Below are positions 1 to 38,299 of a stretch of DNA of 38,299 nt, piece after piece. A program made the translations under genes and the position numbers. The notes beneath the pieces were generated by a model, which worked only from the letters and a program-made list of their open reading frames with translations, did no database searches and was not told where the DNA came from. This stretch comes from a virus. Taxonomy: Duplodnaviria; Caudoviricetes. Positions within the stretch are counted from its first letter, which is position 1, and every line of letters starts with the position of its first letter. The DNA lies in the IMG/VR virus record IMGVR_UViG_3300043707_000018, positions 1 through 38,299 of that record, one strand, 5' to 3'.

Positions 1-408
1 GGACTCGTTGCAGGAGCGAATACAATTCCCAATAGTATTGGCTACGAATATGATGCTTCTCCATTGGGACAATCATGGTTACCTGCCAACTTAGAAATTC
101 TCTCTACTGTTTCTGGTGCCTGGGCTGCTAGTGATAGACGTTTTCCAGGTGCGGCATCTGGTACATGGACGAATATATGCATTTATCGATACCAACCTAG
201 CAACGCGTATGTTTTCAGCACGGGAAGTATGAATTTCAATTGGGCATTGGATGATTTCGGCTCCCATTGGGGATCAGATATGAGGCCGAAAGCGGAGAGC
301 GAAAAGGCCCAAAAACTTATAAAGAATGTTCTAAGAAGGATGATCCATAATCCTGAGGTAGTAAGGAGGCCATTTAGTGGAAACCCAACAGGTTTTGAAA
401 GCAGTTGA
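1..408 (+). CDS. 5'-truncated protein ending in an N,N-dimethylformamidase beta-subunit-like (DUF6605-type) C-terminal region
   Basis: Frame is open from base 1: GLVAGANTIPNSIGYEYD...AYVFSTGSMNFNWALDD...LIKNVLRRM, resembling the GYE(W/Y)D and VF-x-x-G-(S/T)-x-x-(W/F)-x-W-x-LD motifs of this family. True start lies upstream of the window. Confidence 0.6.
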   Translation, partial: GLVAGANTIPNSIGYEYDASPLGQSWLPANLEILSTVSGAWAASDRRFPGAASGTWTNICIYRYQPSNAYVFSTGSMNFNWALDDFGSHWGSDMRPKAESEKAQKLIKNVLRRMIHNPEVVRRPFSGNPTGFESS

Positions 409-544
409 AAATATTCAGAATGTTCTGAATCCTCTGGATATCGCAGATAAGATGAAGGTTTTAAGGGTGGTTGAGGCTTTGAATGCACCAACACCTATGC
501 AATATCCAATGCCACCACCAATTCCTCAAGGAGTGCACAAATGA
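377..544 (+). CDS. 55-aa hypothetical protein (METQQVLKAVENIQ...PPPIPQGVHK), not in the ORF track
   Basis: AAGGAGG at 363-369, GTG at 377, stop overlaps the next start as ATGA (541-544). Confidence 0.7.
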   Translation: METQQVLKAVENIQNVLNPLDIADKMKVLRVVEALNAPTPMQYPMPPPIPQGVHK

Positions 545-912
545 ATCCAGGAATCTCACCAATATACATTGATCCACAGGGTGTACATACGAATCGTCCA
601 CCTGTGGCGAATGATCCGGGGTGGGCATTAGCTGCAAATCCGACTCAGGTTCAACCTGTAAATGCTAATCCTAATCAGCCACAAACCGTGACTGTAAAAG
701 CAACAGAATTAACTCGTCAAACTTTGTTTCCACCTCACGATATCCCTGAGGCAGAAAGACAAGCGACCGATACTAATGCTCAATTATATGAAGAAGGAGG
801 AAGACCATTGCCTCAAAATGTTGAAACAGAGGAACAGAAAAAAGCTCGAGAAGAGCAGGAAAAGAAGAGGCTAGAAGAAGAGAAAAAGAAAAAAGAAGAG
901 CATAAGAAGTAA
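541..912 (+). CDS. hypothetical protein with Pro/Gln-rich N-terminus and E/K coiled-coil C-terminus
   Basis: AAGGAG RBS; TAATG coupling to the portal gene. Confidence 0.75.
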   Translation: MNPGISPIYIDPQGVHTNRPPVANDPGWALAANPTQVQPVNANPNQPQTVTVKATELTRQTLFPPHDIPEAERQATDTNAQLYEEGGRPLPQNVETEEQKKAREEQEKKRLEEEKKKKEEHKK

Positions 913-3167
913 TGCCTGGTCCTGATCGACAACCCGATCCAACCAAGGATATTCCTGAAGATATCCAGAAAGCGTTACAATTCCTTGTCTCAAAGTACGA
1001 GAGGGAGGATGGATGGGTTCGCAAGCAGCAAATCAAACTCTGGAAGAAGAACTGTGAGTTCTGGCATGGGATTCAGTACATATTCTGGAGTGAGAGTAGA
1101 CAAGATTGGTTACTTCCTGTGGAAACGAGGTGGTTTCAAGAAGATGAAGGAAGAGAAGGAGTCGAGGGACCATTCTACGATTTCGTCATCAATATCTTTC
1201 GTGCACACGGAGAATCGATTATTTCTGCTCTTGCTGCACAAGTCCCCGCAGTTCGCTTTCCTCCAGATGATGCTGAGGATGATGATGACCTACTTACGAG
1301 CAAGACGTATTCGAAAATTGCAGACCTCATCGCGAGACATAACAATGTAAAGAATTTAATGCTGCAATCGCTCTTGATAATGTGGAATCAAGGAAATGTT
1401 TACTGGTATCACGCGCCGAAATCTGATAAAACTTTTGGGATTACCCATATTGAGAACTATAAAAAGGTCCTCACCTGTCCCAATTGTGCACAACAAACCC
1501 CGGTTGACGATGAGGAAGATCTCATCCCAGGGATTAAGCAGTGCCCCAACTGTGGAAGTCCCTTGGAACCTACCACGGTGCTCGACAGTATACAAGAATC
1601 CCCAAAAAGTAGGGTGCTCATCGAACCTTACGGAGGATTGCACGTTAAAACTGGTTTTTGGGCAAGGGATTTACGGGACTCCAGCTATCTTATCTTGCAG
1701 CATGATAGACCAAAGCCTTTGATGAAGTCAATTTATCCGTGGATTGCAGATAAAATCGATATGACTGAGTCAGATATGCACATGTATGAAAGAATGGGAA
1801 GGACTCCATCAAGCTTTACGAGTTTCAATCGTGCTGACGATAATATGGATCTTGTCACCCATAGGCAGGTCTGGATTAGGTCGTGGGCTTACGAAGGTCT
1901 GCCAAATGATATGGAGGATGTCAAAAAGAAGCTCTACAAAAGGTATCCGAATGGTGTATACGTCGCGGAAGTAGGTAAGGTCTTTGCTGATGCACAAGAT
2001 CAAGACATGGATAAATACTGGTCTTTTAGTAAGACAGGCTTGTCGGATTACCTGCATTCTGATGCTTTAGGGCAGCCATTGATTCCTATCCAAGAGTTGA
2101 GGAACATCAATGTTAATCTCACTGCTGAGACGGTTGAGCAGAGTATTGGTAGTTTTTTCGCTGATCCTGATGTGCTCAATTTTGGAGTATATGCGAAGCA
2201 CGAAGCAAGACCTGGTTATATCTATCCTGCAAGGCCACGACCAGGGCAAGCATTGGACCAGTCCTTCTTTGAGACAGGTCGAGCAACTTTAAGCAACGAG
2301 GTTGTTACGTTTGGACAACAATTGGACAAGGATGGGCAGTTCGTAGTCGGGGATTATCCCTCGTTGTATGGAGGGCCGGGTGAAGTTGCATCGAGAACTT
2401 TAGGGGAATACCAACAATCTCGAGTACAAGCTCTTCAACGGCTCTCCATTGTTTGGACATTGTTCGTTCAAGCATGGGCAAAGCTCATGGAGAAATGCGT
2501 ACATCTATATGTCGAAAATCTTATTGAAGACGAACGTTTCACAGCTCCAGACCCCAACAAAAAAGATAGTTACGTTAACGTTTGGATCAGGAAATCAGAT
2601 CTTACAGGTCACGTTGGTGAAGTCGAGCCAGAAGGTGCTGACTCTTTCCCAATGAGCATCCCTCAGAAGCAGGGATTATTCTTCAGATTACTCGAATTGA
2701 ATAACCAATTTGTAAATGCCGCACTCTTTGATCCCGAAAATCGTCGTACTATTTCTGATTTGGTCGGCTTTACCGATCTTTTTATGCCTGGTGAGGACCA
2801 ACAGGCTAAACAAGCGGCAGAAATTGGTGATATGCTTCGTGGCATCCCTGTTAACATTGATCCTCTTGTTGACGACGCTACAATTCATATAGATTCCTGT
2901 CGGAATTTCCTTGCATCTGAGAAAGGACTAGAGTTAAAGAAAACTAATCCTCAGGCTTATCAGATAATAGAGCAACATTTGCAACAACATTTGCAGAGTG
3001 CTACAAAAGCTAAAGAGGATGAGGATAAGAAGCTTGGGGAGCAATACATCAATATCAAGCAAAACGAGCAGATAAGAAGGGCGGCGATTAGAAGTATGAT
3101 GCCTCCCGCACCGCGGCAGCCTCGAGGACCAACGGTTAGCCCTGGTACTAATGGTCAACAACGATGA
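912..3167 (+). CDS. portal protein (P22/podovirus-like) with inserted zinc ribbon
   Basis: 751 aa, upstream of scaffold and capsid genes; portal-like segments (GQPLIPIQELRN...TVEQS, SRTLGEYQQSRVQALQRL); CPNC-x18-CPNC insertion. Confidence 0.8.
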   Translation: MPGPDRQPDPTKDIPEDIQKALQFLVSKYEREDGWVRKQQIKLWKKNCEFWHGIQYIFWSESRQDWLLPVETRWFQEDEGREGVEGPFYDFVINIFRAHGESIISALAAQVPAVRFPPDDAEDDDDLLTSKTYSKIADLIARHNNVKNLMLQSLLIMWNQGNVYWYHAPKSDKTFGITHIENYKKVLTCPNCAQQTPVDDEEDLIPGIKQCPNCGSPLEPTTVLDSIQESPKSRVLIEPYGGLHVKTGFWARDLRDSSYLILQHDRPKPLMKSIYPWIADKIDMTESDMHMYERMGRTPSSFTSFNRADDNMDLVTHRQVWIRSWAYEGLPNDMEDVKKKLYKRYPNGVYVAEVGKVFADAQDQDMDKYWSFSKTGLSDYLHSDALGQPLIPIQELRNINVNLTAETVEQSIGSFFADPDVLNFGVYAKHEARPGYIYPARPRPGQALDQSFFETGRATLSNEVVTFGQQLDKDGQFVVGDYPSLYGGPGEVASRTLGEYQQSRVQALQRLSIVWTLFVQAWAKLMEKCVHLYVENLIEDERFTAPDPNKKDSYVNVWIRKSDLTGHVGEVEPEGADSFPMSIPQKQGLFFRLLELNNQFVNAALFDPENRRTISDLVGFTDLFMPGEDQQAKQAAEIGDMLRGIPVNIDPLVDDATIHIDSCRNFLASEKGLELKKTNPQAYQIIEQHLQQHLQSATKAKEDEDKKLGEQYINIKQNEQIRRAAIRSMMPPAPRQPRGPTVSPGTNGQQR

Positions 3168-4432
3168 AATTCCATCTAATATCGGCTTGTGGAGAAGGTG
3201 GGGGATTACTTGAAAGAATCCAAAGAGAAGGCAACGACTGCACCATTGACATACTCGATAAGGACTATTCCCCTGCTTTCGACGGTATCCTTAAAAAGGC
3301 TAGGGATGTACCAGAAGAGTCCATCATTCTTTTCGACACTTCTGGAATGGGTAAAAGAGCGGACGAACTTAAGAAACTTGGATTCAAGGTCTTTGGTGGT
3401 TCTGTATTCGCGGATTCACTTGAAGAAGACAGGGACTTTGGTCTTAAGTACATGGAAAGTCATGGGATTCAAATACCTGACACGAAAATGTTCCACACAT
3501 TCGTGGAGGCTATTGATTGGGTAGAGTCTAGAAAAGGAGATGATACTTACGTCTTTAAACCTAACGGGGAGCATCTCCCGTGCAAGCTGACGTATGCAGC
3601 AGAAGATAAAGATGATCTTATATCATATCTCCGATTCGTCCAAAGACACTTCTCGGGTGACATTGATGATTTTGTACTCCAGACCTTCGTGGAAGGACCA
3701 ATCCTCAGTACAGAATTCTGGTGCGGCCCCCGCGGTTTCATCCGACCTGCGAATCACACCGTTGAAGTCAAAAAATTCCTTACTGGCGATCTTGGACCGT
3801 CAACGGGCTGTCAGGGAAATCTTGTATGGGTGGCAGAGGACGATGAAGTTGTTGAGTTATTGGAGGGAATCGAAGGAGATCTCGTCAAAGAAAACTACGT
3901 TGGTCCTATAGATTTGAATGCGATTCTAAGTGAGAAGGGGGTAAAGGGCTTAGAATGGACTCCAAGATTCGGATTGGATGCTATGCCTACCTTGCTACAA
4001 CTACTCGATGGAGAAGTTGGGAAGATTATCGCAGACATTGTGAACGGTCAGACCAAGAGTATGGAATTGCACGATGCAATAGCCGCTGGTATTCGAGTCT
4101 CAATTCCTCCGTATCCAATCGAGCCAACGAAGGACGTAAAGAAGGTCTTATCAGAATCTCCTAATGTGGGAGTTCCGATTAGAGGTCTTGAGGATGCAAG
4201 TCCATACTATTATGAGGTTATGATGGAGGATGGTCAGTTGGTTCATTCTCCTGGAACCGGAGTTATCGCTGTTGTAACCGAATGCGCTGAAGAGTCTGAG
4301 GATGCTCTGAGTTATCTATGTGATATATTAGATAAAGCTACAATCCCCGATAAACAATACCGCACAGATTTGGGTGATATTCTCCCTGAAATGTGCAAGG
4401 AAGCCTGTGAGGCACTTTATGCTCATGCGTAA
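3164..4432 (+). CDS. PurD (phosphoribosylamine-glycine ligase)-like ATP-grasp ligase
   Basis: VFGGS...LEEDRDFGLKYMESHGIQIP, YVFKPNG, LQTFVEG, GDLGPSTG and LEWTPRFG match PurD-type ATP-grasp motifs (GPNTGGMG, EFNxRFG). Confidence 0.8.
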   Translation: MKFHLISACGEGGGLLERIQREGNDCTIDILDKDYSPAFDGILKKARDVPEESIILFDTSGMGKRADELKKLGFKVFGGSVFADSLEEDRDFGLKYMESHGIQIPDTKMFHTFVEAIDWVESRKGDDTYVFKPNGEHLPCKLTYAAEDKDDLISYLRFVQRHFSGDIDDFVLQTFVEGPILSTEFWCGPRGFIRPANHTVEVKKFLTGDLGPSTGCQGNLVWVAEDDEVVELLEGIEGDLVKENYVGPIDLNAILSEKGVKGLEWTPRFGLDAMPTLLQLLDGEVGKIIADIVNGQTKSMELHDAIAAGIRVSIPPYPIEPTKDVKKVLSESPNVGVPIRGLEDASPYYYEVMMEDGQLVHSPGTGVIAVVTECAEESEDALSYLCDILDKATIPDKQYRTDLGDILPEMCKEACEALYAHA

Positions 4433-5654
4433 CTTTCCATTGATGGCAGCAGAGGACGGAGTATCAGGTTCCTCGACGTCAGTTAGTGCAGATCTTCAAG
4501 AATTAAATAACGAGCCAGAAGTTGACGAGGTAGAACCTGAACTATCGGAGGATGAGGAAGAGCCTCAAGAGGATGAGGATCAGGAACCAGAACCGGAGCC
4601 TGAAGAGGAAGAGCCAGTCCCAACACTTCATCCCTTTGAACGACCGTCCCTCAAAGCTATCAATGAAGCGTATCCTGATTTCTTCAAGAAGTTTCCCTCA
4701 ATGCGAGATATGTATTTTCGCGAGGCGGAATACTCGAAGTTATATCCGACAATTGAAGATGCGCGTGAAGCTAATGAAAACAATACGGCATTCCAAAACA
4801 TTAGGGAAGATATTTTCCATGGTGACGGTGGTAAATTCATAACTGCCATCAATACCGTTGACTCTAAAGGTTTAGAGAGGTTTGCGGGAAATTTCCTCGC
4901 AACACTCACTAAAACTAATATGAATGCCTTCTGGAAAGCGGCGAATCCTTTGATTGAAGATGTAGCGAAAAACATGTACAACAAAGGTAGGATGGAAGGC
5001 GATGAGAACATTAAGAACGCCGCTCTCCATCTAAGCAATTTCTTCTTTGGGAGGACAGACATTGCGGAAGGAAAAGGGTCGGTCATCACCAAGGAAGATC
5101 CAGAGAATGAAGTCTCAAAGGAAAAGAGGGAGTGGGAAGAAACAAAACACAACGAATTCCGTCGGAATGTTGAGAACGATCTTCGCCAACAACTCGTTGA
5201 CGTCATCACGGGGCACGACGAAAGGACGGGAAAAACTAAACTTGATCCAGACGGAATCCTTTCTCCTTTCATACAACAAACGATCATAGATCGTGTGATT
5301 CAAGATATCGGCAATACTTTAGCAGCAGATCAAGCACACATGCGGTATATGGACTCCTTATGGAGTCGTGCAAAATCCAATGGTAGGACAGACACCGACA
5401 AGTCTAGACTCATATCCGCGTTCCTAGCACGCGCACGGTCGCTGGCTCCATCATTACGGAGTAAATACGTCTCTGAAGCAACTGGTAAAAGAGTCAGAGA
5501 CGTAAACCAGAGGCGGGAAAAAGCTGTAAGCGTTCAGAGTAGGACTCCAGATGTTGGGCGATCATCGTCTAATGGAAGAGGTTCTGGCAGAATTGATTAT
5601 CGCAAAACATCGGATTACGACATTTTGAGCGATAACATCACTTATAAGCACTAG
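4419..5654 (+). CDS. probable capsid scaffolding protein
   Basis: Directly before the major capsid gene; very acidic E/P-rich N-terminus and helical body. Start moved to ATG 4419 (GAGG upstream). Confidence 0.65.
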   Translation: MLMRNFPLMAAEDGVSGSSTSVSADLQELNNEPEVDEVEPELSEDEEEPQEDEDQEPEPEPEEEEPVPTLHPFERPSLKAINEAYPDFFKKFPSMRDMYFREAEYSKLYPTIEDAREANENNTAFQNIREDIFHGDGGKFITAINTVDSKGLERFAGNFLATLTKTNMNAFWKAANPLIEDVAKNMYNKGRMEGDENIKNAALHLSNFFFGRTDIAEGKGSVITKEDPENEVSKEKREWEETKHNEFRRNVENDLRQQLVDVITGHDERTGKTKLDPDGILSPFIQQTIIDRVIQDIGNTLAADQAHMRYMDSLWSRAKSNGRTDTDKSRLISAFLARARSLAPSLRSKYVSEATGKRVRDVNQRREKAVSVQSRTPDVGRSSSNGRGSGRIDYRKTSDYDILSDNITYKH

Positions 5655-5664
5655 GAGAGTCTAG

Positions 5665-6948
5665 ATGGCGGGTAATGAGGCACAAGTTCTGGGTACTGAA
5701 CTTGAGAGAGTTCTACCCAAAGTCCCAGCTTTATTTGATAGGGATGATGTATTCTATGCCACTATTGAAAAGCGACCTGTTGAAGTCATATCTTCCAGAG
5801 ACATGCGAATCCCTCTTGAAATGCGACCCAACGGGAATACAGGTTACTATAACCCCGATGGCGGAGACATGGGTCGTGGTGATATCAGCGACTTTGACAA
5901 GGCCATCATCAATTCTGTACATCTCGTGCACAGAGTGGAGATGACGGCAAAAACTGTCTGGTCAACAGATAACACCCGCAAGGCCGTTATCAACGCCTTC
6001 CGACATAGTTTGGCTGTCGAAATGAAGCAGTTTCGTAGAGATGTTGACAGTCAAGCTATGACGGATGGTACTGGTACAATGGCTACCATTACAACGGTGA
6101 GTAGAGCCACAGATACAAATCCACCAGTAATGGGTGCTGTTCGTCTAACATTTACGACAGATGGATTTAGGGCGCGTTTGTTGCGACCCAAACAACTTAT
6201 CAACATCTTCAATTCAACATTGACAACCTGCAAAACTTTAGCGGGAGAGCCTCAAATCGTTTATTACGATCTTGCACAGAACACGATTGAAATAAACGCT
6301 GACGTTGCTGGGATCGTTCCTGGAGATCTAATTGTAGCAGATGGTCTACAAATGATTCCTCCTGTCGGCTTATTGGGAGTTAAGTACCATGACTCAAATG
6401 CTTCCGTCGGAACGTGGCTTGGATTTAATCGAGCTGTTAACCCAGAAATACGCGCTAACGCGGTCAATGCGAATGGAGTTGCGCTTACATTACCCCTCCC
6501 TCGCTTGGCAATTAATAAAATTGGGGATCGTATCGGAATCAATCATGATTCCCGTCTAACAGCCTGGATGCACAAGGCTCAAGAAGCTGCATACGAGGAG
6601 CTTGGATTTAATGTCATCAGAATCGACAAAGAAGCCCGTGAACAGGGTTTGGACATGTACTTTAACGATAACATGCGGATGGCAGGAGCGCCCGTCAGAT
6701 GCCATTATAGCTGGGATCGAACAAGGATTGACTTCATTGACGAAACAGTTTGGGGAAGAGCTGAACTCCGTACTCCAGGATTTTATCAAAACCCAGATAA
6801 TAACCAACGAGTCTGGGAATTACGTGGGCCAAGCGGTGGAGTTGCGGCGGGTTGGATCTTCTACATCGTAGCTAGTTTCAACATTTTCATGAATCAACCG
6901 GCGGGAGCAAGTTACATTTACAACTTAGCAGTGCTCGCAGGTTACTGA
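5665..6948 (+). CDS. major capsid protein
   Basis: 427 aa after scaffold, AGGAG RBS, terminator-like hairpin downstream; HK97-fold-like segments (MRIPLEMRPNG, AVEMKQFRRDVDSQAMTDGTG). Confidence 0.8.
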   Translation: MAGNEAQVLGTELERVLPKVPALFDRDDVFYATIEKRPVEVISSRDMRIPLEMRPNGNTGYYNPDGGDMGRGDISDFDKAIINSVHLVHRVEMTAKTVWSTDNTRKAVINAFRHSLAVEMKQFRRDVDSQAMTDGTGTMATITTVSRATDTNPPVMGAVRLTFTTDGFRARLLRPKQLINIFNSTLTTCKTLAGEPQIVYYDLAQNTIEINADVAGIVPGDLIVADGLQMIPPVGLLGVKYHDSNASVGTWLGFNRAVNPEIRANAVNANGVALTLPLPRLAINKIGDRIGINHDSRLTAWMHKAQEAAYEELGFNVIRIDKEAREQGLDMYFNDNMRMAGAPVRCHYSWDRTRIDFIDETVWGRAELRTPGFYQNPDNNQRVWELRGPSGGVAAGWIFYIVASFNIFMNQPAGASYIYNLAVLAGY

Positions 6949-6982
6949 GTAGTCCTCTCTGGGTACTTCATTGGCTGCCCGT

Positions 6983-7023
6983 GGGGTAATTCTTCATGCG
7001 ATGAAGGGTTACCCCAACTTTTT
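6983..7023 (+). terminator. intrinsic terminator after major capsid gene
   Basis: GGGGTAATTCTTCAT-GCG-ATGAAGGGTTACCCC, a 15-bp stem with two G.U pairs, followed by AACTTTTT. Confidence 0.65.
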
Positions 7024-7569
7024 ATGACGGACGTAGAAATAATCAACGGCTGGTTATCGGATACATATAGAACGACGGTAGAGAACTATCCTGTCTACAG
7101 AATCGTGTGGTCGGAGGATATATTTGAGAACAGACTTGGGACTTATAGAGAGTTTACAGAATCGGGACTCTTCATTAGGGAGGTCACGGAAGTTAGAAAA
7201 GTCAGAAAGTACGGTTATATCCATCACAGATGGATATTCGAAATTTGGGCACCAGGCAATCTTACTAGGAATCCTGAGACTCCAGATGCGGCTAGTGGTG
7301 ATTACATTCCAGTATATGTCTTTGAAAGCGGTTTGGGTATGTATCTTCCGGTTACCCGCAAAGTTGTGGAGTTCCTTATCTCAGCTTTGGAAGGTAAAAT
7401 TAAGAGAGATCTCGAGCCGACTGAGGAGTACCTTGCAGAGAAGGAGGTCGCGGCGATGGTTGAAAGCTTGGATGACCATCCATCTTATTTCCAAACTAGA
7501 GCAGGTCCAGCAAGAAACGCGATATGGTTTAAGGGATTTGATCCCCAGAAAATCGAAGGAGACAAATGA
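7024..7569 (+). CDS. hypothetical protein (virion module)
   Basis: 181-aa ORF coupled to the next gene by ATGA. Confidence 0.75.
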   Translation: MTDVEIINGWLSDTYRTTVENYPVYRIVWSEDIFENRLGTYREFTESGLFIREVTEVRKVRKYGYIHHRWIFEIWAPGNLTRNPETPDAASGDYIPVYVFESGLGMYLPVTRKVVEFLISALEGKIKRDLEPTEEYLAEKEVAAMVESLDDHPSYFQTRAGPARNAIWFKGFDPQKIEGDK

Positions 7570-7964
7570 GAACTGAACCCAAAGGCGTGAAGCAGAATTT
7601 TGCCCCTCCTGGTACTACACCGGATTTGAGGCCAGTTGCGATGAATAATTGGAAAATGTTTTCTACTTTGGACGACGCCAAAAAAGGTCTTCAGATGATC
7701 CACAAGGTGGCTCCAGATGCAGAGATGCAAAATGCTGAAGATGGACTATTTCAGCAGTTTGTATACGATAAACCTGATCCGGACATTCGTGCACGAACCG
7801 TTCATGGCAAAGCTGGAAATCTTGCAATATGGGAGTTTCCATCTGACATCTTGGATCGACACGATAACCCTCAAATCTTTATCGATAAGTACCCGAAATC
7901 TGATAATCCAATTTTGCAGTGTAGGGCAGTGAGTCCCAATGATGGAGAATTGTACTGGTCATGA
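7566..7964 (+). CDS. hypothetical protein
   Basis: AAGGAG RBS, ATGA overlaps at both ends. Confidence 0.75.
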   Translation: MRTEPKGVKQNFAPPGTTPDLRPVAMNNWKMFSTLDDAKKGLQMIHKVAPDAEMQNAEDGLFQQFVYDKPDPDIRARTVHGKAGNLAIWEFPSDILDRHDNPQIFIDKYPKSDNPILQCRAVSPNDGELYWS

Positions 7965-8614
7965 GTCTGAATTGTACTGTAGTTTCTTTAGTTCCGACTA
8001 GAATTGTTGAGGAAAAACCTGGATTATTTCCGCCAAGATTCATAATCCCTGAGTCTGATGGAATGAACCCACAAATTCTTCTTGTCGGTCCAGCAACACA
8101 TTTCGTTTATCTCGATGAAGCTAGGGGAATGTTACAGATTAGAGACGCATCGGACGTCGTAGCTAAAGCTATCGTTAATGACTTCTGCACCGCACAGCTT
8201 GCAATTAGCGATGATGTTGGTCCAGCTTTGTGGTGGATCGACGAAGAACTAAACTCTTCTCAAGTTCTGATAAAACAGAAAGATATCATTCTCGAGAAGA
8301 AACAACGACAGCGCCGTTGGTTTGTTAATCTTGCTAAAATGGCTGATGATGATTGGGCTAGATATCATCAGCATAATGTGATCTCCGACTTTCAGAGGAA
8401 GATTGGACATCTTTTGGACTTGAATCCTGATGACCACGAATGGATGACTCCTCTTGCCTTACAGCAGGGTAAGACTAGAGCTTGTCCGTATTGTGGGACG
8501 AGTATTGTAATGGGTGCTGTTATCTGCGGCACCTGTGGTCAAATTATCGATCATAAGCGCAAAGCTGAGATTGAGAAGGAGCTTAAAGCAAATGCCAGCG
8601 ATGGTAACAGTTAA
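7961..8614 (+). CDS. hypothetical protein with C-terminal zinc ribbon
   Basis: CPYC-x10-CGTC near the C-terminus; ATGA coupling. Confidence 0.75.
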   Translation: MSLNCTVVSLVPTRIVEEKPGLFPPRFIIPESDGMNPQILLVGPATHFVYLDEARGMLQIRDASDVVAKAIVNDFCTAQLAISDDVGPALWWIDEELNSSQVLIKQKDIILEKKQRQRRWFVNLAKMADDDWARYHQHNVISDFQRKIGHLLDLNPDDHEWMTPLALQQGKTRACPYCGTSIVMGAVICGTCGQIIDHKRKAEIEKELKANASDGNS

Positions 8615-9104
8615 TGATTTCCGGTGGCAGTTTATTGCTGGAGATAAATATTGGCTCATCGGTGCTGTTCGATTGAGTGGCGCTTACGTTACCGGAGGAG
8701 TCGATGTATCTTTTGAAGATACTCGAGATAGATTTCCATTTCCCTCTAGCCCTCCTGCACCGTTTAACATAAATACCATGTTGCCAGATGGTGCTGGGAC
8801 CGTAAAAGCGACTCGTCAACCCTGGTTTGCCATATTCATGCCTGGTCCTAATGGAGAACAATTCTCGTTTAGAACCAAGTCTGCTCAATTGGGGCAAGAT
8901 CCTCCAAATACTGTTGGCACTGCTGGCAGAGAAGATCAAGTGGCAATGAACAACAATGAGAATCTTGCAGGTAATGCCGTTCCAACAGATATCAATGATG
9001 GGAAGCTGATGATATTCTCTGGTACAGGACAGCTTGCTGCTGGTACTCAACTAAGCAGTTTTCCTCCAGTTGTTGGACTATTTATATTCCAAGGGATGGA
9101 ATGA
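8592..9104 (+). CDS. hypothetical virion protein (possible head decoration)
   Basis: Start ATG 8592 with AAGGAG upstream; Gly/Pro/beta-rich; function inferred from position only. Confidence 0.6.
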   Translation: MPAMVTVNDFRWQFIAGDKYWLIGAVRLSGAYVTGGVDVSFEDTRDRFPFPSSPPAPFNINTMLPDGAGTVKATRQPWFAIFMPGPNGEQFSFRTKSAQLGQDPPNTVGTAGREDQVAMNNNENLAGNAVPTDINDGKLMIFSGTGQLAAGTQLSSFPPVVGLFIFQGME

Positions 9105-9733
9105 TTCAGACGGCAGAATTCGTGTTCGGTCAGGCTCGAATGTTCCTGAATGATAATGCTCAGGTTCCACAGCTTTGGACTGACGATATTCTGCTTCCTA
9201 TGTTGCAACGAGCACATCAAGAAATGCAAGTTAAGTTGAGGCAGAGCGCCGCGCCTCTCATGAAGGGAACATTTCTCGAGATCATTCCCGCTGGTAACGA
9301 CTTATTTGCAAACCCTCCCCAGGATATGATACAACCAATTGAGATTTGGTCTGCTGGATTAGGAGGGAATACGTTAAGTAAGCTAACGGAAGTAATGGAT
9401 ATTCCCGAATTGTTTCCTTTTCCTCCAGGAAACATGATCTATTGGAAATGGGATGGTCAACAGGTGATACTCCTCCCGGCAACTATCGATCAACACCTTT
9501 GGATGTCCTATTGGCGTAGTTTGCCACTACCATCAGGACCAACAAGTTCAATATCAGCAATTGAAGGTGAACTCTATTTGGCTCCAAGGACGGCAGCGAT
9601 AGCAGCAGCATCAGTTGGGGAAGAGACAACGAGTGCGGCGGCGGCTGCAAACGCCGACAGCAATATTGCGGCGGTGATCTTGTCGAATAGAGGTAGGTCA
9701 CCTCAAATGGCAGGAGTCTCAGTTAAGCCATGA
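9101..9733 (+). CDS. head-tail adaptor / tail tubular protein A-like, paralog 1
   Basis: ARMFLND...WTDDILLPMLQRAHQE adaptor-type N-terminus; position before the nozzle gene. Confidence 0.6.
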   Translation: MIQTAEFVFGQARMFLNDNAQVPQLWTDDILLPMLQRAHQEMQVKLRQSAAPLMKGTFLEIIPAGNDLFANPPQDMIQPIEIWSAGLGGNTLSKLTEVMDIPELFPFPPGNMIYWKWDGQQVILLPATIDQHLWMSYWRSLPLPSGPTSSISAIEGELYLAPRTAAIAAASVGEETTSAAAAANADSNIAAVILSNRGRSPQMAGVSVKP

Positions 9734-10479
9734 TGCCAAGAGTTCCAACGGGATTACAACCGTTCCCAACACAAGCGGTTAATTTGCTCAATGATGTCCT
9801 TACAAGAGCCAGAACCCATCTTAATGATGACGACGGGAGTAATTGGCCTGATCCTAGGCTTATCCCAAAGGCTCAGCAGGCATTTGAGGAACTCGAAGCA
9901 GATCTTATTCTCGCAGGGATTCCGATCATCAATTCTCAGAATACTATCTTCACCGTACCTGCTTACGATATTAATGCTCATGGTGGAGTTCCTTTTGATC
10001 TATCTACTTTACCGGCTTATCCTAAAGATATGATAATGCCGATTCAGATGAAAGAACGCGATGTTTGGGAGCAATGGCGTGATTTTGTGGATATGATCGA
10101 AACTGATTTTGCCCCAATAACAAGTACGGACTTGAGGTTACGATATTGGACATGGTATCAAGGGAAGATTGTGGTAATGGGATGTTTAAGGGATCGGCAA
10201 GTTTTATTACGTTACCAGAGATTCCTCCCCGTACCTGGACTCAATTCAGATTCAATTATTGTGCCGTTGGGCCAATTGCACTTGTCGTACAGAACCGCCG
10301 CATTGGCAGCGTTGAGTCAACCAACAATGCGACAGTTGGGAATGGATCTAGACCAGAGAGCTCAGATTAATCTTGATAAAATCGTCAGGATGAATATCAA
10401 ACAACAACAGAATCTCCCTACGAAACGTAGACCATACCATAGAGGATATGGAAGGAACAGAGTTCTGAGGGATTTCTAG
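9730..10479 (+). CDS. head-tail adaptor / tail tubular protein A-like, paralog 2
   Basis: ARTHLND...WPDPRLIPKAQQAFEE; collinear similarity to 9101..9733. Confidence 0.6.
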   Translation: MMPRVPTGLQPFPTQAVNLLNDVLTRARTHLNDDDGSNWPDPRLIPKAQQAFEELEADLILAGIPIINSQNTIFTVPAYDINAHGGVPFDLSTLPAYPKDMIMPIQMKERDVWEQWRDFVDMIETDFAPITSTDLRLRYWTWYQGKIVVMGCLRDRQVLLRYQRFLPVPGLNSDSIIVPLGQLHLSYRTAALAALSQPTMRQLGMDLDQRAQINLDKIVRMNIKQQQNLPTKRRPYHRGYGRNRVLRDF

Positions 10480-10565
10480 TGTGGAGAGAATGGAAATATA
10501 GAATCATTGAGATCGTAGTAATATTGATTGGAGTTTGGCTCGAAATTAAATATGTATCTCACTGA
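10479..10565 (+). CDS. 28-aa single-transmembrane peptide (MWREWKYRIIEIVVILIGVWLEIKYVSH), not in the ORF track
   Basis: GTG overlaps the upstream TAG (TAGTG, as at 14602-14606); GAGGG upstream; fills the intergenic gap; hydrophobic core. Confidence 0.5.
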   Translation: MWREWKYRIIEIVVILIGVWLEIKYVSH

Positions 10566-12621
10566 GTATCAGCGGCTTTCAATAGACAATTTCATGGGAT
10601 TGTGGAATCGAAATAGCTTTGACGATATTCCAGTCGACCATGCCTCTGATGCTCATAATGTGGCTTTCACGAGAAAGAGGGAGGTTATAACTCGAAGGGC
10701 CGCAAGTTTAGGAAGATTTACGAATCCTGGACCAGTTATGAGACAATTCATTGCTGAGTTCAACAATAATGATCCTGTTCCCATACATTGCGATGGTCAA
10801 GGCAATATATGGAGGGATGACGAGGGTGGAGCAATTCTGAGTATTCCAGGAATGATTGATGCTGATTTCTTGAATTTTGGAAACCATCTTTATATTGCTC
10901 CTATGGTATCTCCTGGATTTCCTCTTCCGAAGATATACGTTTGGGTTGATCCTCGTACAACCGTACCAGTACCCGCTGCTGGCCCTCCTCCTGGGGTAAT
11001 GGGAGTTAGAGCAATTAGTACTGCCGGAATTACTGGTCCTGGATGGTATGGAATTGCGGTTAGTTTTGTTTCTGCAACGGGGTATGTTACGTCTCCAAAT
11101 ATAGACCCAGCCACAGTTACAACTCAAGATCCAGCAGGAGGATGGCAGACTTTACTTGTTGGGGTGTTACCAGATCCTAATGTTCCTGGGGATCTAGGTC
11201 ACCCTGGAGAAATCATAGTCGAAAGTTTACCTCCATTACCTCCTGGATTCACGAGTTATATAATTTGGGTTACAAAGGCTAATCAAGATGTTCCCGGACA
11301 GCCTGGATCTGGACAAGATTTGGCTCGAAAGGATGCACTTTTTCAATGGATTGAGGTACGACCCGATCAGTTTAGTTTTCCATTCGTGATAGATTTCTTT
11401 GATACACAACTTGTGATTCCTGCGAGTAATCTCCCGGGGAATGGAAACATTCTGAACAATCTGCCAGTTTTACCGGGAGGGTTTGGTCTAGGGGGAGTTG
11501 CATTACAGAAGTATCATAACAGAATGGTCATTCTTGCGACAGAAGTTACAATGGATGAAGATGGTACTGTTCATACTTTCAAGGATGATAGAGTTTGGAT
11601 ATCCAACGCAGGTGCTCCTGAGAACTTTGACCAAGTTACAGGATATGTACGGGTTCAAGCCGAATTCGATGGAAATAAAACAAGGACAGGATTTGAGCTT
11701 TTTGGTGTGTTTTACATCTGTAAAGCTATAGGAACTTTCTCGACGACAGATAATGGATCTGAACCAAACGACCCAACTAATCCTTGGATCGTTAACATGA
11801 TCGATGGAGGAATAGGTAGTTGGCATCATGGAGTTGGTACTATATCGGGATCACAATCGGCCCTATCATTTAATTCTACAGCTTTCCTGGCGAATCGGAA
11901 CGGATTGTTTCTTTTTAATGGTAACGTCCTTAGGCCTGAACTGAGTTGGAAGATTCGTGGTATCTGGGATCGAATTGGTCACGGGAGTGATCTCGAACCT
12001 AAAATTCGAGTTGCTGTTGATATCTATCAGGATATGCTTTATGTGATGCTTCCTGTGCCGCCAAGTGATCCAGCGTATCCCTATATCTTATTAATGGCAG
12101 ATTACTCATTAGGGTTAGATAATCAGAACATTCGTTGGTCAACGATAAACTTTCCATTTCCAGTATTCGATATCATGATGGGATATTACACAGGAGATGT
12201 AACTCAGCCTGATGATTACTTTTTGAGACTTGGATCTGATGGATCGATATTCAGATTGGATGGTAGCACTCTTGCAGACTTTGTTACACATCCTATTGAT
12301 AGTTATTATCAACCTGGACCAGCAATGGTTGGTGACTTAGGATCGGTGAATAACTTCAGATTCATTAGATATAGAGGATCAGGTGCTGGTACCTTGACAA
12401 CTCTACTTACAGATCAGGGTGGTACGACTCCATTTGAGCCTGCAGCTTCCGTAACGTTGCTACCGTTTCCTGGGAATTTCAAGGATCAGGGAATCCAGAT
12501 CAATTACATGAATGAAAAATTGGCATTTCGATTTGGAACAAATGGGATAAACGATCATTTCCGAATCGCACGAGTTGACGTTTTTGCCAAACAGAGGTGG
12601 CCCACGAGACCAAATGGCTAG
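10552..12621 (+). CDS. tail nozzle / DNA stabilization protein (P22 gp10 or T7 gp12-like)
   Basis: ~690 aa beta-rich protein after the adaptors; YHNRMVI...RVWISNAGAPENF propeller-like motif. Start uncertain (10528 TTG or 10552 ATG). Confidence 0.65.
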   Translation: MYLTEYQRLSIDNFMGLWNRNSFDDIPVDHASDAHNVAFTRKREVITRRAASLGRFTNPGPVMRQFIAEFNNNDPVPIHCDGQGNIWRDDEGGAILSIPGMIDADFLNFGNHLYIAPMVSPGFPLPKIYVWVDPRTTVPVPAAGPPPGVMGVRAISTAGITGPGWYGIAVSFVSATGYVTSPNIDPATVTTQDPAGGWQTLLVGVLPDPNVPGDLGHPGEIIVESLPPLPPGFTSYIIWVTKANQDVPGQPGSGQDLARKDALFQWIEVRPDQFSFPFVIDFFDTQLVIPASNLPGNGNILNNLPVLPGGFGLGGVALQKYHNRMVILATEVTMDEDGTVHTFKDDRVWISNAGAPENFDQVTGYVRVQAEFDGNKTRTGFELFGVFYICKAIGTFSTTDNGSEPNDPTNPWIVNMIDGGIGSWHHGVGTISGSQSALSFNSTAFLANRNGLFLFNGNVLRPELSWKIRGIWDRIGHGSDLEPKIRVAVDIYQDMLYVMLPVPPSDPAYPYILLMADYSLGLDNQNIRWSTINFPFPVFDIMMGYYTGDVTQPDDYFLRLGSDGSIFRLDGSTLADFVTHPIDSYYQPGPAMVGDLGSVNNFRFIRYRGSGAGTLTTLLTDQGGTTPFEPAASVTLLPFPGNFKDQGIQINYMNEKLAFRFGTNGINDHFRIARVDVFAKQRWPTRPNG

Positions 12622-13372
12622 TGCTAAAACTACAAGTACTCGCACATCGAGCACAACAGTTAGTGACCTTGCCCGAAAAAGAGGGATCAATGATCTAGTA
12701 AGCCATATTGCTAAATCTGATAACCATCTTTGGCAAGCTCTGCAAAGCTTACAAGAGCAATCGAATCATCTTGTACAGAATGTAATGGATTTATCTAATG
12801 CAACGGTAGCATTGGGAGCTGCACAAACTCCTACTGTGACTCCAGCAGTTCCGGGCACTGGAGGCTCTCCTGGAGGATCTTCAAGTTCTGGTGCAGGAAC
12901 CGGAGGGACTCCAGGTGGAGGGAGTTCTGGAGGAATCACCGGTGGTATTGTTCCTCCAGGAACCGGAGCAGAGCCACCTCTATTAGCTAATTTCATCTTA
13001 TTAAACCCAACTTCACACCGTAACCCCAATGGAATTATAAGCTACGATGCAGATGTTCAATGGAACAATCCAGGTGCTCCTGGATCTGATTTCAATCTGG
13101 GCGGCGCGCAAATTTGGGTTGTGTCTACTAATGATCCAAACTTTGCTCCTCCCATTCTAGTTGGAGCGGCGGCATATAATCATGTGCTTGGATCTGCACA
13201 AGGTACACACATAACTCAACAAATTGGACCTCCGCAAGGAGGTACTTGGGTAGTTGCCTGTATACCTATAAATAATGTTGGGCAAAGATTACGAGAGCCC
13301 GATACCTACCCCAGCGCCGATTTTACCGATGTTATTCAGACGAGGACGTGGGATCTAGTCCCACCAGGATAA
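12614..13372 (+). CDS. tail needle/fibre-like virion protein
   Basis: N-terminal coiled coil, G/S/T/P linker, beta-rich C-terminal domain. Start ATG 12614. Confidence 0.55.
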   Translation: MASAKTTSTRTSSTTVSDLARKRGINDLVSHIAKSDNHLWQALQSLQEQSNHLVQNVMDLSNATVALGAAQTPTVTPAVPGTGGSPGGSSSSGAGTGGTPGGGSSGGITGGIVPPGTGAEPPLLANFILLNPTSHRNPNGIISYDADVQWNNPGAPGSDFNLGGAQIWVVSTNDPNFAPPILVGAAAYNHVLGSAQGTHITQQIGPPQGGTWVVACIPINNVGQRLREPDTYPSADFTDVIQTRTWDLVPPG

Positions 13373-13374
13373 AT

Positions 13375-13689
13375 ATGGAAAAAACAATTACATTCAGTCG
13401 TAGTGAGATGATGCAGCTTCAGCAACTTGAAATGGAGCGGCAACAACTTCTCGCACAGATTGGCGAAATAATGCTCAATCTGGAATCCGCTCGAAAAAGT
13501 CTTGATACTTGTAATGAAAAGAGAAATCAATTCGTTCGAGGAATAATTTTGAATAATGGCATTGGTCAATTTAAATCAGTACGACCGACGGAGAATGGAA
13601 TGGTCGTTATCATTCCTGATGAAGAACCAGAGCCTCAAATCGCAAAAGTTAACGGGGGAATAGATGCCCACGAGAAAAGTGCAAGTTGA
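13375..13689 (+). CDS. hypothetical coiled-coil protein (possible fibre chaperone)
   Basis: ATG 13375; heptad-rich sequence. Confidence 0.65.
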   Translation: MEKTITFSRSEMMQLQQLEMERQQLLAQIGEIMLNLESARKSLDTCNEKRNQFVRGIILNNGIGQFKSVRPTENGMVVIIPDEEPEPQIAKVNGGIDAHEKSAS

Positions 13690-14248
13690 GTGGACTGGGA
13701 TTGGTGTCGATCCTAAATACCCCCTAGACGTTGCTGGTGATGTCAACTGTACTGGAACGTTTAGGATAAATGGGACTCCTATCACTGCATTTACTTGGGG
13801 AAAAACTAATGTCCTCCCGATTACTAAACCTGGGCAGGTACCTCTAGGACCAATCACTCTATCAAGTGGTAATGGTATATCGTTCGATAAAGAGAAAGAT
13901 ATCCTAACAATTAGCGTCTCGAATGAATGGAGAAGCTTCGGATTTTCGGTATTTGATAAATCCGGTGTAGTCAAATCACGGGCATCTGGACAATACATGG
14001 CTCTTGGATCTATATGCTTTGTACAGATGTCTGCCGAAATGAGTCAGGATGTTGAGAGTCCATTTAGAATCACTCTACCTTTGCCAAGTGTTGGAGCGGT
14101 GAGACAATCATTGAACGTCTATGCCAATAGGGATGCTCCAATAATTTACAATGTCGGGGTACAACAAGGAAGTTTAAGCTTTGAGACAACCCCTAAGAAA
14201 TCGGAGGGTGTAGTTTTCTCGATCAATGGACAATATAGGGTATCTTGA
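13664..14248 (+). CDS. tail fibre-like protein
   Basis: GIGVDPKYPLDVAGDVN is the GIG-x-x-P-x-x-x-LDV-x-G fibre shaft repeat; C-terminal beta domain ending INGQYRV resembles short-fibre tip domains. Confidence 0.6.
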   Translation: MPTRKVQVEWTGIGVDPKYPLDVAGDVNCTGTFRINGTPITAFTWGKTNVLPITKPGQVPLGPITLSSGNGISFDKEKDILTISVSNEWRSFGFSVFDKSGVVKSRASGQYMALGSICFVQMSAEMSQDVESPFRITLPLPSVGAVRQSLNVYANRDAPIIYNVGVQQGSLSFETTPKKSEGVVFSINGQYRVS

Positions 14249-14604
14249 TAAGAGATCTTAACATAGGCGATTTAGTTCATCTCGAGGGACATGCTCTATT
14301 TCCCCTCGCAAATTTGAGTAACAAGCCTATGTTATTTGAGAAGACTATTGAAGATGACAAAGGTTTGATTGGTTCTATCTTCATCAACAAAACTGTTGAG
14401 CTATCGGCAATTTTCGATCCACGTGCAAAACGGATAAAGATCGCCGCAATGAAAGATATCGAGGATTTCATAATAAAGAATCTGATACCACGTGGAATTA
14501 GAGACGTTCATGCGTTTGTGTGTGATCCAAAGTTTGCTAACTTTTTGGTTGAGCATTTTGGATTTGAGTATGCAATGGGTAGAGCTTTGGTTAGGAGATT
14601 TTAG
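14245..14604 (+). CDS. GNAT-fold-like virion assembly protein (position of P22 gp14 / T7 gp13)
   Basis: 119 aa immediately before the ejection genes; RGIRDVHAFV...FLVEHFGFE resembles a GNAT C-terminal motif. Confidence 0.45.
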   Translation: MIRDLNIGDLVHLEGHALFPLANLSNKPMLFEKTIEDDKGLIGSIFINKTVELSAIFDPRAKRIKIAAMKDIEDFIIKNLIPRGIRDVHAFVCDPKFANFLVEHFGFEYAMGRALVRRF

Positions 14605-15470
14605 TGGCAAAAGCTCAAACATCGGCCGCAACATCAGGGGCAAAGAGTCTAATAGACCAAGCCAACAAAGAGCTACCTCCCGTAATTCAGGGATTTCAGG
14701 ACCAGAGAACACAGGATATCCAAACAGCTAATCGGTTATTGGGAGAAGCTGAATCTGGATATCAACAGCAACAAACAACTGGAGGATATGATCCTACTCA
14801 GTTAGCTAATCTCAGGACTGAACTTGGTGGGATGGCTCCCACTGGAGGATATGATCCAGAGCAGTTAGCTGCAATCACTGGAGGGTATGGCAACTTTGCT
14901 CAAACTGGTGGATTCACTTTACCACAACAACAGACCTACTTAAGACAAGCAACTGCCGGATTGGGTACGACCGAATCAGCACTGGCGAACGCCGCTCGTA
15001 GATCCGCCGCAGCGACGGGAGGGGATGCAAGCGCTGCAATTGCTCAAATGCAAGGAGAGTTGGGAGGTCAACAAGCAGAAGCAACCAATACTGCTCTAGC
15101 TAATTTGAATGCACAGATCAATGCAAATAAGTTAGCTGGTCTAGGAGGTCTAGGGACAACAGAAGCTAATCTCGCACAGGCTAGACAGGGAGTTGCAGGT
15201 CTACAAACTGGATTAGAGGGTGGTGTCGCTCGAGGAGTGCAAGCTGCAAATCAAGGTTTGGCTGGATTATTCAATACAGAAACTGGACAGATTACAGCAC
15301 AGGGTCAACAGTTATTAGATGCTATGGGTCTCAAGTACTCGACACAGCAAGGAGCGATTAATGCTCTGACTCAACTTAGTAGGAATCCTGGATTGTTTCA
15401 GACTGCAATTGGTGATGTTGCACAATTAGGTGGCGCGGCGGTTGGAGCTTATAAGGGACTATATGGGTAG
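14604..15470 (+). CDS. internal virion / DNA ejection protein 1
   Basis: A/G/Q-rich, three TGG(Y/F) repeats (TGGYDPTQL, TGGYDPEQL, TGGFTLPQQ), hydrophobic Gly-rich C-terminus. Confidence 0.65.
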   Translation: MAKAQTSAATSGAKSLIDQANKELPPVIQGFQDQRTQDIQTANRLLGEAESGYQQQQTTGGYDPTQLANLRTELGGMAPTGGYDPEQLAAITGGYGNFAQTGGFTLPQQQTYLRQATAGLGTTESALANAARRSAAATGGDASAAIAQMQGELGGQQAEATNTALANLNAQINANKLAGLGGLGTTEANLAQARQGVAGLQTGLEGGVARGVQAANQGLAGLFNTETGQITAQGQQLLDAMGLKYSTQQGAINALTQLSRNPGLFQTAIGDVAQLGGAAVGAYKGLYG

Positions 15471-17031
15471 CTATAATCCAGGGCTAGATCCCGCTGGAAT
15501 CAATCCAGATATAAAATTTCGTCAGATGTTGCAAGCACAACAGCAACAGAATCTGATAAACCAAATAGCTCAGCAGGGACAACAACTGCCTCCGCAAATA
15601 GAACCTCCAGGTCCAGTAACTGCACCTCCTGCTGGGACTCCTCAGAATCCAACTGTTGCTGATGTTGCACAAGCTCATGCGGATGTAGGAAATCTCCCCG
15701 GAACTATCCCTGGAGCACCAGCTAACGCTCCACCAGGAAGTCCAGCATTACCTCCAACTCCACCTCCGCAAATGGCAGGATCTCAACCCGTTGCTCCTCC
15801 GCCGCCCGCGGCGCCTAGTCCACTGGAAGAGTATCAGAATCAGCTTTTACAGAGACAGAAAGCTGTGGATGCGGCGACTGAAAATATAATAAATTATCAT
15901 CCTTCAGTAGGTAGAAGGATACTTGCTACTACACTTGGAGCCTTTGCTGGAATAGGTGGTCATCCAGAGATGGGCTCAATGATTCGCACCGCTGGAACTC
16001 CTCAACAGAAAGCATTAGATCTTGCTCAGAAGAGATTAGAGACGGCGCAACAAGCTTTTGGTACAGTCGCTGAAACTGAGAAGATTAAGGGAGAAGCTCA
16101 GAGAACCAAGTACGAAGGTATTAGAGCACAAGCCGAAGCAAACAAAGCCGCATTTGAAATATCCCCAGAAGGATTCCAACAGAAACTCCGATTAGCACAA
16201 GCTGCACATGAGAAGTACATGCAGTTTGAAGGTGTCGACGATCAAGGCCAACCTCATTCGGTACTCCTAGATGTTCAAGGAGGACAGATGTTAGATGCGG
16301 CCACGATGAAGCCTATAACTCCTGGGCAATATCAAACGATTAAAGATGTTCCCACCGTTAGGCAGGAGATGATTGGTCAACAGGCTGCGGCTAAGACTGA
16401 AGGTGCAAAAGAAATTGCACGGATGAGAATCCAGGCGGATATTGATAAGATAGGATTAAAGGGAGACGAAGCAATAAGAGTTGGAAACGCTTTAGAGGCT
16501 GGAAAACATGTCGATAGATTGTCTGAAATACAAGCAAGAGGAGCAGAGAATCTCAAGGCTATAGAAGAGAGAGCAAAGAACCCAACTATCCCTGCAACCC
16601 TCCGAACGATGGCTGGAAATGCTAAAGTTGCTCTGGATATGATTCCAGATATGGATAAAGAAATTGATTCCTTGGCGGATAGTTTGGGCAAAGCTAAAGG
16701 ACGATGGAATGATTTCTACGTCAATAAAGTTGGAGGTGATAACGGACCATTTGCCCACTTAGATGAAACCCTGACACTGTTTGCCTCTAGTCTTGCACAA
16801 GCTCACTATGGTACTAGAGGTACATCCTTAACTGCACACATGATGCAACAGTTTCGTGAAGCTCAGAGTCCTGAGGATCTTAAACAAAGAATCAAAGCTG
16901 CTGAAACCATCTTGAAGGATAGAGCTAGAGTGGGTGGTATACCAGAGCTTCCAGCAGGTGGACCAGGTCCAGTTAAAGCTCCTCCTCAACCTGGTGTAGA
17001 CCCAACTAATCCGATGAACCTCAAATTCTAA
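15463..17031 (+). CDS. internal virion / DNA ejection protein 2
   Basis: Pro/Gln-rich N-terminus and long helical body. Start ATG 15463. Confidence 0.6.
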   Translation: MGSYNPGLDPAGINPDIKFRQMLQAQQQQNLINQIAQQGQQLPPQIEPPGPVTAPPAGTPQNPTVADVAQAHADVGNLPGTIPGAPANAPPGSPALPPTPPPQMAGSQPVAPPPPAAPSPLEEYQNQLLQRQKAVDAATENIINYHPSVGRRILATTLGAFAGIGGHPEMGSMIRTAGTPQQKALDLAQKRLETAQQAFGTVAETEKIKGEAQRTKYEGIRAQAEANKAAFEISPEGFQQKLRLAQAAHEKYMQFEGVDDQGQPHSVLLDVQGGQMLDAATMKPITPGQYQTIKDVPTVRQEMIGQQAAAKTEGAKEIARMRIQADIDKIGLKGDEAIRVGNALEAGKHVDRLSEIQARGAENLKAIEERAKNPTIPATLRTMAGNAKVALDMIPDMDKEIDSLADSLGKAKGRWNDFYVNKVGGDNGPFAHLDETLTLFASSLAQAHYGTRGTSLTAHMMQQFREAQSPEDLKQRIKAAETILKDRARVGGIPELPAGGPGPVKAPPQPGVDPTNPMNLKF

Positions 17032-18641
17032 TGACTCCATCACCACCCACAGATACTCAGCCTTTAGACTATGTTGGTCTGGGTAAAAAGATAAAGTCTA
17101 CTTATCCTGACGTTAAGCTTTATCAAGAGCATTCAGACGAAGAAGTAGGTCGTGTCGCTTTAAAGCAATATCCAGACATGGCTCAGCACCTAACTAGTGC
17201 TACAGTCCTACCTAAAGAAATTGGGACAAGAGGATTACCAGTCGCCGCTCCCTTAAAGCCGGAGGAAGAATCTGGATTTGGGGAGAGAAGATTACGGGAC
17301 GTTGCGGCGTCCATTCCTCCTGTATTTGCCGCAACGGCTGCGTATAGGGGGGTGAAAGGAGAGAGTCCATTTGATCCCCGTAGTGGATATGGTAAAGGTG
17401 CTCAACAAATACAGGAATCACTCCCAGCATTCTTTAATCCTCGACAGGCAGGAATTCAACGTGGTATTACTGGTCTTATCAAAGGGACCGGAGAAATGCT
17501 TACTACTCCTGGGACTGTTGGTTTACTTGGTTCAAGTGTCGGAACCGCGGCAGCTAAAGGATTACCAGCAGCAGGTAGACATCTAGCAGAGACTGGAGTC
17601 ATTGGTGGTACAGCAATGGGTCTTGAGTCTGGAGCCGCCAAGTTAGCTAAAAGATTTGGCGCGGGTCCGGAAACTCAAGAGATGGTTGGAACAATGGCAG
17701 GCGCACTCCCCATTGCGACATTAGGATTTAAACCAGAGTGGGCTCTCAAGCCTGCTGGCATGGCAGTGAGAGGAGCGGGAAAGGTTCTAGGGAGTACTCC
17801 CGTAAGAGCGGCGGCTGGTCTTGGAATTGGGGAACTTCTCAGTAGCCAATTTGGAATCCCAAGAGTTGTTAGCGATCCTGTTATATCGGCTCTTGGTATG
17901 TTGTCCAAGAAGGATCTTAGGAAAGCAGCGTCAGAGAAAGCTATTGAGTTCATTGGAAAAGCTGGGAGATCCTTTAGAGGAGAGCCAGTAGAAGCCCCTG
18001 TTGCGAGACCGAATGCTCCTGGTGCTAAACCGTCAATTGAGAGGGGAAGACCTGGTCCTGTGTCTCCCCCTGGAGAGAAGCCTAAAAGTAACTATTCTGG
18101 TATCCTAGATACTATAGACGAGCAATTAAGGGAAAAGAGGCGAGCAGAAGGAACCTTTACTGGTCCAGCAGCTCCAACTGCAGCTGCACCTTCAGTACCA
18201 GGGGCTCAAGCTCCTCCGTCTCCACAGATGGCTCTTCCATTTGAGGGTGCTCCTCCATTACCAAGAGATCCAGAACAAATGAGACTCTTTGCAGAACCAC
18301 GTAAGCCATTAGGAGAAGAACAACTCACTGAAACTCAACAAACTCAGAGAACAGCTAAGGCGAATAAGCTAGCTCGATACGCGGCGATTCATATGCCGGA
18401 GTTGACTGAGCGAGAAATAAAAGCAAAAGCTGAGATCCGTGAGTGGAGGAAAGCACTTGGTCAGGCCGCGGGAGTTAAATACATCCCATCCAAGGATACA
18501 ATCCTCCACATGATTCCTACCTTCGTCGCTCATAAGAAAAAGATAACCGAAATGCTTGGTGAGGCGACGAAGGAATTTTCGGACAAGAGTCCTGACGTCG
18601 TCATGCAACCTTTCAAGTCTTCGGAAGAAGGTCGCCAGTAG
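17031..18641 (+). CDS. internal virion / DNA ejection protein 3
   Basis: Ala/Gly-rich hydrophobic helices, Pro-rich linker; last gene of the late block. Confidence 0.6.
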   Translation: MTPSPPTDTQPLDYVGLGKKIKSTYPDVKLYQEHSDEEVGRVALKQYPDMAQHLTSATVLPKEIGTRGLPVAAPLKPEEESGFGERRLRDVAASIPPVFAATAAYRGVKGESPFDPRSGYGKGAQQIQESLPAFFNPRQAGIQRGITGLIKGTGEMLTTPGTVGLLGSSVGTAAAKGLPAAGRHLAETGVIGGTAMGLESGAAKLAKRFGAGPETQEMVGTMAGALPIATLGFKPEWALKPAGMAVRGAGKVLGSTPVRAAAGLGIGELLSSQFGIPRVVSDPVISALGMLSKKDLRKAASEKAIEFIGKAGRSFRGEPVEAPVARPNAPGAKPSIERGRPGPVSPPGEKPKSNYSGILDTIDEQLREKRRAEGTFTGPAAPTAAAPSVPGAQAPPSPQMALPFEGAPPLPRDPEQMRLFAEPRKPLGEEQLTETQQTQRTAKANKLARYAAIHMPELTEREIKAKAEIREWRKALGQAAGVKYIPSKDTILHMIPTFVAHKKKITEMLGEATKEFSDKSPDVVMQPFKSSEEGRQ

Positions 18642-18861
18642 ACGCTTTCAGTAATTCCTCTGCAAACCTCTTTAAGTCTTCTCTCTTGTAGAAGACTAGA
18701 GAAACCCAGAATCTTCCGGAGATTCCAGGTTCGGCTATGCGGACCTTAACACGATCTCTTGTTGACATATCGTCAATGATTTTTGGGTCTACAATTTCGA
18801 TAAACATTTCGTCAATTAGATCCTCCTGCGAATTTAACGAACGCATCATAAAACTCTGCAT
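18613..18861 (-). CDS. hypothetical protein
   Basis: Last ORF of the leftward block; 3' end overlaps the convergent late gene. Start uncertain. Confidence 0.5.
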   Translation of the reverse strand: MQSFMMRSLNSQEDLIDEMFIEIVDPKIIDDMSTRDRVKVRIAEPGISGRFWVSLVFYKREDLKRFAEELLKASTGDLLPKT

Positions 18862-20020
18862 ATGCCTCCTTTGACATTTTGTACATTATGTCCTTTCCTT
18901 TTCGATATGGCTGTGTGATTCCTCGTGATTGTTGAAGACTTTCGATCGCTCTATCTAGTATTATTGAATCGATCCCATCGGGATGAAGCTTGGATAGGAG
19001 CTTGGCTCGTGATATCGTCTGATCGGGTGCATTTGCAAGAGCCTTTAGCACTGCCTTTATTGGTCCTGACACGTCTCCATTAGAACTGGTTAGCATCATT
19101 ATGTTTATTGCCGACATACACTCCTCACATTTGCGGATGGCTAAGGATACATCCTCAGCTTCCAAATTCAAATCATCCTTTCTGGCCAGACTTATAAGCA
19201 TGGCCGCCTTTAGAACTGAGTCTCCTAACCTACTTAGAGTCCCAGTTCTATCATCAATATTTGCTGTACTAATCTTATTGTACCACGGTTCATACAGATC
19301 CGCGGCCTCTTTTGTCCACTTAAATTCCCCAGTGATTGTAGATATTTTAAGTAATCTCAAGGTTAACTCATGTGTGTTTAACTTATTCTTTGGCGCGTAA
19401 ATTAATGGATTAATAAGCCTTGGTCCCTTCTCGTAAACTATAAACGTTCGTGCAATAAATCCACCTTCAACATCCTTTTGCTTTACCATTGCATCGAATA
19501 AGGTTTCATTCGACGCCACCAACAATGTCAAGCACGGGCTTTTTAACTCTTCAATGGGTGAAGATTTAAGCCTCTTCGTCCAACCTTTCTCATGCTCGTG
19601 AGTATTGTACAAAGCGGTAAGATATGTTAGAGCTTTCGGATCTTCCGTTAAAAACGATTCGAATTCGTCCGAAACCATTATACCTTGTGCCTCCTTGATC
19701 GGAGGTCTGCCTTCGTAAGTCCTCATCTGTGATAACTCTTGAGTCAACCCTTGGATAGAGTTGCAACCTGAAATCACTCTGCAAAGCCCTATATCTTCTA
19801 AAATCGATTTGCATATGCTAATTGGTACACCCTTTCTAGCTCCTGATCTTGATGAGACTAGCGCTACATAGATATTCGGATACAGCTTATAGTAATGTTT
19901 GTCGAGCCATATGTTCTTCCTCGCTATAGCCGCTATCGTTGCTAACCCTGACCACCAGAAGTACCTCTCAGGAGCTTCGTTCTCTTCTGTCGATTTAACT
20001 AACAGATCGAGCCAGCTCAA
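18812..20020 (-). CDS. DUF3987-like AAA+ ATPase, probable replicative helicase
   Basis: YPNIYVALVSSRSGARKG (divergent Walker A), MVSDEF (Walker B), GGFIAR, C-terminal winged-helix-like region; AGGAGG RBS with TTG start; adjacent to the polymerase. Confidence 0.65.
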   Translation of the reverse strand: MSWLDLLVKSTEENEAPERYFWWSGLATIAAIARKNIWLDKHYYKLYPNIYVALVSSRSGARKGVPISICKSILEDIGLCRVISGCNSIQGLTQELSQMRTYEGRPPIKEAQGIMVSDEFESFLTEDPKALTYLTALYNTHEHEKGWTKRLKSSPIEELKSPCLTLLVASNETLFDAMVKQKDVEGGFIARTFIVYEKGPRLINPLIYAPKNKLNTHELTLRLLKISTITGEFKWTKEAADLYEPWYNKISTANIDDRTGTLSRLGDSVLKAAMLISLARKDDLNLEAEDVSLAIRKCEECMSAINIMMLTSSNGDVSGPIKAVLKALANAPDQTISRAKLLSKLHPDGIDSIILDRAIESLQQSRGITQPYRKGKDIMYKMSKEAYAEFYDAFVKFAGGSN

Positions 20021-20029
20021 TAGAGCCTC

Positions 20030-22483
20030 CTATATCTTCTTCATACTCTCCCAATTCTCTCCGGTTTTGATTTCGCACGGTATCGATAGGACGCCGCGTG
20101 GTAAAGAACAATTCGCGAAATCAATTGGGGATTCCATTTCCTCCTTGATTATTGGAATTGCTTTATCCAAATCTCCGACTGGAATTTGAGCCAAGAAACT
20201 ATCGTGACATTCTGCTAGGATTTGAATTGTCGGAATTCGCCGCTCTATCTGCATCGCAGCTTTCTTAGTCTGATCCGATACTGTGCTTTGTGGAATTTGG
20301 GCATATGCCTCTTTGAATAATTCGTCTCCCCATTTATTGAGAAACATTCGTTGACGACCATTTGGGCTTGTTAACGTTCGCGTTCCAGATAACGCATCCT
20401 GAATTTCTTTATGGAATACCCCTCTGATATTAGGATTCGTCTTATGGACTGCATCCAGAATTTGCGCGGCGCGCCATTCGGGCATCCGACCTTGGATGGC
20501 TGCTTCGCCTTTCCCCATTGCATAATTGCAAGCGTGACGAAATTTCTTTCCCATCTGTCGTTGTTCTTCATTAATGTGATACCTCATGTACTCATTGATC
20601 TCGTCAGCTAATGCTTTATCGCAAAACTCATCATCTGCACTCCAGAATAAATTCAATTGCTCTACGGGACTGTTCCCAAGGATTTGGGTGGCCGTGAACC
20701 TATGGATATCAATGTTGTATCGGAATGCTTTAAGAAGTCGAAGATCATTTGCAAGAATTGCAACCACTCTTGCTTCCGCTCCGCTAAGATCTGGTTCGAC
20801 GAATATGTATCCAGGATCGGGTATAAACATTCGTCTAAGATCTGATCCGACGTCCCCATGTTTTGTAACTGTTTGGAGAGCCAACCCCATTGGTCGCGTG
20901 GTAACCGGAGGCTTAAGTACACTGGTCGAAGTTCGTCCCGTTTCCAAGATAATGCGATATCCAGTAAGCAGTCGTCCTCTATAGTCAACTTCAGTGTCAA
21001 TGTAGGTTCCAATAGTTTTCCGTACCTTTCTAATCTCGAGGATTAACTCAAGAATTCTTTTCTTCTTTGGATCTTTGACTACGTTCCTTAGTAGTCCATC
21101 AATGCTCTTTTCGTCAGTCCCCTTCCTGATTGGTAACTTCATCCCGACATAGATCAACAATGGAACATCACCTCTAGATCCATTGCTGTTAACGTTGACT
21201 GGCTTTTCCATATATTCTACCGTCAACTCATTCAATTCCTTCTGTAGTTCTTCCCATTGCATTTGATACTTTTCATGCAGAAAATGCATGGCAAAATTAT
21301 CTCTGAGGATTCCCCTGTCTTCGATCCTGCTGTAGAACGGGTGTAAGGGCATCTGAATCTCAAAAAAGAACTTCGTGAGATTTCTCTCTTCAAGTTCCTG
21401 TAAGCATTTCTCGTATACTTCAAATGTAACCGCCGCATCCTTTGCGTTGTACAACAACAACCGATCAAACTTATCTTTCTTCGGGTTGTATTCTTTTCCC
21501 TCATCTTTATAGTATGGCTCCTCTGTCAGGACTGAAGTTGAAAACTGCAATGAGCCTGGTAATTCGGGATACAAGACTCTAAAGGCGAGTAAAGTATCAA
21601 AGTAAAAGCCGCGAGTGACAATGCCAAAATTGCAAGTACCATTAAGACAAGTAGCCAATTGCTTCTCATCAAACTTAAAATTCTGACCAATTTTCCTAAC
21701 ATTTGGATTCGCCATTAATGCTGATACTTGTTGCCAACAATCTACGAGATCCAGATTCGTCATTCCTGAATTCATAGGCTTGTTGAGTAATGGAATGGAC
21801 ATTGCATTCTCCTTATCGAATGCGAGTCCAATGCAAATTGGCATCGTTCTGAAGGTCTCTATATCAACGGATACTAGATCCCTATCTTTGTTGCTGTCGA
21901 GGAACCTATACAGCATTTGGGCATTCCTACAGACCATTAAGTTCCTCTGAGGCAGCCGAAGTTCAGGGAATTTTGTCTGTTCAACTGCGCGCTCTGCATC
22001 CCATTTTATATATGTGAGATCCTTCCAAGACCTCATCTTACCGTCTTGCTCACCATGTAATATACTCGCTGGGTGCAGAGTAGCGACAACCTTAAAAGGG
22101 CCAAAGTTGCACGGAAGAATCGAGCCCCTATATTTCTCGATTCCACGATGTCCAGTAAGAGCCTCAAGAGCCGTATTGCCAAATGCCAATACGCAATTTG
22201 GACTGATAGCACGAACTTCTTCATATAGTTGAGGTAGAAAATCTGCAATCGTTTTGCCATAGAGTTGTAGATCCTTAATCTTATTGTTCGGAGGTCGTAT
22301 CTTAACAACATTCGTGACATAGACTCTCTGCCTTGGCATCCCCGCGGACTCGAGAATACTGTCGACAAGCTTTCCACTTGGACCAACGAATGGGCGGCCC
22401 ATCCTTTCTTCGTCCGCTCCTGGAGCTTCCCCGACGGCGACAAGGCTCGCCGACGATGGTCCCTCTCCACCAACGTAAGTCAT
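20030..22483 (-). CDS. polA: family A DNA polymerase with N-terminal family-4 uracil-DNA glycosylase domain and 3'-5' exonuclease
   Basis: UDG: VGEAPG, RPFVGPSG, YVTNVVK, LHPA. Exonuclease: VDIET, GQNFKFD, YNAKD. Polymerase: TGRTS, DLSGAEAR (motif A), RQMGKKFRHACNY (B), CHDS (C). Confidence 0.92.
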   Translation of the reverse strand: MTYVGGEGPSSASLVAVGEAPGADEERMGRPFVGPSGKLVDSILESAGMPRQRVYVTNVVKIRPPNNKIKDLQLYGKTIADFLPQLYEEVRAISPNCVLAFGNTALEALTGHRGIEKYRGSILPCNFGPFKVVATLHPASILHGEQDGKMRSWKDLTYIKWDAERAVEQTKFPELRLPQRNLMVCRNAQMLYRFLDSNKDRDLVSVDIETFRTMPICIGLAFDKENAMSIPLLNKPMNSGMTNLDLVDCWQQVSALMANPNVRKIGQNFKFDEKQLATCLNGTCNFGIVTRGFYFDTLLAFRVLYPELPGSLQFSTSVLTEEPYYKDEGKEYNPKKDKFDRLLLYNAKDAAVTFEVYEKCLQELEERNLTKFFFEIQMPLHPFYSRIEDRGILRDNFAMHFLHEKYQMQWEELQKELNELTVEYMEKPVNVNSNGSRGDVPLLIYVGMKLPIRKGTDEKSIDGLLRNVVKDPKKKRILELILEIRKVRKTIGTYIDTEVDYRGRLLTGYRIILETGRTSTSVLKPPVTTRPMGLALQTVTKHGDVGSDLRRMFIPDPGYIFVEPDLSGAEARVVAILANDLRLLKAFRYNIDIHRFTATQILGNSPVEQLNLFWSADDEFCDKALADEINEYMRYHINEEQRQMGKKFRHACNYAMGKGEAAIQGRMPEWRAAQILDAVHKTNPNIRGVFHKEIQDALSGTRTLTSPNGRQRMFLNKWGDELFKEAYAQIPQSTVSDQTKKAAMQIERRIPTIQILAECHDSFLAQIPVGDLDKAIPIIKEEMESPIDFANCSLPRGVLSIPCEIKTGENWESMKKI

Positions 22484-22675
22484 TTATGGTAATCCTTTCA
22501 GTATCTTGATGAGCCAGCCTCTTGCTGCTTTCAGTTGTCCTAATGCCGAACTAAGGCCGCTCTTAATCGTATTATCCTCCTCAACCGCCGCGGCGAATTC
22601 GATCTCAGCGATGATCTCATTCGTCCTTTCAATGTCTTTTATCAACCTATCTTTGTAGATCATGCCATTTGTCAT
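22484..22675 (-). CDS. hypothetical helical protein
   Basis: Start ATG 22675 overlaps the upstream stop (ATGA). Confidence 0.65.
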   Translation of the reverse strand: MTNGMIYKDRLIKDIERTNEIIAEIEFAAAVEEDNTIKSGLSSALGQLKAARGWLIKILKGLP

Positions 22676-22827
22676 AGCATCTTTATCCTTGCGTACCAAT
22701 TCGTCACTTTGGGATCGGCGATGTACTCCAAGATCGCCTCATCGGCTAATTGATGGGCGCGCTCCGGATCTTCAAGGTGTGTCTTGTATATTTCCTTCAA
22801 CATCTGTTTCAATTCATCTAGGGTCAT
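22672..22827 (-). CDS. 51-aa hypothetical protein (MTLDELKQMLKE...DPERAHQLADEAIL...KML), not in the ORF track
   Basis: Fills the gap between neighbours, overlapping both. Confidence 0.65.
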   Translation of the reverse strand: MTLDELKQMLKEIYKTHLEDPERAHQLADEAILEYIADPKVTNWYARIKML

Positions 22828-24016
22828 CGAGCCGCCTTTTGATCTGCTCATAGTATGGATAGTCCTTTTCGATTAGAATGTACCTTCTATCTATTTCCTT
22901 GCATGCAAGTCCTGTAACTCCTGAACCCGCAAATGGATCAACGACTTTAGCTCCTTGGTAACAAGCTCTGGTAATCAAGGTCTTCATCAACTCAACTGGT
23001 TTCTCATGTGGATGTTTCAATCTGGAAACGTGTACGTTATCGTATACCAGTACTGAACTGAACTCTACCCCGGCCGTCAAGCTAGCCTTGCCTTTCGATG
23101 CTAATAGGATAGGCTCATAATCTCGAGCCGTCTGCCAGCTTAATCTACCGTGAGTTAGGTTCTTTGGCTTGTGCCAGATTATAGGGTACTCCTGGACTTG
23201 GAATCCGATGTTCGTTAACTCCTTGACATAGAACGTAAAGTCAGGAGTGCTAGTAATTACATACATTATCGATGGGTTTTTTAATACACGGAACAACTCT
23301 TTGAAGATTGGCAACAGAGGCTCTTGGGGCACTTGTTGATCTCGCCATGAAGACCACGGAGGATCTGTTAGGCAAAGATCAAAAGACTCGGCAGGGAAAT
23401 GCTTTAGGATCTCTGCTGAATCTCCGTTGAGGACTTGATCCATCTCTATACTTGCAGGCCGTAATGCTTCAAGCTCTGAATACATACGGTTTTCAGCTAG
23501 CCTAATGAGCCTCAACGCTGTCGTTTTATCCTGTACATTCTTCAGTTCAGGATTTATCAATAGAGCATCGGCGAGCTTCAAATCTTGGGATAGTCCCCCA
23601 TACGAGATCCCCAATTCCTTTGCTGTCATTTCCTTGGTCCAGCCTGGATTATTACTCCAGTCTCGACCCATGCGCTTCTCGCCATGCTCCTCAATTCTCA
23701 TGTCGTGAAGCTCTTTCTCCAAGACTACCTGTTCATGCCATGCTAAGTTCTCTCGCCTGAGATTCTCATGCAACGATATCTCATGTGCATTCGTTGCTGA
23801 ACTTGGAAGGATCTCATGGACCTCAATTTCCTTCTTGCCCAATTCTCGTATCGCCAAAAACCTCTGTTTACCGACAACGATCTTATACGGTGGATGGTCT
23901 CCTTGCACCATGATTGGATGCATCAAACCATGCGTTAGGATGGACTCTTTAAGCTTCTCGAATCCATCCTTTTTAGCTACGTACGGATCTGAGATCTCAT
24001 CAATTCTGACTTCCAT
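22814..24016 (-). CDS. ParB-like domain fused to a beta-class N6-adenine/N4-cytosine DNA methyltransferase
   Basis: LKESILTHGLMHPIMV, VVGKQRF, ENLRR and an HTH (ParB); TDPPW (motif IV), HPHEKP, VVDPFAGSG (motif I). Start set at ATG 24016. Confidence 0.88.
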   Translation of the reverse strand: MEVRIDEISDPYVAKKDGFEKLKESILTHGLMHPIMVQGDHPPYKIVVGKQRFLAIRELGKKEIEVHEILPSSATNAHEISLHENLRRENLAWHEQVVLEKELHDMRIEEHGEKRMGRDWSNNPGWTKEMTAKELGISYGGLSQDLKLADALLINPELKNVQDKTTALRLIRLAENRMYSELEALRPASIEMDQVLNGDSAEILKHFPAESFDLCLTDPPWSSWRDQQVPQEPLLPIFKELFRVLKNPSIMYVITSTPDFTFYVKELTNIGFQVQEYPIIWHKPKNLTHGRLSWQTARDYEPILLASKGKASLTAGVEFSSVLVYDNVHVSRLKHPHEKPVELMKTLITRACYQGAKVVDPFAGSGVTGLACKEIDRRYILIEKDYPYYEQIKRRLDDPR

Positions 24017-24023
24017 TAAAGTT

Positions 24024-24186
24024 TGTGCGCGTCGGTGGTTCCTTCTCCAGCCACCTGGAAGAATCGCCCCATTCCCCGGACTTCCCAAAGACGATAAGGG
24101 AACCCATTTAAGGGAGGAAACGAAACGAACGAGGATTTAATTGGTGTTGACAAGACACCACATCCGATATTTCATTCGCGCGCACA
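24024..24186 (-). ncRNA. multi-stem structured RNA leader (candidate)
   Basis: Closing stem UGUGCGCG/CGCGCACA encloses three hairpins; several G.U pairs work only on the - strand. Confidence 0.55.
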
Positions 24187-24195
24187 TCCTCCTTT

Positions 24196-24588
24196 CTAGG
24201 CGGTTACCGCCTGTCTAGATGCAGGTCTCCAATCGGAGACCGTGTTCCACTGCCGTTGCAAGTCGTACTGGCAATACGCGTCGACCTGCTTACCTACCAA
24301 CTTGTCCAGATCGTAGTCCTGCGCCAGGTCGATCTGATGATCCTTCGTGAAGCACTCTACGAACTTCGAGAACAACCGCATCCCGATGTCCTTCTGGCTG
24401 AACCAGTTCTTGATTACCACTCCCTCGTCAGGACCACCAGTGACGACTACGGTAACAACGAAGTTGACTGAGGTGGGATCGTTCTTCCCAGACTCCTCAG
24501 TAATCGATTGCACCGTGACGCCTCTCCACCCGGCCGCCAATTGCTTGCGACCAAGCAAATGCTCTTTGGTAAATTTAACTCTTGGCAT
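24196..24588 (-). CDS. probable single-stranded DNA-binding protein (DUF669-like)
   Basis: 130 aa from ATG 24588 (AAGGAG); OB-like pattern LAAGWRGVTV...DKLVGKQV...WNTVSDW; follows the Sak4-like ATPase. Confidence 0.6.
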   Translation of the reverse strand: MPRVKFTKEHLLGRKQLAAGWRGVTVQSITEESGKNDPTSVNFVVTVVVTGGPDEGVVIKNWFSQKDIGMRLFSKFVECFTKDHQIDLAQDYDLDKLVGKQVDAYCQYDLQRQWNTVSDWRPASRQAVTA

Positions 24589-24685
24589 TAACTTCTCCTT
24601 TAAGTAAGTTAAGTTAGTTTGTTTATCTTTGTCCGCAGACCGCTGCGTCCGTAAAATCCGTGCGATTGCCCAACTGCCGACGAAA

Positions 24686-25489
24686 CTAGAACCCCGATTC
24701 ATTTGCAATCGCCATTGCCTCCATTGCTTCATACGAGAACAGTTTATCGTAGAACGAGCAGTCCGTGAAGTCTATTCTTGGAGGAAAACGAAACGAGCTT
24801 TTAGCAATGATGTCCGCGACGGGAGTTGTATAGCACATTCTCCTAACCGGATCATCGATGTGTTGACCTGGCTCCCATCCAAACAAAAGAACGTTGTCTA
24901 CCTCTGTTGGTAGTATTGCCGCTGGCTTTCGTCCTTCTGCTAGTATCGGCCGTCCAGTGACCTTTTCTTTCGGCTCCTTTCCACTATAGTTGATGGGCTC
25001 ATACTGGATATTGTGTGCCGTGATGATGACATGAGCCTTGTATCTAATGTGGATTGTTTTCATGTCATCAATGAAGTGTCCAATGTAGTGGTTCTCACCA
25101 AAGTAGTAGTCAATCCCTACCTTCTCTCCTGCCTTTGTCGAGAACTTCTTTAGGATCTTTGCACCTTCCTCAGACTTAATGGTGGACATTGTGTTGAAGC
25201 AGAGCTTGCCGAGGCCCGTAAAGGAATCGACAATGATCGTTTTATACGGACAGTCGACCTTAAGCCGTTGAACCACCTCATCAAGCTCAAAGACATTCTC
25301 GAAAGTATCGTACTTAATATCTTTCTCCGGAAAGTGTTTCCGTGCGATCGACGGCATTTTCCTGTCAAGATCAAGGAGATAAGGCTCTGGAAAAGAAAGA
25401 GCCGCAACGCTCTTCCCAACTCCTGAGTCACCCCTGAAGACCGCGAGTAGCGCATGATTGTCGTCCTCTTCTAACGTGCTTTTAGGCAT
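24686..25489 (-). CDS. AAA_24 / Sak4-like recombination ATPase
   Basis: GDSGVGKS Walker A, LLDLD, IIVDS Walker B, VIITAH. Confidence 0.8.
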   Translation of the reverse strand: MPKSTLEEDDNHALLAVFRGDSGVGKSVAALSFPEPYLLDLDRKMPSIARKHFPEKDIKYDTFENVFELDEVVQRLKVDCPYKTIIVDSFTGLGKLCFNTMSTIKSEEGAKILKKFSTKAGEKVGIDYYFGENHYIGHFIDDMKTIHIRYKAHVIITAHNIQYEPINYSGKEPKEKVTGRPILAEGRKPAAILPTEVDNVLLFGWEPGQHIDDPVRRMCYTTPVADIIAKSSFRFPPRIDFTDCSFYDKLFSYEAMEAMAIANESGF

Positions 25490-25689
25490 TCGTGTCTTAC
25501 TCCTGTTCTCTCATACATCCAATACTTTGGTGCGCGCAAACAAATCCAGCAGAGGTGTCCCTGCCAAAAGACAGTGTTGCACGTATCACAAACGAACTTG
25601 GTAGACTCTGATGTGGTGGGGTTTCCACAGATGTAACACTCATACTCCTTGAGGATTCTATCAATTGCTTTCTCGAGAGTTTCAACCAT
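25471..25689 (-). CDS. small Cys-rich zinc-finger protein
   Basis: CYIC, CDTC, CWIC, HEC; GGAGG RBS. Confidence 0.7.
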   Translation of the reverse strand: MVETLEKAIDRILKEYECYICGNPTTSESTKFVCDTCNTVFWQGHLCWICLRAPKYWMYERTGVRHECLKAR

Positions 25690-25852
25690 TGTTCCTCCTC
25701 CACATTCTCAATCTTGCAAGCAGGTACAGCACGACTAAAACCGCCGCGCCAAACCATACCGCCTGTGCATAAAACCAATATCTCCATGTGAGATACCCTA
25801 TTATGTACACCCACATAGCTACGTACAACGATGCGAAAAACTTATCGGTCAT
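25682..25852 (-). CDS. 56-aa two-transmembrane protein, not in the ORF track
   Basis: MTDKFFASLYVAMWVYIIGYLTWRYWFYAQAVWFGAAVLVVLYLLARLRMWRRNNG; GAGGAGG RBS, ATGA coupling. Confidence 0.75.
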   Translation of the reverse strand: MTDKFFASLYVAMWVYIIGYLTWRYWFYAQAVWFGAAVLVVLYLLARLRMWRRNNG

Positions 25853-26133
25853 GCTATTTCCTCCTCTCTTGGATACTGCTTCATTGCTTTCCTCCTTTCA
25901 CTTCTTAACTTCTTACAACTATCACAGAAAGGTCTCCATGTCTTGTCATGGTCTACCATTTCGGTCGTGAGCATCACAGCATTGCCACACCCTGCCCAAC
26001 ACAGCGATAGCCTACCTGCAGCTATCGCTGTGGGGATGTAGTGAGGGCAATCTGGTAGTCTACATCTGTATATCTCATAGTTCTTGCCAAGCTTTGTCCT
26101 CTCATACTTGTGAACATGTTGTTTCTTTGCCAT
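25849..26133 (-). CDS. Cys/His-rich hypothetical protein
   Basis: HVHKY...CRLPDCPH...CWAGC...CDSC. Start ATG 26133. Confidence 0.7.
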   Translation of the reverse strand: MAKKQHVHKYERTKLGKNYEIYRCRLPDCPHYIPTAIAAGRLSLCWAGCGNAVMLTTEMVDHDKTWRPFCDSCKKLRSERRKAMKQYPREEEIA

Positions 26134-26134
26134 C

Positions 26135-26437
26135 TCATTTTTTGGTCTCCAGAACATTCAACTCTGGAAACAATGTCCTCGCTATTCGATACGCTTCCTC
26201 TATATCATCATCTGACATGTCATCCCAACTGCCGTCGTTCAGTCCTCGTCCCGTGAGAAAGTTATTGGCAATCTCAGCGAACAATTCGGACTTAGTCGCC
26301 TTGGTCGGATCGTTATTGAAATTCTCCAATACTGCGTAAGCGATCTCGTCGATGCCGACCGCATGAGTGACATTCATGTCGTACATCATGTGCCCATTCC
26401 GCCTCATCGTGGGCTTATTGGATCTGTAAAAGCTCAT
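26135..26437 (-). CDS. hypothetical protein
   Basis: GGAGG RBS, ATGA coupling. Confidence 0.7.
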   Translation of the reverse strand: MSFYRSNKPTMRRNGHMMYDMNVTHAVGIDEIAYAVLENFNNDPTKATKSELFAEIANNFLTGRGLNDGSWDDMSDDDIEEAYRIARTLFPELNVLETKK

Positions 26438-26721
26438 TCTACCTCCATCATATATGTTCCATCATGTCTCTCCTCTGCTAATAGCTGTAGTCGAACTCTA
26501 ACTGTATCCGCTAGCCATCTCGAGAGTGACACTTTATCGTCTGCCAAATGATCCCTGAATTTCTCGAGTAGGGGCCATGCTTCGTCACTTACGGATAACA
26601 TGACCCTCCCGTATATCTTTGTTGGGTAGTGTTTGGAGTCCTCTCCATTCATCCTCACGCTGAGTGATTTCTCTCTCACACGTACTTTCCCATCTATCCT
26701 GTCCTTGATCCTCTGTTTCAT
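26434..26721 (-). CDS. possible ribbon-helix-helix DNA-binding protein
   Basis: RVMLSVSDEAWPLLEKF...SLSRWLADTVR fits a strand-helix-helix pattern. Start ATG 26721. Confidence 0.45.
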   Translation of the reverse strand: MKQRIKDRIDGKVRVREKSLSVRMNGEDSKHYPTKIYGRVMLSVSDEAWPLLEKFRDHLADDKVSLSRWLADTVRVRLQLLAEERHDGTYMMEVE

Positions 26722-27605
26722 CCGCCGCTCCTTTGCAGCAGACTCTTTGCCACATCCCATTTTTCTACAGTCGTGAAATCGCGCGCCAGCTTGTATTCCC
26801 TATTCCCTGGGTCGGACTCACAAATTCGACGGAAGATGCAACCTGAATATTTGTCACAGCTTGTGAGATTCATTGGATAGTTATCCTCCTCGATACAGTC
26901 GGCATATCTTTTGATCCACCAAATCGTGTTCTTCTTCCATTCCTCGATTCTCTCTTGGTCAATGCTGAAGATGAATCGTTGGAATCTTTCCGCCGGACTC
27001 AGAGTCTTCTGGAACCCGATTTTGTTCATGACTATATGGTTGCAGTTCAACGCATAACAATAGCCGATGAACTGGTTCGACAAGCTGAGAGGATCTTTTC
27101 TCTGTTTGCCAGTCTTATGATCGAATGGTGCAACGATCTCTCCCTTCTCAGCAACCATATCGACCTTATAGTTGTACCAGATCTCCAGATCAGAATCCGC
27201 GTACAACATTTTCGTCCCGACCTTCTCAACAGCCAATGGATGCCACGCGTCGAACTTGTAGAACTCCGCGTAAGCTTTGAACTGAGTAATGACCTCCTCA
27301 GCGACAGATACTGGAATGTCTAACTTCGTGCTGAAATACATTCCGATCTCAACAGCACGGTTGGCCGCATCCCCCAAAGGATAAATACCAGCCTTCTCTT
27401 TCAGTTCCTCCCAGAATGGAGTGTCGTACTTCTGAGGTCCGATCATCCCGTAATAGCCTTCAAGCATCTTGTGCATGAGGTCCCCCTTTTCGAGGGACTC
27501 CTCACGCTCATGCGGCTGCAAGTTATAGATGAAACTATACTGAGCCTTCCTGAAACAGTTCTGAATGACGTTCAAAATTGAAGCGTCAAATGTAATTGCT
27601 CTCAT
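26718..27605 (-). CDS. PD-(D/E)XK exonuclease, Cas4/AddB-like with four Fe-S cysteines
   Basis: N-terminal CFRK, GDLMHKMLE, KVDMV, FDHKT, QFIGY, C-terminal C-x5-C-x5-C. Confidence 0.82.
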   Translation of the reverse strand: MRAITFDASILNVIQNCFRKAQYSFIYNLQPHEREESLEKGDLMHKMLEGYYGMIGPQKYDTPFWEELKEKAGIYPLGDAANRAVEIGMYFSTKLDIPVSVAEEVITQFKAYAEFYKFDAWHPLAVEKVGTKMLYADSDLEIWYNYKVDMVAEKGEIVAPFDHKTGKQRKDPLSLSNQFIGYCYALNCNHIVMNKIGFQKTLSPAERFQRFIFSIDQERIEEWKKNTIWWIKRYADCIEEDNYPMNLTSCDKYSGCIFRRICESDPGNREYKLARDFTTVEKWDVAKSLLQRSGG

Positions 27606-27793
27606 TGTGTCCTCTCTTTAGGAGGAGAGGTTTCCCCCTCCTCTCTCAGTTCTTTTATTATCTTTTCAGTTACTTCGTCGGCAATGCCGTCTAGGACCTT
27701 CTTGATGACGTCCTTTATCAACGACGCCTTGAACTCCTCGCTAACGCCGGGGTCCCTCAGGATTCTAGAAATAATCAACTCTGTTGCGTTCAT
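27602..27793 (-). CDS. hypothetical protein
   Basis: AAGGAG RBS, ATG 27793. Confidence 0.65.
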   Translation of the reverse strand: MNATELIISRILRDPGVSEEFKASLIKDVIKKVLDGIADEVTEKIIKELREEGETSPPKERTQ

Positions 27794-27992
27794 CGTTCTC
27801 CTTTGCAAACATCTTCTTCCAGCACAGGCCGCAGATTCCTGTAATCAACATCTCTCTGTCCTCTGCGGGAACATTCGATAGGGCAACTTGTATTAATTGC
27901 CCTCGTTGCCAATTCGCGAGTTGTTGCTTGGTACAGACTATCTCAACTCGTCGGCCGCACTGAACGCAGTTTCTAACTAGAGTTTCGTTCAT
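27765..27992 (-). CDS. small zinc-ribbon protein
   Basis: CVQC...REMLITGICGLCW. Confidence 0.75.
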   Translation of the reverse strand: MNETLVRNCVQCGRRVEIVCTKQQLANWQRGQLIQVALSNVPAEDREMLITGICGLCWKKMFAKENDERNRVDYF

Positions 27993-28187
27993 TTATTCGT
28001 CCTCATCTATTGGCTCATCGGTTTCGTACCTAGGATCTGTAAAGATCTCTGGCCGAAACCCTTTCATCTTTCTCTGTTCACAATCATCGCACACGTAGGT
28101 ACAAAAGATACCTCGTGCGTCGTACAGTGCGCGGCGTTGTTTGTTAGACCCGCATGTACAAAACTTTAATTTCACCAAGTCTCTCAT
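27993..28187 (-). CDS. small Cys-rich protein
   Basis: CTCGS...DARGIFCTYVCDDC; tight coupling to neighbours. Confidence 0.75.
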   Translation of the reverse strand: MRDLVKLKFCTCGSNKQRRALYDARGIFCTYVCDDCEQRKMKGFRPEIFTDPRYETDEPIDEDE

Positions 28188-28489
28188 TATTCATCATCTC
28201 CGCCGTCCGGCCCCTCTGTATCTTCCTCCTCCGGTTCATCATCATCGGGACCTTCGTCCTCGATTAATTCCTCCTCCTCAACTTCCTCTTCAACCTCGTC
28301 CTCCTGCTGATCCATCTCCTCTTCAGCGTTCTCTGCCGCTTCGTCTAACTCATGAGAATGGGTTTCGTAACAATCAACGTGAGCGTACGTTCCATCCTCA
28401 TCGTAGACCTCAGTTCCTTCGTCAATTGGTTGTGAGCAATAAAAGCATTCTGTATCGCTCACTAATGCGGTCGTCTTAGTTGCTGACAT
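28187..28489 (-). CDS. zinc-finger protein with extremely acidic tail
   Basis: CFYC...HVDC followed by a D/E-dominated C-terminal half; AAAGGAG RBS, ATG 28489. Confidence 0.75.
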   Translation of the reverse strand: MSATKTTALVSDTECFYCSQPIDEGTEVYDEDGTYAHVDCYETHSHELDEAAENAEEEMDQQEDEVEEEVEEEELIEDEGPDDDEPEEEDTEGPDGGDDE

Positions 28490-28805
28490 TTGCCTTTCTC
28501 CTTTTATCGTCAATTCTTCCATCCAAGATCATTTGGAATGCTGCTACCAAGACCGAACGGGACTGGATGTGTGAGTAAATATCCCGTGTGATCTTGTAAA
28601 CTTCATCTTCGATCTGCTCATCTGTCATCGCCTCTGCCTGTAAACGTACAGCTTCGATGAGTTTATGTCTTGCCTCTGCCGAATTTTCCCGCGCAACTTT
28701 CGATCTCTCCTTCGCGAGTTCAACGCGTGCTCGCACTCGCGCGGCGGAGTCTTTAGCTAACTCCACCGCGCCGCTCTTCTCTCGAAGTAACTTGTCTTCT
28801 TTCAT
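28476..28805 (-). CDS. hypothetical coiled-coil protein
   Basis: ATG 28805 overlaps the helicase stop. Confidence 0.65.
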   Translation of the reverse strand: MKEDKLLREKSGAVELAKDSAARVRARVELAKERSKVARENSAEARHKLIEAVRLQAEAMTDEQIEDEVYKITRDIYSHIQSRSVLVAAFQMILDGRIDDKRRKANVSN

Positions 28806-30406
28806 ATCTTCCAACGCTTTCCTCCATTGGCTGCTAGGATCGCGGATAGTTCCTTTATCAACGAACTCTGATCCCAAGCAACAGCGGCTTCTCCGCTGAG
28901 GGTCTGTGTGACGATCTCTCGCTTTCTCTCTACGATCTCAGCAAAGAACTCATCAACTGTCCCAACAGCGACGAAGTAAGTAACATTGATTGACTGTGCC
29001 GTGCTCCCTGGTCGTGGGAAGCGCGCTTCGCATTGCTCTTCGTTAGCGGGATTCCACTGCCTTTCGAGAATGATACAGTCTTGGCAAAACTGCAAATTGA
29101 GTCCCTCGCCAAACCCTAAGGTGCTGGCGATCATGACTCTCTTGCTTGGATTGTTCTTGAATTCTTGAACGCGCTCGAATCGTTGCTGTGCATCCAACTT
29201 AGCAGTCAATTGGATTGTTGGCTCAAGTTTCAATTCGTGGAGAATTGAATCCAACTTCTTAGCAAGATTCTCGCCGACGTCTATGTGGTGTACGAATATC
29301 GTAATCTTCTTATCCGTACCGCCTAGGAATTCCATGCAATGGTCGATGCATGGGTCGATTTTGGAGAGGCCGACCAAATGCCGCATCTTCGAGAGGAAAC
29401 CCATTATGTTCCCAGTGTCCTCGAAGCTTACGCTTGATCCTTCCTTCCACTGTTGGCTGTTGTACTCATTGCGGAACATCTTAAACTGATCCAAGTACTG
29501 TTTCTCAACAGCTTTGGACAGCTCGTGGAAAGAATACTGCCTATCTATCTTAGGCAGATCGGGCATTACTTCTTCTCGCTCACGACGAATGATAAAGCTC
29601 TTCGTCTTCTCTTTGAATCGCTCAGGATGAGCAAGGCCGCCCACTTTCCATCCGTACCCATTGTGGTATGAGTCACACTCGTACTTGATAAAACTCGTCT
29701 CACGCGGGAATATCTCCGGCTTCAATATATTGAGAACCGGAAAATACTCTGCAGCATGATTCTTAATGGGGGTCCCACTAAGAGCAATCACGTTCTTAAC
29801 CTTGCTGCAAAGTGCGCGCGTGTTCTTTGTCCTATCAGCACCAGAGGATTTGATCTGTTGGCACTCATCCAACACGATCGTTTTAATCTGCTTCTCAACC
29901 TGCTCCGTGAAATCGTCCCCCATGCGCCTCAACAAGTCATAGCTTATGATGTAACCAGCACAGCCAGGTAGCAACGACGTCTTTGATCCGTCAATAACTT
30001 GGGCGAACCATTTATCGCCGCCCCACCTCATTACTTCGTGCTGATACTGGTACTTCAAACTAGACTTGCCAATCCACAAAAAGGGAAGCATTTCATCCGG
30101 ATGTAGTACCAACGCCGACAGTGCTTGGACAGTCTTCCCAAGCCCCATCTCGTCGCCTAATAAACAACGGCCGCCCGACCTCTCAATAAACCGTACTCCC
30201 TCATTTTGGAAGGGATACAGTTTCTTGCCGTCCATGCTCCGTATATCTTCAGGCCGTGAAGAGTTAACGCCATTGCTTCCAATGACTTCCTCTTTCATCA
30301 TGTGACCACACTTGAGCATCCAAATGGTGTACTTGTCGAACGGATAAGCTTTTTGACCTTCCGCGACTTTCCCACATTGCTCACAGTATGTCTTAACGAA
30401 CGGCAC
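28802..30406 (-). CDS. SNF2-family (HARP/SMARCAL1-like) helicase/ATPase with N-terminal zinc ribbon
   Basis: LYPFQ, GDEMGLGKT, LDECQ, LSGTP, GEGLNL, WNPANEEQ; AAAGGAG RBS with GTG start. Confidence 0.9.
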   Translation of the reverse strand: MPFVKTYCEQCGKVAEGQKAYPFDKYTIWMLKCGHMMKEEVIGSNGVNSSRPEDIRSMDGKKLYPFQNEGVRFIERSGGRCLLGDEMGLGKTVQALSALVLHPDEMLPFLWIGKSSLKYQYQHEVMRWGGDKWFAQVIDGSKTSLLPGCAGYIISYDLLRRMGDDFTEQVEKQIKTIVLDECQQIKSSGADRTKNTRALCSKVKNVIALSGTPIKNHAAEYFPVLNILKPEIFPRETSFIKYECDSYHNGYGWKVGGLAHPERFKEKTKSFIIRREREEVMPDLPKIDRQYSFHELSKAVEKQYLDQFKMFRNEYNSQQWKEGSSVSFEDTGNIMGFLSKMRHLVGLSKIDPCIDHCMEFLGGTDKKITIFVHHIDVGENLAKKLDSILHELKLEPTIQLTAKLDAQQRFERVQEFKNNPSKRVMIASTLGFGEGLNLQFCQDCIILERQWNPANEEQCEARFPRPGSTAQSINVTYFVAVGTVDEFFAEIVERKREIVTQTLSGEAAVAWDQSSLIKELSAILAANGGKRWKI

Positions 30407-30428
30407 CCAGTAATTCTCCTTTCTTTAA

Positions 30429-30523
30429 GTAATGATAACACGAAGGACATAGCGAAGTCAATATGCCATTCGGCATACGAACGAAAGGCGAATAACCTCG
30501 CTCTATCCTTGACGTCATCTTAC
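30429..30523 (-). ncRNA. long imperfect intergenic hairpin upstream of the SNF2 RBS
   Basis: GUAA-GAUGAC...AAGGAUA-G-AGCGAGGUUA pairs with UGACUUCGCU-A-UGUCCUU...GUUAUC-A-UUAC; internal AUGCC/GGCAU hairpin. Confidence 0.6.
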
Positions 30524-30732
30524 GGCCTAAATGACCATGGACCGCTTAGGTCCGTCTTTGGCAATTCTACCTTAATAGCTCTGTTGATCTCTTGTTGGAG
30601 GTAGTTGCCATCTCCCTCCCTCAACGGGTAAACGATCTCGAACTCTTCGAGGGCATCGCTGTCACTAGCATCAATCATCCAGTGATCTAAAACAACGCCA
30701 TCCTCAGTCGTGAGCGTAAGTCGGAATCTCAT
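30520..30732 (-). CDS. hypothetical protein
   Basis: AAAGGA RBS, ATGA coupling. Confidence 0.7.
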   Translation of the reverse strand: MRFRLTLTTEDGVVLDHWMIDASDSDALEEFEIVYPLREGDGNYLQQEINRAIKVELPKTDLSGPWSFRP

Positions 30733-31046
30733 TCAATTCCTTTCTTGAAGTCTTCCGGCTTCAACTTGTTCACACTTGTCAGAAACTCCCGCGCCCCGGT
30801 ATGCTGACCGACTGTGGTGCTTCCGCTCAGCTTGCCCGGTCTATGTTCGAGAGCCTTAATAGCTTTGTCGCGGAGCTTCAAAGTCATCTCGTCAAAGTAC
30901 TTAATAGCATCATTAAGATGCTCGAAACTCTCGCATACTTTGCCGTCATCATACTCAACGTAGAAGTACCCTTGTCGATACTTCGTATCGAATAGGAGGT
31001 ACAAAGCTGCCACACCGTTGACAAGCAGTGTCTTCCTTTTAACCAT
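30729..31046 (-). CDS. hypothetical protein
   Basis: Start set at ATG 31046 (AAAGGAG). Confidence 0.7.
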   Translation of the reverse strand: MVKRKTLLVNGVAALYLLFDTKYRQGYFYVEYDDGKVCESFEHLNDAIKYFDEMTLKLRDKAIKALEHRPGKLSGSTTVGQHTGAREFLTSVNKLKPEDFKKGIE

Positions 31047-31062
31047 CTTTTTTCTCCTTTCA

Positions 31063-31174
31063 GAATCATAGTCCTCCATGAGTGGCATCGCTTGGGCCTG
31101 CGCGCTGAAGGGAAAGGAACCTTCGCTTGGCGGCTCCGTCGTATACCACTCATGCGGGACTATGAATCCCGCAT
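31063..31174 (-). ncRNA. long intergenic hairpin with a mutually exclusive 5' hairpin
   Basis: UCAUAGUCC-CG-CAUGAGUGGUAU pairs with AUGCCACUCAUG-GA-GGACUAUGA; alternative AUGCGGGAU/GUCCCGCAU hairpin at 31152-31174. Confidence 0.6.
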
Positions 31175-31178
31175 TGGC

Positions 31179-31364
31179 TCAGTTAACTTCCTCTACCTTT
31201 CTCCAGACGCCATCCTCACCTCTGGCGAAGGTGCCCATAGACTTGGCGCCTCTAGTGAGCTTCTGTTCTTCTCTGAGCCGTCTCAAAAGGTCAGTGAGGG
31301 ACCTCCGTTGGGACTTCTTAAGATCCCTGTTTTTCAGGGCCGTCTGTACTTCCTGGATTGTCAT
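31179..31364 (-). CDS. small basic hypothetical protein
   Basis: GAGG RBS; overlaps the upstream gene. Confidence 0.6.
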   Translation of the reverse strand: MTIQEVQTALKNRDLKKSQRRSLTDLLRRLREEQKLTRGAKSMGTFARGEDGVWRKVEEVN

Positions 31365-31875
31365 CTTTCTTTTCCTCTCTTTCGGACTGGGCTTTCCCGT
31401 ACTTTGCCATGAGGTCTGACATGTTCATCTTGAGCAGATCTTGCATGTTAACGCCTAACTTATTAGACATCTCAACAGCTTTGTCGGTCTTCTGTTTCGC
31501 TTTCGGTCGGCCGTTGGGTCCTTCTTGCTTGGAGATCTGAATCTTGCGGAGTTCCTTGCGTTCCTCCTCAGTCATCTTCTCCCAGTTCTCAGCTTTAACA
31601 GCACGTGCGGCGGCGATTCTGGTTTTGTGGACCTGCATCTCCTCTTCCATTCTCGCCGTCATTTCTTGAATGTGATTTTCTAGCTCCTCTGGAGATAGCT
31701 TGTAGCTGTAAGCGCGCTCGTCGTTCACGAGAGTCATGAATTTATCTTTGTCCTGCAAAGGCATGTTCCTATGCAACTGTGGACAAAATTTGCCGCCATC
31801 TACAAGAAACCACTTGTCACACTCAACGCCTTGTTCTGAGATGAAGTGACATCTTGTGTACTCATTACGAGGCAT
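31318..31875 (-). CDS. hypothetical protein with N-terminal C-C-C-H cluster and coiled coil
   Basis: Start ATG 31875; first gene after the promoter at 31952-31981. Confidence 0.7.
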   Translation of the reverse strand: MPRNEYTRCHFISEQGVECDKWFLVDGGKFCPQLHRNMPLQDKDKFMTLVNDERAYSYKLSPEELENHIQEMTARMEEEMQVHKTRIAAARAVKAENWEKMTEEERKELRKIQISKQEGPNGRPKAKQKTDKAVEMSNKLGVNMQDLLKMNMSDLMAKYGKAQSEREEKKDDNPGSTDGPEKQGS

Positions 31876-31912
31876 GATGATATGGTTTCGCCTTCCTTTC
31901 TCGCCCTGGGAC

Positions 31913-31951
31913 ATTGCTTGCGTATTGCTTGGACATAGCTGGGCTATAGCT
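31913..31951. repeat. four AT(T/A)GCT hexamers at exact 11-bp period
   Basis: Starts at 31913, 31924, 31935, 31946. Confidence 0.8.
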
Positions 31952-32005
31952 ATTATACCGCCCATGTATGGGCGGGTGCAAGCGGTTTATTTGCTTTGTT
32001 TTCAA
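31952..32005 (-). promoter_or_regulatory. sigma70-type promoter with palindromic spacer and upstream 15-bp element
   Basis: TTGCAC (31981-31976)-N18-TATAAT (31957-31952); spacer on + is CCGCCCAT-GT-ATGGGCGG; TTGAAAACAAAGCAA lies 9 bp upstream of the -35. Confidence 0.7.
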
Positions 32006-32103
32006 TGGTTTAGCTATGTAGGTTGCTACATAGCCCCCCCAGGGGGGGTTAGGCAAAATGGGGGAGTCGGTAAAAATTGCTTGGGTCGGGGAGGAGTAGT
32101 TAG

Positions 32104-32137
32104 ATATATAATATATATATATATATATGTATATATA
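32104..32137. repeat. (TA)n tract, candidate DNA-unwinding element
   Basis: ATATATAATATATATATATATATATGTATATATA between a G-rich left flank and a C-rich right flank. Confidence 0.85.
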
Positions 32138-32196
32138 CCCCTTACATACCATTCCCCTAACCCCCCTATTTTCAATGGTTTAGGGGGGTATTTCCT

Positions 32197-32245
32197 AGCA
32201 ATGCGCTAGCAATGGACCAGCAATACTCTAGCAATACTTTAGCAC
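32197..32245. repeat. five AGCAA(T)-type units at exact 11-bp period, inverted relative to the 31913 array
   Basis: Starts at 32197, 32208, 32219, 32230, 32241 (last is AGCAC). Confidence 0.85.
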
Positions 32246-32263
32246 ATCTCTGCAAGGGAAGGC

Positions 32264-32407
32264 TCAATTGTCGTTGGAAGTTTGGTGAGCTTTGAAAATG
32301 AGGATTTGTTTCTCAATAATCTTCAATCGACAGGCTAAACAAAGGTCGGCAGGTGATTCAACCTTGCGCTCGAATTCTTGTTGGCACTTAACGCAGACTT
32401 GAGTCAT
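32264..32407 (-). CDS. 47-aa zinc-ribbon protein (MTQVCVKCQQ...LCLACRL...), not in the ORF track
   Basis: CxxC...CxxC; starts 6 nt after the tRNA CCA, no SD. Confidence 0.5.
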   Translation of the reverse strand: MTQVCVKCQQEFERKVESPADLCLACRLKIIEKQILIFKAHQTSNDN

Positions 32408-32413
32408 AAATTT

Positions 32414-32502
32414 TGGTGAGTCGGGAGGGATTTGAACCCTCATCGTCCTATGGACGGCTAGTTTTACAGACTAGTGCAGCCAACCGTATCTGCCTCCAAC
32501 TC
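32414..32502 (-). tRNA. tRNA-Tyr (GTA), long variable arm, encoded CCA, atypical A8
   Basis: GAGTTGG/CCGACTC acceptor, GCAG/CTGC D-stem, CTAGT-CT GTA AA-ACTAG anticodon arm, CGTCC/GGACG variable arm, GAGGG-TTCAAAT-CCCTC T-arm, A-CCA; 89 nt. Confidence 0.9.
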
Positions 32503-32514
32503 ATGAGAACTCAT

Positions 32515-32580
32515 AAAGAATCCTTTGGTAGTGGCTCTGCGAGTCTATAGCCTCCAAAGCCACTCACCAAAATACTCTTT
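32515..32580 (-). ncRNA. long imperfect hairpin immediately 5' of the tRNA
   Basis: AAAGAGU-A-UUUUGGU-G-AGUGGCUUUG pairs with CAGAGCCACU-ACCAAAG-G-AUUCUUU. Confidence 0.6.
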
Positions 32581-32601
32581 GTAGGAGAGATTTACGCGGT
32601 A

Positions 32602-32796
32602 TTAACGCAACTCTCGCGCATGGTTGCTCCTTTCTAGAGTCTCCTCTTGAAGCTTGAGAATCCGTAGTTTCCACTTGGCACATGACAGCCAGTAATCACG
32701 GGTCACCTCAGAGTATCGAAACTCCCTGGCGAGCCTGAGATTGTCCATCAAGTGCTGGAATAGGCGGGGATATTTTTGGCGGGAAAGTTTTAACAT
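32602..32796 (-). CDS. hypothetical protein
   Basis: 64-aa ORF between two hairpin elements; weak RBS. Confidence 0.45.
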   Translation of the reverse strand: MLKLSRQKYPRLFQHLMDNLRLAREFRYSEVTRDYWLSCAKWKLRILKLQEETLERSNHARELR

Positions 32797-32803
32797 AGCG
32801 GTA

Positions 32804-32878
32804 CACAGCTTAAATCCTCATCGCATGAAGATTTAAGTTGTGGGTCGGCAGAACCTAAGTCCCACCGACCACCCACAA
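32804..32878 (-). other. two overlapping hairpins downstream of the 118-aa gene
   Basis: GGUCGGUGGGAC-UUAG-GUUCUGCCGACC (12 bp), then CACAACUUAAAUCUUCAU-GCG-AUGAGGAUUUAAGCUGUG. Confidence 0.6.
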
Positions 32879-32885
32879 TTGAGAA

Positions 32886-33242
32886 CTACGCGGACTGTTT
32901 CAAGGCGGAAAGACTCATCGTCTTCATCATTTCGATGAGCTGACGAGCCTCGTCCTTGGTCGTGGGCATACCGGCATCGTTCCGGAGAGTGACCAAGTCG
33001 TTGATGGCTTTCTCTGCCGCCGCTGCTGCTTTCGCCGGACCTGCCATGATCTTCTGACGAGCCTTCGCACGCTCTTCCAGATCGATCGCGTAATTGATGT
33101 TGCCAAGGACAGAGGACAAGCCTTTGTCGGATAGCATCGCTTCAATCACGTCATCGCGAGTCTCGAAGACTTGCTTCTCGAACTCCTGGGTAAACGTGTT
33201 CGTCCCGACTTTCGCTTCAGCAATCGCTTTGACAAGTTTCAT
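32886..33242 (-). CDS. hypothetical early protein
   Basis: Own near-consensus promoter and AAAAGGA RBS; C/G-ending codons more frequent than in late genes. Confidence 0.8.
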   Translation of the reverse strand: MKLVKAIAEAKVGTNTFTQEFEKQVFETRDDVIEAMLSDKGLSSVLGNINYAIDLEERAKARQKIMAGPAKAAAAAEKAINDLVTLRNDAGMPTTKDEARQLIEMMKTMSLSALKQSA

Positions 33243-33282
33243 ATTGGTATCCTTTTCGAATTAGGTAGCCTTTCATTTCTAC

Positions 33283-33331
33283 CTGAGAAAAGTATAGCGT
33301 GGCGCAAGCGCGGAGTCAATACTTTTCTCAG
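33283..33331 (-). promoter_or_regulatory. sigma70-type promoter flanked by a perfect 13-bp inverted repeat
   Basis: TTGACT (33319-33314)-N17-TATACT (33296-33291); CTGAGAAAAGTAT (33283-33295) / ATACTTTTCTCAG (33319-33331). Confidence 0.8.
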
Positions 33332-33371
33332 TAAGAAAGCAAGGTTTATTTGCTTTGAATTCATGAGGTTA

Positions 33372-33402
33372 GCGGCGCGCTTTAATTGATTGGGCGCGCC
33401 GC
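33372..33402. terminator. GC-rich hairpin after the 54-aa ORF, possible terminator
   Basis: GCGGCGCGC...GCGCGCCGC; no clear U-tract on the - strand. Confidence 0.35.
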
Positions 33403-33408
33403 CGCTTT

Positions 33409-33573
33409 TCAGAATACCGGCCGCATTTCGACTTCCACGTTCTCGTCATCGGAGTGGGAGTCTTCTAACTCTGACTTGCGCTGTAGAGCTTTGAACTCAC
33501 AGTACTCAAGCCAACGTTCGATGATACGTCCGGTATTCAATGCTCTTGCGAGCACAACGTACTTTTGTCGCAT
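33409..33573 (-). CDS. 54-aa hypothetical protein (MRQKYVVLARAL...EMRPVF), not in the ORF track
   Basis: AAAGGAG RBS 5 nt before ATG. Confidence 0.7.
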   Translation of the reverse strand: MRQKYVVLARALNTGRIIERWLEYCEFKALQRKSELEDSHSDDENVEVEMRPVF

Positions 33574-33585
33574 AGGACTCCTTTC

Positions 33586-33637
33586 AAGTCAAGCGTGGGC
33601 GTCGGGTACAGATCCCAATGCCCAGCCGCTTCACCTT
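33586..33637 (-). ncRNA. hairpin B of the G.G/5-bp/GC-bulge family
   Basis: GU-G-AAGCG-GC-UGGGC-A-UUGGG...CCCGA-C-GCCCA-CGCUU-G-AC. Confidence 0.65.
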
Positions 33638-33640
33638 TGG

Positions 33641-33871
33641 TCAGCAACCGTCGTAGTTGCGTGCGATCCAATCGTCATTGCAAATGTCGTCCTCACGAGG
33701 TTGAGGTCGGGGAACAGGCCGTAACTCAACATATTGGCCGTTCATTGACATCCCAAGCAATGCGTCTTGCCAAAAACGACGTGCTTGCTGTAAAGGCATG
33801 GCCGTCTCGTACAGGCGGACCCAACAATTGTCTTTCTTCTCGAATAGGCTGTAAAGCCTAGGTTGTTTCAT
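33641..33871 (-). CDS. hypothetical protein
   Basis: Start ATG 33871 with AAGGAG. Confidence 0.7.
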   Translation of the reverse strand: MKQPRLYSLFEKKDNCWVRLYETAMPLQQARRFWQDALLGMSMNGQYVELRPVPRPQPREDDICNDDWIARNYDGC

Positions 33872-33880
33872 ACGGTCTCC

Positions 33881-33931
33881 TTCAATCGTGGACCTCACGG
33901 GTTATCAAGCCATGAGATCCAGCCGATTCAA
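33881..33931 (-). ncRNA. hairpin A of the G.G/5-bp/GC-bulge family
   Basis: UU-G-AAUCG-GC-UGGAUCUCAUGG...CCGUGAGGUCCA-CGAUU-G-AA. Confidence 0.65.
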
Positions 33932-34083
33932 GACAGCCAAATTAGGCTGAAATTGTCTGTCCGCAAAACATCACCTTGACCCTCAACCGTTTTGGCTGTT
34001 ATGGCCGTCCTGTATCGCCCATTCTCGTTAGTTTGGATGATCCAAAGTTGGCCGTAGTGGTCACGTTCGATTGTTGTTGTCAT
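33928..34083 (-). CDS. 51-aa hypothetical protein (MTTTIERDHYGQLW...SLIWLS), not in the ORF track
   Basis: AAAGGA RBS; lies exactly between hairpins C and A. Confidence 0.65.
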   Translation of the reverse strand: MTTTIERDHYGQLWIIQTNENGRYRTAITAKTVEGQGDVLRTDNFSLIWLS

Positions 34084-34096
34084 ACTGAATGTCCTT

Positions 34097-34168
34097 TCAA
34101 CATTCAACCTCCTGCGCGCCGTAACCCTTGCGAGCAGGTTACAGCGTACAGGGCAGGCTCAATGCTGA
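34097..34168 (-). ncRNA. hairpin C of the G.G/5-bp/GC-bulge family
   Basis: UCAGCAUU-G-AGCCU-GC-CCUGUACGCUGUAACCU...GGGUUACGGCGCGCAGG-AGGUU-G-AAUGUUGA. Confidence 0.65.
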
Positions 34169-34176
34169 CAAAGCGA

Positions 34177-34241
34177 AAGCCACTAGCTTTCGGTCGGCGC
34201 GTTACGCTTGATAGCGTGCGCTTCCTACTCACTAGCGGCTT
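34177..34241 (-). ncRNA. hairpin with loop-E/sarcin-ricin-like internal loop
   Basis: AAGCCGCUAGU-GAGUA-GG...CC-GAAA-GCUAGUGGCUU, with GCGC/GCGC and ACGCU/AGCGU upper stems. Confidence 0.55.
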
Positions 34242-34862
34242 AACGGATGTCCTATCAACTACTCAGGCGCCACGCGTGCCAGATTTATTAGGCGCCGTCC
34301 AACTAACCCATGCGCCGGGCAAGATATTTGATGTCTTTCACCTTGCACTTGCCCGGATTCGCTTTCGCAATGCAGTGCTACTAAGCGCGCCTCGCAGCCG
34401 CTCCTCGCAACAGTTTTATGGGCCACTTGTTGTACAGAGGTGACGTCCATGCTACTCACCGAACCTGCCCTTTGGGCCGACAGACAATCTCTGAGCTAAC
34501 CAAACGGAGGGAATTCATGCGCGCGTGGTTCGCGCTGCTTGGTCTAGTTCAACTGCCTTCACAAGATTGGACGCCGCCCGGGCGAGGAAAGATTCAACTT
34601 TCTTTGGACCTAAAATTGCAGCGCGGCGCGCATTTTGCCAGTCGTCGCACCCGACTAAAGTGGTAGTCTATGGCCAGGGGCCTCCAGGATTTGGACCTCC
34701 CCGTGCTCCCCCGCACGTTTGGGTCCACAGGGACTCCGGAGGCGTGTAAACCCCTATCGCGTACCTAAGCTTTGCAACCCGATCTCGACCCAACCGATAA
34801 TTTACAAATTTTCGATTAAGTCTTCATGCAATGAAGCATTATCCCTGTTTTTTCGTAAATTT

Positions 34863-34915
34863 TTGAAAACAAAGCAATTATTCTTCTTGACTTCACTACC
34901 CCCTTACCCTATAAT
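34863..34915 (+). promoter_or_regulatory. sigma70-type promoter of the terminase/late operon with upstream 15-bp element
   Basis: TTGACT (34887-34892)-N17-TATAAT (34910-34915); TTGAAAACAAAGCAA at 34863-34877. Confidence 0.8.
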
Positions 34916-34939
34916 GAAACTTAGGGGCATTGTATCTAT

Positions 34940-35626
34940 ATGTTTATCACTCCAGAAGAGGCACGTGCAAGATTCGCTAGCCCCGACAATCTCGCCAACT
35001 GTTTTGACATCAACAAAGCTAAGAAAGCTCGTGAGGAGAGATTAAATGCCGAGAATGCTCAAAGCGGGATACCAGAAACCCAAGACGCGGCGCCGATCAG
35101 CGGGTTTGAAGAGCCGGAATCCAAAGGTTTCGAGTCATTACCAGCCGGAACTGAATCTGTCGGCGGGATCGGCGACCGGATCTCACACGAGCGGCTTAGG
35201 ACTCCGGGAAACCGCCGACCGTGGCTTTCTGCAACGGAGCGAACTGAAATCGCCATCTCTGCCAAGACGAGTGGAATCGACGGACCAAGAAAGACGCAAG
35301 AAGAAATCGCGCAAGAGCACGGGATATCCCGTATAGCTGTTGCTAAGATCAAGGCTGGCAATGGTCTTGTTGATGAGATAGCCGTTGAGGAGGCTCTTGA
35401 GCGCGCGAGGAATAAAGCTTTAGATCGTTTAATGACCTCACTAGGCTTTCTTTCCGACGACAAGATCTCTGCCTTAGACGCTAAAGGTATCTCACACGTA
35501 GCGGCGAATATGGCTAGGGTTGTGGAGAAAACTATGCCCAAGCAAGAGGTCCAACAACCCGTTCAAATCGTTATTTATTCTCCTGAGCCTAAACAGGAAA
35601 AGAGTTTCGATGTGGTTGAAATCTAA
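34940..35626 (+). CDS. terS: probable terminase small subunit (HTH)
   Basis: TQEEIAQEHGISRIAVAKIK helix-turn-helix, helical oligomerisation region and C-terminal VQIVIY strand; directly upstream of TerL. Confidence 0.6.
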   Translation: MFITPEEARARFASPDNLANCFDINKAKKAREERLNAENAQSGIPETQDAAPISGFEEPESKGFESLPAGTESVGGIGDRISHERLRTPGNRRPWLSATERTEIAISAKTSGIDGPRKTQEEIAQEHGISRIAVAKIKAGNGLVDEIAVEEALERARNKALDRLMTSLGFLSDDKISALDAKGISHVAANMARVVEKTMPKQEVQQPVQIVIYSPEPKQEKSFDVVEI

Positions 35627-35665
35627 AGGAAGGAGTCGCCTAGCGAATCTTTTTCTCCAGGGTCG

Positions 35666-35708
35666 GAGGAAAGCGGCGCGCCGAGGACATTAGATCGCCG
35701 CTTTCCTC
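35666..35708 (+). other. 13-bp-stem hairpin between terS and terL (attenuator or processing site)
   Basis: GAGGAAAGCGGCG...CGCCGCTTTCCTC; weak U-tract. Confidence 0.5.
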
Positions 35709-35769
35709 TTAAATCTTCACGGTATGAAGAATTAGACCAAGGCGATGATCCTCCAATCTCATCTCACCA

Positions 35770-37401
35770 ATGAGACCAACCATAGCTAATGTTGGGTCAC
35801 TCGTTAACCGTGAGTGGAAACCTCATAAGAGACAGGAGCAATTTGCATCGTTACCAGATACAATCTTCGAGGCTCTTTACGGAGGAGCCGCGGGTGGTGG
35901 AAAATCAGAATTACTTTTGATGCTCCCCATCATTCGTGGCTTCTATAAGGAGCCTCGATTCAAAGGGATAATATTTCGCCGCACCTTTCCTGAACTTGAG
36001 AGCGAGATCATCGTTCGCAGTCGTGATTGGTACTCCTTAGCCGGAGGGAAATACAACGAAGAAAAGAAGCGTTGGTCATTTCCCTCCGGTTCTTTAATTC
36101 AATTCGGGCACGTAGAGTATGAATCTGATGTAAGGAAATATGACACAGCCGAATATAATTACATGGCTTTCGACGAACTTACCTCCTTCACTCAGGGACA
36201 ATATATTTATCTCTCTCGAACCCGATGCCGCTCTTCTAGTTCTCGATTACCCTCAATCGTTCGAGCTGCTACAAATCCAGGAAATCTTGGGCATGCCTGG
36301 GTCAGAGATCATTTCATTACACCCGCTCCGAAGGGTACAATTGTCCTCGATAAGAAAACAGGCCTCAAAAGAATATTTATCCAATCCTTCGCTGAGGATA
36401 ATCCATATCTCATGTCGAATGACCCACAATACGTCAATCGACTTGAATCACTTCCAGAAGCTGAGAGACAAGCTAAGCGCTATGGCTCCTGGGACAGTTT
36501 TGAAGGACAAGTATTTTCTGATTACCGCGAGATCCCAGGGGAAAATGAGCCTGACCGCGCATGCCACATCTGTGCACCCTTCCACATACCGGATTGGTGG
36601 CTTAGGTTTGTCGCGATCGATTGGGGCTACAGCGCGATGACTTGCGTTCTTTGGGGCGCGCTTTCTCCTGAGGATCGACTATATATTTATCGTGAGTATA
36701 CGAAAAAAGAAGCAAAGACGTCAACTTGGGCGACCGAAGTTGGAAACCTCTCGATTGGTGAGAAATACACCGATGTTGTACTCTGCCAATCCGCATGGCA
36801 ACAGCGCGGCGATGAATCTACTCAACAAGAACAATTTACAAGATACTCTGGATTACTTGCACGGCAAGCTGACAACGACAGAATTGCTGGAAAGATGTTA
36901 CTTCAAGAGTACCTTAGATGGAGGGAAGCTCCCGCAAAGTCGCCCACGGCGCAGTACTACGATCATGAGGCGGCGTTAAGAATTTTGAGGAATCAGGGGA
37001 CTGATGCGTATAATAGCTACGTTGCATCCTTCCAAGAAAAACGTGAGGGAACGCCGCTCCCTAGATTACAAATCTTTCCCGACTGTAGAGAGCTCAGAAA
37101 ATGTATTCCTCTCTGCATCTATGAGAGGAAGTCAAATGTCACTGAGAAACCTGCTGAGGATGTTAGGGAATTCAACGGAGATGATCCTTATGACACTGTT
37201 AGATATCTTGTTCTCTCCGTTGATAGGTACTTGGGATCATTGAAGGATCAAGGTGAGGCTAGGAGAAGAGAGAACACTCTTATCGAGAATCTAAAGTTCA
37301 CCGGAGATTGGAATGCTTACTATCGTGGGATGGAGAGAATTGAACACATCCCAATGAACGTAGTTCCAATCCGCAAGTATAGGAGAACTGTTAATCGGTG
37401 A
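35770..37401 (+). CDS. terL: terminase large subunit
   Basis: YGGAAGGGKS Walker A, MAFDELT Walker B, AATNPG, AIDWGY nuclease motif, DDPYDTVRY. Confidence 0.95.
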   Translation: MRPTIANVGSLVNREWKPHKRQEQFASLPDTIFEALYGGAAGGGKSELLLMLPIIRGFYKEPRFKGIIFRRTFPELESEIIVRSRDWYSLAGGKYNEEKKRWSFPSGSLIQFGHVEYESDVRKYDTAEYNYMAFDELTSFTQGQYIYLSRTRCRSSSSRLPSIVRAATNPGNLGHAWVRDHFITPAPKGTIVLDKKTGLKRIFIQSFAEDNPYLMSNDPQYVNRLESLPEAERQAKRYGSWDSFEGQVFSDYREIPGENEPDRACHICAPFHIPDWWLRFVAIDWGYSAMTCVLWGALSPEDRLYIYREYTKKEAKTSTWATEVGNLSIGEKYTDVVLCQSAWQQRGDESTQQEQFTRYSGLLARQADNDRIAGKMLLQEYLRWREAPAKSPTAQYYDHEAALRILRNQGTDAYNSYVASFQEKREGTPLPRLQIFPDCRELRKCIPLCIYERKSNVTEKPAEDVREFNGDDPYDTVRYLVLSVDRYLGSLKDQGEARRRENTLIENLKFTGDWNAYYRGMERIEHIPMNVVPIRKYRRTVNR

Positions 37402-37709
37402 AAGATTGGCTCCACAAATGGCTCGGGTTTACTGCCAAAGTTGAATCTCTTGAGGCTCAACTGGAGGCTTGGAGATCGAGAGCTATAGCGGCTGAGGCTA
37501 ACGTTGAGCTACTAAGGGAGATGATGAAAGAGCGGCGCCCAACAGAGTTAGGCAGCTCAAGGGAACAAAAGGAAGCTCCTAGCTTTGAGCCAATAAGACC
37601 TCAGTTCGGATCTTGGCCGCGCATGAGAAGAAAGTTAGAGGAAATGGAAAGGGTTAAACCAAATGCCCAAGTTTCTCGAGGAGAAGTTGAAAAAACGATA
37701 CGGGGCTAA
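37398..37709 (+). CDS. hypothetical coiled-coil protein
   Basis: GTGA coupling to terL, AGGAG RBS. Confidence 0.7.
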   Translation: MKDWLHKWLGFTAKVESLEAQLEAWRSRAIAAEANVELLREMMKERRPTELGSSREQKEAPSFEPIRPQFGSWPRMRRKLEEMERVKPNAQVSRGEVEKTIRG

Positions 37710-37914
37710 GTCAGGAGTTCCGTATGCAATAATGAATAAGCTTGGGTTCATGCATGGATCTAAGGAGACTGCCAAGGGGCGCGCCGCGGAGAAGAAGCAC
37801 GCGAGTAAAGTTAAGATAAGAGGTCTTGGTGGAGAGGTTAAAAGACCAGCGACAAGATCAAGAAGGCAAGGACACTCCTTCGCGGAAAATATGAATCATA
37901 GGAGTAAGTACTAA
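37663..37914 (+). CDS. small highly basic protein, paralog 1
   Basis: K/R-rich; contains RGLGGE and SFAENMN. Confidence 0.7.
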   Translation: MPKFLEEKLKKRYGAKSGVPYAIMNKLGFMHGSKETAKGRAAEKKHASKVKIRGLGGEVKRPATRSRRQGHSFAENMNHRSKY

Positions 37915-38114
37915 TGCCAAGAAGGAAGATCACGACTCCCTTTCATAAAAGGACCGAAGAGCAACATGCTCGCATCGCAATGGCTCGTGGAAAGAGAAAA
38001 GGTTTCGCACGTGCGGCGCGTGCGTCTAGAAGTAGAGTGCGCGGATTAGGTGGTGAGAGATCCGTGCCTTCTGGCAAGCTCCGGTCAAGCTTTGCACGAG
38101 AAATGAATAAGTAA
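37914..38114 (+). CDS. small highly basic protein, paralog 2
   Basis: AGGAG RBS, TAATG coupling; contains RGLGGE and SFAREMN. Confidence 0.7.
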   Translation: MPRRKITTPFHKRTEEQHARIAMARGKRKGFARAARASRSRVRGLGGERSVPSGKLRSSFAREMNK

Positions 38115-38299
38115 GTGATTACCACTAAAGTCAGGATAAATTATCCGCCTGAGCAAGATCCCAATATCTTTGGGGGTTGGAAGCTAGGAGTGCGGCAAAT
38201 TCCTAACTGGCAACTGGATATTCGGGGGGATATTAATATCGTTGACATGGGAGAAGGATACACCTTCCGAATAAACGGTGTGCCTTATGGTGGAAGTGA
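38115..38299 (+). CDS. 3'-truncated fibre-like protein
   Basis: GTG directly after the upstream stop; MITTKV...KLGVRQIPNWQLDIRGDIN...TFRINGVP resembles the N-terminus of 13664..14248. Confidence 0.65.
   Translation, partial: MITTKVRINYPPEQDPNIFGGWKLGVRQIPNWQLDIRGDINIVDMGEGYTFRINGVPYGGS

What the first reader, a model, noticed from the sequence alone, without database searches (positions are those of the whole stretch)
33586..34168. Three covarying RNA hairpins with the same G.G mismatch / 5-bp helix / GC-bulge motif, each abutting the SD of a consecutive tiny early gene
Seen: on the - strand, hairpins C (34097-34168), A (33881-33931) and B (33586-33637) each read stem, G.G mismatch, 5 bp (AGCCU/AGGUU, AAUCG/CGAUU, AAGCG/CGCUU), unpaired GC on the 5' arm, then a long upper stem. 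Each ends at UGAA(A)GGA before 51-, 76- and 54-aa ORFs. Paired bases differ while the mismatch and bulge are invariant, and G.U pairs fit only the transcribed strand. Inference: a structure-specific cassette, either a nuclease processing signal (T7 early mRNA RNase III sites are the established analogue) or a binding site for a phage RNA-binding regulator. I do not recognise it as a named RNA family.
Basis: partly seen in the sequence, partly recalled or inferred. Interest (0 to 1): 0.8.

Follow-up and report, generated by a model that had tools for sequence, protein, structure and literature searches.

The report
Phage hairpins mimicking rRNA processing stems
Three RNA hairpins in front of tiny early genes of an uncultured soil phage share the exact core of the stem from which Gram-positive bacteria cut out their 16S rRNA, so they are likely signals for the host enzyme RNase III to cut the phage's early message into single-gene pieces, a job that related phages appear to give to self-cleaving ribozymes.

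Summary
A descriptor finds exactly these three hairpins genome-wide and none in 20 shuffles; Rfam has no model. Low-depth strain contigs change apical pairs compensatorily, spare the core and swap the downstream genes.

The invariant U-A/G·G/A-U triad also lies in the pre-16S processing stem of 5 of 5 Bacillota and 1 of 1 actinomycete examined. Published RNase III cuts in that stem, transferred by analogy, predict a cut at U^UGA on the 3' arm. For C and B the released RNA refolds into a 5'-terminal hairpin with the SD in its loop. Two related phages carry hammerhead or pistol ribozymes in the same slot.

Best reading: host RNase III sites of the T7/SP82 kind; the GC bulge probably limits cutting to one strand.

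Against: no RNA data, host unknown, B's basal stem is 4 bp, E. coli matrix scores are middling, and no other phage searched has the exact motif.

The parts
34093..34173 (-). Hairpin C: 8-bp lower stem (extends by 4 bp over the SD), G.G at 34160/34105, 5 bp, GC bulge 34154-34153, long upper stem; predicted 3'-arm cut between 34107 and 34106
   Evidence: one strain contig (X7) with 9 changes confined to 34119-34144
34086..34106 (-). Nested short hairpin of C, starting exactly at the predicted cut, SD in its loop; mutually exclusive with the lower stem of C
   Evidence: 7 Watson-Crick pairs, -7.0; product fold -7.8 kcal/mol
33928..34083 (-). ORF C, 51 aa, no PHROG or Pfam match; its stop codon is the UGA of hairpin A's 5' arm; replaced by other sequence in strain contig X7
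33879..33933 (-). Hairpin A: G.G at 33929/33883, GC bulge 33923-33922, 12-bp upper stem; predicted cut between 33885 and 33884 leaves a 13-nt leader that starts at the SD
33641..33871 (-). ORF A, 76 aa, no homologue other than itself; absent in strain contigs X8/X11; preceded by a different B-like hairpin in X7/X10
33586..33636 (-). Hairpin B: 4-bp lower stem, G.G at 33632/33590, GC bulge 33626-33625; predicted cut between 33592 and 33591
33576..33590 (-). Nested short hairpin of B with the SD in its loop
   Evidence: 4 Watson-Crick pairs, -3.4 kcal/mol
33409..33573 (-). ORF B, 54 aa, no PHROG or Pfam match
33263..33319 (-). Sigma70-type promoter (TTGACT-17-TATACT, 33319-33291) followed at the likely start site by a 6-bp hairpin with the same UGAAAGG loop; orthologue with changed pairs in L004
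   Evidence: fold alone not significant, z -1.25

Best explanation
The three hairpins are likely host RNase III processing sites that would cut the phage's early polycistronic mRNA just 5' of each ribosome-binding site. Shown: the fold, its covariation, and that the invariant U-A/G.G/A-U triad with its neighbouring pairs matches the basal proximal box of the Bacillus pre-16S stem. Inferred from mapped rRNA cuts: G.G sits at box position C', so the 3' arm is cut at U^UGA and the 5'-arm site would be UGARN^C. Inferred: the GC bulge falls on positions D/E of the loop-side box, the most strictly paired positions of RNase III substrates, so the 5' cut is probably suppressed and only the 3' arm is nicked, as in T7 R1.1. 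The upstream piece would keep a protective 3' hairpin. The downstream piece would start with UGA and, for C and B, snap into a short 5'-terminal hairpin with the SD in its loop, like the one at the neighbouring promoter. Each orphan gene thus gets its own capped 5' end, which fits the observed swapping of hairpin-SD-ORF modules between strains.
For: (1) The triad lies in the best leader-spacer helix of pre-16S in 7 of 38 loci with a full 16S: 5 of 5 Bacillota, 1 of 1 actinomycete, 1 of 25 from the phylum of G001, 0 of 7 others. The basal box UA GG AU AU of C and A equals that of B. velezensis. (2) The S. aureus RNase III product of pre-16S starts ACUGAAU (PMC3937233 supplement rows), which aligns three A's after the G.G in the P. 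megaterium leader. The B. subtilis 3' cut lies 65 nt beyond a 5' end 2 nt past mature 16S (PMC4838370), against G at +68 in B. velezensis. Both place G.G at C'. (3) In 85 E. coli double-cut stems G.G occurs 4 times at C, 6 times at C' and never at A, B, D, E or F on either side; it is the commonest mismatch there, 10 of 37 (PMC6212723 Table S4). (4) The predicted product of C pairs from its first nucleotide; chance of a >=6-bp stem around such a loop is 0.0025, of >=4 bp 0.039; 3 of the 4 such stems among 12 UGAAAGG sites of the genome are in this region. (5) Relative G046 (terminase 70% identical) has a long hairpin (z -5.13) ending in the same nested SD hairpin before a 57-aa ORF. (6) A pistol ribozyme over the Rfam cut-off and two descriptor-matched hammerheads lie directly before the SD of 57-, 59- and 80-aa early ORFs in G059 and G046. 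(7) Strain contigs keep the core while changing upper stems and genes.
Against: The host and its RNase III are unknown, and no cleavage or transcript was observed. B's basal stem is only 4 bp and A's is irregular beyond 4 bp, whereas E. coli RNase III needs about 11 bp on the recognised side (PMC1540722); basal half-site scores are -9.8 (C), -12.6 (A) and -15.1 (B) against -9.2 for pre-16S. With my reading of the E. coli 24-position score, none reaches the strict -25.5 threshold, and the best register for C (-27.6) and A (-29.7) is the mirror one, with G.G at C, while B's best is a third register (-29.4). RNase III reading does not explain why the bulge is always GC. Predicted SD accessibility after the cut rises only for A (0.49 to 0.87) and falls for C (0.60 to 0.41) and B (0.55 to 0.50). 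The S. aureus leader itself was not fetched and the mature 16S 3' end was assumed. Strain contigs have depth 2-3.6, and the C variant rests on one contig. No clear promoter was found upstream of C (best -strand match 9 of 12).
Confidence: 0.6

Rival explanations
1. A cleavage-free two-state translational switch. The long hairpin and the nested SD hairpin are alternative folds; a ribosome terminating at the upstream stop codon melts the long hairpin and couples or dampens translation of the next gene.
For: The stop of ORF C is the UGA in A's 5' arm and the stop of ORF A lies 5 nt before B. The 3' lower strand of C and B can pair either way, as in G046.
Against: Hairpin C has no convincing upstream ORF. 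Coupling does not need an invariant G.G five pairs from an invariant bulge, nor identity with the pre-16S box. A lacks the nested hairpin.
Confidence: 0.15
2. An operator for an RNA-binding protein (phage or host, possibly RNase III binding without cutting) that reads the groove opened by G.G and the GC bulge and switches the three genes together.
For: The bulge sequence is invariant in C, A, B and in the visible part of the X7/X10 variant. Bulge motifs that allow RNase III binding but block cleavage are described (PMC1540722 introduction).
Against: No RNA-binding or nuclease domain in 27 ORFs with Pfam or 32 with PHROGs. The motif is absent from 23 related records, which use other hairpins or ribozymes in this slot.
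Confidence: 0.12
3. The hairpins matter mainly as DNA homology for gene-cassette exchange, like PeSLs of T4-type phages; the RNA fold is secondary.
For: In X8 and X11, ORF A is missing between hairpins A and B; in X7 and X10, ORF A sits behind a B-like element; in X7, hairpin C leads into a different gene.
Against: Copies are only 8 of 28 identical at paired positions. The X8/X11 junction uses a 2-nt overlap rather than the shared arms. G.U pairs and compensatory changes point to selection on RNA.
Confidence: 0.05
4. A protein-free self-cleaving RNA, or a substrate of another endonuclease (for example Mini-III or a phage enzyme), cutting at the bulge or mismatch.
For: Relatives put hammerhead and pistol ribozymes in the equivalent position.
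Against: A single unbranched hairpin with 4 invariant unpaired bases has no visible catalytic core; no ribozyme model matches; no nuclease domain among the early ORFs.
Confidence: 0.06

Closest known systems
RNase III processing stem flanking 16S rRNA in Bacillota and Actinomycetota
   Same: U-A/G.G/A-U triad with the same neighbouring pairs on the basal side; similar 3'-arm sequence running into GAAGG.
   Different: The rRNA stem is a long-range, unbulged helix of about 20 bp cut on both strands. The phage version is a local hairpin with a GC bulge two pairs from the 5' cut site, a shorter base, and an SD at its foot.
RNase III sites of phage T7 early mRNA (R1.1 type) and of B. subtilis phage SP82
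   Same: Irregular hairpins between early genes; T7 sites are cut on one strand, which matures and protects the mRNAs (PMC8708148); SP82 RNAs are RNase III targets (PMC4838370) and carry a 5' stabiliser (PMC11805744).
   Different: Different defect geometry (G.G plus 2-nt bulge rather than an internal loop; T7 and SP82 sequences were not compared here). Cleavage is predicted, not shown.
PeSL cassettes of T4-type phages (PMC2839356, PMC4122927)
   Same: Repeated intergenic element before orphan genes in a hypervariable early region, with gene gain, loss and replacement next to it.
   Different: PeSLs are promoter plus terminator. These hairpins show neither consensus, and the one junction seen does not use the repeat homology.
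Hammerhead and pistol ribozymes near phage genes (PMC6765202)
   Same: Same slot, directly 5' of the SD of tiny early genes, in two relatives; processing of polycistronic transcripts is the proposed role.
   Different: No ribozyme core in these hairpins; a protein nuclease is predicted.

Membership tests
Bacterial RNase III substrate | About two helical turns of dsRNA around the site | tested here: met
   29, 21 and 19 predicted pairs in C, A and B with a mismatch and a bulge
Bacterial RNase III substrate | A-U/U-A pairs at proximal-box positions B and D, G.G tolerated only at C | tested here: met
   U-A/G.G/A-U in 3 of 3; Table S4 of PMC6212723
Bacterial RNase III substrate | At least about 11 bp on the side that specifies the cut | tested here: inconclusive
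   Met for C; irregular for A; 4 bp for B on the basal side; met on the loop side only if the bulge is flipped out
Bacterial RNase III substrate | Score above the E. coli substrate threshold | tested here: inconclusive
   Best registers -27.6, -29.7, -29.4, between the paper's -33.8 and -25.5; my log10 formula was not verified against the paper
Bacterial RNase III substrate | Enzyme-dependent cleavage leaving 5'-phosphate ends | not testable with these tools
   Needs a bench assay or 5'-end sequencing
PeSL cassette | Sigma70 promoter plus terminator stem-loop in each repeat | tested here: not met
   No terminator-like match in the hairpins and no promoter match within them
PeSL cassette | Gene exchange next to the repeat | tested here: met
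   Three rearranged forms in strain contigs
Known self-cleaving ribozyme classes | Rfam model or hammerhead core | tested here: not met
   No Rfam hit; no hammerhead descriptor hit in the window
Intrinsic terminator | GC-rich hairpin followed by a U tract | tested here: not met
   Followed by purine-rich SD, not U

The most novel reading that the evidence does not exclude
Boldest reading not excluded: the G.G/5-bp/GC-bulge hairpin is itself a minimal protein-free self-cleaving RNA of a new class, filling the slot that hammerhead and pistol ribozymes fill in sister phages. A more likely intermediate reading (about 0.3): a phage-evolved mimic of the host's rRNA processing stem in which a precisely placed bulge turns a double cut into a nick, interchangeable in evolution with ribozymes.
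Probability: 0.04. Interest if true: 0.9.

Novelty: new variant of a known kind. Interest (0 to 1): 0.5.

Why it matters
It gives base-level predictions for a natural RNase III substrate design: an rRNA-type box on one side, a bulge on the other, and a product that caps itself. Within one phage family, likely RNase III hairpins, hammerheads and a pistol ribozyme occupy the same position before the SD of tiny early genes. That makes the open question of why self-cleaving ribozymes sit beside phage genes directly testable by swapping one device for another. The triad may also hint at a host with Gram-positive-type rRNA stems.

Tried and rejected
Other phages with the exact motif: none found. IMG/VR pattern scans returned only a contig identical to this phage plus chance hits: 3 loci; 120 loci, scan stopped at 28 of 64 parts; filtered; 74 loci; filtered, where 3 loose passes outside this phage folded otherwise or weakly; 1 locus. 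A 3-sequence covariance model found nothing at E<=1 in 23 related records and only the three copies (plus one E 1.6 hit) in 16 sources; it was built on a poor MAFFT alignment and is narrow. A relaxed triad search over 82 sequences gave many coding-region hits and one other with SD+ATG (L334), lacking the bulge. The metagenome and GTDB scans gave one locus each with no new copy.

Host: not determined. The only cellular record is a 52% terminase match in an Anaerolineales MAG; the methylase search gave no taxonomy.

No RNA holder listed.

K-turn/tandem G.A register: rejected on inspection, since shifting the register breaks the 5-bp helix. CsrA-type site: orientation does not fit the consensus I recall. 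The leader 34175-34560 is not unusually stable (z -1.14). Atlas search of ORF A gave only leads under 0.9.

Literature: ten searches showed no description of this motif. Four motif strings and the contig id were not found in 6 supplement files of PMC10690425, but 3 files could not be searched, so a prior listing there is not excluded.

Full report
Context. The window is one 38.3-kb virus record, about 82% complete, found in soil metagenome runs. It has terminase and head genes on + and polymerase, Sak4-like, exonuclease and helicase genes on -. The hairpins lie at the start of the - strand block, just beyond the non-coding stretch before the terminase genes; that this is the early region is inferred from position. 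The three ORFs have no PHROG or Pfam match, and the 76-aa ORF has no homologue but itself.

Observation. Confirmed. Three copies genome-wide, none in 20 shuffles; 8 of 28 paired nucleotides but all 4 unpaired ones are identical across copies. If the unpaired bases drifted like the paired ones this would happen about 0.7% of the time (my estimate, (8/28)^4). Rfam has no model.

Strain variation (Logan contigs of 6 runs, depth 2-3.6, so individually error-prone). One X7 contig covers 140 nt around hairpin C with 7 substitutions and 2 deletions, all within 34119-34144. They comprise a C-G to U-A double change, a U-A to U.G change, two loop changes, and two substitutions plus one deletion per arm that re-pair on hand inspection. 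The chance of all 9 falling in that 29-nt segment is 2e-7, with the segment chosen after the fact. The contig then runs into a different gene. X8 and X11 lack ORF A and most of hairpin A; B stays whole, and a 2-nt insertion restores the fourth lower pair that the junction changed (hand reading). X7 and X10 place ORF A behind a B-like element with a new upper stem and the GC bulge still visible; three of its differences were not listed by the tool. These runs may belong to one campaign.

What reads the core. In the E. coli in vivo RNase III table (PMC6212723; seen: passages, one part of the text, supplement part 1 with Table S4) G.G occurs only at C and C' among the core positions, between the A-U-preferring B and D. 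With structure fixed and letters randomised, the loop-side half-site with G.G at C is matched by 3%, 0.95% and 0.67% of threads. Whole-site scores are middling and favour that mirror register for C and A. I then recalled that Bacillus pre-16S stems hold a G.G and tested it. The best leader-spacer helix contains the triad in B. velezensis, P. megaterium, Geobacillus, Acetoanaerobium, Latilactobacillus and Kitasatospora, in 1 of 25 loci from the phylum of G001 (many have a G-C pair there), and in 0 of 7 others; 6 fetched loci lacked a full 16S and were dropped. Mapped cuts fix the register. The S. aureus product starts ACUGAAU (PMC3937233; passages and supplement rows) and the B. subtilis 3' cut lies near +66/67 (PMC4838370; passages) against G at +68 in B. 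velezensis. Both put G.G at C'; the mirror register would put the 3' cut near +71. These are cross-species transfers: the S. aureus leader was not fetched and the mature 16S end was assumed.

Transfer to the phage. The 3' arm would be cut at U^UGA. The basal proximal box of C and A equals that of B. velezensis and scores the same (-2.9); B scores -3.1. On the loop side the bulge falls on D/E, where the box score drops to about -8 if the bulge is counted and recovers to -3 to -4 if it is flipped out. One box set suffices to specify one cut, and bulges can limit cutting to one strand (PMC1540722, introduction and results part; PMC3867540, passages). Hence the inferred nick. The weak point is helix length below the cut in A and especially B.

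An independent check on the site. The predicted product of C folds from its first base into a hairpin with the SD in the loop; B does so from its second base; A leaves the SD at the very 5' end. The same UGAAAGG-loop hairpin follows the sigma70 promoter at 33319, where no start codon follows it, and is kept with changed pairs in L004. This suggests 5'-end protection more than activation: computed SD accessibility rises only for A. 5' stem-loops and SD elements stabilise mRNA in B. subtilis (PMC11805744, passages).

Relatives. The exact motif is lineage-specific so far. The slot is not. G046 has a long hairpin ending in the nested SD hairpin and a type I hammerhead whose cut would fall just before an SD (Rfam only E 0.87). 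G059 (terminase 47% identical) has a pistol ribozyme above the Rfam cut-off and a type II hammerhead, each before a 57- or 59-aa ORF. Rfam gathering scans covered 26 loci and gave that one hit. Three hammerhead descriptors over 83 sequences gave 2 hits, both before SD+ATG; no shuffle control was run for them. Most relatives inspected show neither device. A review lists polycistronic processing near phage genes as the proposed but unproven role of such ribozymes (PMC6765202, passages).

Comparison. It works like T7 and SP82 early RNase III sites (PMC8708148 passages), and membership as an RNase III substrate is met on geometry and box sequence, inconclusive on length and score, and untested on cleavage. 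It is not a PeSL (PMC2839356 passages; PMC4122927 abstract), though genes are exchanged beside it. Also consulted as passages: PMC11780869 (plus one section), PMC3074117, PMC9291653 (a '+3 G' contact whose position I could not map) and PMC5923468 (nothing useful). Earlier notes of this scan describe similar SD-adjacent hairpin arrays in other phages; they are unchecked and suggest the general kind is common.

Verdict. A real, selected RNA element; most likely a new variant of phage RNase III processing sites (0.6). Interest 0.5, carried by the rRNA-stem mimicry, the exact predictions and the ribozyme parallel.

Noticed in passing
L340:7118-7194 (+) and L340:6142-6203 (+), record G059: Pistol ribozyme (Rfam 43.7 bits, cut-off 34.5) and a type II hammerhead whose stem II holds the SD, each directly before a 57- or 59-aa early ORF.
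   Followed up: partly
L321:12733-12790 (-), record G046: Type I hammerhead below the Rfam cut-off, predicted cut 1 nt before the SD of an 80-aa ORF.
   Followed up: partly
window 34240-34480 (-): Gene-free leader with four GAGTAG/TAGTAG-like repeats; parts are kept, with many changes, in strain contigs X7 and X8 in other contexts. Overall fold not significant; no other IMG/VR match.
   Followed up: partly
L327:16760-16990 (-), record G051: Long-range stem with a G.G mismatch enclosing about 170 nt, just before the SD of a small early ORF (output, read by eye).
   Followed up: no
L009:6180-6460 and 6412-7278: A different repeat precedes two consecutive tiny early genes, and a second short repeat occurs 3-4 times on both strands upstream.
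   Followed up: no
window 32417-32502 (-) and 32520-32580 (-): tRNA gene with a GTA anticodon and long variable arm, preceded by a long hairpin with a single G bulge that could be another processing stem.
   Followed up: no
window 32806-32876 (-): Two adjacent strong hairpins after the 118-aa gene; the second resembles two hairpins in L004.
   Followed up: no
window 20030-22483 (-): Family A DNA polymerase with an N-terminal uracil-DNA glycosylase domain.
   Followed up: no
window 32100-32140: Long TA-rich dinucleotide run flanked by inverted GGGGG/CCCCC tracts, also present in L004 and G046; possible replication origin.
   Followed up: no
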